From Thermodesulfobacteriota bacterium (GTDB lineage: Bacteria > Desulfobacterota > Desulfarculia > JACQYL01), in assembly GCA_963675595.2 (NCBI GenBank), contig CAXXLZ010000002.1, positions 2,528,001-2,592,000 on the forward strand: a stretch of 64,000 nt of DNA. The letters run 5' to 3'. Numbering within the stretch: the first letter of the stretch is position 1; each line of letters begins with the position of its first letter. A model generated the notes under the pieces. That model had not been told where the DNA came from and did no database searches. It saw only the letters and a list, made by a program, of their open reading frames with translations. Shown here in pieces: positions 1-64,000 of this stretch. The translations under genes and the position numbers were made by a program.

Positions 1-17
1 CCACTCCCGGGTACACG

Positions 18-1538
18 ATGGGAATTAAGAAAAGTCATGCCTTTACCCTCGCCTTGGGAACCGGTTTGACCCTGTTGATGGCGGCCATGTACCTGTTCCC
101 CCCCCACTTTGTAATTTTTTTGGAGAACAAAACCTACGACTCCATGCTCAGGTCACTGCACCATACTCGCACGAGCGGGCACGTGGTCATCGTGGACATT
201 GACGATGCCAGCCTCGCCAAGTACGGACAGTGGCCATGGCCACGCTACAAGGTGGCCTCCCTGTTGGAGAGAATTAAACAGGGGGGCGCCATAAGCGTTG
301 CCTTGGACATGATTTTCGCGGAACCGGACCGGACCTCCCTGAGCAGCATGCGGGAACGGTTCAAGCGCGACCTGGGATTCGACCTGCGAATCGAAGGCGC
401 GCCGGATGAATTCAAGAACAGTGACCATCACCTCGCTCGAACTTTAAGTAGCGGCCCTTTTGTCCTGGCCTTTTATTTTTCACATCAGGACGGCCTGCCA
501 AGCCCAGCCGATTGTCTGCTTCACCCGCTCAACACCTTGATCAAAGAATCCCCAGACGCCGCAACCCCGGCGCGATCGCTCTACACTCCCCGCGGAGTGG
601 TGTGCAGCCTCAAGCCGCTGGTCGAGGCGGTTTCCCGATCGGGGTACATTGACGCTTTGCCCGACCCCGACGGCATATATCGCCGAATACCACTGATGAT
701 GGAGTTTCAAGGTCAAACCTACCCGAGCTTGGCCCTGGCGGCGCTTTTGGAAGCCATGGGAAGCCATCAGGTGCTCATGGAACTTACGGCTGACGGCATT
801 GATTCGCTTAGGGTGGGCGACACCCGGATCCCCCTGGGCCCCTTGGGCACCATGCTCATCCACTACCGGGGCGGCAACCGCACCTTCAAACACGTTTCCG
901 CCGCAGATATACTCGACGGCGGGGCCTCTCCGGAGGTACTAAAAGATAAGATCGTGTTCGTCGGCACCTCGGCGTCGGGCTTGCACGACATCAAAGCGAC
1001 CCCCCTGAACCCGGCGTTCAGCGGTGTGGAAATCAATGCCACCATTGTAGACAACATTCTGGAGAGGGACTTCCTGAGCTCCCCGACGTGGGTCGGGGGC
1101 CTGGAAGTGTTGATGATATTGCTGCTGGGGCTGTTGTCCACCGTACTATTGACCTGGGCGCGGACGACATGGGGTCTGCTGAGCGTCTTGGCCGCGGGGA
1201 CGGCTCTATGGGGAGCAAGCTGTTGGCTCATGGAAAATGAGAGCCTTGTGCTTTCACCGCTGATACCCCTGATGACACTGGGCGTCAATTTGACCTGCCT
1301 AGTCAGTTGCCGCAGCCTATTCGAGGAATTGCGGGGCCGAAAGCGCGCCGCCGATTTGATTCGAACGCAAAGCCTGACCATTATAAAAATCGCCGCCTTG
1401 GCCGAATACCGCGATCCCGAAACCGGCGGGCATATCCTGCGCACCCAGCACTACGTCAAACGTTTGGCCCAGCAGCTTAGCGCCAACCCACGCTTCAAGT
1501 CCCGGTTGTCCGATGAAGTCATCGAAGACATGTTCAAA
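18..1538 (+). pseudogene. CHASE2-domain HD-GYP c-di-GMP phosphodiesterase, 5' part, interrupted by IS1634
   Basis: CHASE2 motifs (VVIVDIDDASL..GQWPWPR, DPDGIYRRIPL, KIVFVG..A.GLHD...TP), three TM helices, then AEYRDPETGGHILR (start of HD-GYP). The reading frame is cut at the TCAAA target site (1534-1538). Confidence 0.92.
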
Positions 1539-3369
1539 CTGATCTTTGACAGTTCAAAAAAACTAATGCAGTAATTTCAGCTGCTTATACGAAAAAGAAA
1601 GGTTTATGGCACTACGTTTTGGTGCTCCTGGAGAGTCTGCAAAGTGGGCGGCGGTTTGAGGCCGACGGCTTGGAAGATGTGGTAGGCGCGGCCCTGGAAT
1701 TCCGTTCTGAGGAGGTAGGACTTCTCCGTGACCTGTAGATGGATGGCTTTGAAGGCTTCGAGGTCCAGGAGAACTTGGTCCCAGGGGATGTCGATTTCTT
1801 TGGTCTTGAGCTGTTTCTGCAGCGCGATCTTCAGGTATAGGGCCAGGAAATTGCAGAAGATGTGACCTTGAACGCGTTGACACCGTTGGTGGAACACGGG
1901 CCTGACTTCCAGGGCCGATTTGAGGTCCCGGAAGGCTCTTTCCACCTGCCACAGGCGTTTGTAGGTGACCGCGACTTCATCGGCGGGAATGTCGGTACTG
2001 GTGAGGAGAACATACTTGCCGTCGAAGCGGGCGTCGTCCTTGACCTTGGCGGGATCGATGCGCACGGTTTCCCGGTCGAGCTTGATGAATTTCCTGAAGC
2101 CCTTGTTTCCCACCAGAGACTGGGGCCCCTGTTTTTTCAGGGTGGTTTTCAGTTTTTCCACAAGGGCCGATCGGGTGGCCTCGTCTTTGGCCGCTTGGTC
2201 TTGGTTGTAACAGAGGACGTAACGGCATCCGTTCAGATGAATCTCCTTGAACCACAAGGTGGGAGTGAGCGCTTGGTAGTAGCCCGGAGTGTCCACCACT
2301 TGGCCTCGGACATCCTGGTAACGGCGCATGGGGATGCCCACGATGTAGTCGATACCGGCACGCTCCAGTTCCACCAGATTGTCGACGCCGACCATGCCGC
2401 GGTCCGAGACCAGGACCACGTTGTTCAGGGAGAACCGACGCTTGACCAGGGCGATGATGCGTTTGATGGTGGTGACGTCCGCCGTGTTCCCTTCCCAGAA
2501 CTGACAGGAAAGGGGATATCCTTTTCGGGACATGACCACACCCACCAACACCTGTTTGCGGTCTGGACGATGGTCCTTGGAGAACCCGTACCGAGCCAAC
2601 TCGGCAGGCCCCCGGCCCTCGAAGTAGACCGAGGTGGTGTCGAAGAAAACGAGATCCACCCCGTAATCGAAGAGGTCGCGCCCCCGACGGAAAAGTTCCT
2701 TCTCGATTTCGGGCTGATATTCGGCCAGGAAATCCATGGATCGATAGAGGTGCTGAAGTTCCAGGTCGTCGAAGCCTTCACCGTGGACGTTCTGAATCCA
2801 ACGGCTCGCGGCGAGATCGGATCCCGGACGGACCAAGCGTTGGCAGACACAGGCAAAGACCGCGCGCTCCAGATCGAAGCGATAATCGGAGCGAGAAGCG
2901 AGAGATCGGAGTACCACATCGAGCCCCAAGGTCTTCCAGAGTTTCTCGATCACCAGAACGGTTCCCCAGGACTTGGCCCAGTCTGCCTTGACACTACCTT
3001 CCTTATAAAGATTGATGACTTGATTCCGGGTGGAGAACTTGGCGAGACTGGTAAGAACCCCGTCCAAGGCACCCGATTCACGGAGCTTGTCGAGACGACC
3101 CAGTGTACATATAACTTTCTGTTTTACCTTCTTATCCTGGCGATAGTTCTCCACGATCTGAAGATATTCATGCTCGGATCCGCCGCTTTTGACCTTTTTG
3201 ACGCGTGCAAACATGAAACAAATTGTACGGAATACAGGTCGGCGGAGTCAAGGAAAAAATCGGACATATTGGCACTACGTTTGGAGCCTCGGAAAAAGGC
3301 CAGCCTAATCATTTCGGTAAGTTAGGCGGGAGAGGCCCACTTTTTCACCCTCCAACTGTCAAAGATGAG
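1539..3369 (-). mobile_element. IS1634-family insertion sequence, 1831 bp
   Basis: TIRs CTGATCTTTGACAGTT (1539-1554) and AACTGTCAAAGATGAG (3354-3369) match 15/16 as inverted repeats. Flanked by 5-bp TSD TCAAA (1534-1538, 3370-3374). Contains a single transposase ORF. Confidence 0.93.
1604..3214 (-). CDS. IS1634-family DDE transposase (536 aa)
   Basis: YLQIVENYR N-terminus, FFDTTSVYFEG, GFSKDHRPD, VSDRGM, YKRLWQVERAFRDLKS..RPVFH motifs. Confidence 0.93.
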   Translation of the reverse strand: MFARVKKVKSGGSEHEYLQIVENYRQDKKVKQKVICTLGRLDKLRESGALDGVLTSLAKFSTRNQVINLYKEGSVKADWAKSWGTVLVIEKLWKTLGLDVVLRSLASRSDYRFDLERAVFACVCQRLVRPGSDLAASRWIQNVHGEGFDDLELQHLYRSMDFLAEYQPEIEKELFRRGRDLFDYGVDLVFFDTTSVYFEGRGPAELARYGFSKDHRPDRKQVLVGVVMSRKGYPLSCQFWEGNTADVTTIKRIIALVKRRFSLNNVVLVSDRGMVGVDNLVELERAGIDYIVGIPMRRYQDVRGQVVDTPGYYQALTPTLWFKEIHLNGCRYVLCYNQDQAAKDEATRSALVEKLKTTLKKQGPQSLVGNKGFRKFIKLDRETVRIDPAKVKDDARFDGKYVLLTSTDIPADEVAVTYKRLWQVERAFRDLKSALEVRPVFHQRCQRVQGHIFCNFLALYLKIALQKQLKTKEIDIPWDQVLLDLEAFKAIHLQVTEKSYLLRTEFQGRAYHIFQAVGLKPPPTLQTLQEHQNVVP

Positions 3370-3374
3370 TCAAA

Positions 3375-3836
3375 ATGGCTCCCTTGCACGACATCGGCAA
3401 GGTTGGAATCCCCGATGCCATTCTGCTCAAACCCGACCGATTGACCGATGATGAATATGAGATAATGAAGGAGCACACCAAACTTGGGGCGGAAATCCTC
3501 GCGGTGGACGGTCAAGGGTCCAATGTCGGCGGCTTTCTAAAAATCGCCGAAGAAATTGCCTTATGTCACCATGAGAAGTGGGACGGGACCGGCTACCCCA
3601 GAGGTTTGAAAGGCGAGGACATCCCTTTGCCCGGGTGCATCATGGCTTTGGCCGACGTTTATGATGCTTTGATCAGCAAACGTTATTACAAACCACCTTT
3701 CAGCCATGAAAAGGCAATGGGAATCATCAAAGACGGCAAGGGGACCCACTTCCACCCCGACGTGGTGGATGCGTTTTTAGAGATAAACGAAGAATTCAGA
3801 GCAATATCCCTTAATTTTACCGATACCGAAGAATAA
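3375..3836 (+). pseudogene. HD-GYP domain, 3' part of the IS-interrupted gene
   Basis: APLHDIGKVGIPD..L.KP, HHEKWDGTGYP, ADVYDAL. Removing the IS plus one TSD gives the in-frame join ATG TTC AAA ATG GCT (MFKMA) and a 660-aa protein. Confidence 0.92.
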
Positions 3837-4613
3837 TATGTCGAAACCTGTCTATTTCTGGGATCCGTTCACAGTCTCTGGAACGAGAAAGCCTTGCGGC
3901 AAAGTGACCACGCAAGCCGGCGATATTCAGCAACAATAGTCGAGTCCTTCACGCTCGTTACGCTGCAGGATTGCCCAACGTCCGTACCTATTTTCTTTAT
4001 CCCGATGTTTAAAAGGTCCTTCTCTCGCCGTCGGCCCGACTTCAACCCGACATGACCCCAAAAAAGGTTTCCGATACGAACCGAAGCCGAGGGCAATCTG
4101 GACGGTCCCTTCAGCCACGCTGTTTGAGGGAACGGTAATCGATGGTCTTGCAAATCTTGTTGCCGATTCTTTTTTCCGGCATCTCCTGTATTTCGGCTTC
4201 GGTGGCAATTTGACCGATGGTATTCGCCTGTTGGAACAACTTCAAAAAGGCGGGCTCTCCCACCAGACTTAACAAGCAGCATCGGCGCCCGCCCCTTTTT
4301 TGGTCCCAAACGACCGTACCTGAAAATGAAATCATGTGTCGCCCGCTCCCCAAGACCGGTATGCAGCGCGGTGCCGTCGGTGGGCCCGAGGGTCCGCAAG
4401 GGCACTCCGGATCATCGACCTATTCTGACGTTGCTCGGGCCCCGATGTGGATCTGATCTTTGCCTGAATCTCTTGTCGAATAAGAGCTGAAACGCTCGCC
4501 GTGAACTGTCACACACACACCCGGCATAGTCTCCCAAATAGTACACCGGATTGCTCTTCAGCGTTCAAATCGGCATTCAGCCCCTGCCGGAATCCCGTTC
4601 CCACCGGGACGGC

Positions 4614-5993
4614 TTATCCCGCCGGAATGCCGAACAGGGTGACGGCAAGGCAGACCAGGGCAAGAAAGCCGTATGCCGGCGTCCTGCTTTTTGGGGAATC
4701 AACGGAAGGAACGCGTTTCACAACCAACACGGCGACGACGCACTGTAAGGCATAGTAAAGGGCGAAGGCCCTGGAGGCGTAGCTGATGATCTCATACACA
4801 TTCGTGACCCACGTGATTGCGATGGCGGCCGCGGAAACGATCATATAATTGAATCCGGAGTGAATCCTGCTTCTGAAGATCGATTCCAGCAGGCCGGAAC
4901 ACCCGGCGTCATCGGCCGTGGCCGCCGAGAACTGGCTTCCGAGAGCGGTGAGTGTGATCAAGAGCGGCAAGATGGGTGCAACGGCTCCGGAAAGGCCGAC
5001 GATGGCTGTGATGCCCGTGTCCCCTCCCGCACCGGTCTTGTTCATGACCACCGTCATAAGCGCGACAAACACGATGTAGATCGCCGATGAAATGAGTTGC
5101 GCCCATCGCATGGTCCGGATGCGCTCCTCCCTCGGATGCTCGGACCCCAGAAAACGGGAGGTCTCGAAACCCTGCACCACGATGAGCATACCCATGAGAA
5201 GGCGGATGATATGGGACTTGTCCGACGGAAGCGCGACGGTGTGGAGTTGCCAAGCGCCGTCGCTCAGGGAAACAATGTTGTGATAGATGAGCCCGGCCAA
5301 CAGCGAAGCGATCATGCCTAAATTGATGCCGACCACCGTGCGTTCCACACGTTCGATCCCTTTCAAGCCGCGGATCGCGCCTGTGGCGCCGATTCCCACG
5401 AGTATCAGGGTGACGATGGCTTTGCCGAACCAAGGCTTGTCGGGTGAGACGTTGTGCAGAGCGAAGCTCGCGAGCAGTTGCAGGTAGTAGGACACGGAAA
5501 CGCAGTAGGCTCCCGCAAGTGCGAAGTGAGACGTCTTTTCCAGAAACCTCGCCGCCTCCCCGATTTCAACCCGGTGCGCCATGTTGTGGTGAGCGATGTG
5601 CAGCCTGTGCTCATCCCGCTTCAACTTTCCCGGGGCACCCTTCGTTTCCAGTATCTGTTCACCATAACGAATATTGAACCGGATCACCGAGCCCACGGCA
5701 TAGGCGAGGCAGAGCAAACCCGCCATGGCGAACACGGCATAGTTGCCCACGTTGGTGAAAAGCAACGGCGCGCAGACCAGAAAGCCGCTGCCCATGATGG
5801 AAGCCAGGGGAGTAATGGTGGCTCGCCACGCCGTGGAAGCAACCAGGGGACGAAAAGACAGGAGCATGCCGCCGACCCCTACGGCGGTCACGACGACGAT
5901 GATACTCGAAATCGGGATAGGCCACAAAACGATGCATTCCTCCGAGGGTGTTTCAGGATCGCTGCAAGGCGACGCGAAATCAACGGATTTCAT
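4614..5993 (-). CDS. APC-superfamily amino acid permease-like membrane protein (start uncertain)
   Basis: About 11-12 hydrophobic segments; TPLASIMGSGFL (TM1 break) and VQGFETSR (TM6 GxE) motifs. Confidence 0.75.
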   Translation of the reverse strand: MKSVDFASPCSDPETPSEECIVLWPIPISSIIVVVTAVGVGGMLLSFRPLVASTAWRATITPLASIMGSGFLVCAPLLFTNVGNYAVFAMAGLLCLAYAVGSVIRFNIRYGEQILETKGAPGKLKRDEHRLHIAHHNMAHRVEIGEAARFLEKTSHFALAGAYCVSVSYYLQLLASFALHNVSPDKPWFGKAIVTLILVGIGATGAIRGLKGIERVERTVVGINLGMIASLLAGLIYHNIVSLSDGAWQLHTVALPSDKSHIIRLLMGMLIVVQGFETSRFLGSEHPREERIRTMRWAQLISSAIYIVFVALMTVVMNKTGAGGDTGITAIVGLSGAVAPILPLLITLTALGSQFSAATADDAGCSGLLESIFRSRIHSGFNYMIVSAAAIAITWVTNVYEIISYASRAFALYYALQCVVAVLVVKRVPSVDSPKSRTPAYGFLALVCLAVTLFGIPAG

Positions 5994-6100
5994 CGCCGGA
6001 ACTGCCGATTTCGGATGGCCCGGCGGTGGACGAATGCCTCTCGATCAAGAGCGGCGGGAACCGCATCGGCGGCCGGGGATACCCAAGGGAGCCAAAGAAA

Positions 6101-6137
6101 AACCCGTTGAAATGTTGCCGGCAAATTTCAACGGGTT
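6101..6137 (-). terminator. Hairpin terminator downstream of the duplicated tRNA 3' end
   Basis: AACCCGTTGAAAT...ATTTCAACGGGTT inverted repeat; the adjacent A-run gives a U-tract on the minus strand. Confidence 0.6.
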
Positions 6138-6144
6138 CTGGAAA

Positions 6145-6168
6145 TGCTTTTTGGTGGCGATGCAGGGA
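6145..6168 (-). repeat. att-like direct repeat: duplicated 3' end of tRNA-Met
   Basis: TGCTTTTTGGTGGCGATGCAGGGA is identical (24/24) to 11761-11784. Confidence 0.92.
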
Positions 6169-6203
6169 GTCAACCGGAAACGCGTAACCTATTGAACTTA
6201 TTA

Positions 6204-6233
6204 GTTTGGCCGCACTGAAAAGTGCGGCCAAAC
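6204..6233. other. Perfect 13-bp stem-loop just inside the att copy
   Basis: GTTTGGCCGCACT-GAAA-AGTGCGGCCAAAC. Confidence 0.65.
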
Positions 6234-6506
6234 CGTCATTCTCTGCACCCTATATACACCCCTCCGCCGCAACTTGCCAACCGCCTTGAGCGATGATGTT
6301 TTCTGGTGAGCATTCAGAGGGGTATCCGAGGGAGTCATTGGTCCCCCCGCAGTACGCCGTGCGAACAAGTACCTCTGTTCACCATCCGCCCGGGCTGAAG
6401 AAAACCAAAAAACATAAGGACCCGACCTCAAGAACTTCCCAATGTCTTGCGAAGACATCGCCTAAATCAATGACACCGAGCATAATATATTCGATGAACC
6501 GGAACC

Positions 6507-8582
6507 TCATGGTTCATTGGGCCATAGAGGACCTTCTTCCTGAGCCTGTTTCATAAGATCCAGAAACTGTGAAGGCTTCACCACCATTATCTTGGACTTA
6601 TCAAGCGCCTCATAAAACGCATTAAAAAGCCCCATAAGGTTATTATTATCAAAATCAGTGCCGCTTAGGTTTCTCACCCCATAAACAGCATAGAAATGAT
6701 GATTGAGATCATACGTATCCGTCAATAATTGACTAGCCAAAAACTGAAGCGTTTTTTCAAGGTCTGAGTAATTCTTCAATGTCGGATTGATAGTAATCAA
6801 AAATTGAGAAGCAGGCTTATCGTATATAAACTTACCAAAAATAGGTGGTATATTTTCATTGCTGCTGGGATGGTAAAAGATACCGTCAAGTTTGTCAATA
6901 ATATTGCCCAAATAGGTATAATTCGACCAGTCGTCCCGTTGAACATCATTACCAAATATCAATGCGGACTTGATTCCCGTACTCACAATAACGTCTGTCA
7001 TCGCATCGAGTTGATAAGCAAACTTCCAAGAGTTTTTATCGATTTCTCCCAGCGTATAACCGATGGTGGACGGTCCCAGCAAAAATTCATCGTTTTCCGT
7101 TGCATTAAGAATGTAGAAATTCCAGACATCCGGTTCCAGATAGTACATTGCCGGCGACATGGTCCATCCGACAGGAAATTTGCCCCTATAAGGACTTCCA
7201 TACCAGACCTTGCTATTCATGTTATTGGTCATAAGTTGAAGGTTATCTCCGTCTGACATAATGAACGTCATATAGGCTTTGGTTTTATCGTAAACAATAG
7301 ACGGATCGGTGTTTTTTGGTACTGGCAACGGTTTGCTGTTTGAGGAACTTAAAAGAGACAGATTCACGGACTGATCGGATGCAACAACAAAATTACCAGT
7401 TAAAGAGGCATGATACACGTAGTCATGCTCAGGCCAATACGAAGGCTTTACACCCCAACCATAAATAGGCAAGGAATAATCACCATTCAATATTGGCGTA
7501 AATCCAAAATAGTATGGAGCTTCATAAAATATCATTCCATTTAGCATGGTTGCATAGTCTCTTGGGCCACCGGCAAGAGTAGGAGTCAAGTTAACAATAA
7601 AGGTTTTGTTCAATTCACTATCATATTTGGTAATAAAATCATCGTACGAAGATATTGATAACACATCGCCTATCTCATTTAGGCCAAGCTCCTCTGCAAT
7701 AGTTATATCATTCTTCGGTAGAGGAATCGCTTTCTTTATTCCACAAAGGGTCACCGACATATTCAAGGTGATATCGAAGTCGTCATAAACAATATATCCT
7801 GATATATAATTCTCGAAATCCTTGACGATATCTTCAACCTGAGTCTTAGGATTAGACACAATTGAAAGAGGGGGGTCCTTCACTTCTGTTAAATAATTCT
7901 TTATTAATAAACTGGAAGTTCTTAACTCGTCGGTATTCTCCTCATCAGGAGGGTAATAATCATTAACTTGTGTTTTATAAAGATAAATTTGTGTACTGCT
8001 TTCTTTCGCTACGATTCCCTGGAGCGTCGTAAGAAGTACAAGGTCGGTATCGCTCATATTCTGAATATTCACAGGATACAACGTATCGACCGTAACAGGG
8101 CCGTTGATGAACGGGTCAAATCCCGCCGTCGGACCCTCTTGCACCGAAACCTGAACGAAATCCGATCCCAAATATGGCCATTCAAGGGTGCCGTCAGGCT
8201 TCTCTAAGGAAAAATAGAAGGTGTAGTCCCCTACCGGCAATGTCCCATCAAAGACCTGATAGTCTACGAGCTTGAACAATGGCGTCCTGGCACTCGGTTT
8301 GATTCCCCGCTCCCATCCATCCGGGTATACATAACTGAACCAGTCTCTCAAGGGTGAAAAGACAGCGTCGGCCGCAATCCACCAATCAGCATCTTGGTCC
8401 ACTTCTTCTCCGGGGTATACACTGACCGTGACGGAAACAGGAGTATCGGAAGATACAACAGCAGCGTCTTTGTCATTTGCCCTAATATCAACGAAAGGAC
8501 GTTCAACAGCGCATACCCGGAGCGAGGGATAAACTTGAAAGCAAAGCAGAAAACAGCAAACGGCAACCAAATATCTTTTCAT
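6507..8582 (-). CDS. Secreted GxGYxYP-family putative glycoside hydrolase (691 aa)
   Basis: N-terminal signal peptide; LTTLQGIVAK...IY, FIMSDGDNLQ, RGKFPVGWTMSP and GPSTIGY motifs typical of the family. Markedly AT-rich. Confidence 0.72.
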   Translation of the reverse strand: MKRYLVAVCCFLLCFQVYPSLRVCAVERPFVDIRANDKDAAVVSSDTPVSVTVSVYPGEEVDQDADWWIAADAVFSPLRDWFSYVYPDGWERGIKPSARTPLFKLVDYQVFDGTLPVGDYTFYFSLEKPDGTLEWPYLGSDFVQVSVQEGPTAGFDPFINGPVTVDTLYPVNIQNMSDTDLVLLTTLQGIVAKESSTQIYLYKTQVNDYYPPDEENTDELRTSSLLIKNYLTEVKDPPLSIVSNPKTQVEDIVKDFENYISGYIVYDDFDITLNMSVTLCGIKKAIPLPKNDITIAEELGLNEIGDVLSISSYDDFITKYDSELNKTFIVNLTPTLAGGPRDYATMLNGMIFYEAPYYFGFTPILNGDYSLPIYGWGVKPSYWPEHDYVYHASLTGNFVVASDQSVNLSLLSSSNSKPLPVPKNTDPSIVYDKTKAYMTFIMSDGDNLQLMTNNMNSKVWYGSPYRGKFPVGWTMSPAMYYLEPDVWNFYILNATENDEFLLGPSTIGYTLGEIDKNSWKFAYQLDAMTDVIVSTGIKSALIFGNDVQRDDWSNYTYLGNIIDKLDGIFYHPSSNENIPPIFGKFIYDKPASQFLITINPTLKNYSDLEKTLQFLASQLLTDTYDLNHHFYAVYGVRNLSGTDFDNNNLMGLFNAFYEALDKSKIMVVKPSQFLDLMKQAQEEGPLWPNEP

Positions 8583-8887
8583 CTCTTACCAACCTCCCTA
8601 AGATCATTTGAATTGAATGCCGACACGGGCAGGCTTCTGCAATGGCTTCATTTCAGAATACCCCTATTCCAATGACTCATAGATGTAACAAAAGTATGAC
8701 ATGTGAGTCAATGAAATTGAGCCTCAAGCTCAATAGTGGATTTTGCTTAAATACCGAAAAGCGAATGATCCCGGACGATTAACTTTATCGAACCTAAACA
8801 TAGATATTCGTGATGTGAACTTTACCCAACTCACGGCTTACCCTCTGCTCTCCAGCGTATCAGGAACACTACGAGCTCTAATAAATT

Positions 8888-9613
8888 GTGGTCAAGCTGG
8901 ATCAATACGGCTACGTTAGGACGGCACATCGGTCGTACGGCAAGGGGATCAGGGAGATCGCTCGAGAGACGGGGCACTCCGGGAACACGATTAAGAGAGC
9001 ATTGCGGGAGGAATACGGCGGTTACGGCGAGAGGGGACATCAGCCTTATCCTTCTTTGGGGCCGTTTCTCAAAACGATTGACGCTTGGCCGACGGAAGAC
9101 CGGGAGCGGCCTCGGAAGCAATGACATACGGCGAGACGAATTTACCGCCGGCTTAAGAAAGAAGATGGGTTCGAGGGCGGGGAGAGCACGGTAAGGCGTT
9201 ACGTGCGTGAAGCGCGAAGGCGGCTGGGCGTTGGTGAACCCCGGGTCTTTATTCCCCTTGAGCCCGATCTCGGTATGGAGGCCGAGGTGGATTGGGGCGG
9301 CTGCCACGCCGTCGTGGCCGGGGGGTGCGTGAAGCTCAAGCTGTTTTGCATGCGTTCCAAGGGCGGCGGCAAACCGTTTGTACGCTGTTTTCCGTGCGAA
9401 CGGCAACAGGCGCTGTTTGAAGGACACATGGAAGCCTTCGCCTTCCACGGAGGAGTCTTCCGACGGTTGATCTACGACAACCTGACCACCGCGGTGGAGA
9501 AGGTGTTCAAAGGCAAGAAACGCAAGATTCAGGAAAGCTTCGAGCGATTTCGGGCGTACTACGGCTTTGTGCCCCGATTCTGCAATCGCAGCCGGGCGCA
9601 TGAGAAGGGATAA
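8888..9613 (+). pseudogene. istA: IS21-family transposase IstA remnant
   Basis: GIREIARETGHS.NT HTH. KQ*HTARRIY contains an in-frame TGA at 9122-9124. EAEVDWG and FGG-like HGGVF..LIYDNL motifs. Truncated at AHEKG*; no istB. Confidence 0.88.
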
Positions 9614-9761
9614 GCATGCTCTCGTGGGAGAAGCGTACGGAGTCATGAAGGGGCAAGCCAACTAGACTGAAACGTCAACTTGCGCCCTCGTTCCAACCGG
9701 CCAACACCTTCAAGCGAACCGGTGGTCGGAAAAACACCCCAAAATCCAAAAGGGAGCACTC

Positions 9762-11498
9762 ATGTCCGACAACACACCTCACCCATTTGTCCTGGAGTTG
9801 GCCGACGAAACCCGCAAAGGCAAGGTCAGCCGACGTGATTTCTTGAAATATGCCACGCTAATGGGCGTTTCATTAGGAGCGGCGGGGAGCCTGATCGGCG
9901 TCACTCCGGCCCAGGCGGCCGAGGCGGCGAACATGGACTGGGCCTCCCTGCGGAGGCAGAGCCCCTTCGAGATCAAAAACCTGCTCATTGCGGAGGCAAA
10001 AAAGACTGCGGAGAGCAAACCCGGCGGCGAATGGATCAATGCGGGGCGCGGCAATCCGAATTTTCTGAATACCACGGCCCGCAAAGCCCTTTCCCTGCTT
10101 ACCCTCTTCGCCGTAGAACAGGCCGAAACCGGTTCACATTTCAATGACGGCGGGTACCGGGTTTCTCAGGCAGGCATTGCGAAGAGATTCGACGCGTTCA
10201 TGGCCCGGCATGTTGAAGATCCCGGGGGCAAATGTTTGCATGACGCCATTCAGTATGCATGCACCGGTCTGGGCATGAATCCGGACGACGTGGTCTTTCA
10301 GCTCACAGACGGTATCCAGGGCGACTTCTATCCGGATCCTCCGCGAATTTTTCCGGTAACAGAGGCGATCTTGAACAGATATCTGGATCGAGTGGTCTTC
10401 TCGGGACATCCGCCCGAGGGCAAGTTTCACCTGTTCGCCACGGAAGGCGCTACGGCGGCAATGATCTATATTTTCAACTCGTTGCGTGAGAATATGGTGC
10501 TCAACCCCGGTGACAAGGTGGCCATCGTAACTCCCATTTTCTCGCCCTATCTGGAGCTGCCCGTGCTCGCCGACTACGGCCTCGAGACCGTATACATCAA
10601 AGGCGACGAGTCCATGGGCTGGCAGATTCCGGACGAAGAGACGGCCAAACTCAAAGACCCAAAAATCAAAGCGCTTTACATGGTGAATCCCACCAACCCC
10701 ACTTCCGTGTCCCTCAACTCGGACACCACACACAGCATGGCCTCCACTATCCGCCGGTATAATCCGGACATGGTCATCATCTCCGATACGGTCTACGCGA
10801 GCTTTGTGGACAAATTCAATACCTTCGGTCGGGAGCTGCCCAGGAACATCCTCGGTGTCTATTCGTTTTCCAAGTACTTCGGAGTAACCGGCTGGCGGCT
10901 CGGAGTGGTGATGGTCCACGAGGATTGCGTCATAGACAAGATCATTGCCAGGCTGCCCAAGCGTGATCAGGCGAAGCTCGACCTGCGCTATCGGCTGACC
11001 TCCACGCATCCCGAAACCATCAGATTCTATCAACGTCTGGAAATGGATTCGCGCCAGGTTGCTCTGGCTCATACCGGAGGGCTTTCCGGTCCGCAGCAGA
11101 CGGCCATGAGCCTGTTCGCCCTTTTCGAATTGCTGGACGAGACTTTTGCCTACAAGGCGTCCATCATGGGCATCCTGAAAAGGCGCTGGACCGCCCTGTT
11201 CAAGGCTTTGGACATACCTGAGCCCACGGGAGACAACCTGACACGCTATTATGCGCTCATCGACCTGGGACGCCTGGCCGAAGCAAAGCACGGCAAGGCA
11301 TTTGCGGCAAAGATGATGAAGAGCGAGCCCCTGGATTTTGTATTCCGGCTGGCCCAAAAAGAGGCCACGGTGTGTCTGCCCGGTAAGGGCTTTGCGGGCC
11401 CGGACTGGTCGCTACGCGTGGCCCTCGCCAATATATCCGAGGAGGATTGCACCGCCATTGGCAACAATATCCTGAAGGTGCTGGAAAGCTACAAGTGA
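9762..11498 (+). CDS. aspD: Aspartate 4-decarboxylase / bifunctional aspartate aminotransferase (PLP) with Tat signal peptide
   Basis: SPFEIKN.L, NAGRGNPN, LFATEGATAAM, VNPTNP, SDTVY, YSFSKYFGVTGWRLG (PLP Lys) and HTGGLS.PQQ. N-terminus has SRRDFLK, an h-region and AQA. Confidence 0.88.
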   Translation: MSDNTPHPFVLELADETRKGKVSRRDFLKYATLMGVSLGAAGSLIGVTPAQAAEAANMDWASLRRQSPFEIKNLLIAEAKKTAESKPGGEWINAGRGNPNFLNTTARKALSLLTLFAVEQAETGSHFNDGGYRVSQAGIAKRFDAFMARHVEDPGGKCLHDAIQYACTGLGMNPDDVVFQLTDGIQGDFYPDPPRIFPVTEAILNRYLDRVVFSGHPPEGKFHLFATEGATAAMIYIFNSLRENMVLNPGDKVAIVTPIFSPYLELPVLADYGLETVYIKGDESMGWQIPDEETAKLKDPKIKALYMVNPTNPTSVSLNSDTTHSMASTIRRYNPDMVIISDTVYASFVDKFNTFGRELPRNILGVYSFSKYFGVTGWRLGVVMVHEDCVIDKIIARLPKRDQAKLDLRYRLTSTHPETIRFYQRLEMDSRQVALAHTGGLSGPQQTAMSLFALFELLDETFAYKASIMGILKRRWTALFKALDIPEPTGDNLTRYYALIDLGRLAEAKHGKAFAAKMMKSEPLDFVFRLAQKEATVCLPGKGFAGPDWSLRVALANISEEDCTAIGNNILKVLESYK

Positions 11499-11729
11499 TC
11501 CCTTCCCAAATCATGAGGGGAGCAAGGTTTCTTTCGGGGGGGTCAGGATTACTCTTGACTCCCGCCTGCCGGCAAATCGAAGCTCGTCTTCGACAGTAAG
11601 AAAAATCCGGAGGCCGGGAACCTACAAACGATACTCGGGTCTTTTGGTGAACTACCTCATCCCCGGTGCGAACCGGGAGATTGTCAACCGTCCGGATTCT
11701 CACCCCTCCGCACCCGGCTCAAACAGCAA

Positions 11730-11755
11730 AGGCGTAACCCGTTAAGATTACGCCT
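11730..11755 (-). terminator. tRNA terminator hairpin
   Basis: AGGCGTAA...TTACGCCT stem directly 3' of the tRNA on the minus strand. Confidence 0.55.
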
Positions 11756-11767
11756 CAAATTGCTTTT

Positions 11768-11844
11768 TGGTGGCGATGCAGGGACTTGAACCCCGGACAC
11801 TGCGGATATGAGCCGCATGCTCTAACCGGCTGAGCTACATCGCC
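11768..11844 (-). tRNA. tRNA-Met (CAT), probably the elongator
   Basis: GGCGATGTAGCTCAGCCGGTTAGAGCATGCGGCTCATATCCGCAGTGTCCGGGGTTCAAGTCCCTGCATCGCCACCA: 77-nt cloverleaf with CAT anticodon, paired 1:72 and encoded CCA. Confidence 0.95.
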
Positions 11845-11855
11845 TGAAAGAATGT

Positions 11856-11884
11856 ATCCTAGGAATCCGACCCCCTGTTGTCAA
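11856..11884 (-). promoter_or_regulatory. sigma70 promoter of tRNA-Met
   Basis: TTGACA-17 nt-TAGGAT on the minus strand. Confidence 0.7.
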
Positions 11885-12026
11885 CTACTTTCTCTTCACC
11901 CCGAAAAAAGAAATGCCTCATACGCCGGCGGTCCATCCTGAGCTCGGCTTCCACCGACGAGCTTTACCGCAGCGGCCGGGCGTTTCGCCTCAGCGGCATC
12001 ATCGGAATCCGAGAGGAGTCCCGTCC

Positions 12027-12920
12027 TCAGCCGTCTAAGAATCCCAAAAAACCCTGAACGCTGTTCCGAAGAAAAAACAGCTCCCGTTCCCTCTTGGCCG
12101 GGTTCATATGTGCCAGAGCCGCGAGCCCCGGATCCTCCTCCCGGACGCGGGCGAGACAGGCTTCGGCCCGATCCTCGAAACGGGGATTCTTTCGCTCCTC
12201 CTCAATCAACCGTTTCCAAAGGAGCAACTGGTCCTTATGTCGCGCAAGCATTTTCCGGGACGACTCGGCCATGCCGAAGTGCGCATAACACATGGGCGAA
12301 TCTTCCCCACGTACCAGAAACTCGATGCTCTCAACCGCCGAGCCCAAAAAAAACCTCGGAGGCGTAGACGGTCTCATGTAGTCCGGACTCTCCTCGGGCA
12401 GATGCACCCCCCCCGCCTCACCGGCGAACAGCAGGCCGCCGCACCGAAAACACAAATGATGGGCCGCGTGGCCGGGCGCGTCGATCACTTTGATGCCCGG
12501 CAGGTCCGCTCGAGTATGGGGAATGAGCTTTTCCGCGGGAACCGGGGACGGCTCTCCGTACAAGAGGGCCACTTCTCCCAAGGCTTTCTTGCTCCCTTCC
12601 CACAAGGGACCGGGAGCCGTAAGGTGCCGGACGGCTCTTTCATGGCAGACCACCACCGCCTCGGGAAACGCGTCCAGTAAAATTCCCAGTCCCCCCGCAT
12701 GATCGATGTGCAGATGGGTCAACAGCACGGCGTCCGGCTTCATGCCCACACCGCGCAAATAGTCCACCAGTTGGCTTGCGGAGGAAGCCGGCCCCACGTC
12801 CACCACGAACGATAGACTTCCCCGATAGATCCAACTGGACAAAAAACCGTCGAATCCGGCGTTTTCCTGCTTCAATTCCAATAGCGTCAGGCGATCACTC
12901 AAAATCCTAGCCGCGGTCAT
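12027..12920 (-). CDS. MBL-fold metallo-hydrolase
   Basis: THLHIDHAGG, PGHAAHH and YAHFG motifs. Confidence 0.9.
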   Translation of the reverse strand: MTAARILSDRLTLLELKQENAGFDGFLSSWIYRGSLSFVVDVGPASSASQLVDYLRGVGMKPDAVLLTHLHIDHAGGLGILLDAFPEAVVVCHERAVRHLTAPGPLWEGSKKALGEVALLYGEPSPVPAEKLIPHTRADLPGIKVIDAPGHAAHHLCFRCGGLLFAGEAGGVHLPEESPDYMRPSTPPRFFLGSAVESIEFLVRGEDSPMCYAHFGMAESSRKMLARHKDQLLLWKRLIEEERKNPRFEDRAEACLARVREEDPGLAALAHMNPAKRERELFFLRNSVQGFLGFLDG

Positions 12921-12933
12921 TCAGTCCCTCCGG

Positions 12934-14166
12934 TCACAGGTTCATGAGAAACTTCCTCAGGAAGTCCAGCCCGATGATGGTGCACCGTTCGTAGAGGGTG
13001 TTCTCCACTCCACCCAAGGAATAGTGCGCGGCCCGACAGGTTCCTTCCGATCCCACGCCGATGGACAGCTCCACCCGTAATCCGTCCTCCTCACGCTCTG
13101 GAAAGCCGAGCAATACGAGCCCCAGGTCGGCGCCGGCCTCCCGGGCGATTTTTCGTACCAAGGGAGGGATCACTTCCTGAACCGTGCTTGCCGAAGGCGG
13201 TTCCCAGAGCGAATCCCCCAAACGGCTTCTCAGCGATTCCAAATTGGAGAGCACGAGACCTTGCTTCGTCGAATTCCCGGGCTCCCGCGACAAACGCAGG
13301 GCCACTCCGCCCCCGGAAACGGTATCCAGCACTGCCAAGCTCTTTCCGGAATCGGCCAACTTCCCGGCCACCACTCCTTCCAGCGTATCGTCTCCCGAGC
13401 CGTAAACCAGCTTTCCAAGCCGGCCGCGTATTTCCTCCTCCACACCCTGGATCAGGGTCAGAGCTTCCACTTCATTTTTCGCTTCGGCCGCGATCCGTAC
13501 TTTGATGTCGCCGGGAGAGGCCAGAAGCCCGACCACGGGGTTCGTTCCCGAACGAATCAGGTCTCCGATTTCCCGATCCACGGAACTCTCCCCGAGACCG
13601 GTCACTTTGAGGACCCTGTAACAGATGGTCTTCCCTCCCAAGGCGAAATGCTCCTTGATCAGCGGAAGCAGCGTCTCCCGTGTGAGGTACTTGAGCTCAA
13701 CGGGTACTCCGGGCAGCGTGGCAATCAGCTTTCCCTCCCGTTGAACGTGAAACCCGGGTGCCGTGCCCCTGGGATTCAGTATGGGTTCCGCCCCTTCGGG
13801 AATGTAGGCCTGGAGACGATTATTGTCCGCCATGTGATAGCCGGCCCGTAGAAAAAACGCCTCGATACGATCCATGAGATCCTGACGAAACGTCAAGGGT
13901 ACTCCAAAAAAGTCGGCAATCGCCTGCCGGGTGAGATCGTCCTTGGTGGGACCCAAGCCGCCGGAACACACCACCAGGTCGGCCCGCGACCAGGCATTCC
14001 TCAGGACCGAGATCATCCGTTCCAGGTCGTCTCCCACCGTGCTGTGATAACATACGTCGACTCCCGCCCGGTTCAGCGTCTCAGCCAACCAGGCGGCGTT
14101 GGTGTCCACGATTTGGCCTAAAAGCAATTCGCTTCCAATCGTTACGATTTCACATACAGGCGCCAT
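12934..14166 (-). CDS. cinA: Competence/damage-inducible protein CinA
   Basis: IGSELLLGQIVDTN, VGDD, GGLGPTKDDLT, GTAPG, LPGVP.E; C-terminal CinA domain appears degenerate. Confidence 0.88.
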   Translation of the reverse strand: MAPVCEIVTIGSELLLGQIVDTNAAWLAETLNRAGVDVCYHSTVGDDLERMISVLRNAWSRADLVVCSGGLGPTKDDLTRQAIADFFGVPLTFRQDLMDRIEAFFLRAGYHMADNNRLQAYIPEGAEPILNPRGTAPGFHVQREGKLIATLPGVPVELKYLTRETLLPLIKEHFALGGKTICYRVLKVTGLGESSVDREIGDLIRSGTNPVVGLLASPGDIKVRIAAEAKNEVEALTLIQGVEEEIRGRLGKLVYGSGDDTLEGVVAGKLADSGKSLAVLDTVSGGGVALRLSREPGNSTKQGLVLSNLESLRSRLGDSLWEPPSASTVQEVIPPLVRKIAREAGADLGLVLLGFPEREEDGLRVELSIGVGSEGTCRAAHYSLGGVENTLYERCTIIGLDFLRKFLMNL

Positions 14167-14395
14167 TTTCGGACCCCGATTTTGCGGTGTGTGAGCGTGG
14201 TGAGCACAGTGCATTTCAATAAATACCGTCCGCACTATACGGGAACTTGTGTCCGAGCCTCAAGGTGAATATAGTCCCTGGATCGAGGGCTTGCCGGCCC
14301 ATGGGCCTGTTGCGCCCATCTTTTTACCGTACCGGAATCCGGCCGCCGTGGTCCGGAGGCCGTGCAGGCAGCCCGCTGAAAAAGTCCGATTGTCG

Positions 14396-14519
14396 CAGAC
14401 TGTTGAAAAACGATGACATGCAAGGCGCGCAATTCCGGAGAAACGAGGCGTACATAGAAGTACGTCGCAGTGACGAGGGATGAAGCGCAACGCCTCGGAT
14501 CGCGTTTTTCAACGGTCTG
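14396..14519. repeat. MITE-like miniature element (124 bp)
   Basis: TIRs CAGACTGTTGAAAAACG and CGTTTTTCAACGGTCTG match 16/17. An extra degenerate end, CAGCCCGCTGAAAAAG, lies at about 14369. Confidence 0.7.
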
Positions 14520-14530
14520 GGAGGAGTTCC

Positions 14531-15541
14531 GTGACACACGCCGAGGCCGAAGCGGTGCTGCACAGATTCGGAGTCCATTCCCTAGTCCGCCTGGAACCGG
14601 CGGTTGGCGGGAAAATCCACGAAACGGTCTTTGTGGACGCTCCCAACGGCCGTCTCGTGCTCCAACGCGTGAGTCCTCCTTTTGATGAACGAAGCGCGAG
14701 AGATGTGGCTGCGGTCACCTCTTTCCTCGCGAAAGAAGATTTCCCTTCCCCAAGAATTCTTCGCGCCGATTCCGGAGAACCTTTCGTGAGGGTTTCCGGA
14801 AGTCTTTTCCGCCTGATGGAGAGAATGCCGGGCGGTTTGCGCCCCATGTTCGGACCGTCGGAAGCCTATGAAGCAGGACGCCTCACGGGCCGACTCCACG
14901 TATTGCTGGAGAAGCTGAGCCATCGGCCCGAGTTTTCCCTGGAAGGCGTCCACGACCCACCGACCGCTCTACGGAAACTCTTCCGCGCCGCTGAGAGGAA
15001 CGCGGGTAAAAAGGCCCAGGTTTCCGATCTGCTTGAAGTTTTCGCCCGGGAGATCACATCCCGCCCCCTACCGAAGGACCTCCCGCTTAGAAGTATCCAC
15101 GGCGACCTCAAGACCACGAATTTCCTGTGGGGAGAGACCGGCGCCCCCACCGCCCTCCTCGATTACGACACATTCAAACAGGGAAATTACCCCATGGAAA
15201 TGGCGGATGCGTTTCGTTCGTGGTGTGGAACTAATAACGCTCCGGACGGACCTGGTTTTAGTCTCGGTAAGTTACGGGCCGGGTGGAGAGGCTATCTCGA
15301 AACGGCCCCCCCCTGGAGTAGAGTGGAGGTTACCTCTCTGGCTGCCGCGATTCCCCTGATTTTCTTAGAGTTGGGCGCCAGGTACCTCGCCGATTTTTTC
15401 GAAGAATGTTATTTTGCGTGGGATCCTTCGAAATTCGAAAGCCGGGCGGCACACAACCTGCACCGAGCTCACCTCCAGTGGAACCTATTTCTCCAAACAA
15501 CAAACCAAGACGACGAAATTCGCGAGATTCTCCACGTTTGA
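14531..15541 (+). CDS. Aminoglycoside-phosphotransferase-fold kinase (N-acetylhexosamine 1-kinase/AmgK-like)
   Basis: IHGDLKTTN catalytic loop, LLDYDT, ADAFRS, ELGARYLAD and HNL.RA..Q. GTG start with GAGGAG RBS. Confidence 0.8.
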   Translation: MTHAEAEAVLHRFGVHSLVRLEPAVGGKIHETVFVDAPNGRLVLQRVSPPFDERSARDVAAVTSFLAKEDFPSPRILRADSGEPFVRVSGSLFRLMERMPGGLRPMFGPSEAYEAGRLTGRLHVLLEKLSHRPEFSLEGVHDPPTALRKLFRAAERNAGKKAQVSDLLEVFAREITSRPLPKDLPLRSIHGDLKTTNFLWGETGAPTALLDYDTFKQGNYPMEMADAFRSWCGTNNAPDGPGFSLGKLRAGWRGYLETAPPWSRVEVTSLAAAIPLIFLELGARYLADFFEECYFAWDPSKFESRAAHNLHRAHLQWNLFLQTTNQDDEIREILHV

Positions 15542-15740
15542 CACCGGGCGAGAATCTTTCGGCGCTGATTCGCGTTTCCCTTGTCTTAGCCCGGGTCGCC
15601 TTGTATGATAGAGAATCGTGAGGGTTTGATTTTATCGCGGTTTCCGAGCATGGGTACGGCTCGAATTTCACCCTGCATGATACCTTCGGGCCGGGCTTCC
15701 GCGCCCTTTGGGTCCGCAGATCAAGGGAGGCTGGGGCCAA

Positions 15741-16283
15741 GTGACCAAAGTCGTCGACCTCGGTCAATACAGGCGAAAAATCGCGGCGGACAGAGCTTTC
15801 CACCACTGGAAGAAACGCTTCCAGGAAAAGCTGGATGAAGACTCCCGCCTGATCGAACTCACTGATTCGGCATTGGCCAAACTGCTGGAGCCCGGACAGG
15901 AGAGCCAGGACTTGGTCTACGTCATGATTATGGGAGCGCTGAACGTAAACCGACGAGTCTCCTTTACGGAATTGAACAGCGATACCAAGATGAAACTCCT
16001 GGACATCTCGCTCTTCTTTCTCGATCAAGTTCGTTTCGAATGCATGCGCAGATTGGGTTGGGTGGCCGGGTTTCCGGGAGAGTCGTATCCCATGATCGCC
16101 CTGGTGCTGGATTATCCCGAAGTCAAACAGAATTCTCGCCCCGCTTATCCGGAAATCACCAAAGAAAACCCGGACTACGAAGAATTCATGCAGGTATATC
16201 CGGGCGATCGTGAAATGTTCATTCGGCAGCAGATTCCCAAGGCGATCAAGACATTTACCCGACGCCTTCAAAACAAATCCTGA
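15741..16283 (+). CDS. Hypothetical protein
   Basis: ORF with GGGAGG RBS, positioned in an operon between the kinase and the nucleotidyltransferase. Confidence 0.7.
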   Translation: MTKVVDLGQYRRKIAADRAFHHWKKRFQEKLDEDSRLIELTDSALAKLLEPGQESQDLVYVMIMGALNVNRRVSFTELNSDTKMKLLDISLFFLDQVRFECMRRLGWVAGFPGESYPMIALVLDYPEVKQNSRPAYPEITKENPDYEEFMQVYPGDREMFIRQQIPKAIKTFTRRLQNKS

Positions 16284-16295
16284 CTTTTTGAGCCA

Positions 16296-17276
16296 ATGAA
16301 TCAAGGCAGCCCGCCTCTTCCGTCCGAAGCCGTCGTCCTCGCCGCCGGCTATGGAAACCGCCTTAGGCCGCTGACCCTGGTGCGTCCCAAACCGCTCAGC
16401 CCCGTGCTCAATCGCCCGGTGCTTTCCTGGGTGTTGAAGCATCTTGAACGGTTCGGCATCAGCCGGGTATCCGCCAACGCTCACCATCTACACGAGTGCC
16501 TGGAGCGTTTTGCGGCGAGCGGCGAATGGAGCATGGAATTGTCCATTGTGGTGGAATCCGCCATTTTGGGAACCGGCGGTGGAATCCGGAACTGCGCTTC
16601 CCAACTTTCCCGACGAAACCCCATACTGGTCATGAATGGAGACCTCCTCGCGGACATCGACCTGCACGCGCTTGTCGAAAACCATATCCGCGGCGGCGCC
16701 CTCGCCACTATGGCGCTTCACGATTACCCTCGTTTCAACATCGTTGCCGTTGAGGGGGATCGGGTTGCGGGATTCCAAAGAAAAGCGGACGACAATTTCG
16801 GGAACCTCCCCAGAATGGCCTTCACGGGAGTTCACGTGATCGAGCCGGAGCTCCTTTCCCGGATACCCGAAGGGCCTTCCAGTATCATCGATGTTTATGA
16901 AGAACTGATCCACCGGGGCGGTGCCGTTCAGGCTCATTTCTGTAAAGGACACTACTGGAAGGACGTGGGAAGCCTCAAGGATTACGCCGACGTCCATGCC
17001 GAGCTGTTGGCACGGGCTCCCGACCCCTTCCTGGTGCATGAATCCGCTGCCGTGAGCCCCGATGTACGGCTGGAGAATTGGGCCTGCGTGGGTCCTGACG
17101 TACGCTTGGGTGCAGGCTGTCGCGTGGCCCGTTCGATTCTTTGGGACGGGGTTCGGGTGGAAGAAGGTGTACACATCGAAGACGCAGTGGTGACGGACGG
17201 CGTCGTCGTGTCTCGAAACTTGCTCGGTGAGATTCTCACCGATGGAAGTTGCGTGGAAATGTTCCGATCTCCATGA
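16296..17276 (+). CDS. Sugar-phosphate nucleotidyltransferase (MurU / mannose-1-P guanylyltransferase-like)
   Basis: LAAGYGNRLRPLT..RPKPL, LGTGGGI, NGD, W.DVG and a C-terminal hexapeptide region. Confidence 0.88.
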   Translation: MNQGSPPLPSEAVVLAAGYGNRLRPLTLVRPKPLSPVLNRPVLSWVLKHLERFGISRVSANAHHLHECLERFAASGEWSMELSIVVESAILGTGGGIRNCASQLSRRNPILVMNGDLLADIDLHALVENHIRGGALATMALHDYPRFNIVAVEGDRVAGFQRKADDNFGNLPRMAFTGVHVIEPELLSRIPEGPSSIIDVYEELIHRGGAVQAHFCKGHYWKDVGSLKDYADVHAELLARAPDPFLVHESAAVSPDVRLENWACVGPDVRLGAGCRVARSILWDGVRVEEGVHIEDAVVTDGVVVSRNLLGEILTDGSCVEMFRSP

Positions 17277-17465
17277 TCCGCATGGTTTCCCGGAGCCTGA
17301 AACGCAAAGGGTTACCGTCTGTTGTCTTTTCCGCCGATCCGGTCGTTCCCTTTTCTTCCACGAACTCGGATCGAAAAAGGGGCTCGGATTCAAGACCTTC
17401 CGGACCTCCCGCAGACGGCTGGATCGCTCCACACTCGCACATCACACTTTTCCCGGATTCCCGCC

Positions 17466-19082
17466 ATGAACGATGACACGAGCAACGTAATCCTCCAAGA
17501 GCGTGTGTCCCGACTCGAGGAGCAGGTTCGAAAAGTGGAGGACCTAAAACGAGCCGTGGAGGAACGTGAACTCCGCTTTCTCACCCTGTTCCACAACGCC
17601 GGAGACGCCATCTTCATTCATGAGCCGGAAGGAAGGTTCATCGAAGTCAACGAGGCCGCCTGCAGACGTCTAGGGTATTCCAGAGAAGAACTCCTGACAA
17701 AGAGTCCAAAGGACATCGACACTCCGGAATATGCAGACCAACTATCGGAAAGAGTGCGGTCGATGCTCCTTACAGGGCGCGCCTCTTTTGAAACCGCCCA
17801 CGTCACCAGGAACGGAAAGATCATCCCGGTGGAACTGAGCGCCACGGTCATCGACTATGAAGGCCGACCCGCAGTCTTGAGCATCGCCCGGGACATTTCC
17901 CGAAGGAAGCGCGCGGAAGCGAAAATGCAGGAGACCAAAACCCGGCTCGCCAAGCTGGCGAAGGAGAAGACCGCCGAACTCCAGAAGGCGAACGATCGGC
18001 TGAAAACGGAACTCGGAGAACGCAAAAAACGCGAGGAAGAGCTGGAGATCAGCGAGAGGAAATATCGGCTCCTGGCCGAGAACATCAGCGACGTTATTTG
18101 GACCGCCGACCTCAACCTCCGGTTCACCTATGTGACCCCCTCCATTCTGCAGAGGTTGGGCTACACTCCCGAGGAATTCCTGAAACTCCGTGTGGAGGAC
18201 ATTGTCCACCCCTCCTTTCACAAAGCGTTGCTGGATGCGTTCGAGCAACGCAAGGAGCTGGAACGCCTTGGAAAAGGAGACGACCATGCCAGGAGCTGGG
18301 AAATCCAATGCATGGCCAAAGACGGCTCCACGGTCTGGGTGGAATCGGCCACCAAAGCCTTGCGCGATTCCAGCGGCAGGTTTCAGGGCGTCCTGGGTAT
18401 CAATCGAGACATCGGAGAGCGAAAACGGACCGAGGAGCAGGTCAAGTCTTCCTTGAAGGAGAAAGAGGTCCTTTTGAAGGAAGTGCACCATCGGATCAAG
18501 AACAACCTGCAGGTCATTTCCAGCCTGTTGAATCTTCAGGCGAGCAAGATTCACGACGACCAGACCGTCCACGCATTGAGAGACTGCCAGGGAAGAATCA
18601 AAGCCATGGCGTTGGCCCATCAGAGTCTTTACGGCAGTGATGATTTGCAGTCCGTTGACTTTGTCTCCTACCTCTCCGATCTCGCCCGTACGGTTTTTCA
18701 CTCCTATGAAACTAGAGGAGGAGCGGCCAAGTTGCACATCAACGCACCGAAGAAGTTCAAACTTCCCATGGATCGGGCGGTGCCCGTAGGGATCGTGGTG
18801 AACGAACTCCTTTCCAACGCTCTCAAATACGCTTTTCCGGATCAGAGAGAAGGAGTGGTCCGCCTGGAGATATTACCCCAGGTCGATGATGAGCTTCTTG
18901 TGGTTTGCTCGGACAACGGTGTCGGACTGCCTGAAGGTTACGATTGGCGCAAAACGGGGACACTGGGATTCCAGTTGGTGGTGGGACTCATTGAAGGTCA
19001 ACTCGACGGTTCCGTGAAACTGCTGCAGCAAGGGGAGACGCGTTTCGAACTTCGCATCAAAACCGAAGCTCGGCCTTCCTGA
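17466..19082 (+). CDS. Cytoplasmic two-PAS sensor histidine kinase (HisKA_2 type)
   Basis: Two PAS/PAC domains; LLKEVHHRIKNNLQ, NELLSNALKYAF, DNGVG and TLG.QLV motifs. Confidence 0.92.
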   Translation: MNDDTSNVILQERVSRLEEQVRKVEDLKRAVEERELRFLTLFHNAGDAIFIHEPEGRFIEVNEAACRRLGYSREELLTKSPKDIDTPEYADQLSERVRSMLLTGRASFETAHVTRNGKIIPVELSATVIDYEGRPAVLSIARDISRRKRAEAKMQETKTRLAKLAKEKTAELQKANDRLKTELGERKKREEELEISERKYRLLAENISDVIWTADLNLRFTYVTPSILQRLGYTPEEFLKLRVEDIVHPSFHKALLDAFEQRKELERLGKGDDHARSWEIQCMAKDGSTVWVESATKALRDSSGRFQGVLGINRDIGERKRTEEQVKSSLKEKEVLLKEVHHRIKNNLQVISSLLNLQASKIHDDQTVHALRDCQGRIKAMALAHQSLYGSDDLQSVDFVSYLSDLARTVFHSYETRGGAAKLHINAPKKFKLPMDRAVPVGIVVNELLSNALKYAFPDQREGVVRLEILPQVDDELLVVCSDNGVGLPEGYDWRKTGTLGFQLVVGLIEGQLDGSVKLLQQGETRFELRIKTEARPS

Positions 19083-19103
19083 GCACGGCACTCCGAGGAA
19101 CCG

Positions 19104-19589
19104 TCACGACGCGTCCGCCGGACGGGCGGCACCGCTGAAGGGTTCCAGGTAGGGGCCGGCCAACGGAGCCAATTCGTCCTCATCCACACGAACGTTGTCT
19201 CCGTCGGTTTCCATACGTAACGAACCGCTTCGGTCGTAGGCCCTGCCCTGCAACCGAGTCAGGTATCCATTGGTAAATTGCTGAGTTCGGACGGCAACCA
19301 ACACTTCGCCGGCACCCGACACCACCTGAAATCCCCCCCGAACGGGTCGGTAAACACAATTGCCGGGATTCTCTCCGAGACGGTTCCAATTGATTTCCAC
19401 CAACAATTCGCCCTGCTCATCGAACAGGCGGCCGGAACAGCGAGGCGTAGTTTCACCGGGAAGGACGAAATCCGCCAGAAAATAGAAGTCGCCTTTGGAC
19501 CCCGGATCGCCCATCACAAAACCGGGAATCACCCGGTTGTTGACCAGGTAATTGTGATGAGCGCTGACCAGGCTTTGCTTCACCTTCAA
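19104..19589 (-). CDS. Hypothetical protein
   Basis: GAGGG RBS; last gene of the ETF operon; beta-rich sequence. Confidence 0.65.
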   Translation of the reverse strand: MKVKQSLVSAHHNYLVNNRVIPGFVMGDPGSKGDFYFLADFVLPGETTPRCSGRLFDEQGELLVEINWNRLGENPGNCVYRPVRGGFQVVSGAGEVLVAVRTQQFTNGYLTRLQGRAYDRSGSLRMETDGDNVRVDEDELAPLAGPYLEPFSGAARPADAS

Positions 19590-19604
19590 TGCATTCCCTC
19601 CGGT

Positions 19605-20615
19605 TCAGAATCTTTTTCGAAGCTCTTCCAGGAGCAGGCCCACAATGGTTCTGCCGTCGCCCACGATACCCAGGTCGGCCATTCTGAAAATCGACGCCTT
19701 GGGATCCCGATTAATCGCAATGATGGTTTCGGCGCCGCGGATACCGGCGGTATACTGGAGCGCCCCGGACGTACCGATGGAGATAAGCAGCTTGGGCTTG
19801 ACGATGCGGCCCGTCTGGCCGATCAGCCGATCGGGAGCAGCCCACCCCGCCTGGATCGCGGGCAACGTGGCCCCCACTTCCGCTCCCAGCAAGTCCGCCA
19901 GTTCGAAAAGAGTCTCGAATTGATCCTTGGAGCCCATGCCACGGCCGCCCACGATCACCAGAGGGGCGTCCTCAAGGCGGGTTTCCCGATCTCTTTCCGG
20001 ACGACTTCGGATCTTTTCCACCCGTTCGTCGGGTATGATCTCCAACTCCGGATAGAGGATACACCCCACGGCGGAGGCGTCGTGAGGCAGTTCCTTGAAC
20101 GTGCCGGGATGCACCGTGGCCATTTGGGGACGTCGATTGGGGCATACGATTTCAGCCAGCAATTCCCCGCCGAACGCCGGGGTAATCTGCACAAGGCCCC
20201 GATCCGACGGGTCGATTTCCAGGTCTACGCAATCCGAACTCAAACCCGTGTCCAGCCGCTTGGCCAACCGTGGAAACAACTCTCTGCCGAACCGGGTGGC
20301 GCCCCCCAGGATGATTTCGGGACGATACAACTCCACCAACTGAGACATGATGCCGGAGTATGTTTCGGCTCGGTAGTCTTTCAGGGCCGGAAGATCCACC
20401 ACCACCACCGTGTCGGCACCGTGGGCCACGTACTCCATCGCCCACTGGTGCACCCGTTCCCCCAACAGCAGAACGGTCACCCCTGTATCCAGTTTTCCGG
20501 CCAAGTCCTTGGCTCTGGCGATCAGCTGCAGCGTCACCCGGTTCTTGAAGTAATTCCGGTAATCTCCAAAAACCCAGACCCGCCCGCAGGCGTCGCTACT
20601 CTGCACTCTCCTCAT
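19605..20615 (-). CDS. etfA: Electron transfer flavoprotein alpha subunit
   Basis: PAFGG..A.I.C...RPQMATV.PG, GGRG, IGQTG..V.PKL..G.SGA.Q and IAINRD. Confidence 0.93.
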   Translation of the reverse strand: MRRVQSSDACGRVWVFGDYRNYFKNRVTLQLIARAKDLAGKLDTGVTVLLLGERVHQWAMEYVAHGADTVVVVDLPALKDYRAETYSGIMSQLVELYRPEIILGGATRFGRELFPRLAKRLDTGLSSDCVDLEIDPSDRGLVQITPAFGGELLAEIVCPNRRPQMATVHPGTFKELPHDASAVGCILYPELEIIPDERVEKIRSRPERDRETRLEDAPLVIVGGRGMGSKDQFETLFELADLLGAEVGATLPAIQAGWAAPDRLIGQTGRIVKPKLLISIGTSGALQYTAGIRGAETIIAINRDPKASIFRMADLGIVGDGRTIVGLLLEELRKRF

Positions 20616-21402
20616 CCAGTATCCCCAACGATTCCAATTTGCGGATCAGGGTCTCGCAAAGCACGGCCGACGTACCCTGGACAATTTCACCTTTGGACCT
20701 GGGAGGAGGAGAACTCAACTTCACCACCCAAGTGGCGGAGCCTTCAAACCCCACCTCACCCGGTTCCAACCCTAGATCCCGATGATCCCAACAGGTCACT
20801 TCGCCGAAAGAAAACGCCCGGCTCAACCCTCCCAAAGAAAGGCTTCCGGGCGCGCACAATTCTTTGGACACGGTGAGAAGCGCGGGCAAACGCACGCGGA
20901 GGGTTTCGAGCACACCATCCTCCACGCGCTTCACCACCAGCCCGTCCTCCTCCGGAAAAATCTCATTGACCGCGCACACCTGAGGAAGATCGAGTTCTTC
21001 GGCCACCTGTGGTCCCACGTGCGCCGTGTCGCTGTCTATGGTGTGGGTCCCGCACAGCACAAGGTCGGGAAACACGTCCAATCTCGATATGGCCGCGGCG
21101 AGCACGTGGGAGGTCGCCAAAGTATCGGCACCGGCGAAAACGGGGTCTGAAAGCAGTATGGCCCGATCCGCTCCGTAGGCCAGAGCTTCGCGCAATGCCC
21201 CCGCGGTTTGAGGGGGTCCCATACTCAGAACGGTGATCTCCCCCCCGAGCTGATTTCTGAGTTCCACGCCGGCCACAAGGGCGACGCAATCCAGGGGATT
21301 GATGACGCTGTCCGCCCCCTCCCGAATCACGGTCATGCGGTCCCGGTCCATTTTGAGCTTCGGGGATTCCGGAACCTGCTTGATGCACACCACGATATTC
21401 AT
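20596..21402 (-). CDS. etfB: Electron transfer flavoprotein beta subunit
   Basis: MNIVVCIKQVP, INPLD, SMGP, FAGADTLATS and IDSDTAHVGPQVAE. Confidence 0.93.
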   Translation of the reverse strand: MNIVVCIKQVPESPKLKMDRDRMTVIREGADSVINPLDCVALVAGVELRNQLGGEITVLSMGPPQTAGALREALAYGADRAILLSDPVFAGADTLATSHVLAAAISRLDVFPDLVLCGTHTIDSDTAHVGPQVAEELDLPQVCAVNEIFPEEDGLVVKRVEDGVLETLRVRLPALLTVSKELCAPGSLSLGGLSRAFSFGEVTCWDHRDLGLEPGEVGFEGSATWVVKLSSPPPRSKGEIVQGTSAVLCETLIRKLESLGILDEESAE

Positions 21403-21555
21403 TGCTTTTGTTCCAGCCCCGGTGCGAAGGCCTTGGGATTCCTCCGGCCGCACCGAAAATCGGTGATCATCAAAATTGAAGTTCATTCCGGGAAGGCGAT
21501 GGACGAACGGGCAATCGAGCCTTTCCCAAACCTGATCGAATCGGGAACGCCGGCC

Positions 21556-22698
21556 TCAAGAATCCAAGAGGCTTCTGGCGATGACCATGCGCTGAATCTC
21601 CGAAGTTCCCTCGTAAATTTCGCAAATTTTGGCGTCTCGGTAATAGCGCTCTATGGGATAGGCTTTGGTGTAGCCGTATCCTCCGTGGATCTGAAGCCCG
21701 AGTCTGGTGGCGTCCACGGCGGCCTCGGATGCAAACATCTTAGCCATCGCCGATTCCCGATTGAAGGGAACGCCTCGGTCCTTCAGGTTCGCCGCGCGGT
21801 GAAGCAACAGACGCGCCGCGTCGATGCGAGTGGCCATATCGGCCAGAAAACCCTGAATGGCCCCGAATTCGGAAATCGGCTTTCCAAACTGGAACCGTTC
21901 ACCCGCGTATTTCAGAGACGCATCCAGAGCCGCCTGGGCTATGCCCAAAGCTTGCGCACCGATTCCAACCCGTCCGCCGGCCAGGGTCGACAAAGCGACT
22001 TTCATGCCCGAGCCCTCGGTTCCGACGAGGTTCTCCTCCGGCACCCGGCAGTCGTTGAAGGAAATGGAACACACGGGATTGCCCCTCATGCCCATAAGGT
22101 CTTCCACCGGCCCCTTGGCCAACCCCTTACGCTCGCTTTCCACGATGAAAACGGAATACCTGCGTTTCTTATCATCTTGAGTGGACAAAGCAAAAACAAG
22201 GTTGATGCCCGAAACCCCGCCGTTGGTCACGAAAATCTTGTTGCCGTTGATCACGTATTCATCGCCGTGCCGCACCGCCACCGTTTCCAGGGATGCCGCG
22301 TCCGAACCCGCATTGGGCTCAGTGAGACAAAAGGTCCCGATGTGCTCCCCTTTGGCCAAAGGTACGAGTACGCGCCTTTTCTGCTCCTCGCTCCCGAAAT
22401 GGTAGACAGGGGAGGCGGATACCCCGTTGTGCACGGTCACGCACAACGCCACGGCACCCGATACTCTGGAAAGCTCCTCCACGGTGATGGCGGCGCTGAC
22501 GGCGTCCAACCCCGCCCCGCCGTATTCCTGAGGAATTTCCAGACCGAAATAGTTCAGGGTCCCCATCTCGGCGATCAGGTCCGGAGGAAGCACCCTGGTC
22601 TGTTCCATCTCCTCGATGTAGGGAGCAATCCTCTCTTCGGCGAATTTGCGGACCGTTCTTCGAATGACCGTCTGCTTGATGTCGGGTTCGAGCCTCAT
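21556..22698 (-). CDS. Acyl-CoA dehydrogenase (butyryl-CoA dehydrogenase-like)
   Basis: FCLTEPNAGSDA, GNKIFVTNG, R.QFGKPI, QIHGGYGY and IYEGTSEIQR. Confidence 0.95.
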   Translation of the reverse strand: MRLEPDIKQTVIRRTVRKFAEERIAPYIEEMEQTRVLPPDLIAEMGTLNYFGLEIPQEYGGAGLDAVSAAITVEELSRVSGAVALCVTVHNGVSASPVYHFGSEEQKRRVLVPLAKGEHIGTFCLTEPNAGSDAASLETVAVRHGDEYVINGNKIFVTNGGVSGINLVFALSTQDDKKRRYSVFIVESERKGLAKGPVEDLMGMRGNPVCSISFNDCRVPEENLVGTEGSGMKVALSTLAGGRVGIGAQALGIAQAALDASLKYAGERFQFGKPISEFGAIQGFLADMATRIDAARLLLHRAANLKDRGVPFNRESAMAKMFASEAAVDATRLGLQIHGGYGYTKAYPIERYYRDAKICEIYEGTSEIQRMVIARSLLDS

Positions 22699-22734
22699 GA
22701 AAAAAGAGATCCTCGATGATTGTCCGGCCGTCCT

Positions 22735-23433
22735 TCAGATGCCGGACTTGGTGATCTTCTGATAATACGTTCCGGAGAGATACACCGCTGCAAGGGGGTT
22801 GTGTCCCGTTACCCGGTCCTTGACGGCAAGCACCGTCGTTGGAGCTTCGGCGTATTTGAAAAACAGGGAATCGTGTCCCACACAAAGCCCCAACAAAACA
22901 TTGAACTCCGTCTTTTCGTGGTTGAGCAGCATGGCTTGATAAACAGGGTTGCACATGGCTTCGTCGGTACCCTGATATATTTTTTCCTCGTCCGTCAAGC
23001 CGATACGCTCTTTTGGAGTTCTGCCGGCTTTGCAGGCCACGGAAATCGTTTCGAAGCCCCCGGCCTTAAATATGTCCTCCACAAGGGCGGCTTCCGGAGC
23101 CAAACCGACGCAAAAAGCCAGCCCGAGGCGACGATACCCCATTTTCTGCGCAAACTCGCAGATCTCCACGATCCTGGTCTTGGAGGGTTGCATCACATAA
23201 GGGCCGGGAGCCCGGTTCGCGTAGCATTCGGCTTCCTGGATGGATGCGTTCCTGGCGAATTCCCTCACGGACGGAAGGTCGTATTGAGCATCGGCCTCTT
23301 TTAAAACCTCCGACCGCGTCAGAGTGGGACAACCTTGTGAAGGTTTGCCCTCCTCATTCATACAGAGCTTTTCCCGCATGTGCGGCTTACAGGAAGCACA
23401 CGCGGGCGTCGTTTTGGAGTCTTCTTCAGCCAA
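22735..23433 (-). CDS. DUF1847 Cys-rich metal-binding protein
   Basis: LGLAFC.GL, CK.G, MCNP..QA, GLCVGHDSLF and KDRVTGHNP. Confidence 0.88.
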   Translation of the reverse strand: MAEEDSKTTPACASCKPHMREKLCMNEEGKPSQGCPTLTRSEVLKEADAQYDLPSVREFARNASIQEAECYANRAPGPYVMQPSKTRIVEICEFAQKMGYRRLGLAFCVGLAPEAALVEDIFKAGGFETISVACKAGRTPKERIGLTDEEKIYQGTDEAMCNPVYQAMLLNHEKTEFNVLLGLCVGHDSLFFKYAEAPTTVLAVKDRVTGHNPLAAVYLSGTYYQKITKSGI

Positions 23434-23804
23434 TGCCCACCTTCCTCATCTTCAGGAACCAAAATTCTCGGGATTTTTCAGCGAAGTCAAGACAGCATAG
23501 AGCCTGCCCTCACCGGTGTCAACGGAGAGATAACTCTATCGCTGCATTCGATCGATCGTCAAACGCTACGTAGGATTTCCAGACGCCGTGTCATCTCGGT
23601 GAAGGATCATGCAGCGCCTCGCCCCTCCGTATTTCACCCGGTGCCGGAGGGTGAAAGAGCGAGGAGAGGCCGAGGCGCGACCAGGCATCCGGAGAGTCCC
23701 TCTACCCTGGTCGTAAACGCAGGGTGTTCGAGATCGGCGGGAAGCCGGACAGGAGGAATCACATCGGGGGAACCCGGACGAAAAGGAGTATCGCCGCGTC
23801 CTTA

Positions 23805-24017
23805 TCAGTTGCGGAGTAGTTTGGGTAACAAGCACTCAAGTGGGACCCGCCCATGGACCGCATGGATTCGGTGCCGCGCGGTGTCCGCAGCCCGGTTTCC
23901 ATTGCGTTCGATGGTGTCAAACGCCTCCCGCAACTCACGGTAGCGGATCCACATCCGATTCCTTCGGGCTTGATCCCCGGCGAGATAGCGATCCAGGACT
24001 TCCAGGTCTTGGCTCAT
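23805..24017 (-). CDS. Small hypothetical protein (70 aa)
   Basis: Strong GAGGAGG RBS; lies downstream of a TetR-type operator. Confidence 0.6.
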   Translation of the reverse strand: MSQDLEVLDRYLAGDQARRNRMWIRYRELREAFDTIERNGNRAADTARHRIHAVHGRVPLECLLPKLLRN

Positions 24018-24070
24018 GACGGACCTCCTCGACTTGTACGTTCTTGGTGATGGGTGACGCACCGTTCTTG

Positions 24071-24086
24071 TACGGACCGGTTGGTA
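24071..24086. promoter_or_regulatory. Putative TetR operator (second copy)
   Basis: TACGGACCGGTTGGTA is an imperfect palindrome resembling 24822-24833. Confidence 0.55.
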
Positions 24087-24139
24087 TATTTTTGTGCCCG
24101 CCTTATACTCCTCCAGGTTCCTACAACCTCAGCCTTCAG

Positions 24140-24736
24140 TTACTTACGCAGTTGGGAGATGTAGTACCGGAGCTGATTGCAGGTTTGCTTCCAGATGGAT
24201 TCGTTGCGAATGGCCGCATAGAGCGCCGAAGCTCCGCTCAGAGTAATGACGATGAAGTTGCTGATTTCTTCGAAGTTCAATCCGTCCTTGAGGAGCCCCG
24301 CTTCTTCCGCCTCTTCCAGCCACGAGCGGATCAGGCGCGCGAAACGGACAAATCCCCGAAGAACATGTTTGCTCATGGAGGTGGATTGTCCCGAGAGTTC
24401 CACAAGCATATTCAGAAAAAAACATCCGCCGTCGAAGACCTCATCCCCGATGTAGTATCGCATGTCGTTTTCAAGCGCCAGCTCTATGCGTTCCACGGGA
24501 TCCTCGACCTCACGAACCCGCTTGAACACCATGGAGCGCCAAATTCGCACCGCTTCGTCGTAGACGGCGTACCAGATATCTTCCTTGCTTCGAAAATGCC
24601 CGTAGAGACCGCCCTTGGTCAGTCCCGTAGCTGCGAGAATGTCGGCCACCGACGTATTGTAATAGCCTTTGACGGAGAAGAGCTGCAAAGAACGATCAAT
24701 GATCTTCTTTCTCGTTTGGGCGCCTTTGGCCGCCAT
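24140..24736 (-). CDS. TetR/AcrR-family transcriptional regulator
   Basis: KGY..TS..DI....GLTKGGLYGHF.SKE HTH; GGCF..N C-terminal motif. Confidence 0.95.
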   Translation of the reverse strand: MAAKGAQTRKKIIDRSLQLFSVKGYYNTSVADILAATGLTKGGLYGHFRSKEDIWYAVYDEAVRIWRSMVFKRVREVEDPVERIELALENDMRYYIGDEVFDGGCFFLNMLVELSGQSTSMSKHVLRGFVRFARLIRSWLEEAEEAGLLKDGLNFEEISNFIVITLSGASALYAAIRNESIWKQTCNQLRYYISQLRK

Positions 24737-24821
24737 GAATTGTCCTCCGCAGGCTCTGCTTGGTCGGCCGGAACCGGCTCCAATCGCCTCCCGGACCGAG
24801 CTGATGGAGCCGCCGAAAAAT

Positions 24822-24870
24822 CCGACCGGTCGGTTTATTATAACATACGGATACCCGTCTTTGACGTCAA
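24822..24870 (-). promoter_or_regulatory. tetR promoter with palindromic operator
   Basis: Minus-strand TTGACG-17 nt-TATGTT followed by the perfect palindrome CCGACCGGTCGG (24822-24833). Confidence 0.7.
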
Positions 24871-25220
24871 GTCATATTCTCACTTTCCATCACAACCCGC
24901 CGCTCAAAGCCGGACGATCCTGAGAATGCCGGAGAACCACTTCCGCTCTTCCATTTCCCGAGACCTCTCGGAGCGTACCGGCCCAACCGGCACCCCTTCG
25001 AAATTCAGCGTTTGTGTATGATCGGTCATCTCAACGAACATCCCCGAAATCGAAGAGAGTCCGGCGGCCGTCTCCATGCGCGCCTTTCTCCAATTCGCTG
25101 TTCAACTCCCGGAGATTTTCGTGTATACGAAGGAGCTAGAGTCCGGCGGCCGCTCCGAGACTCCAGGGTCCTCCTCGACCGGTCCGCCGGGTTTTCATTT
25201 GTTCGAAAAGGAGGACACCC

Positions 25221-25937
25221 ATGCCGAGACTCTCAGTGAACATAGACCACGTCGCCACGGTTCGTGAGGCCCGGAAGACCTTCGAGCCCGAGCCCGTAGC
25301 CGCCGCCGTGATGGCCCAGTTGGGCGGCGCCGACGGAATTATCGTACATCTTCGCGAAGACCGAAGGCACATCCAGGATCGGGACGTCTACCTACTTAAG
25401 GAGGTCGTCTCAACCAAGCTCAACCTGGAAATGGCCGCCACGGATGAAATCGTCCGCATCGCGCTCAACGTCAAACCGGACATGGCCACTCTGGTCCCCG
25501 AGCGGAGAGAAGAGCTGACCACCGAAGGAGGGCTCGATGTTGCGGGGAATCTTTCCCGAATCGCCGAAACGGTGTCCACGCTGAAAAGAGGGGGAATCCG
25601 AGTCAGCCTTTTTGTGGACCCCTCATTGGATCAAGTGGCCGCGGCAAAAAGAGCCGGGGCGGACATCATCGAAATCCATACGGGAGCGTATGCCGAAGCC
25701 GACTCCGAGGCCGAAGCGGAACAGCGTTTCCGGGACGCGGCCGTGGCGGCTCGAAAAGCCTACACCCTCGGACTTCGCGTCGCCGTGGGGCACGGCCTCA
25801 CCTATCACAACGTAAAACGCTTCACGCGGATTCCTGAAATCGAAGAGTTCAGTATCGGACACTCCATCATTTCCAGGGCCGTTCTGGTAGGGCTGGAGCG
25901 CGCCGTTCGAGACATGGCGGCGTTGCTGAAAGACTAG
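25221..25937 (+). CDS. pdxJ: Pyridoxine 5'-phosphate synthase
   Basis: [26 protein letters not shown] and GHGL.Y.N. Confidence 0.97.
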
Positions 25938-26070
25938 GCTTCGGTTATTGATTTCGCTCTCTCCAGAAGTAAATGAAGCGCTTCGTCGAAAAACCCGTTT
26001 TTCACCCGTCCGCCGATGCCCTCCCACAACGGGGAGCGCATCGCCGCCAAAGCGGCATTGGAGGACCGTC

Positions 26071-27666
26071 ATGCGACTTGTGACCGCCGAGCAAATGCGC
26101 ACACTGGACCGCCGCACCATCGAGGAAACCGGCATACCCGGGGTCGTCCTCATGGAGAACGCCGGACGTACCGCCTTCCAAATCATCCATGAAATATTTT
26201 CACCTTTTTGCGGGAAGAAAGTGCTCATTTTCGCCGGAAGGGGGAACAACGGCGGAGACGGATTCGTTCTGGCGAGGTATTTTCTGGAGGCGGGCGCTTT
26301 CGTGGAAGTGCTTCTGTTGTCCACCATGGACAAGGTCGGGGGCGACGCCCGCATCAATCTGGAAATCTGTCGGAACATGGGGATTCCCATCCAGGAAGTC
26401 ACGTCGGAAGAAGACCTGTCTCCCGCTCAGGAACGCTGGTCTCAGGCGTATTTGCTGGTGGACGCCCTGTTGGGCACGGGTCTGAACTCCGAAGTTCGAG
26501 GACTTTTCGCCACCGCCATCGAGCTGATGAACCATCTTCCCACGCCCGTGGTTTCCGTAGACATTCCCTCGGGACTGGACTCGGACCGAGGCGTGATGTT
26601 GGGAACCGCGGTACAGGCCGACCTTACGGTCACCTTCGGCTTTCCCAAGATTGGACACGCGGTCTATCCGGGCCGGGGCCTGACGGGCACGCTGGCCTGC
26701 GTCGACATCTCGATCCCCGGCTCCCTGCTGAAAACCGAACGGATTCGAAGCCGTCTCCTTACACGCGAAGAATTGACCTTCCCGGCGGAACGGTCTCCGG
26801 ATGCGCACAAAGGACATTTCGGTCATCTTCTGGCTCTGGCGGGAAGTCCCGGCAAAACCGGCGCAGGAGCGCTCCTGGCCGGCGCGGCCGCCCGCGCCGG
26901 GACCGGTCTGGTCACTCTGGGCGTTCCCAAGAGTCTCAACCCCATTTTAGAGGCCAAACTCACCGAAGCCATGACCCTGCCGTTGCCTGAAACGGAAGAC
27001 GGCGTGCTGTGCAAGGAGTCTTTGGAAGCGATGGAGGCATCTTTGCCCGGCAAAACCGCATTGGCTGTCGGACCCGGAGTTTCCACCCGGCCCGAAACCG
27101 CGGAGTGCGTTTGTGAACTCATACGCCGTTCCTCCATTCCCATGGTGCTCGACGCCGACGCCCTGACCGCAATAGCCGACCGTCCGGACGTGCTCCTGGA
27201 ATCCAAGGTTCCCCTCATTCTCACGCCGCATCCGGGAGAGATGTCGCGATTGACGGGAAAGTCCACTCGTGAGATACAGACCGACCGAACGGCCGTTGCC
27301 GCTTCTTTCGCCGAAAAGTTCGGCGTCCACCTGGTGCTGAAAGGAGCACGAACCGTAATCGCCCTCCCCGATGGAGAAATCTTCGTAAACGTCACGGGCA
27401 ATCCCGGACTTGCTTCGGGCGGTACCGGAGACGTGCTCACGGGTCTTATCGGTGGATTTCTCGCCCAAGGCATGGCGCCCGAGGAAGCGGCCAAACTCGG
27501 AGTGTATCTCCACGGTCTGGCTGCCGACATGTGCGCGGAGGAAATCGGCTCCATCGGATTTCTCGCCGGCGATCTCTGTAACCGCATACCCGATGCTCTT
27601 GCCCGGCTTATGGGCGACGAGGAGGAAGCGGAATTCCCCATACCCCTGGCCGTTCTCGTGCCTTGA
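26071..27666 (+). CDS. nnr: Bifunctional NAD(P)H-hydrate epimerase/dehydratase
   Basis: LMENAG, GNNGGDG, DALLGTG, DIPSG, HKG.FG, TPHPGE and GGTGDVLTG. Confidence 0.95.
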   Translation: MRLVTAEQMRTLDRRTIEETGIPGVVLMENAGRTAFQIIHEIFSPFCGKKVLIFAGRGNNGGDGFVLARYFLEAGAFVEVLLLSTMDKVGGDARINLEICRNMGIPIQEVTSEEDLSPAQERWSQAYLLVDALLGTGLNSEVRGLFATAIELMNHLPTPVVSVDIPSGLDSDRGVMLGTAVQADLTVTFGFPKIGHAVYPGRGLTGTLACVDISIPGSLLKTERIRSRLLTREELTFPAERSPDAHKGHFGHLLALAGSPGKTGAGALLAGAAARAGTGLVTLGVPKSLNPILEAKLTEAMTLPLPETEDGVLCKESLEAMEASLPGKTALAVGPGVSTRPETAECVCELIRRSSIPMVLDADALTAIADRPDVLLESKVPLILTPHPGEMSRLTGKSTREIQTDRTAVAASFAEKFGVHLVLKGARTVIALPDGEIFVNVTGNPGLASGGTGDVLTGLIGGFLAQGMAPEEAAKLGVYLHGLAADMCAEEIGSIGFLAGDLCNRIPDALARLMGDEEEAEFPIPLAVLVP

Positions 27667-27727
27667 GCGTGGAAGGGAACATCGAACGGAATCGTGTGCA
27701 CCTCGATCTCCGGACCGGGACTTTCGG

Positions 27728-28237
27728 ATGAACGGACAAACACAACTGACCTGGGAGAGTTCGTCTCCCGACGAAACGGAGCGGTTTGGAGAAGCCCTCG
27801 GACGGCTTCTCGAGGCCGGCGACGTCGTCGCTCTCTGCGGCGATCTGGGCGGGGGGAAGACCACCATGACCCACGGCATCGCCCGCGGCCTGGAAGTCCC
27901 TTCCCGCTTCACCATACAAAGCCCCACTTTTTCCCTCGTGCATGAGTACCCCGGCCGGGTCCCCCTGATTCACATGGACTTGTATCGCATAGAAGGGGGG
28001 CCGGAAGGCGACGAACTCGGACTGGAAGAACTCCTTGAGTCGGACGGCGCGGCCGTGATTGAATGGGCCGATCGGCTTGGAGACGACCTGCCGGAAGACG
28101 CCCTCGTTGTGGAACTCATTAATGAAGGGGAATGTCAACGAAAGATATCGGTTACAGGGAGGACCGACCGGGCCCTGGGCATGATTCGGGCTCTGGCGGC
28201 GGAATTAACAAGAAGGAATCAAAGAAACGGGAGGTAG
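27728..28237 (+). CDS. tsaE: tRNA t6A biosynthesis ATPase TsaE
   Basis: GDLGGGKT, SPTF..V.EY, H.DLYR and IEWA. Confidence 0.95.
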   Translation: MNGQTQLTWESSSPDETERFGEALGRLLEAGDVVALCGDLGGGKTTMTHGIARGLEVPSRFTIQSPTFSLVHEYPGRVPLIHMDLYRIEGGPEGDELGLEELLESDGAAVIEWADRLGDDLPEDALVVELINEGECQRKISVTGRTDRALGMIRALAAELTRRNQRNGR

Positions 28238-28243
28238 GGACGG

Positions 28244-29464
28244 TTGGCGCTAATTGTCCAAAAATACGGGGGAACTTCGGTCGGGAGCATCGAGAAGATC
28301 CGAAATATCGCCGTAAAGCTTAAGACTATCAAGGAACAGGGGCACGATCTCGTCGTGGTGCTCTCCGCCATGTCGGGCGAGACGGACCGGCTGATCCGGT
28401 TGGCCCAGGAAATCACCCCTACGCCGGACACACGTGAACTGGACTGTCTCTTAAGTATCGGGGAACAGACCACGGTTTCGCTCATGGCCGTTACTCTGAT
28501 CGACATGGGGATAGACGCCGTCTCACTGCTGGGCTTTCAGGCGAAAATCATTTCCGACGACGTCCACGGGAAGGCTCGAATCGAGGATGTGGACCCGGCG
28601 AGGATTCAAGAGGAACTCGCGCAAGGTCGGATCGTCGTGGTGGCCGGTTTCCAAGGCATCGATCCGAACGGAGATATCACCACGCTCGGCAGGGGCGGGT
28701 CGGATACCACCGCGGTGGCTCTGGCGGCGGCCTTGAAGGCGGATGTGTGCGAAATTTACACCGACGTTACGGGAGTCTTCACCACCGATCCCAACGTGGA
28801 AAAGCGGGCGCGAAAGCTGGATCGGATTTCCTATGAAGAAATGCTGGAAATGGCCAGCCTGGGGGCGAAAGTTCTGGAAATTCGTTCCGTCGAGCTTGCC
28901 GTAAACCATCAAGTCGTGCTGCATGTGCGGTCCACGTTTTCAGATGAAACGGGAACATTGGTGATGAAGGAGGAAGACATCATGGAGAAACGCGTGGTTT
29001 CCGGTGTGGCCTACCGAAAGGACGAGGCCAGGGTGACCTTGACCAAGGTTCCGGACAAGCCGGGCATAGCGCAAACCATATTCAAACCCATTTCCGACGC
29101 CAACATCGTGGTCGATATGATTATTCAGAACACGAGCGCCGACTGTCTGACGGATCTGACGTTTACGGTTCCCAAGAAGGACTTCGCGCGGACCATGGCG
29201 ATGCTGACCCCTACCGCAAAGGAAATCGGAGCGCAACAACTGTTGGGGGACGAGAACATCGCCAAGGTCTCCATCGTGGGTGCGGGCATGCAGAATCATC
29301 CCGGAGTCGCGGCCAAAATGTTTGCCGCTCTCGCGACCGCAGGCGTCAACATTCTGATGATAAGCACCAGCGAGATCAAGATATCATGTGTGATCGACGA
29401 GAATTACACTGAATTGGCCGTCAGAGCCCTGCACAAGGAATTCGGACTGGACAAGGTCGCGTGA
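28244..29464 (+). CDS. lysC: Aspartate kinase
   Basis: QKYGGTSV, TLGRGGSDTTA, two ACT domains, STSEIKIS. Confidence 0.96.
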   Translation: MALIVQKYGGTSVGSIEKIRNIAVKLKTIKEQGHDLVVVLSAMSGETDRLIRLAQEITPTPDTRELDCLLSIGEQTTVSLMAVTLIDMGIDAVSLLGFQAKIISDDVHGKARIEDVDPARIQEELAQGRIVVVAGFQGIDPNGDITTLGRGGSDTTAVALAAALKADVCEIYTDVTGVFTTDPNVEKRARKLDRISYEEMLEMASLGAKVLEIRSVELAVNHQVVLHVRSTFSDETGTLVMKEEDIMEKRVVSGVAYRKDEARVTLTKVPDKPGIAQTIFKPISDANIVVDMIIQNTSADCLTDLTFTVPKKDFARTMAMLTPTAKEIGAQQLLGDENIAKVSIVGAGMQNHPGVAAKMFAALATAGVNILMISTSEIKISCVIDENYTELAVRALHKEFGLDKVA

Positions 29465-29722
29465 ATCGCATCCTTCATACGGGTTCACCGGCCGGGCGGT
29501 CGGAACGAAACCGTCGGCGGTCGACGTGATCGCTCCCCAATGAACAGCGGGGGCTTCCGACGAAGTCCCCGACTCCCCGCCGACTCCGCAAACGTGGTTC
29601 CACCCCGGCACCCTGTTGGGACGGTTCGACGAACCGCAAAGACCCGCCGCTTCGGCGGAAACCCTTAGGCCGAGATCCTGCGGATTCGCAGTGAATGCGA
29701 TCTTACGACATCCCGGACCGGC

Positions 29723-30298
29723 TCAACCGACTCCCTGAAGCGATTTGATCAGCACGCTGATATTTCGAACGAGATCACTCAGCCGGAACACCGCGTCGTT
29801 GATGGTCTTCAAAGTGGGGAAGATGGGGTCGGACTCGTTCATGTCCAACATGACAAGCTGTAGTTTTCCTGAAATGATGGTCAAAGGTTGATTGAGATCA
29901 TGGCCCGCCTTGCGGATGTGGTTCAATGTCTCATCGATCCGCGCCGCGAATTGCTGCTTCGTCGAGTCCGTGGAACCCTCCGAAGCACGGGAATCCAGGA
30001 AATGCGCCTTCATGGGCTTGCCGCCCACGGACACTTCCCTGGAAGTAACGGACACCGGGACCTGTCTTGCATCCAATGCTTGAACTTTTGCGCTCCAAAC
30101 TCCGGATCGATCGGAAATCGAAGCGGGGTCGGGCGGATAAGCGGTAAGTAGTTCCGTAACCGGAACCCCGGTTAGGTCTTCGGACTCGGTGGCTCCAAAC
30201 AGCTCCTGCGCCGGCTGATTGGCGAGCACAACATTGCCTTTTTCCTCAATCAGTACCGATAGGGGACAAGCATTCGCCAACATGGCTATTTCATTCAT
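29723..30298 (-). CDS. PAS + HisKA dimerization/phosphoacceptor protein lacking the ATPase domain
   Basis: PAS-like N-terminus (ANQPAQELFG) and H-box GHDLNQPLTII; the ORF ends after the DHp helices. Confidence 0.75.
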   Translation of the reverse strand: MNEIAMLANACPLSVLIEEKGNVVLANQPAQELFGATESEDLTGVPVTELLTAYPPDPASISDRSGVWSAKVQALDARQVPVSVTSREVSVGGKPMKAHFLDSRASEGSTDSTKQQFAARIDETLNHIRKAGHDLNQPLTIISGKLQLVMLDMNESDPIFPTLKTINDAVFRLSDLVRNISVLIKSLQGVG

Positions 30299-30899
30299 CG
30301 CTCCGCTCCTCCGGCTTCACAGCCCCCATGAAGGCCGATCCACCGGCGATAATAAACAACCGTCAAGAAAGACTCGACCACCAAAGCAAATCGCTTTTCC
30401 GCCCGACCTTAAGCGCCGCCGACCGGTTGTCGTCAAGGTTTCACTTTCCGGTTTACCACCTTATCCCTGATCTCCGCAACATCCTTATCATAACAGGAAG
30501 TTAGAGTATGGAGAAACGAGAAAACCCACATTGTGATTTCTCAGCCGCCGGGAAGAAAGCCGAAATACGTTCAAGTCGGCCGAGTCCGGTTCGCCAAAGA
30601 TCCGTCCAACGTCGATTTGATCCGCCGAAAAGCCATCCATTCCCGTCGTCTTCTTGGCAGATCGGTCAAGATATGGAATCTCTTGAAGAAAAATGATTGT
30701 ATTGTATAACCATGCGGCATCCGATACAAGACGATTCACGCGCACGGGCCGGCAATCAGAAGTGAATTCGGGGTATTCAGGGTAGGAGGCGGGTTTCGCG
30801 ATTCCGAAATGGAGCGCCTTGCCTCCGAAGGTTACCGCCATTCCGTCTGCCGAGGTGAGTCGGCGAAGCCTTCACCATTGGCCGATATGTCGAGAGTCA

Positions 30900-31571
30900 A
30901 TGCATAATCCTCTGTTTCAGTTCGAAAATATTGCTTTGGGTTTCCGCGAGGACCGTCCTCTGTTCCGCGAAGTGAATCTGACTGTTGAACGCGGCGACCT
31001 GATCATTGTCCGAGGGGCTTCCGGTTCCGGCAAATCTTCCTTCCTCCGACTTCTCAACAGAATCCAGGAGCCCTCCGCAGGCCGCATTCTCTTCGAGGGG
31101 CGGTCCATCGAGGCTCCATCCGTGGCTTCCCTACGCCGCCGTGTAGCCTACATCCACCAAACCCCCGCACTGATTGAAGACACCATAGCGGCGAATCTAC
31201 TTCTCCCTTTTCGTTTCAAAGCATGCCGTGAAATACCGATACCCTCGAAGGATGACCTCCGAAGCCTGCTCGCGAGGTTCCTGTCGGCGGATCTGGCGTT
31301 GGACGAACCTGCCGGTACCCTATCTGTGGGACAAAAGCAACGCCTGTGCTTGATTCGTTCCCTGCTCCTCCGCCCGGAGGTTTTGCTGCCGGACGAACCC
31401 ACCTCCGCGCTGGACCCGGAGTCCGCCGCAATTGTCGAGCGGGAAATCCTTCGTGCCAACGTCGAGGACGGAGTAACCGTCGTTATGGCGACCCATCGTC
31501 CGTCGGCCGTCTATAGCTCGGATCGTATCCGCCACTGGCGCCTGCACAACCGTCGCATCGAGGAATGTTAG
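30900..31571 (+). CDS. ABC ATP-binding protein (FetA/YbbL-like)
   Basis: GASGSGKS, LSVGQKQR and DEPTSALD; overlaps the permease gene. Confidence 0.85.
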   Translation: MHNPLFQFENIALGFREDRPLFREVNLTVERGDLIIVRGASGSGKSSFLRLLNRIQEPSAGRILFEGRSIEAPSVASLRRRVAYIHQTPALIEDTIAANLLLPFRFKACREIPIPSKDDLRSLLARFLSADLALDEPAGTLSVGQKQRLCLIRSLLLRPEVLLPDEPTSALDPESAAIVEREILRANVEDGVTVVMATHRPSAVYSSDRIRHWRLHNRRIEEC

Positions 31572-32383
31572 CCGTGGGAACCCTGGAGATCGGGACTTTT
31601 CAGCTTGTGTTGTGCCTCATTTTCGTGCTCATGTCCGGGTTGTGCTCGTTGCTCCTCAGTCTCAAACTCGAGCGGGATATTCTGGTGGGTACGGTGCGTA
31701 CCTTTGCCCAGCTTTTCCTCATGGGCTACACCCTCCGCTACGTTTTCGAGTTCAGCCGGGTTTGGGTCGTGCTCCTTCTGTTTTCGGGCATGATCGGTTT
31801 TGCCGCCTGGACCATCCGGGGCCGTGTAAAGGAACGCACCGTACCATTTTTTCGTCCCACGTTGATATCCATGCTCATCACCTACACGGCCGTGACGGCG
31901 GTGGTCACCGGAGTCATCGTCCAGGCTCGCCCCTGGTATCTTCCTCAATATTTCATTCCTCTGGGCGGCATGGTGGTGGGCAACTCCATGACCGCCATCG
32001 CCGTTTCCCTGGATCGGCTCTTCGGAGACCTCAGGTCGAAGCGACAACTCATCGAGACAATGCTTTGCCTCGGAGCGGATTATCGCGAGGCGACCCATGA
32101 AATTCTGAGAGAGGCGGTGCGGGCGGGCATGATCCCCACCATCAATTCAATGATGGCCGTGGGGATCGTCTTCCTTCCGGGTATGATGACCGGTCAGATT
32201 CTCGGCGGCACGGACCCGGTCTTGGCCATCAAATATCAAATCGTAGTCATGTTGATGCTCACCGCATCCACCGCGGCCGGCAGCATTTTGGTGACGTTTT
32301 TGGTTCGACGTCGTTGCTTCACGGCGGCTCAGCAACTGATCATCGGTGCTGCAAGAAAGGAGGGAAGTCGGCCGACTCCTTAA
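31565..32383 (+). CDS. fetB: FetB/YbbM (UPF0014) ABC permease
   Basis: RT..QL...GY.L, IPLGGMVVGNSM, LPGMMTGQILGG.DP..A..YQI. Confidence 0.88.
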   Translation: MLAVGTLEIGTFQLVLCLIFVLMSGLCSLLLSLKLERDILVGTVRTFAQLFLMGYTLRYVFEFSRVWVVLLLFSGMIGFAAWTIRGRVKERTVPFFRPTLISMLITYTAVTAVVTGVIVQARPWYLPQYFIPLGGMVVGNSMTAIAVSLDRLFGDLRSKRQLIETMLCLGADYREATHEILREAVRAGMIPTINSMMAVGIVFLPGMMTGQILGGTDPVLAIKYQIVVMLMLTASTAAGSILVTFLVRRRCFTAAQQLIIGAARKEGSRPTP

Positions 32384-32517
32384 TCCCGAGGATGTCGCGT
32401 GTCTCGCTCTTCCGCCGACGCCCCGCGGATTGAAAAGGACCTGAAAACAGGGTAGGATTATTTATTGTCCAACGCGTTCAGCTTGGAACGATCTCCCAGC
32501 AAAAGACGGACCACATA

Positions 32518-33663
32518 ATGATTGACGTGCCGGTACCCCGAGAACGACTGCAGTTCTTTCTTTCCAAGCTGGACCTAAGTCGCGGCGACATGGCGCATCT
32601 TGAGCCTTACCGATTGCGCTTCGCGGCCAAGAGCGACGACTTCGCTTCCTTCTTCACGGAATACTTTCTTCAAATCCCCCAAACCCGAATCGTCCTGGAA
32701 CACGAGCGGCAACCCAATCGTTTCGAAAAAGCCCTGGCGATCTGGTTCCAAAGATTTTTCGAAGACGAATTTGCCGCCGGTTTTCTGGAATATCTCTGGA
32801 AAAGCGGTCTCAAACACGTTGAGATCAATCTGGATCAGCGATACGTGAATCTCGGTTATGCGATCGCTCGTCAGTTCTGCCATGGAATGGTCCGAGAGCT
32901 GGTTCCCGCAGAACATCGGGAACAAGTGTCCAAAGTTATCGACAAGATGCTCGATTTCTGCGTTCTTGTCGCCACGGATTCATTGATATCGGCAACGGCG
33001 CAGTGCGATGTCGAGGTGATCCGGGGCATTTCTCATCAGGTGAGAAACCCGGTGACGGTGATCGGCGGGAATATTCGGAGGCTGCAAAAAAACCTGGATG
33101 CGGGCAATCCTGTGTACCAGACGTACGAAGCCATTATGCAGGAAAATAGACGTTTGGAGAGAATGGTATCCGACGTGGGTGTCTATACCGATATTTTCCG
33201 CAGAGAACCGGTATTTAAAGAAGAATCCCTCTTAAAGATACTCCTGAAAGCGGTCAAGGAACTCGAACACAAATTCGCCGCCGCCGTGATCCCGATTTCC
33301 TTGGACCTGAACCCCCAACTGACCCAAGTGTACGGGGACGCCCGAGACCTGGAGTCCATGTTTTATTATCTGCTGGAAAACTCTTTTGAGGCAGTGAGCG
33401 GCCGGGGAGGAGAAATTCGGGTCCAATCCATGAAGAGCCCCCTGCAGAACTTCCTGCGGATACGCATATCAAATCCCGGCACCTTGCCCAAAGACGAAAC
33501 CATGGACAACCTGTTCGCTCCGTTTTATTCCTCCAAACCCACAGGTACCGGATTCGGTCTGCCCATCGCCTCCCTTGCCGCCCGCAAGAACCTGGGAACC
33601 CTGAAGCTGGAATCCGCGTCCGAAGGCGTGCTCTGCACGATTGAATTGCCTTCGGCCCGCTGA
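32518..33663 (+). CDS. Globin-coupled (protoglobin-domain) sensor histidine kinase
   Basis: N-terminal globin-like helices with W..G..HVEINLD..YV; H-box SHQVRNP, ENS.EA, PFYSSKP.GTGFGL. Confidence 0.78.
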   Translation: MIDVPVPRERLQFFLSKLDLSRGDMAHLEPYRLRFAAKSDDFASFFTEYFLQIPQTRIVLEHERQPNRFEKALAIWFQRFFEDEFAAGFLEYLWKSGLKHVEINLDQRYVNLGYAIARQFCHGMVRELVPAEHREQVSKVIDKMLDFCVLVATDSLISATAQCDVEVIRGISHQVRNPVTVIGGNIRRLQKNLDAGNPVYQTYEAIMQENRRLERMVSDVGVYTDIFRREPVFKEESLLKILLKAVKELEHKFAAAVIPISLDLNPQLTQVYGDARDLESMFYYLLENSFEAVSGRGGEIRVQSMKSPLQNFLRIRISNPGTLPKDETMDNLFAPFYSSKPTGTGFGLPIASLAARKNLGTLKLESASEGVLCTIELPSAR

Positions 33664-33760
33664 CGCGCGCCCGTGTTCGTTTGGGGACCGGAGGCATGAA
33701 CGCCCCCAAAGGACCCTCGGCGTCGGTCCGAAAGCTCCCGCAGGTCATTGCGTGATCCAA

Positions 33761-34426
33761 TTATTCGAGGTCTTGGGGGTGTTCCGCATCGAGGCGCTCC
33801 AAGGCCGCGCGAGCCGCTCTCACGAACCTGAGATCATCCAGGGAATAGGCCAAATTCTCATCTTCGACGATTTGTCGCAGCGGTTCCCGCGCCTCGGGTG
33901 TCCCGAGACTTCCCAACGCCTCGGCCGCCTTCTCCCGGACGTACATGTCGGGATGCGAGAACAGGCCGACCAGGGAGCCGAGGGCCTCCCGGCGCTTCGC
34001 CCTGCCCAAAGCCTCCGCGGCTTTCCATACCAGTTCCGCATCCGGATCGGCCAGGAAACGAATCAGCTCGGCCGCAGCCCGCTCATCTGCAAGACTTCCC
34101 AGCGCCTCCAGGGATCTCATGCGAACGTAGCGTATCGGATCCGTATGGAGGACGCGAATCAACGGCTCCACCGATTCGGGAGAGGCGAAAGACATCAGAG
34201 CATCCACCGCCTCGCTTCGCAAATAGGGAACGGGATCGTGAAGCGCTACTTCGAAAAGGGCTTGCAGGGCCTCCGCAGCCGGCGACTCTTTCAGCCTCCT
34301 CACGGCTCCGAGCCGGGCGCCCTCATCCTCGGAACGCAACTCCCGCAGGGCGCTTTCCACCGCGCACTGGTCTTCCCCTCTTCCCAAGGCAAGGTTCCTT
34401 TCAGGATTTCCGAATTTCGTTGCCAT
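33761..34426 (-). CDS. HEAT/PBS-lyase repeat protein
   Basis: Repeated D....VR..AAEALG units; start uncertain. Confidence 0.85.
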   Translation of the reverse strand: MATKFGNPERNLALGRGEDQCAVESALRELRSEDEGARLGAVRRLKESPAAEALQALFEVALHDPVPYLRSEAVDALMSFASPESVEPLIRVLHTDPIRYVRMRSLEALGSLADERAAAELIRFLADPDAELVWKAAEALGRAKRREALGSLVGLFSHPDMYVREKAAEALGSLGTPEAREPLRQIVEDENLAYSLDDLRFVRAARAALERLDAEHPQDLE

Positions 34427-35192
34427 CCGATGGGTTCGCGCCCAAAACAAATGCCTTGGCCTCTCGATAGGTTTTCGCAAGCAGGTCCAGGGTACCCGGA
34501 CGGGCCTCGGTTCTCAGGCCGAACAGTTCATTGAATTCCTGAATATTCTCTCTCATTTTTCCTTCATCGAGCAGGGGCGTGGTCACCAGGAGAGACCGTT
34601 CGTAATGGGCGAACATGCGCCGCGCCAAATCCACTCCCATCCCTCCGCGTTCGACATCCATTACGCGTCGCCAGTGATGGGTCCATCCCGGTATCATGAA
34701 AAAAGTGCCCGCAATCCTACACTGCTCACCGTAGTAGTTCTCCCGGCCGCCGATGAGCAGCCCGACGCAGTCGTCCACTGGATGGTCCTCATCCATGGGA
34801 AGAAACACCGGCGCTCCGGCATCGGATAGAAGTTCGGAAGGATTCTCCAACGCATTTCCGCACAACCCGTAGCCCAGCAGCAGCGCATCCACTCGGCTTC
34901 CCATGTCTTCTGCCGCGTCCGCCAGTCCCCGTTGAAGTCGTTTCTTGCGGTCGTGGAGCGCCAGTTCCAGCACTTGAACCAGGATATGGATGCCATCGTC
35001 CGGCATTTGAAACACGGATGCTTCTCTTAGGCACCGCACCTCCCTCGAATCCCGTTCCTCCAACAAGCGGATGAAGCGTTGGGAATGCCCGTCCTCCACC
35101 ACTGAAATGTTTACGATGTCGGGATCGGAGGCGAGCAGGTGGGCGAATTCGAGTTCGAGCACTTCGCACATCAAAATTCCCAAAGCGGGCAT
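34401..35192 (-). CDS. DUF1638 domain protein
   Basis: L.LALH, LLGYGLCGNAL, VDDC...LIGG and GTFF..PGW. Confidence 0.82.
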   Translation of the reverse strand: MPALGILMCEVLELEFAHLLASDPDIVNISVVEDGHSQRFIRLLEERDSREVRCLREASVFQMPDDGIHILVQVLELALHDRKKRLQRGLADAAEDMGSRVDALLLGYGLCGNALENPSELLSDAGAPVFLPMDEDHPVDDCVGLLIGGRENYYGEQCRIAGTFFMIPGWTHHWRRVMDVERGGMGVDLARRMFAHYERSLLVTTPLLDEGKMRENIQEFNELFGLRTEARPGTLDLLAKTYREAKAFVLGANPSDGNEIRKS

Positions 35193-35315
35193 GGCGGGCT
35201 CCTTGACGGCGGATGGGTTCCGCCTCGGCGTGTTTATTTGTCGGGTCTTCACCAACTTGGTGAACAGGTTATCACAAAGAGCACCTACGCCGGCGCGGCG
35301 ACATGCGAGCAAACG

Positions 35316-36479
35316 CTAGCATCGATCCAGCATCCCCGGCAGGGAATCCGCCACCGCGAACCCCTTTTCCGTGGGCCGAAATCCGCTCTCGTCAAGAACG
35401 ACCAATTGTTGCAGCTCCAAAAACGTCAGGACGCTCCGATAATGTTCGTGATTGTCGGTTCCGGGTTCCAGCGCGGGATGGCCCCAGGGCATTCCGGCAG
35501 CGGTTCGAAAAGCGAAGAACAGGGCTTCCAGCCTGAATTTTTCCCAATCAATGCTTTCCCCGTCCTCCACGGGAGGTTCGCCCCGGTCCGAAGCCTTTAG
35601 GTACGACTCCAAATTCTTGTGATTCCAACGACGCCGCCCACCATCAAAGGAATGGGCCGCAGGTCCCAAACCGAGATAAGGTACGTGGGACCAGTACTTA
35701 AGGTTGTGCCGCGACCGACAATGCGGAGCGGCCGCGAAGTTGGATATCTCATAATGCTCGTATCCCTCTTTGGAGAGGAATTCGGCGGTTTCCGAGAAAA
35801 AGGCGCACGTCTCCTCATCGTTCAAGGGGACGACTTTGCCTTTCCTTCGCTGAAGATCAAGGGGGGTTCCCGATTCAAAGGTCAACTGGTAGCAGGACAG
35901 GTGTTCCGGCCGAAAATCAACTATGGAACGCAGATCGTCTCGCCAGTCCGTAAGGCTTTGCCCCGGGATTCCGTAGATCAGATCCGCCCCTATGGCCTCG
36001 AACCCCACCTCGCGCGCCCATTTCAGGGTTCGCGCCGCTGCTTCTCCCGTGTGACGTCTCCCCAGAAATCGGAGAAGCGGATCGCGAAAGGATTGAACTC
36101 CGATGCTGATCCGGTTGACACCCAAAGAGTTCAAGGTGCCGAGGCGATCCGGATTGACGTCTCCGGGATTCACTTCCATGGTGATTTCCGAAGAGTCTTT
36201 GAAGGAAAAGACGCGGCGCAGGCCGGAAAAAAGTTCTCTCAGGTCGGAACCGGTCAGAAGGCTGGGTGTGCCTCCCCCCAGGTACAGGGTGTCGAATTCC
36301 CCCCACGATTCTTCGTACAAAGAAGCTTCTTTGACGACGGCCTTCACCGTGCGGGGAATCAGATCGGTCCGGGTGTAGGACACGAAATCGCAATACCGAC
36401 ACTTCCGGGAGCAGAAAGGAATATGAACATACAATCCCGCCGGTTCGGCGGACGGGGGGGGCCCGCCTTCCAAGCTCAC
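35316..36479 (-). CDS. hemW: Radical SAM heme chaperone HemW
   Basis: YVHIPFCSRKCRYCDF, GGGTPS, HYEISN, HN..YW; sits downstream of lepA. Confidence 0.92.
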   Translation of the reverse strand: MSLEGGPPPSAEPAGLYVHIPFCSRKCRYCDFVSYTRTDLIPRTVKAVVKEASLYEESWGEFDTLYLGGGTPSLLTGSDLRELFSGLRRVFSFKDSSEITMEVNPGDVNPDRLGTLNSLGVNRISIGVQSFRDPLLRFLGRRHTGEAAARTLKWAREVGFEAIGADLIYGIPGQSLTDWRDDLRSIVDFRPEHLSCYQLTFESGTPLDLQRRKGKVVPLNDEETCAFFSETAEFLSKEGYEHYEISNFAAAPHCRSRHNLKYWSHVPYLGLGPAAHSFDGGRRRWNHKNLESYLKASDRGEPPVEDGESIDWEKFRLEALFFAFRTAAGMPWGHPALEPGTDNHEHYRSVLTFLELQQLVVLDESGFRPTEKGFAVADSLPGMLDRC

Positions 36480-38284
36480 TCCTGCTCGGACTTGAGAACG
36501 GCGATGAACGCGCTCTGGGGAACCGTCACCTGCCCGATCATCTTCATGCGTTTTTTCCCGGCTTTCTGTTTCTCCAGCAGCTTCCGTTTTCGCGTGATAT
36601 CACCGCCGTAACACTTGGCTGTCACATCCTTCCTGAAAGCGCTGATCGTGGACCGGGCGATGATCTGACCGCCGATGGCTCCCTGGATGGCGATCTTGAA
36701 CATGTGACGGGGAATTTCCTCTTTCAAGCGATCGCAAGCCTGTTTGGCCCGCAGTCGGGCCCGATCCCGGTGTGCGATCTGAGACAGTGCGTCCACCTTT
36801 TCGCCGTTGACCAAAATATCCACTTTGACCAGATCGCTGCTGCGGTACTCACCGAGTTCGTAGTCGAAAGACCCGTATCCCTGCGTGACGGTTTTGAGCT
36901 TGTCATAAAAATCATAAACCACTTCGGCCAGTGGGAGGTCCACGGTGAGCTCGATCCGCCCGGGCGTGGGGTAATTGTATCGGGGGTTTTCCCCCCTGCG
37001 TTCGAGCACCAGCGTCATCACGGTCCCCATATACCGATCCGGCATGATGATGGACGCCTTGATATACGGTTCGAAAGCCTCTTCGATCTCCACCGGGTCC
37101 GGATAATACGCCGGGTTGTCGATGACCACCAGGTTCTGATTCTTGAGCTTGAATCGAAAACGCACACTGGGCACGGTCATGATAATGGACTGATCATACT
37201 CCCTTTCGAGGCGTTCCTGAACCACTTCAAGATGAAGCAATCCCAGGAATCCACATCGAAAGCCTTGGCCCAGGGCCACGGACGAATCCTTTTCGTAGCT
37301 GAATGCCGCATCGTTCAAATGGTATTTGTCCAGAGCATCCGCCAGATCCTGATAATCGTCCGACGCAATAGGATAAATGGAGGAGAAGACCACAGGTTTG
37401 GCTTCTCGAAAGCCGGGCAGGGGTTTCGGCCGGGGGTTGGATTCCAGGGTGATGGTATCGCCGGTTCGGGTTTCCCGAACACTCTTGATTCCCGCGATAA
37501 TATAACCGACGTCTCCGGCGGTGAGCATCTTCTTGGGCTCACGGTTCACTCGAAACACACCCACTTCCTCGACCCGGTGCGTGGTCCCGCAACCCATCTG
37601 ACGAATCCAATCCCCTTGTTTAAGCCTGCCGTCTATGACCCGACAATGGATGATCGCACCCCGAAAAGCGTCGTACTGAGCATCAAAAATCAGAGCGGCC
37701 AACGGTGCATCGAGATCCCCCTCCGGAGGGGGTATCCGTTGGACAATGGCTTCCAGAACTTCCTCGATGCCGATGCCTTCCTTGGCGGAACACAAAAGCG
37801 CGCTTTCGGAATCCAGGCCCAACTCCACCTCGATCTCCTCCCGGACCCTTTCGGGTTCCGCGGAAGGCAGATCAATCTTGTTGATCACCGGAATGATGGC
37901 CAGGTCTTGTTCCATGGCCAGGTACAGGTTGGCCAGGGTCTGGGCTTCCACGCCCTGGGAGGCGTCCACCAGCAACAAAACTCCCTCACACGAAGCCAGG
38001 GCTCTGGAGACCTCGTAGGTGAAATCCACGTGGCCGGGCGTATCGATGAGGTTGAGCTCGTAGTGTTTGCCGTCCCGAGCCTTGTAGGGAAGACTGATGG
38101 CTTGGCTTTTGATCGTGATGCCCCGCTCCCGCTCGATATCCATGCTGTCCAGAAGCTGGTCCCGGAAAGCCCGCTCGTCCACCACCCCCGTGCTCTGAAT
38201 GAGACGGTCCGCGAGTGTGGACTTGCCGTGATCGATGTGCGCCACGATACTGAAGTTTCTGATGTGCTGCATCTTTGAAGTCAT
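36476..38284 (-). CDS. lepA: Elongation factor 4
   Basis: AHIDHGKSTLADR, ERERGITIK, KDVTAKCYGGDITRKRKLLEKQK. Confidence 0.98.
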   Translation of the reverse strand: MTSKMQHIRNFSIVAHIDHGKSTLADRLIQSTGVVDERAFRDQLLDSMDIERERGITIKSQAISLPYKARDGKHYELNLIDTPGHVDFTYEVSRALASCEGVLLLVDASQGVEAQTLANLYLAMEQDLAIIPVINKIDLPSAEPERVREEIEVELGLDSESALLCSAKEGIGIEEVLEAIVQRIPPPEGDLDAPLAALIFDAQYDAFRGAIIHCRVIDGRLKQGDWIRQMGCGTTHRVEEVGVFRVNREPKKMLTAGDVGYIIAGIKSVRETRTGDTITLESNPRPKPLPGFREAKPVVFSSIYPIASDDYQDLADALDKYHLNDAAFSYEKDSSVALGQGFRCGFLGLLHLEVVQERLEREYDQSIIMTVPSVRFRFKLKNQNLVVIDNPAYYPDPVEIEEAFEPYIKASIIMPDRYMGTVMTLVLERRGENPRYNYPTPGRIELTVDLPLAEVVYDFYDKLKTVTQGYGSFDYELGEYRSSDLVKVDILVNGEKVDALSQIAHRDRARLRAKQACDRLKEEIPRHMFKIAIQGAIGGQIIARSTISAFRKDVTAKCYGGDITRKRKLLEKQKAGKKRMKMIGQVTVPQSAFIAVLKSEQE

Positions 38285-38461
38285 TCCTCAACCTTCCGTG
38301 GTCTTCCGCTTCGTCCGGTCCGGGAACCCCCGAAACCGCTCCGCGACCATCAGGGATGGATCCCGGAAAACCGTTGACAAGTGCGGCCCGATGGCATATC
38401 AGTCCTTGGGTTTGCGGAAAACGCACCAACCAATAGTAGATAATCAAACGGGAATCAAGGC

Positions 38462-39760
38462 ATGCCAAACGTCGTTGTTGTAGGAACCCAGTGGGGGGAC
38501 GAGGGCAAGGGAAAGGTCGTGGACCTGCTCACCGAACACGCGGACCTCATCGTTCGTTTCCAGGGCGGGAATAACGCCGGCCACACCCTCCGGGTGGGCG
38601 AAGAGCAGTATATCCTCCACATCGTTCCCTCCGGAATCCTCTATGAAGACAAAAGTTGCCTCGTGGGAAACGGAGTCGTTATCGACCCTCTGGTCCTGCT
38701 GCAGGAAATACGAGGGCTGAAAGAACGAGGCATCGACATCCACACCCGACGCCTCGGGATAAGCGCGCGGGCTCATATGATCATGCCCTACCACCGGGCC
38801 CTCGATGCGGCTCGAGAACAGGCCAAAGGCGATACCAAGATCGGAACCACCGGCAGAGGCATCGGACCTTGCTACGAGGACAAAGCCGGGCGAAGGGGAA
38901 TCCGTTTCATCGATTTCGTTGACGAACAACGCTTTCTTTCCGTGTACCGAAGCAATCTTGAAGAAAAACGAAAGATTCTCACTCAGGTACTGGGCTCGGA
39001 CCTTCCCGTTGAGGAACCGGGAGAGTTGGACGCCCTTTTGGCTTCGGCACGAGAACTGGCTCCGTACCTTGCCGACGTTTCGGTCGAAATCAAGGAAGCC
39101 CTCGGGATGAAGAAGAACGTCCTTTTCGAGGGGGCCCAAGGAACCCAGTTGGACATCGACCACGGCACCTATCCCTATGTCACTTCTTCCAATCCGGTGG
39201 CCGGCTCGGTCTGCACGGGAGCGGGCATCGGACCGAAACACATCCATTTCGTTCTGGGAATCGTCAAAGCCTACGCCACAAGGGTGGGCGGCGGCGCATT
39301 CCCCACGGAACTCACGGACGCGGTGGGAGACCATCTACAGTCGCAAGGGGCCGAGTTTGGTGCGACCACCGGAAGAAAGCGTCGATGCGGCTGGCAGGAC
39401 CTGGTGGTTCTGCGGGACGCGGTACGCCTTAACGGTCTTCAGGGTCTCGCGGTGACCAAACTCGACGTACTCAGCGGATTGGACACCATTCGCGTCTGCA
39501 CCTCGTACGAGTGCAAAGGGAAGAAGCTGGACTCCATGCCTCCGAGTCTCGAAATGGTCGAACAATGCCGCCCCGTGTACGAGGATCATGCCGGTTGGAA
39601 GGAGGATATCGGCGAAGTGCGCGAATTCTCGGACCTGCCGGACGCGGCGAAAAAATATCTGCGACGCATCGAGGAGCTTGCCGGCACACCCATCAGCCTG
39701 ATCTCCGTGGGGGCTTCACGAGACCAGACCATCACGCTTCAAAACCCGTTTTCCATTTGA
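38462..39760 (+). CDS. purA: Adenylosuccinate synthetase
   Basis: QWGDEGKGK, GGNNAGHT, IGTTGRGIGP, EFGATTGR.RRCGW. Confidence 0.98.
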   Translation: MPNVVVVGTQWGDEGKGKVVDLLTEHADLIVRFQGGNNAGHTLRVGEEQYILHIVPSGILYEDKSCLVGNGVVIDPLVLLQEIRGLKERGIDIHTRRLGISARAHMIMPYHRALDAAREQAKGDTKIGTTGRGIGPCYEDKAGRRGIRFIDFVDEQRFLSVYRSNLEEKRKILTQVLGSDLPVEEPGELDALLASARELAPYLADVSVEIKEALGMKKNVLFEGAQGTQLDIDHGTYPYVTSSNPVAGSVCTGAGIGPKHIHFVLGIVKAYATRVGGGAFPTELTDAVGDHLQSQGAEFGATTGRKRRCGWQDLVVLRDAVRLNGLQGLAVTKLDVLSGLDTIRVCTSYECKGKKLDSMPPSLEMVEQCRPVYEDHAGWKEDIGEVREFSDLPDAAKKYLRRIEELAGTPISLISVGASRDQTITLQNPFSI

Positions 39761-39774
39761 CGACGGTTCGGTTC

Positions 39775-39800
39775 AGGGCGCCCGTACATACCGGCGCCCT
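39775..39800. terminator. Hairpin between the convergent purA and thiL genes
   Basis: AGGGCGCC...GGCGCCCT stem. Confidence 0.45.
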
Positions 39801-39801
39801 T

Positions 39802-40803
39802 CTATCCCTTGAAGTGTTCATAGCCCTTAAGGCCGAGCCGTTCTTCCCGGCCGCCTTTCGTCAGCACAATGTCCCGTCCGTCCACGATCTCTCCCACGCA
39901 GGATACGGCGCATTGGAGTTCCTCCTTCGCCCTCCGAATGATTTTCTCCCCCGTACTTTCCGGCGCACAGAACAACAGTTCGAAATCTTCACCTCCCGAC
40001 AAAGCCCATTCCAGGGGATCCACTCCCCGGACCCGACCCCATGACGCCGCGGAAGGGGAAACGGGCAGGAGCTCGGCGGTAATACGGGCTCCGACTCCGC
40101 TTTTGCGGCAAATATGGCCCAAGTCGGAAGCGATTCCGTCGCTCAGGTCGATGCAGGCGTTCACTTTGCTTTCCCCCAGCAGCCTCCCCAAGGCCACTCG
40201 GGGTTCCGGAGTCAGGTGACGTAACCTGAGCGATTCCCCTCTCCCAAATTCCGCCGCCTCCAGGGGGTGGCGAAGCAGGTCCAGACCCGCTCCGGAATCC
40301 CCCAGGTAACCGGAGACATATATATAATCTCCGCATATGGCCCCGTTTCGATACAGAATCTTTTCTCGTTCCCCGAAGCCCATAACCACAACATTGATCA
40401 CCACGCACGGAGACGCAACCGTGTCTCCCCCCAGGAGCCGGCAATCGTGCTTCAGACTGATTTCCCGGTACCCGCGGATGAACTCCTCCATAAAGGAGGT
40501 TTTGACCGACGCGGGAGCGCCGATCGACAAAAAGGAGTGAGCCGGAACGCCCCCCATGGCGGCGATATCGCTCAGGTTCGCCGCAACGGACCGCACTCCC
40601 AGCTCCAAGGGCGTGATGGTATTCAGATCGAAATGAACTCCTTCCACCAGCATGTCCGTGGTCACCAGAACACATCGGTCGCCGCCCGTGTCGATTACGG
40701 CGCAATCGTCTCCGATGCCGCGTACCACATCAGTTCCCAACTCCGGCCAGTCTTTGGCGAACAGATCGATCAGCCCGAATTCACCCAACTCGTTCACAAA
40801 CAC
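39802..40803 (-). CDS. thiL: Thiamine-monophosphate kinase
   Basis: GEFGLI, GIGDDCA, NLSDIAAMGG, D.SDG and GGEDFEL. Confidence 0.96.
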   Translation of the reverse strand: MFVNELGEFGLIDLFAKDWPELGTDVVRGIGDDCAVIDTGGDRCVLVTTDMLVEGVHFDLNTITPLELGVRSVAANLSDIAAMGGVPAHSFLSIGAPASVKTSFMEEFIRGYREISLKHDCRLLGGDTVASPCVVINVVVMGFGEREKILYRNGAICGDYIYVSGYLGDSGAGLDLLRHPLEAAEFGRGESLRLRHLTPEPRVALGRLLGESKVNACIDLSDGIASDLGHICRKSGVGARITAELLPVSPSAASWGRVRGVDPLEWALSGGEDFELLFCAPESTGEKIIRRAKEELQCAVSCVGEIVDGRDIVLTKGGREERLGLKGYEHFKG

Positions 40804-40840
40804 TGTATCACCCTTTATGACCCTGAAAAAACGACCAGCC

Positions 40841-41227
40841 TCATCGCATGTCCGTGCCTATCGCCGGTAATACCATGTCCACGTTGAAGAAAACCAGGAA
40901 TCGATCCTCGGAAGACGTACCCGGGTGAGACGATTCCGATCTCCGGGACAGAGAGTGCAGCAATTCCGAGTTGCGTTCTTCGCGAATCTTGGTCAGGAAC
41001 AGCCGAATCCCCCGCCAACCCGGCGCTTCCTCGACAAACATATAGGCCGCGTGGGGGTTTTGCTCCAGATTGTGGTGGGTCAACTTGTCCCTCATAATGA
41101 AAGCCGCGGTGCCGTCATCCATGACGTGAGGACGGGCGAACACGGCCACATCCACTTTGCCTTCACGATTCGAGGTGGCCAGGATTCCCACACCTTGAGT
41201 CTTTTCAAAATAGTCTCTTAGGTCCAA
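40841..41227 (-). CDS. Pyridoxamine 5'-phosphate oxidase-like FMN-binding protein
   Basis: G.LATS..G.VDVA..ARPH, T..NL..NP.A; TTG start with AGGAGG RBS. Confidence 0.8.
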   Translation of the reverse strand: MDLRDYFEKTQGVGILATSNREGKVDVAVFARPHVMDDGTAAFIMRDKLTHHNLEQNPHAAYMFVEEAPGWRGIRLFLTKIREERNSELLHSLSRRSESSHPGTSSEDRFLVFFNVDMVLPAIGTDMR

Positions 41228-41703
41228 AATATCCTCCTTCTCGGTTTCCGTTTCCGGCCGGAAGGTCTGAAAAGCGCTATGAAAGCACACCCGCCTCAGA
41301 CCTACAAACCCTATTTCGTCCCCCTGCAAAGCCTGCACGGGTTGAAGGAACTTGTCGAGACATCCTCAATACCCTATTTCATCGCCCGCATATTTGATCC
41401 CCTTGGAAAACGTCGAAAGGCGCCGAAGGCCGGTCGCTTTTTCGAAAGAAGAAAAATTAATCGGAAGATAACGGCGCACTTCTGTTGCGGCGGACTCCGG
41501 AAGCCCGGCCCGAACGTCCCTCGGCGCACCTCACCTACAAACTTCCGTTCGCCTTCAGGCGGCCGGCTTGACGGGCCCCAAGGGTCCTAAACGGCGGGCA
41601 TATGGCTCCCCCCGCACTGTCGTAAACCTCCAAACCCGGCGGAAATCGCAGTTCGGACGCGGTCGCAAATCGACACACCGGAGGAAGGCCGCGCCCGGGG
41701 CGC

Positions 41704-41732
41704 TTGACAGAACTGCAACTTACTTGCATACT
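41704..41732 (+). promoter_or_regulatory. sigma70 promoter of znuCB-zur overlapped by a putative Zur box
   Basis: TTGACA-17 nt-CATACT with the palindrome TGCAA-CTTAC-TTGCA (41714-41728), which resembles the deltaproteobacterial Zur motif. Confidence 0.72.
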
Positions 41733-41860
41733 CTTTCCGTCGGCTGTGACCCATGCCGCTAAGCTCCCCAACTCTCCCCGAAGTTTCCGCAGCCGCTTGG
41801 CACAGCTTAAAGCAATAAGTGTCTCTATTGAAAACCTTCGAGGTCGATTCAGTCAATCAG

Positions 41861-42628
41861 ATGGGCAATACAGTCGTCGAAGTCAAAGAAGTCTCTTTTT
41901 CGTACAACAGCCATCCCGTGCTGAAAGACGTCACCTTCGATATCGAACGCGGCGACTTCCTTGCGATTATTGGTCCCAACGGCGGCGGCAAGACTACACT
42001 GGTCAAGCTCATTTTAGGACTTCTGCGGCCCGACTGCGGAGTCATCCACGTTCTGGGAGAAACCCCGGGGAAAGCCTCCCACCACATCGGCTACGTTCCG
42101 CAGAGCAGTCACACCAATCCCGGCTTCCCCATCTCCGTTTTGGACGTCACGCTCATGGGCAGGCTGGGAATCTCTTCCCGCAGATGGGGGTACACTCCCA
42201 AAGATCGGGAAGCGGCCAAAGAGGCACTGCAACAAGTGGGCATGTGGAATCATCGTAATCGCAGAATCGATGAGTTGTCCGGAGGAGAACGCCAAAGAGT
42301 ATTCATCGCCCGGGCCCTCTCCTCAAAACCGGAAATTCTTTTCCTGGACGAACCCACCACGGGCGTGGACGCCAAAGGCCAGTCGGACATTTTTCATTTC
42401 CTGCATGAACTGAACCGAAACGCCACGATTGCCGTGGTAAGCCATGATGTGAATGTCCTGTCGAGTTATGTGAAGTCCGTGGCTTGTGTAAACCAGAAGG
42501 TCTTCTTCCACCACGAATCCGAAATCACACCCGAAATGATGAGAACCATTTACCACTGCCCGGTGGAACTCATTGCTCACGGTATTCCCCACCGGGTCTT
42601 GGGTGTCCACGAGGACCACGAGTCATGA
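41861..42628 (+). CDS. znuC: Zn/Mn ABC transporter ATP-binding protein
   Basis: GPNGGGKT, IGYVPQ, LSGGERQR, His-rich C-terminus (CPVELIAHG.PHRVL..H). Confidence 0.88.
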   Translation: MGNTVVEVKEVSFSYNSHPVLKDVTFDIERGDFLAIIGPNGGGKTTLVKLILGLLRPDCGVIHVLGETPGKASHHIGYVPQSSHTNPGFPISVLDVTLMGRLGISSRRWGYTPKDREAAKEALQQVGMWNHRNRRIDELSGGERQRVFIARALSSKPEILFLDEPTTGVDAKGQSDIFHFLHELNRNATIAVVSHDVNVLSSYVKSVACVNQKVFFHHESEITPEMMRTIYHCPVELIAHGIPHRVLGVHEDHES

Positions 42629-43467
42629 TGGAGGTCCTTCAATACGAATTCATGCGCAACGCTTTGCTGGCCGGACTTCTGGCGAGCATCGCCTGCGGCG
42701 TCATCGGTACCCTGGTGGTGGTCAACCGCATCGTCTTCCTCGCCGGCGGCATTGCCCATGCGGCTTATGGGGGCGTAGGACTGGCCTTGTTTATGGGCTG
42801 GCCTCTCACCCTGGGAGCCGCTTTGTTCTCCGTTGCGGCCTCGACGGCCATGGGAGCCGCAAGCACCGGCAGGAAACATCGAGCCGATACGCTCATCGGA
42901 GTCATGTGGGCCGTCGGCTTCGCCGTGGGCATCGTGTTTACGGACCTTACTCCGGGCTATAACGTAGACCTCATGAGTTACCTTTTCGGTAGTATCCTGG
43001 CGGTGCCTTCTTCCGACTTGTGGCTCATGTGCGCGCTGAACGCCATCATTCTCGCAGTGGTCTGTTGGTACTACAAGGAGCTGTCGGCGGTTTCCTACGA
43101 TGAAGAATTCGCCACGGTTCGAGGAGTCCCTTCCAGAGCCTTGCACTATCTTCTCATGGTCATGGTGGCCCTGTGTATCATCATGATCATCCGCCTCGTA
43201 GGGCTGGTTCTGGTCATCGCCCTGCTCACCATTTCCCCCTATATGGCGGAAGGCCTCAGCAAGTCACTCAAATCCATGATGGCTTGGTCCGTGGTATTCA
43301 GCGCCGGATTCATTCTCCTCGGGCTCTGGTTGTCCTTCACCCTCAATCTGACGTCGGGAGCTACCATCATCCTTGTGGCGGCTGCGTTCTTTTTCCTGAA
43401 CCTCACCACCGGCAATCTGATTGCACGCCGAAGGAAGACGGTCGGAAACACGTTGCGAATCTTTTGA
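42625..43467 (+). CDS. znuB: Zn/Mn ABC transporter permease
   Basis: G...V......GIAHAA.GG, YLFGSILAV and DEEFA...G. Confidence 0.9.
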   Translation: MMEVLQYEFMRNALLAGLLASIACGVIGTLVVVNRIVFLAGGIAHAAYGGVGLALFMGWPLTLGAALFSVAASTAMGAASTGRKHRADTLIGVMWAVGFAVGIVFTDLTPGYNVDLMSYLFGSILAVPSSDLWLMCALNAIILAVVCWYYKELSAVSYDEEFATVRGVPSRALHYLLMVMVALCIIMIIRLVGLVLVIALLTISPYMAEGLSKSLKSMMAWSVVFSAGFILLGLWLSFTLNLTSGATIILVAAAFFFLNLTTGNLIARRRKTVGNTLRIF

Positions 43468-43528
43468 CCCCACATCCAGTCATGGAAACATCGTTTATAG
43501 TAAATATGCCTGCCGGAGACTGAAAATC

Positions 43529-44014
43529 ATGTGCGTGAACTGCGATTATGAAGGTCTTCTCAAATCAAACGGTCTCAGATGTACTCCCAACCGGCTCCAC
43601 GTGCTGCGAATCATCGGCAACAGCCCCTCGCCTTTGAGCGCAATAGAATTACTGGCCACCGTGGAACGGTCCAGGCCCATGAATCGAGTTACCCTGTATC
43701 GGATTCTGGATTCTCTCGTCGGATGCAGGATCGTGGATAGGATCAGTGCGGGCGACCGCTCCTTCAGGTACGGCCTCGCCCAGAACCCCAACCACCCGGC
43801 ACACCCTCATTTTTTCTGTACCACCTGCGGCAACATGGTCTGCCTAGATCCCGGAAGCCTGGAACGGGTGGCATCGGAACTCCGAAAATTCAGGGAAACC
43901 TTCCCCGCTCTTGTGGAACGGGTGGAAATCCGCTTGGATGGTACCTGCAAGAACTGCTTGAGAAAAAGGAAGACCGACCCGGAGTCCGGCCGTACGCCGC
44001 GTGCAGCCGAGTAA
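43529..44014 (+). CDS. zur: Fur-family regulator, probably Zur
   Basis: GLR.T..R, TLYR.L, HPHFFCTTCG and C-terminal CKNC; located in the znu operon. Confidence 0.82.
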   Translation: MCVNCDYEGLLKSNGLRCTPNRLHVLRIIGNSPSPLSAIELLATVERSRPMNRVTLYRILDSLVGCRIVDRISAGDRSFRYGLAQNPNHPAHPHFFCTTCGNMVCLDPGSLERVASELRKFRETFPALVERVEIRLDGTCKNCLRKRKTDPESGRTPRAAE

Positions 44015-44053
44015 GGTCCACCCTGTGCGGATATTTCAGGAGACGCTTTCTCC

Positions 44054-44356
44054 ATGAACGACGACCATCCCTCCACTCTGCGGCAACGGATTCTGGAACT
44101 GCTCCTGGAGGAAACCCTCACCGTGCGAGACCTGTCCAAAGCCCTGGGCGCTTCCGAACGCGAGGTTTTGCACCATCTGCCCTATGTTGCGCGAAGCGCG
44201 GCCCACAGCCGTCGATTTTTGATCATCCCGGCCCTTTGCCTCAACTGTGGTTTTGAGTTCAAGAAGAGGGACCGACTCACCACCCCCGGCAAATGCCCCC
44301 TCTGCAGAAGCCCAAGGATCAGCCCCCCCGCCTTCCACGTGTCCTCGTCCTCCTGA
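44054..44356 (+). CDS. HTH plus Zn-ribbon transcriptional regulator-like protein
   Basis: TLRQRI..LL, PA.CLNCGF.F..R...PGKCPLCRS..I.PP.F. Confidence 0.82.
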   Translation: MNDDHPSTLRQRILELLLEETLTVRDLSKALGASEREVLHHLPYVARSAAHSRRFLIIPALCLNCGFEFKKRDRLTTPGKCPLCRSPRISPPAFHVSSSS

Positions 44357-44545
44357 CGACCCGAGTATGTTGTCGCAAAAGCGCCCCGGCGGTTAAACCG
44401 TGGATGGGTCGCCCGGGGGTCGGAATTCCCTCCCGTAGATCGTATGGAAACGGTTTTCCGATGTTCAACGACGATTGCGCAAGCCCGCGACCCGTAGATG
44501 ACGGATCGCGGAAGCGGGGAAGAAGAGCCGCCGTCCTTGGAACGG

Positions 44546-44857
44546 TTACTTGAGGGAATCGAGGTATTCTTTCCATTCCGTGGGAAGCAGGTACTTCTTC
44601 TTGATGTTGCATGTCTTACAGGCCGGTACGAGGTTACTCTTTACGCTTTTTCCGCCACGAATGATGGGAATGACATGGTCCATGGTGAGCTCGCGAGGAG
44701 GTACCTTAGCTCCGCAGAAATAGCAGACGCCTTTGCTGCGTTTGCGCTTCCACCACTCGGTATTGCGCAAGGTGCGTGCTTTGTTCCGTTCGCGACGGAC
44801 GTCTTCCTCTTTGACGCTGGTGAAAAACGGCTGTTCCCTATCCATGATGGAGCTCAA
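44546..44857 (-). CDS. Small HNH endonuclease
   Basis: CYFCG, TMDHVIP..RGG....NLV.ACK.CN. Confidence 0.92.
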   Translation of the reverse strand: MSSIMDREQPFFTSVKEEDVRRERNKARTLRNTEWWKRKRSKGVCYFCGAKVPPRELTMDHVIPIIRGGKSVKSNLVPACKTCNIKKKYLLPTEWKEYLDSLK

Positions 44858-45330
44858 AGGTGCTCTTGGGCCGTGCTCAGCCGGGTAATTTCAACGACGA
44901 TGCGCGAAGCGGGCCGATTTGGGTCCGGCGTGAACACGATGGGTTGAATTTCATATTCTCCTTTTTTCGCAAAATCCAAGACAAATCTGGTCAATCCCCG
45001 GTCGGGATGGCGTCCCACGCGTACGATCTTAAGAAATCCCGGGTACTTGGGCTTAATGACGTCCGGCAACGAGTGTTCGTTTCCGCTCGGCACATCGATC
45101 ACCAGACGTGGTGGGTCTTTGAGCGAAAAGATGTCGGGCTCCACCTTCCGTGACAGAGCAATGACGAAGAACACCTTAGGGTTGCCCGCTTCTTCCCGGA
45201 TGAACGCATCTTGGATTTCGGGCGGTCTTTCTCCGGTCGGCTTCTCGGAGTCTCCGGAAACCGCGCGTACCGACGAAAAATGCACCAAGAGGGGAAGCGC
45301 ACAGAGCAAAAGAACGATGAACCGCGGCAC
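44854..45330 (-). CDS. AMIN-domain protein (start uncertain)
   Basis: Signal/TM segment, F.L.DPPRLVID, VRVG.H...TRFVLD. Confidence 0.8.
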   Translation of the reverse strand: MPRFIVLLLCALPLLVHFSSVRAVSGDSEKPTGERPPEIQDAFIREEAGNPKVFFVIALSRKVEPDIFSLKDPPRLVIDVPSGNEHSLPDVIKPKYPGFLKIVRVGRHPDRGLTRFVLDFAKKGEYEIQPIVFTPDPNRPASRIVVEITRLSTAQEHL

Positions 45331-45796
45331 GGATGTCCGAATCCGCGCACGGTCTTTTGGAGTCGGAGCTTCATTTCCCCCGAGTTTCGATCGAATCTTT
45401 ACGTGATTCAATGTGCCTCCCGCTCTCACTCTCCTTGGACTTTTCCCGCTTATGCCGGCCGCCGGAGTCCTTCGGCACCCGGCTGGGCCGTACACGGGAA
45501 GCCTTCAAACCACAAAAAAACGTTCAATTCCGGTTCACCGGTCATTTCCCGTTCCGCCGGTCTTGCATAAAGGGGTCGGAAAGAGGTACATCGATACTCC
45601 TCACATCCGTATTAAGGATACAATGCGGGACAGGGTGGCTGCAAACCATCGCCCCCGATTCGGATGAGATGCCTCGGCCCATTTTTCGTCCACGACAAAG
45701 ACGTCTTGGACCCCGACTTAGGGAGAAACGGTCGCGTGTTTGTGTCGCCTCTGCAAACCTGAATCCTGATGGAACCTATGCATGGGACGGTAAGAC

Positions 45797-46480
45797 ATGG
45801 CAAATCCTTCGCAGAAAACATTGAACCGCGGCATACAGGGGGCCTTGGATCAGCTCGAGGAGATGCGAACAAGAGTTTCCCGAGGTGAACAGCTGGAAAG
45901 CGCGGAAGTTCATTGGCTGGTAGAGACTCTGTACAAAGCCCTCAGCGGCCTCGCTTCCACATCCCCCCCAAACCGGAAAGAAGCGAAAGCGGACGAAGGA
46001 CAAGCCGATGGGAATAAGTCCCCTTCTTTCGAGGAGGCTGAATCTCCGGACGCTGTTGAGATATTTTCCGACGGGGCCTGCAGCGGCAATCCCGGAGGCG
46101 GAGGATGGGCCGCCATTTTGAGGTGGGGGGACCGTGAAAAGGAGCTGGCCGGAAGCGCTCCGCACACCACCAACAACCGCATGGAGCTTACCGCGGTCAT
46201 ACAGGCCTTCAAGGAATTGCACAGGCCCGCGCGTGTGACGGTATACACGGATTCACAATACCTGCAAAAAGGAATGACAAGCTGGATTCATTCATGGAAG
46301 CGCAAAGGTTGGATCACGAGCAATCGTCAACCCGTTAAGAACGCCGATCTCTGGAGATCTCTCGACGAACTGACTACAAAGCATCAGGTAAAATGGGAAT
46401 GGGTGGCCGGCCATTCCGGGCATCCGGAAAACGAGCGGTGCGACGCACTGGCAAAAGAAGCGATGATGAAAGGTTCGTGA
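45797..46480 (+). CDS. rnhA: Ribonuclease HI with N-terminal extension
   Basis: [45 protein letters not shown]. Confidence 0.95.
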
Positions 46481-46751
46481 TTACTCGACGGGCTTTCCGC
46501 TTCTCCTGTGCAAAAAGCAAGGCCCGAGGCGACCGGTGCGTAGAGAATCTGATTGACAATGGGTTTGGCCATAAGCTAATCAGATAGCTAATTTGTAATC
46601 ACTTTATGGCTACCCAGGGGACTCAGGCCCTTCTACCGCCCTCGCGACGCTTCGGCTCTCTTATTCCGGGCCGAGGCAATACTTCCCACACCATGCCCCT
46701 TGAGGCCGGTCTCATCCTGAATGCTTTGAACACCCTACTCGAAGGAGGAGC

Positions 46752-48059
46752 ATGATGTCCAAGTTCTGGGATGAAAAATTCGAAACCATGCCTTATGATG
46801 AGATGGCCAAGTTTCAACTGGGTAAACTGAAGGAAACACTTTCCTGGATATACGAACGAGTTCCCTTCTATACAAAGTCTTTCGATAAATTGGGGCTCAA
46901 GCCCGACGACCTGTCCAAATTAGAAGACCTGTCCAAGTTCCCACTCACAATCAAGAACGACCTGAGGGATGAGTACCCCTTCGGACTCTGCGCCGTGGAC
47001 ATGAAGGAAGTGGTTCGAATTCACGCTTCCTCCGGAACCACCGGAAAGCCTATTACCGGTCCCTACACGGCGCAGGACAGACAAGATTGGGCCGATTGCA
47101 TGGCCCGGATGCTCTGGGCTCAGGGAGTGCGCCCCGACGATATCTGCCAGAACGCGTATGGTTACGGACTGTTTACCGGCGGCCTGGGTTTTCATCAAGG
47201 CGCCGAAGCCGTGGGAGCCACGACTATTCCCATTTCAAGCGGCCTTACCGAACGGCAGATTACCCTGATGAAGGATTTCGGGACCACGGTGCTTTTCTGT
47301 ACCCCGACTTACGCCTTGACCATCGCCGAGCGCGCCGAAATCATGGGTGTCGACGTTCACAAGCTGCCTCTCCGCGTGGGCTCGTTCGGCGCGGAACCAT
47401 GGACGCCCAAAATGCGGGACGAAATCGAACGTCGAATGGGCATCACGGCCCACGAAGCATACGGGCTGACGGAGATGATGGGGCCCGGAGTGGCCTTTTC
47501 CTGCGAAGCCAGGAACCTGCACATCAACGAAGACCACTGCCTCCCGGAAATTATCGACCCGGAAACGTTGCAGCCCCTACCTTACGGTGAAGTGGGAGAA
47601 TTGGTCTTCACGGCGCTTCAACGGCGTGCCATGCCCCTGATTCGCTACCGCACCAAAGACATCACCCGCTTGGAGAGAATCCAATGTCCTTGCGGCCGTA
47701 CGCTGGTTACCATGAACAAGGTCACGGGCCGGGACGACGACATGCTCATTATCTCCGGAGTCAACGTGTTTCCGTCCCAAGTGGAAAGCGTGGTCATGGA
47801 ATTCAGGGAAATGGAGCCTCACTACTTGATTCGGGTTCGCAAGAAAGGTTATCTGGACGTGATGTCCCTGGAACTCGAAGCCAAGAAGTCCGTTTACGGC
47901 GACGGCCAAGAAGCTCTCACCGCCTTGGCTCAGAGGGTCAGCGAGCGTATCCTGATGGTCATCGGCATCAACGTGCCCGTCACGATTGTTCCCATGAATT
48001 CCATCCCCAGAAGCGAGGGCAAGGCCAAGCGCGTGATCGATGAAAGAAACCAGGGCTAG
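46752..48059 (+). CDS. paaK: Phenylacetate-CoA ligase family protein
   Basis: HASSGTTGKP, YGYGLFTGGLG, GAEPW, RYRTKD, GVNVFPSQ, EGKAKRV.D. Confidence 0.92.
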   Translation: MMSKFWDEKFETMPYDEMAKFQLGKLKETLSWIYERVPFYTKSFDKLGLKPDDLSKLEDLSKFPLTIKNDLRDEYPFGLCAVDMKEVVRIHASSGTTGKPITGPYTAQDRQDWADCMARMLWAQGVRPDDICQNAYGYGLFTGGLGFHQGAEAVGATTIPISSGLTERQITLMKDFGTTVLFCTPTYALTIAERAEIMGVDVHKLPLRVGSFGAEPWTPKMRDEIERRMGITAHEAYGLTEMMGPGVAFSCEARNLHINEDHCLPEIIDPETLQPLPYGEVGELVFTALQRRAMPLIRYRTKDITRLERIQCPCGRTLVTMNKVTGRDDDMLIISGVNVFPSQVESVVMEFREMEPHYLIRVRKKGYLDVMSLELEAKKSVYGDGQEALTALAQRVSERILMVIGINVPVTIVPMNSIPRSEGKAKRVIDERNQG

Positions 48060-48124
48060 CGGGCGTCGCACGAAGCCGGCCCTTCGTTGAAATACAGCCG
48101 ACGGACTGAAAAGAGAGGTACCCG

Positions 48125-49981
48125 ATGCACAAACTATTGACAGGTTCTCCTGGTGAGAAAGTACTGCTGCTGGGGAACGAGGCTATCGCCAGAGGAGCCC
48201 TGGAGGCCGGGTTGGCTTTCGGAGCCACTTATCCGGGCACACCGTCTTCCGAGATCAGCGAGAACCTCTGGCGCATTTCCCACGAGACGGACCTATACTT
48301 CGAATATTCGACCAACGAAAAGGTGGCTCTTGAGATGACCGCAGCAGCCGCGGCATCCGGCCTCAGGTCCATGGCGGTAATGAAGCACGTCGGCATGAAT
48401 GTGGCGGCGGATGCCTTGATGACACTGGCCTACGTGGGAGTCCGCGGTCCCATGGTCATTGTCTGCGCCGACGATCCCTACATGTTCTCGAGTCAAAACG
48501 AGCAGGACAACCGATATTACGGCAAGCTCTCCGGCCTGCCTATTCTGGAGCCTTCCTCGGGCGCCGAGGCCAAAGAGATGATCAAGTACGCCTTTGATCT
48601 CTCCGAGGAGTTGCACGAGCCCGTGATCTTCAGGACCACGACCAGGATCAACCATTCCTCCGACGTGGTGGAATTAGGCTCTTTTCGCGAAAGAGTCACC
48701 TCCGGCGCTTTCGAGAAAAACCCTTTTCGTTACGTCACCGTGCCGGCGGTTTCTCGGAACCTGCACAAGATACTGCTGGAGAACTACGACAAAGCGCTCT
48801 CCCTGTCCGAGAGCTCTCCCTGGAATCTTTTTCTGGGCGACGGCCCCTGGGGGATCGTCTGCAACAGCGTGAGCTTCAATTACGTTCAGGATGCCGTGAA
48901 GGACTTGAATATCGAGGACAAGGTTCGAATCCTGCGTATCGGCTTCTCCCATCCGTTCCCTTCCGGTTTGATCCATCGGTTCGTCCAGGGGTGTGAAAAG
49001 GTCCTGATTGTTGAAGAAGGCGAGGCTTACATGGAGGAAGCCGTCAAATCGGCGGCTCAGGAAGTCGGATGTGCGATACCCATCCGCGGAAAGAGCCCCG
49101 ATCTCTTTTCCAGGCTTTTCGAGTTCGATCCCAAGCTCGTGAGGGAAAAGGTCGCCGGCTACTTCGGCGTCGAGTTGATCCTCACACCTCCCGTCGAAAC
49201 CACCGGGCTGCCGGAAATTCCCCAAAGGCCGCCCAATCTCTGCGCCGGATGTCCTCACCGAGCCACCTTCTACTCGATCCGGAAGGTTCTCGGTAACGAC
49301 GCCGTGTACCCCACGGACATCGGATGCTACACCCTGGGCCTGCTGCCTCCTTTGTCCATGGCGGACTACCTCATCTGTATGGGCTCCAGCGTCGGAACCG
49401 CCGGCGGTTTCAGCAGGGCCACCGGTAAGAAGGTCGTAGCCTTCATCGGCGACTCCACCTTTTTCCATTCCGGCATTCCAGGATTGGTCAACGCCGTCCA
49501 TCACAACCATGACTTCACCTTGGTCATTCTGGAAAACGGAACCACGGCCATGACCGGGCATCAACCTCATCCCGGCGTGGATATGGATCGCATCGGCTTC
49601 GACGGATTTTCCCGAGTGGACATCGAAGCGGTGGTGCGCGGTTTGGGAGTCAAGAACGTCGTCACGGTGGAACCGCTCAAACTCAAGAAGACCCAGGAGG
49701 CGGTCAAAGCGGCGGTGGAAACACCCGGTGTCTCCGTCATCATATCGAGAGAGCTCTGTCCGCTTTTCGCGCGAGCATTGCCCGACGCCCGCAAGGAGAG
49801 AGCCTTTCACGTACTGGAATCCAAATGCAAAAACCACCGCGACTGCATCAACGACTTGGCCTGTCCCGCCTTTTATCTCGAAGAAAACCGGGTACGCATT
49901 GACGAAAACGTGTGCATCGGCTGCGCGGTCTGTGCCCAGATATGCCCGGAAAACGCCATCGTTCCGGTTAAGGCCGGTTAG
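48125..49981 (+). CDS. iorA: Indolepyruvate:ferredoxin oxidoreductase alpha subunit
   Basis: LLGNEAIARG, YPGTPSSEI, MKHVG.NVA.D, LCAGCPHR, DIGCY, GDSTF, C-terminal ferredoxin domain. Confidence 0.96.
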   Translation: MHKLLTGSPGEKVLLLGNEAIARGALEAGLAFGATYPGTPSSEISENLWRISHETDLYFEYSTNEKVALEMTAAAAASGLRSMAVMKHVGMNVAADALMTLAYVGVRGPMVIVCADDPYMFSSQNEQDNRYYGKLSGLPILEPSSGAEAKEMIKYAFDLSEELHEPVIFRTTTRINHSSDVVELGSFRERVTSGAFEKNPFRYVTVPAVSRNLHKILLENYDKALSLSESSPWNLFLGDGPWGIVCNSVSFNYVQDAVKDLNIEDKVRILRIGFSHPFPSGLIHRFVQGCEKVLIVEEGEAYMEEAVKSAAQEVGCAIPIRGKSPDLFSRLFEFDPKLVREKVAGYFGVELILTPPVETTGLPEIPQRPPNLCAGCPHRATFYSIRKVLGNDAVYPTDIGCYTLGLLPPLSMADYLICMGSSVGTAGGFSRATGKKVVAFIGDSTFFHSGIPGLVNAVHHNHDFTLVILENGTTAMTGHQPHPGVDMDRIGFDGFSRVDIEAVVRGLGVKNVVTVEPLKLKKTQEAVKAAVETPGVSVIISRELCPLFARALPDARKERAFHVLESKCKNHRDCINDLACPAFYLEENRVRIDENVCIGCAVCAQICPENAIVPVKAG

Positions 49982-49989
49982 GAGCAATC

Positions 49990-50583
49990 ATGAAACCGAT
50001 CAGACTCATCATCGTGGCCGTGGGCGGGCAGGGCAACCTGCTGGCCTCCAGGGTTCTGGGAGAAGCCGCCTTGGCCGGCGGGATACCGGTGCGCATGAGC
50101 GAAATCCACGGCATGGCTCAGCGGGGCGGCGTGGTTGAATCCGCCGTTTTGTTCGGGGACGTTCACAGCACGATCATAGCGGACGGTGAAGCGGATGTGC
50201 TCGTAGGATTCGAGCCTTCGGAGACTTTGCGCGCGGCCAATAAATGTAATGAACACAGCTTGGTGATCACCAACTTGGGCCAGTTGCCTCCTTTCACGGT
50301 AGCCATCGGCAAAGGGGTCTATCCGGAGGTGAACGAAGCCCTGAAAACTCTCGGGGAAAGAGTCGGAAGAATTGTCGCCCTGGATGGTACCGGATTGGCC
50401 CTTGAGGCGGGAAGCACCATGTCCCTGAACATGGTCATGCTTGGAGCCTTGGCCAAGACCGGTGTCGTACCCGTATCGGCCGACCTGATCCGAAAAACCA
50501 TCGAGGAAAAGACCAAGGCCGCGTTCCGAGACATGAACATGAAGGCATTCAACTCGGGTTTTGAGGCGGTGGAATCGGCCTGA
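49990..50583 (+). CDS. iorB: Indolepyruvate:ferredoxin oxidoreductase beta subunit
   Basis: VGGQG, SEIHGMAQRGG.V, N.VMLGA. Confidence 0.95.
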   Translation: MKPIRLIIVAVGGQGNLLASRVLGEAALAGGIPVRMSEIHGMAQRGGVVESAVLFGDVHSTIIADGEADVLVGFEPSETLRAANKCNEHSLVITNLGQLPPFTVAIGKGVYPEVNEALKTLGERVGRIVALDGTGLALEAGSTMSLNMVMLGALAKTGVVPVSADLIRKTIEEKTKAAFRDMNMKAFNSGFEAVESA

Positions 50584-50604
50584 ACAGAATACTCCGGATC
50601 GTTC

Positions 50605-50640
50605 TCCCAAGGCCGGTGGGCGCGCCCACCGGCCTTGGGA
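50605..50640. repeat. 36-bp perfect palindrome after iorB
   Basis: TCCCAAGGCCGGTGGGCG|CGCCCACCGGCCTTGGGA. Confidence 0.8.
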
Positions 50641-50657
50641 CCCCAGGAAGGTGCGGC

Positions 50658-51056
50658 GTGAGCTTGTTCGACAAAATCCTTCAGCGAAAGCCAAAGAAGG
50701 GCATCGAGCCCAATCTCCTGTCCTTCTCCCATTTTCTCCAACTTTCCGAGCAGGAAATCGACGAGTTGATCCGAGAGAATCCCAAGTGGTTTCAGGAGCT
50801 ACCCTATGTCGGTGCCATGAGCAAGGAAGCGGCCCGCAAACTCGAAATTGAAAAACGGGCCATGTGGCGGCGCATTATCTATGACGCCAAGCGTTCCAAC
50901 CTCCCGGCCCTCAGATGGGAATGTTCCAAAGACGAGAGAGTGTGCCTACAATGTGCCGAGTTGTGCGGTCAGGTCTTCCAATTCGAGGACTACGAGAGGC
51001 TCGACGCGATTCGTATGCATGTGGGTTGCAGATGCAACCTGACGCCGGTGAGATAA
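50658..51056 (+). CDS. Hypothetical protein with phage minor-head (MuF)-like Cys/His motif
   Basis: W....DERVC..C..L.G..F........H..CRC at the C-terminus; GTG start with AGGAAGG RBS. Confidence 0.6.
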   Translation: MSLFDKILQRKPKKGIEPNLLSFSHFLQLSEQEIDELIRENPKWFQELPYVGAMSKEAARKLEIEKRAMWRRIIYDAKRSNLPALRWECSKDERVCLQCAELCGQVFQFEDYERLDAIRMHVGCRCNLTPVR

Positions 51057-51352
51057 ATCGGTTTTCGTTTTTTCCGCAGCCGCCTGTGCTGGATTTCCGA
51101 CGCAGGCGGAGTGCGTTCCATTGCTCCCATCCATTTGCCCGCCCGTTATGAGATATCGCGGCTCTTCTCAAACTAATAGACACTCCAAACCCCATCGGGA
51201 TAGGTCCAACCCTTTACTTGGATGCAGAATCGTAATAAACTGTTTCCCGTGCTGTCATTTCCCCGACTTTTTCACGCCATCCCGCAGACGGGAGAGAGAT
51301 TGTTTCCGGCACGCCACGCACTTGCCCACACGATGGAGAGGTTGCCAAGAGC

Positions 51353-52876
51353 ATGAACGGCAAAGTCCTGATTGTCGACGATGAGGCTGGAATTCGCAAA
51401 ATTCTGAAGATGCGTCTTGGAAATCAGGGCTACGAGATCCAAGAGGCGGAGAACGGACTCAGAGCCCTTCAGATTCTAAGAGACCACTCATTCGATGCCG
51501 TGCTGTGCGACATCAAGATGCCCGAAATGGACGGTCTTGAGATGATCAGTGAGCTGCGTACAACCGATACTCTTACTCCGGTGATTATGCTCACAGGTTT
51601 CATCGACCTGGAAACCGCCGTGGAGGTCATGAAGAAAGGCGCATTCGACTACCTCACCAAACCCATTCACAACGAGGCTCTGCTCCTGGCCGTGGAAAAG
51701 GCCGTCGATTTCAAGCGGGTCCTGTTCCGCAACAAACTCCTCGAAGAAGAAAAACAGCGCTACCACGAAGAGCTGAAAAGACGGGTGAACGAACAAACCC
51801 GAATCATCCGCGCTATGTTCGATCTGGCAAACCAATTGAACAGCCTCGATTCCCTCGACCTGGTATTGGAGAGCGTAATTGATGCGCTGCTCGAATTTAT
51901 CCCTTGCAGGCGTGTATGCATCATGCTCCTCGATACCGACGAAAGCATCTTGCGAATGGCTCGGTCGCGGGGCATCCCGGAAAAGTACAACACCGTACGG
52001 GATTCAATCCACGAGCCATTATGGTCCACTCTGTTTGAAAGAGGCGGCGTGCGGCTTGTGAATGCCGGGAGCGACTGGGGCGAAAGGCCGATGTCTCAGT
52101 GGATACAGCAGTTTCTGCCACACCCGTTCCTTCAGGCAGCACTGATGGGGCCCAAAAACAGGCTCGGAGTGATCAATCTGGCGGAAAAATCGAATTTATC
52201 ACCGTTTTCAGATGAAGATGCCGAGATTCTTTCTTATATCACCGCCTCCGCAGCAGTCGCCATCAACAACCAGTTCACGGAACAGAGGCTGGAAAACAGT
52301 TATTTGGCCACCATCAAAGCATTGGCGATGGCCATAGAAGCCAAAGACCCCTATACTCGCGGCCATTCAGAGAGAGTGGCGGACCTTTCCGTCCGAGTCG
52401 CTCGCCGATTGGGACTGAACGAAAAGCAGGTACGGGTGATGCGTTTCGCGGGGATCCTACATGATGTGGGCAAGATCGGTGTTCCCGGCAACATATTGAC
52501 CAAACCGGCCAGGCTCACGGTCGAGGAATTCGATCAAATTCGTCTTCACCCGGAAATCGGCGAACGAATGATTTTGGAAGCGGACTTCTTAAAGGAAGCC
52601 CGTCCGATCATCCGGCAGCACCATGAGAGAATCGATGGAACGGGCTATCCCGACGGTCTTGAAGGCGACGAAATCTGTACCGGAGCGAAAATCATGGCGG
52701 TGGCCGACGCCTATGACGCCATGACCACGGATCGGACCTACCGCACAGCCATGACCGCTCACCAAGCCGTGAAGGAACTGGTCCGGGTTTCCGGCACACA
52801 ATTGGACCCGGAGTGCGTACAAGCCCTCATCCTGGAGCTCCAAATACTCGAAGCGGGCTCCCTTCAGCACTCCTGA
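51353..52876 (+). CDS. REC-GAF-HD-GYP response regulator phosphodiesterase
   Basis: VDD..CDIKMP..K receiver, GAF, YTRGHSERV, HDVGKIG, HHERIDGTGYP. Confidence 0.93.
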   Translation: MNGKVLIVDDEAGIRKILKMRLGNQGYEIQEAENGLRALQILRDHSFDAVLCDIKMPEMDGLEMISELRTTDTLTPVIMLTGFIDLETAVEVMKKGAFDYLTKPIHNEALLLAVEKAVDFKRVLFRNKLLEEEKQRYHEELKRRVNEQTRIIRAMFDLANQLNSLDSLDLVLESVIDALLEFIPCRRVCIMLLDTDESILRMARSRGIPEKYNTVRDSIHEPLWSTLFERGGVRLVNAGSDWGERPMSQWIQQFLPHPFLQAALMGPKNRLGVINLAEKSNLSPFSDEDAEILSYITASAAVAINNQFTEQRLENSYLATIKALAMAIEAKDPYTRGHSERVADLSVRVARRLGLNEKQVRVMRFAGILHDVGKIGVPGNILTKPARLTVEEFDQIRLHPEIGERMILEADFLKEARPIIRQHHERIDGTGYPDGLEGDEICTGAKIMAVADAYDAMTTDRTYRTAMTAHQAVKELVRVSGTQLDPECVQALILELQILEAGSLQHS

Positions 52877-53087
52877 GAGCTCCGATTCCCACCATTAGGC
52901 TAATACCCGCCACACCCGAGTGCTCGTACGGTCTTGATCGCCACTGCTCCGTCAGGCTCAATGTTTTCCGTTCTTGAAAATAGTCGGCGAGAATCGCCTT
53001 CGGTTTCAGGCGCAACAACACGCAACCCGGCCTCAGACGAATACGGTTCCGAGGTCGCTCCCGGCTTCCGATCAGCCTTTTCCAGGA

Positions 53088-53981
53088 TCAGTGGAGGCGT
53101 TCTTTCCCGGCGAATCCGGGCATTTCGATGCGATGGAGCGAGAGCTTTCGCCCCCCACGAAGGAGAGAATTGAGCAAGGTTTCGGCCTCTTCAAATGCAT
53201 CATGGACCAGTTTCTGTTTGAGCTCTATGGCGGATTTGAGCAGCTTGATTGAATTCTCCATCTCTTCGAGTTCCGCATACACGATGGCCAGGTTGTAGTA
53301 AAGATGGGGATCGAACGGATTAACTTCGAGCGCACGATGGTAGGACTCGATGGCCTTTTCATACATGTTTAGTCTTCTAAGATTGATTCCGTATTCATTG
53401 AACAAATGTTTGTGCTCTTCGATGTAAAGCTCAGGGTTATTGGAAAGCTCATCGAAGATCATTCGCGCCTCTTCAAAACGCTCCAACTTGAATAAGGTCT
53501 TTCCCTTACCCAGATTTGCCTCAACATTCTTGTCGTCAATCCTGAGAGCGCTGTCATATTCATATTCCGCGCTGTAATACTCTTCTTCTTGGTAATGTCT
53601 GTTACCCGCGCGAATATGTGCATTGAGCATGCTCAACTTCATAATCAGTTTGGGATATTCATCAATATCCTCACAGATCAATTTGCATTGGGCCGCCTGC
53701 TCGACGTTGATCCGGTCGTGAAGTTCCAGGAGCCTGCCGGCGTAATCAATGACCTGAGCGCGGATCAGTCCTTCCTCATCGCGACGAAAGTCCCGAATAT
53801 AGTAGTCGATCACGTGAGTACTCTTCTTGGTGGTCTCCGCAGTCCCAATGGTGGAGGTTATGGTCAATCTGTACACACCGGCCGGTCTTCCGTTTAGAGC
53901 CGATATCAGAGTATCTTGATCCACCGTGCCGCACCTCGCGGCCCCGGATTTCGTCTTTCTTTTCTTTTCCATCTCGGCCAT
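53088..53981 (-). CDS. TPR-containing protein
   Basis: C-terminal TPRs (HKHLFNEYGI.LR, D.HLYYNLA); N-terminal IGT..TT motif. Confidence 0.85.
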   Translation of the reverse strand: MAEMEKKRKTKSGAARCGTVDQDTLISALNGRPAGVYRLTITSTIGTAETTKKSTHVIDYYIRDFRRDEEGLIRAQVIDYAGRLLELHDRINVEQAAQCKLICEDIDEYPKLIMKLSMLNAHIRAGNRHYQEEEYYSAEYEYDSALRIDDKNVEANLGKGKTLFKLERFEEARMIFDELSNNPELYIEEHKHLFNEYGINLRRLNMYEKAIESYHRALEVNPFDPHLYYNLAIVYAELEEMENSIKLLKSAIELKQKLVHDAFEEAETLLNSLLRGGRKLSLHRIEMPGFAGKERLH

Positions 53982-54143
53982 ACATCCTTCTCGATAAAGG
54001 TGTAGCCAACACAGATTGCTCGGAAGGCATCACGAACCGCGAAGAAGTCTTTAAAATCCCGAGTTCGCCTGGGACTGCACTGCATATATCCGGCCTTCCG
54101 GTGCCGCACCTGAGTGCGGGATATTCTCCGCCATGCTGAACCT

Positions 54144-55337
54144 TCAACCACTCATTGCCGAGTACGCGGGCCTCGCCCCATCCGCCATGCAGGACTTGAT
54201 GCGATCAAGAAGTTGGGCCGCTTCGGAAAAACCCGGGTTGAGCTCCACCGCTTGTGAGAGCGCCCGAATGGAGGCGTCGGCCTCTCTGGCTTCCAGATGA
54301 GCCACCCCCATATTGTAGTACAGATTCGCGTCATCCGGGGAAACTCGAAGGGCTTTCCTGTAATTGTCTATGGCCGCTTTGTACTTCCCCTGTTTCCTGT
54401 AGGCGATACCCAATTGATTGTACACGTGAGACACTTCGGGATTGAGGTTGGTCGAGGCCTCGAAGGCGGTTTCCGCTTCTTGGTTCAGGCCCGCCCGCAG
54501 GTAGGCTTCGCCGATTCGGGTTTCAAGTTCGGCATTGGCGGGAAAATGTTTGCGAGCGGCCCGAAACACATCATGGGCCTTTTCCAGTTCCCCCGCCTCC
54601 AACAAAGCCGATCCGTAAGCAACCTGACGATCCGGGTTCAGAGGACTCTTGCTCACCGCTTGGGCCAGCAGATTCAGCGCTTCTCCCTCGTTTCCGTTTT
54701 TCTTGAGAAGCTCGGCCATGGAGTCATAGGCCTTGACGTAATTCGGGGCCAACTCCAGCGCTCGCTTGAGGCGATTCACCGCCTCCGTATTCTCCCCTTT
54801 CGCCGCAAGTGCCTCGCCCATAAAGAAATGGACACGAGGACTGTCTTCATCCTCATTCAAGGCCCGCTCGAAATCCACCAGGGCGCCCTCGACATCACCG
54901 GATTCGAGTTTCCGGCTCCCGGACTTGATCAATACGTCGATGGTTGTTGGATTTTTGCGCCTGTCCAAAATGGACTCAAGCTTGCCGATCAGTGTTGATG
55001 CCTTAAACGGCTTGATGATGTATCCGTCGACGTCCGTCTCCAATGCCTGCATCACGGTGTGCTCGTTGACTTCGGCCGTCACCATGAGAAAAGGCATTTC
55101 CTTGAAATCGTCCTTTTCTCGAATGGCCTGCAAGACCTCAACGCCCTTCATTCTCGGCATGTTCCAGTCGCAGATCACCATATCGATACCGCCCGTTTCG
55201 ATCTTCCGGAGAGCTTCGTCCCCGTCGCCCGCACCAACCACGTCATCATAACCTGCGGTTTTCAGCATATGGCTGATGGTCAATCGCATTTTGAGGTGGT
55301 CGTCCACTACCAGAATCTTCATTTGCTTCCTGCTCAC
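54144..55337 (-). CDS. CheY-like response regulator with TPR output
   Basis: VVDD, CDWNMP, MVTAE, KPF followed by multiple TPRs. Confidence 0.92.
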   Translation of the reverse strand: MSRKQMKILVVDDHLKMRLTISHMLKTAGYDDVVGAGDGDEALRKIETGGIDMVICDWNMPRMKGVEVLQAIREKDDFKEMPFLMVTAEVNEHTVMQALETDVDGYIIKPFKASTLIGKLESILDRRKNPTTIDVLIKSGSRKLESGDVEGALVDFERALNEDEDSPRVHFFMGEALAAKGENTEAVNRLKRALELAPNYVKAYDSMAELLKKNGNEGEALNLLAQAVSKSPLNPDRQVAYGSALLEAGELEKAHDVFRAARKHFPANAELETRIGEAYLRAGLNQEAETAFEASTNLNPEVSHVYNQLGIAYRKQGKYKAAIDNYRKALRVSPDDANLYYNMGVAHLEAREADASIRALSQAVELNPGFSEAAQLLDRIKSCMADGARPAYSAMSG

Positions 55338-55406
55338 AACAATTCTCCTCGCAAACTTCGTGGAGCAGAATGGGACTTCGCCCGCCCCACCGGAGTGCTT
55401 CTCCCG

Positions 55407-55832
55407 TCACGCTGCGGGAGTTTCATATCGATTCGTTGGGGAAGATGCGGGACAGTCGGTATAATTCAGCAACGCACTCACCGCATCTTCAATTTCTTCA
55501 GCACGAAAGGGTTTTCTCACGAAATCGTGAACCCCCACTTCCATGGCCGCATAGGCCACATCGTCGTTGATATAGGCCGTGATGAGAATCTTCACCGCCT
55601 CCGGCTGCAAGCGGCGGATCAGGTTAAAAAACATCAGACCGTCCATATCGGGCAACCAGTAGTCGCAAATAATGACGTCAAAGTATTCGTTTCTTAACGC
55701 GTTCATCGCCTCTTCCGCGGAATCGAACGACGTGAGTGAGTACCCCTGGAGACTGAAAAACAGGTCCAGTGATTCGCGAACGCCCTTGTCGTCGTCGACA
55801 AGCAGAGTCTTCCTTGTGCATAGTGGTCTCAT
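55407..55832 (-). CDS. Single-domain response regulator
   Basis: VDDD, CDYWLPDMDG, ITAY, KPF. Confidence 0.9.
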   Translation of the reverse strand: MRPLCTRKTLLVDDDKGVRESLDLFFSLQGYSLTSFDSAEEAMNALRNEYFDVIICDYWLPDMDGLMFFNLIRRLQPEAVKILITAYINDDVAYAAMEVGVHDFVRKPFRAEEIEDAVSALLNYTDCPASSPTNRYETPAA

Positions 55833-55893
55833 CCAAGCTCTCCGAGCCGTCCCGCTTTCGGGGTTACCGTGTTCTCACTTCTCTCCGCCATAG

Positions 55894-55909
55894 AGCACGA
55901 AGCATGCCA
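55894..55909 (-). promoter_or_regulatory. Putative sigma-54 (-24/-12) promoter
   Basis: Minus strand TGGCATGCTTCGTGCT has GG and GC 10 nt apart, about 60 nt upstream of the REC gene. Confidence 0.6.
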
Positions 55910-56393
55910 CAAAGCTCATCTCCATAACCTACCGAAACCCATCCAATTATTCGTCCAAGACTTCGATAGGAACTGGATGATCTGCAAGTTTTCCCACACT
56001 CGGAACTGCAAGAATTTGCAGATCGCCCCCCGACCATTCCAACACCCTGTATTTTGGGAAGTTTTTCGGAGAGTTGATGCGCCGGCCTACCGTTGCAAAA
56101 CGATGAGGCGCCGATTTGGCGAAATCCGAGACGTCAGGCTTCACTAAGTATGAGGAATGGACGAGACACTCGTCTTCGAAGAGCTGTTCCGTTGCGATCC
56201 CTCAGCGGGATTTTCCGGAAGTATGAGAAAATATCAACATGATCGCGGGAGGGCGTCCGGTCCTCGGCTCTCTATGGATATTCACGCGAGAGAAGCGAGG
56301 GATCACGGTAAGGGGAAAGGTGGAGACTCGCAAACAAGGACCAAGAAAGCCGACGCCTTCGGCGTTTGACGGCCGGCTTGCGGATTCTCCGAC

Positions 56394-57782
56394 TCAGCTG
56401 TTGAGAAGCTTTTTTCTTCGATACCGAAAGGTGGAGTAGTTCATGCCCAGCAGCCGGGCTGCTCTGCTTTCATTATTTCCTGCCAATGTAAGCGCGTCCA
56501 GGATGTAGGTTTTTTCCACCCTGGTGAGGGTCGAGGCCATATCCAAGCCTTCTTCCGTGAGGGGCGGTGCAACTCCTCCGTCCGTGCCCGGCTTCCTTTC
56601 TTCACTCTTCGCCGCCTGATCCAGTCCCAGGTCTTGAGGGGAAATCAGCGGGCCCGGCGCAATCAACGCCGTCTTTTCGACGGTGTTTCGTAGTTCTCTG
56701 ACATTCCCTCGCCAGTGTACACGTTCCAACAACTTCTCCGCCTCGGGATCAAATCCGGAGAATGACTTTCCGAATTTCTTGCCGAATTCCAGCAGAAAAT
56801 ATCTAGCAATGGGGACAATATCCTCTTTTCTCCTGTCCAACGAAGGAATCTCCACGGTAACCACTCCAAGCCTGAAGTAGAGATCCTCACGAAAAAGCCC
56901 GTTTTCGATCATAGCTTGCAGATTCTTATTTGTCGCTGAAACCAGCCTGGTGCGAACCTGAAGTTTGCGGGATCCACCCAGACGATAGAACTCACCGGTC
57001 TCCAGAAATCGAAGTAACTTGGCTTGAGCCTCGAAATTCAAATCACCGATTTCGTCCAGAAAGAGCGTTCCACCGGCAGCCTCCTCCACGAGTCCTTTTT
57101 TGCCGGATGTCTTGGCACCGCTGAAAGCGCCCTTTTCATATCCGAAGAGCTCGCTTTCCATGAGTTCTTTAGGAATACCGGCACAGTTGACCGGCACAAG
57201 GTGGCCCTTGAAATTGGGGCTTCGAAAATGAATGGCTCCGGCGATAAGCTCTTTACCCGTCCCGGATTCGCCTAAGATGAGCACCGGGGTATCCGGGCTC
57301 TTCGCCACGGTTTCGACAAACTGCATCACGTCCTGAATCGCTTTGCTCTCTCCAATGAAGCACGGTACGTTTTCGCGGAGGAATTTCTCCTGCAGGGTCT
57401 GAACTTCTTTCTTGAGACGGATGCTTTCGAGGGCCCGGTCGATGCCGGCCTCCAAGGTATCCATATGGATGGGTTTGACTACGTAGTCGTAGGCCCCTTG
57501 CTTCATTGCCGAGACCACGGTCGAGACGTCTTCGTAGGCCGTAATCATGACAACCAGGATCTCCGGCCATTTTTTTCGAATGCGTTCCAGCGCTTCAATT
57601 CCACTCATGCCGGGCAGTCCGATGTCCAGGAGTACCAGATCGGGGCGTTCCTCTTCCATGGCCTTCAAAGCGGGCTCGGCGGAAGTGAAGGTTTTGACCC
57701 GATGCCTCCCTTCAAGGAGCATCCGAATACCCTCGGCCAGCGCGGCTTCATCGTCGACGACATACACCGTATATTGCATCAT
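56394..57782 (-). CDS. NtrC-family sigma-54 response regulator
   Basis: [38 protein letters not shown] and Fis-type HTH. Confidence 0.95.
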   Translation of the reverse strand: MMQYTVYVVDDEAALAEGIRMLLEGRHRVKTFTSAEPALKAMEEERPDLVLLDIGLPGMSGIEALERIRKKWPEILVVMITAYEDVSTVVSAMKQGAYDYVVKPIHMDTLEAGIDRALESIRLKKEVQTLQEKFLRENVPCFIGESKAIQDVMQFVETVAKSPDTPVLILGESGTGKELIAGAIHFRSPNFKGHLVPVNCAGIPKELMESELFGYEKGAFSGAKTSGKKGLVEEAAGGTLFLDEIGDLNFEAQAKLLRFLETGEFYRLGGSRKLQVRTRLVSATNKNLQAMIENGLFREDLYFRLGVVTVEIPSLDRRKEDIVPIARYFLLEFGKKFGKSFSGFDPEAEKLLERVHWRGNVRELRNTVEKTALIAPGPLISPQDLGLDQAAKSEERKPGTDGGVAPPLTEEGLDMASTLTRVEKTYILDALTLAGNNESRAARLLGMNYSTFRYRRKKLLNS

Positions 57783-59473
57783 CGCGCCGTTCGTCTCTTC
57801 TCAATTGGGAGTTCTATCAGGAATTGGGCTCCGCCCAACGGACCGCGTGAAACTTTCAGGTACCCCCCATGATCGGTTACGATGCGGTGGCTGATCGTAA
57901 GCCCGATGCCCGATCCGAAGCTCTTTGTGGTGAAGAACGGATCGAAGATTTTCTTCATCATGCCTTTGGGCACACCCGGTCCGGAATCGGAAACGCCGAT
58001 CCGAACCCAGTTGTCTTCCATCGACGACGAAACCGCTATTCGTCTCTCGCTTCCACTCACTTTGAGAGCCTCGGCCGCGTTGTTGATGAGATTCAACAAT
58101 ACCTGCATGAGAAGTTTCGGGTCGGCGAAACATTCAGGTAGATCGGCGGCCAGGGAAGTCTCCAAGCGAATTCCCATCTTTCGGAGCGCCGATTCGGAAA
58201 GTTGAATCGTTTCTTGGACCGTGCCGTTGATATCGGTGGGGACCAGTTGAGGTGATCCCGGCTTGGAGAAATCCATGACCTTCTTAATGACCGATTCGAT
58301 ACGGTCCGAAGCACTCCCGATTTCGCCGATAACCCGTCTGCAATCTCCCAACCGTTCGTGCTCGCCGACTTCCACTTGCTCGAGTATTCTCCGAAGGGTG
58401 CTCAAATAGACGTTGATGGTGGACAGGGGGTTCCGGATTTCATGGGCGATGCCCGCGGCCACACGACCGAGCGCGCTCATCTTGTCCCGAATTCTCACCA
58501 AGTATTCGAGCTCTTTGGTCCGGGTGACATCCACCAGGTTGAGCAACAACGCCGGCCGGCCTTGATACTCGATCCGGCTTCCACGGCACTGAACCCATCG
58601 CACCTCGGAATCCTCTTCGGGTCCCGACATCATCCGGCATTCAACGCCTTCCGACGACCCCTCACCGGCTTCAAGGCTCGCCATAAAAGCTCTGACCGCT
58701 TCCAGGTCCTTCGGATGAACGACTCGAAACAACTCGGGCAGGTCCCCCCCGTTTTCAACGGCATCTTTCAGAACGGGAAGCTTGAGATTTCTGTAGGCGA
58801 TTCGATGATCCCGAACAATCAAAATGTCTACCGGGGAGTCCTCCACCAAGTTCCTGAAACGACTTTCGCTCTCTCGAAGCGCATGTTCCACCTGCACCCG
58901 TTCCTCGATTTCCCTTTCCAGGTCTCGGATGGCGCGTGTAAGATCGACCGTGCGTTCTTCCACCAGTTCTTCGAGCAAGTCACGGTACTTCCGAAGTTCA
59001 TTTTGGGCTCTGATAAGTTCGGTGATGTCATGCAGGGAGCCCAGCAACGCCGGTGTGCCTTCCCACAGCACATTGGACAAGGAACACCGCACCCAATTGA
59101 GATCGCCGTTTTTGTGCAGCAAACGAAACTCTCTTGCCGACTCGCGAGAGTCGGCATAAGAAATCGAAGGATGCGAAGAGGAATATCTCAGCCGATCCGC
59201 AGGGTGCACCAATTCAGAAAATGGGAGAGATTTCAGCTCCTCCTCCCCATAACCTAAACACTCAAGGGCATAGGGATTGGCATAAAGAATCGCGTCGGCC
59301 TGGACAAGCAGAATACCCTGCCTGGAGGACTCAGCGGCAAGCCGATACAGTTCCCCCCGCAGCTCTTCCGAAACGTAACCCGGATGGTCCGATTGAGGCA
59401 TTTCGGAACCAATGTCCTTATCCGTTGCGTTCTTTGCTTCCACTTCGTCGGGCTTCTGCTCGGATCGATGCAT
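57779..59473 (-). CDS. Two-PAS sensor histidine kinase (NtrB-like)
   Basis: PAS domains, AHEIRNPL, NL..NA.EA, DSGPG, FFTTK..GSGIGL; overlaps the regulator start. Confidence 0.93.
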   Translation of the reverse strand: MHRSEQKPDEVEAKNATDKDIGSEMPQSDHPGYVSEELRGELYRLAAESSRQGILLVQADAILYANPYALECLGYGEEELKSLPFSELVHPADRLRYSSSHPSISYADSRESAREFRLLHKNGDLNWVRCSLSNVLWEGTPALLGSLHDITELIRAQNELRKYRDLLEELVEERTVDLTRAIRDLEREIEERVQVEHALRESESRFRNLVEDSPVDILIVRDHRIAYRNLKLPVLKDAVENGGDLPELFRVVHPKDLEAVRAFMASLEAGEGSSEGVECRMMSGPEEDSEVRWVQCRGSRIEYQGRPALLLNLVDVTRTKELEYLVRIRDKMSALGRVAAGIAHEIRNPLSTINVYLSTLRRILEQVEVGEHERLGDCRRVIGEIGSASDRIESVIKKVMDFSKPGSPQLVPTDINGTVQETIQLSESALRKMGIRLETSLAADLPECFADPKLLMQVLLNLINNAAEALKVSGSERRIAVSSSMEDNWVRIGVSDSGPGVPKGMMKKIFDPFFTTKSFGSGIGLTISHRIVTDHGGYLKVSRGPLGGAQFLIELPIEKRRTAR

Positions 59474-59893
59474 GACCCCTGTTCCCCTCGACCGGCAAAC
59501 CGGCGATCTGACGGAGCTTCCCGACAGGAAGCTCAACCCGCTCAGGCGCGTGGTTCTCAAAATAGAACGAGGCGACACGGTTTTCAAGGCATGCTCGATT
59601 CTACGGCCGGGAATCCACCCGAATCTCGACCGGTCCCCACCGTAAGCAATTGGAGCGGCAGCTCTTCACCTTACGGATTGAAGCGCCTTGAAGGGGTTTT
59701 TGTAAAACTCCGACGCTTCTGTTATAAGACATGAAACCGGGCTGCGGGCCGGGGACGTAGAATCGTGAACGCATTGACCGGATGGACTCCCCGGAAACGC
59801 CTTTCATATCCTTTGTCCGACTTCCCAAAGCTCGATCCGCACCCGAGGTGCGACCGACGACGTATCTTGATACTCCTCACGGCACTCGATGAT

Positions 59894-61222
59894 ATGCTCA
59901 ACTCCGAACGACCAGCCGATCTCAGCCCTCGGTCCATTCCCCTGGCCCAGCGCATGCGTCCTCGGACGATGGAGGAATTCGTGGGCCAACGGCAGCTGCT
60001 CGGCCCCGGGAAAGCGCTTCGAAACCTGTTGGAACATCCTCGCAGGGCGTCTTTGATCCTGTGGGGCCCGCCCGGTTCGGGAAAGACCACCCTGTGTCGT
60101 CTGCTCGGAAATCGTATGGGCGGAAAAATCTTCATGCTGTCCGCGGTCATGGCGGGTATCAAAGAATTCCGAAACGTGGTGGAAGAAGCCCAAGGAGACC
60201 GCGATAAGGCCTCCCTCCTGTTCGTAGATGAGATTCATCGGTGGAACAAAGCACAGCAGGATGCACTCCTACCCCACCTGGAGAGCGGTTTGCTGACCCT
60301 TTTAGGGGCCACCACTCAGAATCCTTCCTTCGAAGTGATTCCACCCCTCCTTTCGAGGTGCCGTGTGTACACCCTGGAGCCTCTTACTTTGGAAGAGATC
60401 TCCGAGATTGTACGCAGAGCCTTCAACGACAAGGAGCGCGGGTTGGGAACCGAGGGCATCGAAATGGACGAGGAGGTTCCAAGCGCCATTGCGGGAATGA
60501 GTGGAGGCGATGCGCGTGTGGCGCTGAACCAGCTCGAACTGGCCGCCGGGGCGGCGACCTCGGGTGTGGACTCTCACCAACGCTTAAACCTGGACACTTT
60601 GGCCGCAGTCATTCAAGAAAGACCTCCGGGATACGACAAAGGAGGAGAAGATCACTACAACCTGATTTCCGCGTTCATCAAGAGCATGCGGGGAAGTGAT
60701 CCCGATGCGGCCGTCTACTGGCTCGCGCGCATGCTCAAGGCCGGCGCCGACCCACGATTCATCGCGCGTCGGATGATGATCCTGGCATCCGAGGATGTGG
60801 GAAATGCCGACCCTCGGGGCCTCCAGGTCGCCGTGGCCGCTTTCCAGGCCTTTGAGATCGTGGGCTTGCCCGAGGGTTTTCTTCCTCTGGCCCACGCGGC
60901 CGTTTACCTAGCCGGCGCCCCGAAAAGTAATGCAGTATACAAGGCTTACCGGGAAGCGGAAAAAGCCGTGGACACTCACGGTTCTCTCCCGGTCCCCCTT
61001 CATCTCCGAAACGCGCCCACCGGCCTCCTCAAACGGCTGGGATACGGACGAGACTACAGATATGATCACGATTACGAGCACGCCTATTCCGGTCAGACTC
61101 ACCTGCCCTCTGAAATTGAGTCCTCCGTGTTTTATCGCCCTTCGGTGCGAGGCTATGAAAAGAAGATTGGTGAATGGCTCAAATGGCTGAAACAGAGAGT
61201 GTCTTCGCGGACCAACACATAA
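59894..61222 (+). CDS. rarA: Replication-associated recombination protein A
   Basis: PLA.RMRP, WGPPGSGKTT, DEIHR.NK.QQD, YDK.GE.HY..ISAF.KSMRGSDPD. Confidence 0.96.
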   Translation: MLNSERPADLSPRSIPLAQRMRPRTMEEFVGQRQLLGPGKALRNLLEHPRRASLILWGPPGSGKTTLCRLLGNRMGGKIFMLSAVMAGIKEFRNVVEEAQGDRDKASLLFVDEIHRWNKAQQDALLPHLESGLLTLLGATTQNPSFEVIPPLLSRCRVYTLEPLTLEEISEIVRRAFNDKERGLGTEGIEMDEEVPSAIAGMSGGDARVALNQLELAAGAATSGVDSHQRLNLDTLAAVIQERPPGYDKGGEDHYNLISAFIKSMRGSDPDAAVYWLARMLKAGADPRFIARRMMILASEDVGNADPRGLQVAVAAFQAFEIVGLPEGFLPLAHAAVYLAGAPKSNAVYKAYREAEKAVDTHGSLPVPLHLRNAPTGLLKRLGYGRDYRYDHDYEHAYSGQTHLPSEIESSVFYRPSVRGYEKKIGEWLKWLKQRVSSRTNT

Positions 61223-61240
61223 AGGAGAAATCTCACGGAG

Positions 61241-62812
61241 ATGCAGGAACATCATAAGGTGGTCGGAACCCACCCCAAGACCGTTCATTGGCCGGGTCGG
61301 TTGCATAATCCACTGTCGATACAAGAGAACTCGGTCAAGCCTTTCCGGCTCGTCAAGTACATCTCCGTAGGCAGCTTCCTGGTCATCATGGCCGCTACTC
61401 TGCTGCTGTCCCTCTTCTTTTTCGAACGGGACCGGACTCTGCTCCTTAGGCGCAGCGAGGAGTTCGCCGTTCTTCTCGCTGAAAACCTGAACAATCAGGT
61501 TTTCCAGAAATTCGTAATGCCGACCGCATTGCTTTACGGAAAGATGTCGCTCAGAGACCCCAAGCAGTACAACCAATTGGATACCGTAGTCAGGACCACG
61601 ATTTTCGGTTTCAATGTCGAAGAAGTCGATATCTACAGCCTGGACGACCTGATGGTCTACTCCACCGAATACACCATCGAGGAAATGCTGGAGAAAAGCC
61701 GTTGGGAGACTCCGCTGGGACTGTCCGTCACCCCCACGGAAGAGCACAACAAGGCGTTGGCCGGCGCTCCCGCTTCGCGACTCATCTCGACCGGTTCCAT
61801 CGCCCGACTGTTTTACCCCGGCGACCACAAGTCCGTACGGGTGCTCAGCACTTATTCTCCCTTCCGAGTGGATCTCAATCCGGAAACCAAGACCGAAGAA
61901 GTCATCGGCGTACTTAAGATCTCGCAGGACATCACCCAAAGCTACAAGGCCATTATCAAGAATCAAGCCCTGAGCATAACCATTTTCGCAAGCGTGATGA
62001 CCTTTCTCTTTGTCAGCCTTCTAGTCATCGCCCGCAGAGCGGAGACAATCATCCATCGGCGCGCGGAGGAAAAAAAGCGACTCGAGGAAAAGTTGAATCA
62101 CGCGGAGCGACTCGCCGGTTTGGGTCAAATGGTAGCCGGTGTGAGCCACGAGATCCGCAGCCCTTTAGGAGTCATTCGAAGCACGGCCGAACTTCTTGTG
62201 CAACGTATTGAGAAGTACGAGCCGGGAAACCGCTTGGGACAGGTCATCATTGAAGAATCCAATCGTCTGGATCGAATCGTGACCGAGTTTCTGGACTTCG
62301 CCCGGCCCCAAGTACCGAATCCCGTTCCGTCCCGGCTGAACGAAATCATCCTTAGGAACCTGGAAGCGTTGACTCCGGAACTGGAACGGCTCCACATTGA
62401 AGTAGATCGAAGCGGTCTGTCCGCTTTGGATCCCGTCTACGTGGACGCGGATCTAATCTACCGAAGTCTGCTGAACGTGTTCAATAACGCCGTCCAGGCA
62501 ATGCCCGACGGGGGAACGCTCCGGGTGTCCTTGAGCAACGGCCTGCGGAACAACGCCCCGGTTCAGGTCATCCGGGTCGAGGACACGGGGGACGGAATTT
62601 CACCCGAAGTGCTGAACAGCATCTTCCAGCCTTTTTTCACCACACGAGAAACAGGCACCGGATTAGGACTCCCCATTGTGAAGAACATTCTGGAATCTCA
62701 TGGAGGGTGGATAGGAATCGAGAGTCCGGCGGAAAGTGATCTGAATCCAACGCATGACCGGGGCACCCGGGTTTCCCTATACCTGCGCGTGCGGCCGGAC
62801 CATCTCGTGTAA
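61241..62812 (+). CDS. Membrane sensor histidine kinase
   Basis: Two TM helices, SHEIRSPL, NAVQAM, DTG.G, FFTTRETGTGLGL; start uncertain. Confidence 0.92.
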   Translation: MQEHHKVVGTHPKTVHWPGRLHNPLSIQENSVKPFRLVKYISVGSFLVIMAATLLLSLFFFERDRTLLLRRSEEFAVLLAENLNNQVFQKFVMPTALLYGKMSLRDPKQYNQLDTVVRTTIFGFNVEEVDIYSLDDLMVYSTEYTIEEMLEKSRWETPLGLSVTPTEEHNKALAGAPASRLISTGSIARLFYPGDHKSVRVLSTYSPFRVDLNPETKTEEVIGVLKISQDITQSYKAIIKNQALSITIFASVMTFLFVSLLVIARRAETIIHRRAEEKKRLEEKLNHAERLAGLGQMVAGVSHEIRSPLGVIRSTAELLVQRIEKYEPGNRLGQVIIEESNRLDRIVTEFLDFARPQVPNPVPSRLNEIILRNLEALTPELERLHIEVDRSGLSALDPVYVDADLIYRSLLNVFNNAVQAMPDGGTLRVSLSNGLRNNAPVQVIRVEDTGDGISPEVLNSIFQPFFTTRETGTGLGLPIVKNILESHGGWIGIESPAESDLNPTHDRGTRVSLYLRVRPDHLV

Positions 62813-62824
62813 GTCGAGGCTCCG

Positions 62825-64000
62825 ATGGAAATCATTCTCATTGTTGATGACGAAAAGAATTATTTGATCGTTCTCGAGACGCTCCTGGGCGAGGCGGGCT
62901 ACGAGGTTTTGTCGTCGGACACCGTGGTGCAGGCCATGCGCCTTTTACGGAACAACGATGTGGACTTGATCATCACGGATATGAAGATGCCCAAAATCAG
63001 CGGCATGGAACTCCTGGAAATGGTCAAGAACAAGGACTCCGACCTGCCGGTGATCATGATGACGGCCTACGGCACGGTGGAAAAAGCCGTGGAGGCCATG
63101 AAGAAAGGCGCCTTCGACTATATCACCAAGCCGTTCCAGAACCAGGAGCTGAAACTCACCGTGGCCAAAGCGCTGGAAATGCGCAGGCTGGTCAAACAGA
63201 ACCGATTGCTGCGTGAAGAGCTCAGCAACCGTTACCATTTCGATAACATTGTCGGCAAGTCCAAGGCCATGCACCGGGTCTACGAGGTTATCAAAAAGGT
63301 GGCGGACACCAAGGCCACAGTACTGATTACCGGGGAAAGCGGCACCGGAAAGGAACTGATTGCCCGGTCCATCCATTTCAACAGCGTGCGGAAGGAGGCG
63401 CCCTTCGTCTCGGTCAACTGCACGGCTCTAACGGAGACCCTGTTGGAAAGCGAACTTTTCGGTCACGAAAAGGGGTCCTTTACGGGCGCTGTATCCATGC
63501 GCAAGGGTCGCTTCGAAATGGCGGACAAAGGTACGCTTTTCTTGGACGAAGTCGGTGAAATGTCTCCCAATCTTCAGGTGAAGCTTCTGCGCGTGCTCCA
63601 GGAAAGAGAATTTGAACGCGTCGGTGGAAACAAATCCATTGCGGTGGATACGAGAATCATAGCGGCGACCAACAAGGACCTTTGGGCGGAGGTGCAGGAG
63701 GGGAGGTTCCGGGAAGACCTGTTTTTCCGCCTCAACGTGGTCCATATTCTGGTTCCGCCGCTCCGGGAACGAGCCGACGACATACCGTTGCTCGTCTCCC
63801 ACTTCCTTCGCAAGTATGCCGAGGAAAACGATCGCAAGGCGATGGAATTTGCACCGGAAGCCTGGCGGGCTCTGCTGACCTACAAATGGCCGGGCAACGT
63901 CAGGGAATTGGAGAACGCCGTGGAGCGGGCGGTCATTCTGAACAACGGAGGAATGATCACGCCTGATGACCTCCCGGGCGAGCTCCATGTTCAGGAACCT
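62825..64000 (+). CDS. Sigma-54-dependent response regulator (AtoC/NtrC family), runs off the window
   Basis: Translated by eye from ATG 62825: [44 protein letters not shown]. Confidence 0.93.

Follow-up and report, generated by a model that had tools for sequence, protein, structure and literature searches.

The AspD-family gene at 9762..11498 of the window (the whole 64,000-nt stretch of DNA that was analysed) carries a conserved export signal, and its product most likely acts outside the cytoplasm, unlike the versions of this enzyme that have been studied. We consider it probable, as a joint reading, that the gene encodes an L-aspartate 4-decarboxylase predicted to be exported to the periplasm through the twin-arginine (Tat) pathway, and that its host acquired it horizontally, as part of a small islet beside a tRNA-Met gene. 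Characterised AspDs are cytoplasmic; they are used in industrial alanine production and have been studied as one half of a proton-motive decarboxylation cycle. In the literature searched, no report joined aspartate 4-decarboxylase with twin-arginine, Tat signal, periplasm, signal peptide, export or Desulfovibrio. The features of the gene are as follows.

9751..9756, + strand: Shine-Dalgarno sequence AGGGAG, 5 nt ahead of the ATG at 9762 (read from the sequence)
9762..11498, + strand: AspD-family open reading frame, 578 aa
9762..9827, + strand: leader n-region, residues 1-22 (MSDNTPHPFVLELADETRKGKV) (from alignments)
9828..9848, + strand: twin-arginine motif S23-R-R-D-F-L-K29 (from the sequence and the clade alignment)
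9849..9902, + strand: leader h-region, residues 30-47 (YATLMGVSLGAAGSLIGV), Gly/Ser/Ala-rich and uncharged (from the sequence and AF2)
9903..9917, + strand: leader c-region T48-P-A-Q-A52, with the predicted signal-peptidase I site AQA/AEA (from the sequence and the clade alignment)
9918..11498, + strand: mature AspD-family PLP enzyme (residues 53-578) plus stop codon (NF006755, TIGR03801, 2zy2_A, AF2)
10863..10883, + strand: SFSKYFG motif, residues 368-374, with the Schiff-base lysine K371 at 10872-10874 (aligned with YSFSKYFG of 2zy2_A)

Family assignment and leader anatomy

Two 'equivalog' models for AspD retrieved the protein: NCBIfam NF006755 (aspartate transaminase/aspartate 4-decarboxylase) aligned with residues 59-578 at 653.1 bits, against a cut-off of 321, and TIGR03801 scored the open reading frame at 563.5 bits, against a cut-off of 435.1. 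Together with the SFSKYFG motif, this bears out the original prediction of a full AspD-like PLP enzyme with that motif intact. Residues 3-517 of the solved cytoplasmic AspD 2zy2_A correspond to query residues 58-573 (E 3.6e-125) in an end-to-end alignment that takes in the N-terminal helical part. Since residue 3 of 2zy2_A falls on query residue 58, the first 57 residues of the query are an add-on. The AF2 monomer model of the 578-aa protein has a mean pLDDT of 87.8. The query falls under the same family models as the cytoplasmic AspD/AsdA enzymes (EC 4.1.1.12; 2ZY2, 2ZY3/2ZY4, 3FDD), is about 41-46% identical to them over its residues 58-573 (chain residues 3-517) and has in common with them the PLP lysine of SFSK, the arginine of NAGRGNP and a C-terminal carboxylate-binding arginine. 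In contrast to them, the query bears the 57-residue Tat-signal add-on and falls in a well-supported clade of its own, which is further set apart by four clade-specific residues and by the near-universal C538 and C563.

The Tat consensus is S/T-R-R-x-F-L-K near the N-terminus. Besides this motif, the query leader has a small-x-small cleavage site, and its uncharged h-region exceeds the minimum of about 13 residues for a Tat signal. In agreement with the original description (some 53 aa with SRRDFLK, a hydrophobic region and an AQA site), the add-on is 52-57 aa long, with its motif at S23-K29 and cleavage predicted after A52. SRRDFLK is followed by 24 uncharged residues (Y30-A53), A50-Q-A52 standing ahead of A53. 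The h-region is weakly hydrophobic and rich in Gly, Ser and Ala, a composition resembling that of cleaved Tat signals. In the AF2 model, the leader forms helices at 24-33 and 38-44 (pLDDT 72-75). The n-region is of unusual length and is kept across the clade, with the consensus HPFVxELAEETxxG. A leader HMM also matched the N-terminal part of a bona fide periplasmic protein encoded by the host genome, of the SBP_bac_5 family (E 9.4e-10; next best match 0.013). When the leader alone was searched against a set of 5.8 billion proteins, just the four closest AspDs were retrieved below E 0.01; a 57-aa query is too short to reach significance at that database size, and this search is therefore uninformative on the presence of the leader in other families.

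Phylogeny and conservation of the leader

For the tree, 174 full-length rows were retained from 269 proteins; the 95 others were one N-truncated row and proteins with lengths beyond the 500-640 aa range. By a home-made regular expression combined with a hydrophobicity rule, which defines the Tat and Sec classes used here, 86 of these rows were classed as Tat-type, 11 as Sec-type and seven as having another extension, while 70 had none. Computed on post-leader columns only, the tree contains a single clade of 86 rows (SH-like support 100), of which 83 carry a Tat leader; of the other three, P0057 and P0058 are truncated gene calls and P0059 has KR instead. All 31 aligned homologues keep R24 and R25, and variants of SRRDF[FL][KR] prevail in the 83 clade members. 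Homologues thus keep the leader, the opposite of what the original prediction had named as counting against it. The clade includes members from Desulfovibrionaceae, Desulfobulbia-type bacteria, Sulfurovum and records from Planctomycetes and Elusimicrobia, with Desulfogranum also among the named carriers. Cultured carriers among the matches include Pseudodesulfovibrio and Maridesulfovibrio species and Sulfurovum sp. NBC37-1.

The leader might be unused, either because translation starts at Met58 (MDWASL...) or because the leader is non-functional, leaving an ordinary cytoplasmic AspD. Met58 coincides with the start of the solved cytoplasmic AspDs, and GAGG lies 8 nt 5' of its ATG, which makes internal initiation possible for this one gene. 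Across the clade, however, Met occupies this column in just seven of 83 members (P and I are commonest there), and the stretch from the h-region to SPFE is devoid of Met in 59 of 83. The internal start that the original prediction had set against its own reading was accordingly not upheld. Moreover, the arginine pair is invariant, and within the leader pN is lower than pS in 66 of 66 pairs from 12 genes. A related strain carries a 9-nt duplication in the leader c-region that keeps the frame, and the Shine-Dalgarno sequence ahead of the ATG at 9762 is strong. We regard an unused leader as highly improbable. The only RNA evidence, from assembled contigs, is a 178-nt RNA-library contig (X12) spanning 9639-9816, which could be DNA carry-over; it marks no transcription start, and the lack of contigs over other positions carries no meaning.

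Alternatively, the leader could be inserted by Tat and remain uncleaved, as a Rieske-like N-terminal anchor; the enzyme would then not be soluble but tethered to the cytoplasmic membrane on its outer side. Residues 17-42 gave a weak match, below its cut-off, to the Rieske Tat-signal model of Pfam (PF10399, E 0.0056). Strict AxA is absent in 13 of the 83 clade members, some of which may therefore stay anchored; with the lipobox that follows the RR leader of P0061, on a branch neighbouring the Tat clade, this implies membrane attachment for at least some members. Nevertheless, the query itself has a textbook AQA/A site, AxA is found at the corresponding place in 70 of the 83 members, and the composition of the h-region argues for cleavage. 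For the query, an uncleaved anchor is quite improbable, and a cleaved Tat signal is the reading retained here.

The branches neighbouring the Tat clade otherwise carry Sec-type signals. Alignment position 83 holds a cysteine in 66% of the Tat clade, and position 89 in 57%; for both positions the share is 82% among the exported sister rows and 1% among leaderless rows. The query AspD itself lacks this exported-type pair at positions 83 and 89. The Sec-type sisters, the lipobox of P0061, the pattern of the Cys pair and a leader type common to a periplasmic SBP_bac_5 protein are all signs that point to an extracytoplasmic life for these enzymes. We also inspected the neighbourhoods of the homologues, a check that the original prediction had proposed. 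Among 117 ORFs at 10 Tat-type loci, Pfam searches yielded no recurring neighbour gene, whether transporter or chaperone, that would favour one role over another. Chemotaxis and sensor genes adjoin AspD at three loci (L020, L035 and L016); such genes are common, and their proximity was treated as chance.

Active site and substrate

Both K371 (in S-x-S-K) and R96 (in N-A-G-R-G-N-P) match the equivalent motifs of 2zy2_A and are present in all 83 clade rows. We take the latter arginine to be Arg37, beside the PLP ring in the P. dacunhae structure. Conservation is likewise complete (83/83) at each of K72, Y190, N312, D342, Y345, S368, S370, R379 and R552, and in all 11 of these active-site columns, R96 and K371 included, the query residue is the majority residue among leaderless AspD relatives. 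Four positions are specific to the Tat clade: N334 (instead of R), T354 (instead of S), A554 (instead of S) and C563 (instead of Y). At position 542, which corresponds to the LPGRGF arginine of 2zy2, an apparent loss of a catalytic arginine was discarded, as this column is variable in all classes and E is its commonest residue in leaderless proteins.

The exported enzyme could act on a substrate other than aspartate, such as L-cysteine sulfinate (β-desulfination to alanine and sulfite) or a different β-substituted amino acid; transamination could also be its main activity. L-aspartate β-decarboxylase is counted among the desulfinating PLP enzymes in the section of PMC6100217 consulted, the named carriers are sulfur-cycling bacteria (Desulfovibrionaceae, Desulfogranum and Sulfurovum), and the four clade-specific residues, which are not known to touch the active site, might reflect a different substrate. 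Against this, all active-site columns examined are identical to those of leaderless AspDs, the query exceeds the thresholds of both 'equivalog' models, and no sulfur-related neighbour recurs among the ORFs of the 10 Tat-type loci. Considering this, a non-aspartate substrate appears unlikely, and L-aspartate is the predicted substrate.

Host genome and proposed function

The host genome encodes TatC (PF00902, 256.8 bits) and a single AspD gene, with no second, cytoplasmic copy. It also encodes an alanine dehydrogenase (525.7 bits; cut-off 391.85). No tblastn match to a Variovorax AspT was detected within the window, and the family of this antiporter (PF06826, Asp-Al_Ex) had no match across the 98%-complete host genome. 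Neither an SDF-family carrier nor a member of the Na+/alanine symporter family was found in the host genome. The original prediction that AspT is not adjacent therefore stands, while the weight given to it does not: by tblastn, aspT adjoins AspD at just seven of 80 fetched AspD loci, so that its absence is less telling than was implied. It is adjacent at none of the 14 Tat-type loci (tblastn), and the PF06826 family is present in four of 10 other genomes with a Tat-form AspD, never next to it.

We propose that the enzyme would fold in the cytoplasm and bind PLP there, at K371. The SRRDFLK leader would then be recognised by TatABC and the enzyme translocated in its folded state, probably dimeric; signal peptidase I is predicted to cleave after A52. 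Solved AspDs are dodecamers, and they are prone to abortive transamination that makes them need keto acids, two traits that weigh against a periplasmic enzyme. The mature enzyme would convert external L-aspartate to L-alanine and CO2. Its likely role would be to pre-process an acidic amino acid extracellularly to neutral alanine, for uptake and oxidation via alanine dehydrogenase. The benefit is not obvious, since extracellular decarboxylation of aspartate costs an external proton and gives no energy. Acid buffering and a supply of alanine outside the cytoplasm, the uses named in the original prediction, are hypothetical.

In Tetragenococcus halophilus, according to the portion of PMC12462496 consulted, AspD and AspT form a cycle in which aspartate decarboxylation and electrogenic Asp:Ala exchange generate a proton-motive force. 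The query belongs to the same enzyme family, and the same chemical step would apply. However, it has no aspT adjacent or elsewhere in the genome, and an enzyme placed outside would need no transmembrane exchange; with no Asp:Ala antiporter involved, the exported reaction could not drive the AspD/AspT cycle, and no proton-motive force would be possible.

PLP-fold enzymes exported by Tat are already known, in PvdN, which binds PLP, and PA2531. Table 2 of PMC6085387 gives 34 Tat-dependent proteins, and these include PvdN (PA2394) and PA2531 of Pseudomonas aeruginosa, both annotated as aminotransferases and bearing RR signal peptides. Unlike the query, they are not AspD-family enzymes; they belong to different subfamilies with different reactions (pyoverdine maturation in the case of PvdN) and have short n-regions. 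Periplasmic PLP enzymes acting on free amino acids, as is proposed for this AspD, include the Alr racemase of Pseudomonas putida KT2440, the main role of which is amino-acid catabolism in the part of PMC6034422 consulted, and the broad-spectrum racemase BsrV of Vibrio cholerae, as described in an excerpt of PMC7890096. These differ from AspD in fold and reaction, and the same part of PMC6034422 does not mention Tat for Alr. The proposed role resembles that of periplasmic asparaginase and also that of the P. putida racemase.

That export signals mark an entire, phylogenetically coherent clade implies another and different physiological use of AspD chemistry, outside the cytoplasm. If the proposal is true, a decarboxylase would join the short list of periplasmic PLP enzymes, Tat research would gain a large, PLP-bearing and possibly oligomeric cargo, and aspartate use would have to be remodelled for sediment anaerobes whose enzymes are annotated plainly as 'aspartate 4-decarboxylase'. 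A wider extrapolation, which we consider rather unlikely to hold in full, is that exported AspDs in their Tat, Sec and lipoprotein forms may represent an unstudied extracytoplasmic amino-acid conversion in anaerobic, sulfur-cycling and sediment bacteria. Aspartate might be its substrate, or else cysteine sulfinate, which would yield sulfite at a site accessible to sulfur metabolism. The long conserved n-region, common to leaders of periplasmic solute-binding proteins, might then mark a distinct leader class that one shared factor recognises ahead of export by Tat.

The tRNA-Met islet

The AspD gene lies within a 5.6-kb segment between perfect 24-nt repeats of the 3' end of a tRNA-Met gene, with the following features.

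11768..11844, - strand: tRNA-Met (CAT), 3' end towards the AspD gene (ARAGORN; Rfam RF00005, 67 bits)
11761..11784, no strand: 24-nt direct repeat, proximal copy, comprising the 3' 17 nt of tRNA-Met and 7 nt of flank
6145..6168, no strand: 24-nt direct repeat, distal copy, likely the far end of the islet
8888..9610, + strand: IS21-family transposase remnant, in two frames and truncated (NCBIfam NF033546)
6507..8582, - strand: GxGYxYP-family (putative glycoside hydrolase) gene, the other islet cargo, 39-40% GC (Pfam and GC profile)

The 17-nt core of the repeat has two matches in the window, a number reached in none of 100 shuffles. Two genomes of the same family (G001 and G002) keep the order APH-CinA-MBL-tRNA-Met, and synteny ends exactly at the tRNA-Met; the genes that lie past it in these relatives map 1.8-2 Mb off in the host genome. 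AspD was found in neither of the two same-family genomes nor in either of two same-order genomes. The direct repeat and this synteny break lend good support to the original suggestion that the gene arrived on a tRNA islet, and horizontal transfer forms part of the joint reading considered probable above. The tRNA flanks of G001 and G002 match neither flank in the window, so the far boundary of the islet is set by the direct repeat only. No integrase was found among the ORFs scanned between the repeats (the GxGYxYP protein, the IS21 remnants and AspD; small ORFs lay outside the scan). The GxGYxYP-family gene matched Pfam PF14323, PF20957, PF20958 and PF16216. Of the 294 positions of NF033546, the IS21 remnant covers 4-66 at 8888-9121 (E 5e-7) and 101-228 at 9203-9610 (E 4.2e-33), both matches being under the full-length cut-off.

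Enzyme identity and active site

The gene and its translation signal lie at the following positions of the window:
9762..11498, +, aspD ORF, 578 aa
ending 5 nt upstream of the ATG at 9762, +, ribosome-binding site AGGGAG

Its product (the query) scored 653.1 bits against the NCBIfam equivalog for aspartate transaminase/aspartate 4-decarboxylase (NF006755, cut-off 321), over residues 59-578 only, and 563.5 bits against TIGR03801 (cut-off 435.1). Pfam detected a class I/II aminotransferase domain, and the top match among solved structures was cytoplasmic AspD 2zy2_A (E 3.6e-125). The public annotation of homologues reads only 'bifunctional aspartate transaminase/aspartate 4-decarboxylase'. All elements named in the original prediction, an AspD-like PLP enzyme with SFSKYFG (residues 368-374) and a leader with SRRDFLK, a hydrophobic region and AQA, are present. 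K72, R96, Y190, N312, D342, Y345, S368, S370, K371, R379 and R552 each occur in 83/83 rows of the Tat-leader clade described below, and each is also the majority residue of its column in leaderless relatives. Just four columns set the clade apart from leaderless relatives (N334/R, T354/S, A554/S and C563/Y). Loss of the LPGRGF arginine of the solved enzyme (K542 in the query) was discarded as a distinguishing feature, this column being variable in all classes. An AF2 model built on a 31-row alignment reached a mean pLDDT of 87.8. We conclude that the query is an AspD-family member with an unchanged active site and a predicted decarboxylase activity.

Conservation of the leader and choice of start codon

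Residue 58 of the query pairs with residue 3 of 2zy2_A, so the first 57 residues are an add-on. They comprise, in order, a 22-residue n-region, S23-R-R-D-F-L-K29, 24 uncharged residues, and A50-Q-A52 followed by A53. Residues 17-42 gave a sub-threshold match to the Pfam Rieske Tat-signal model (E 0.0056), and the AF2 model draws the leader as short helices (pLDDT 60-83). Many of the best 120 homologues from a set of 5.8 billion proteins are 576-601 aa long, cover 98-100% of the query and share its leader architecture at their N-termini; in a diverse alignment, all 31 members have both R24 and R25.

From 269 pooled proteins, 174 rows of 500-640 aa were kept; the 95 excluded comprised fragments, proteins of greater length and a single N-truncated row. 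A home-made rule, used in place of a trained predictor, classified the part before SPFE by whether it held an RR motif ahead of a hydrophobic stretch, or only a strongly hydrophobic stretch. It assigned 86 rows to the Tat type and 11 to the Sec type; 7 had another extension and 70 had none. In a FastTree phylogeny of the columns downstream of the leader (GRGNP onward), the query falls in a clade of 86 rows (SH-like support 100). Retention of the leader in homologues, on which the original prediction hinged, was found in 83 of them; two others (P0057 and P0058) are gene calls starting inside the h-region, and P0059 has KR for RR. The leader was thus acquired a single time and then retained. Named carriers include Maridesulfovibrio, Pseudodesulfovibrio, Salidesulfovibrio, Desulfoplanes, Desulfogranum, Sulfurovum sp. 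NBC37-1, Allorhodopirellula, Dethiosulfatarculus and an Elusimicrobia MAG. The group next to this clade (32 rows) consists of 7 Sec-type, 3 Tat-type and 22 leaderless proteins, 21 of the latter forming one clade.

The original prediction named an internal start, Met58 (MDWASL), which would leave a cytoplasmic enzyme and an unused leader. A GAGG 8 nt before Met58 makes some internal initiation possible in this one gene. However, only 7/83 clade members have Met at column 58, where P and I are commonest, and 59/83 have no Met at all between the h-region and SPFE. Across 12 Tat-type genes with DNA, leader pN was below pS per site in 66/66 pairs (0.277 and 0.819 for the window against locus L016, with no ratio given because synonymous sites are saturated); constraint is weaker in the leader than in the mature part of the same genes. 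In contigs of a related strain (sequencing run X3), the leader shows one synonymous change, L38V, and an insertion of 9 nt that keeps the frame and duplicates AQA. A 178-nt RNA-library contig over 9639-9816 spans 123 nt upstream of the ATG and 18 codons, a weak hint since such libraries can contain DNA. Met58 as the true start is thus disfavoured, and the ATG at 9762 is retained. The AQA duplication (window 9906, c-region) gives two possible cleavage sites in the related strain.

Other signs of an extracytoplasmic location

AxA lies at the expected place in 70/83 clade members; a less likely rival reading would make the leader an uncleaved membrane anchor. In the Tat-type protein P0061 the RR leader is followed by a lipobox (GMSGC). 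Between SPFE and NAGRGNP, 66% of Tat-clade rows have a cysteine at alignment position 83 and 57% have one at position 89; the figure is 82% at each position in exported-type sister rows and 1% in leaderless rows. C538 is found in 100% and C563 in 99% of the clade, compared with 39% and 10% among leaderless forms. These counts are not independent, since the rows are related. The query has C538 and C563 and lacks the 83/89 pair. Paired cysteines tracking export in this way suggest disulfides.

When 37,721 six-frame segments from the host genome were scanned with an HMM built from the 83 leaders, AspD itself (E 1.3e-22) and the N-terminus of a second protein (E 9.4e-10) were retrieved, the next match standing at 0.013. 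This second protein belongs to the family-5 periplasmic solute-binding proteins (PF00496, E 1e-59; locus L096, 2142-3830, -), and its leader reads HPLMEELAHGLATGGITRREFLRYTALLGLS, that of AspD being HPFVLELADETRKGKVSRRDFLKYATLMGVS. The AspD leader type is thus shared with at least one family whose function is confined to the periplasm. In another carrier genome, a 7-leader profile found a same-style leader (E 2.7e-4) on what looks like a solute-binding protein (locus L107, 451-1596, -). The long n-region (window 9762-9827) recurs as HPFVxELAxExxxGxxSRRDFLKY and may mark a distinct, reusable Tat leader class.

Sec-type signals were seen in other AspD branches (P0093, P0098, P0107, P0109, P0111, P0113, P0118, P0123, P0144 and P0145), and KR replaces RR in two members, P0059 and P0060. 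Several forms of export (Sec-type, Tat-type, lipobox and KR) thus seem to exist within the AspD family.

Proposed working mode and the missing antiporter

The host genome (6.79 Mb, 98% complete) encodes TatC, and the query is its sole AspD-family gene above cut-off. Most likely, AspD would fold and bind PLP in the cytoplasm, be exported folded by Tat, lose its leader after A52 and decarboxylate aspartate in the periplasm. The export reading passed all computational tests applied; localisation, substrate and role are predictions. Precedents are the P. putida periplasmic PLP racemase, whose main role is described as amino-acid catabolism (PMC6034422), and PvdN and PA2531 of P. aeruginosa, given as Tat-dependent, aminotransferase-annotated proteins in Table 2 of PMC6085387, so Tat export of this fold is not new in itself. 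No paper on an exported AspD was found in the literature searched.

The original prediction contrasted this gene with known AspDs by its lack of an adjacent aspT, the antiporter gene. With the Variovorax AspT as query, encoded directly upstream of aspD there, tblastn found no homologue in the window, which upholds the absence. The contrast itself is weakened, since adjacent aspT is a minority arrangement even beside leaderless AspDs, present in just 7 of the 80 loci fetched (L030, L031, L032, L034, L053, L087 and L037) and in 0/14 of those with a match beginning no later than query residue 22. A PF06826 protein is encoded in 4/10 other Tat-form genomes, never adjacent, and in 6/10 none was found. 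No recurring neighbour emerged by Pfam among 117 ORFs around 10 Tat-type genes; the Tat form of aspD travels alone.

Searches of the host genome found no Asp-Al_Ex/AspT family member, SDF-type acidic amino-acid carrier or Na+/alanine symporter family member. Lacking an antiporter and consuming its proton extracellularly, the reaction could not build proton-motive force as in the AspD/AspT cycle to which it would otherwise belong (PMC12462496). The most economical role would be to turn an acidic amino acid, whose classical carriers were not detected in the host, into alanine, which the cell can oxidise via alanine dehydrogenase (525.7 bits in the host genome, cut-off 391.85). A less likely alternative is that the substrate is another compound such as cysteine sulfinate; PMC6100217 names AspD among the desulfinating PLP enzymes.

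A tRNA-Met islet and its surroundings

The gene sits beside a tRNA, in an islet with these features:
11768..11844, -, tRNA-Met, 3' end towards aspD
6145..6168 and 11761..11784, 24-nt perfect direct repeat, made of the 3'-terminal 17 nt of the tRNA and 7 nt of adjoining sequence
6507..8582, -, GxGYxYP-family putative glycoside hydrolase, GC 39-40% vs 56-60% around, N-terminal hydrophobic signal

The 17-nt repeat core gave two matches in 0/100 shuffles. The 5.6 kb between the repeats hold the GxGYxYP-family gene, clearly foreign cargo, an IS21 remnant (transposase truncated, frame broken) and aspD, with a GC content of 56-57%; the ORFs scanned in this interval included no integrase. G001 and G002, two genomes of the same family, keep the order APH-CinA-MBL-tRNA-Met and diverge beyond the tRNA. 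AspD was not detected in either the 2 same-family or the 2 same-order genomes. An AspD-family match occurs in 13/95 genomes of the host's class, and only three (the host G000, G031 and G082) match from the leader on (55-59% identity). The closest named relatives of the window's AspD are Desulfovibrionaceae (~71% identity). Repeat, synteny break and distribution make horizontal arrival at the tRNA well supported, in line with the predicted tRNA islet.

Just outside the distal repeat, a 459-aa ORF (4617-5993, -) matched neither Pfam nor NCBIfam models, and a search of the three nearest genomes gave no homologue. In sequencing run X1, in which the stretch is best represented, contig depth over the IS21 remnant (window 9400-9610) was 4-10x that over aspD, which points to additional IS21 copies; single contigs continue into unlike sequence at 9609, 11498 and 11656, hinting at alternative arrangements within the sample. 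Between a CHASE2-domain ORF (18-1571) and an HD-domain ORF (3375-3833) sits a gene for an IS4-like DDE transposase (1607-3214, -), which may have split one sensor gene (window 18-3833).
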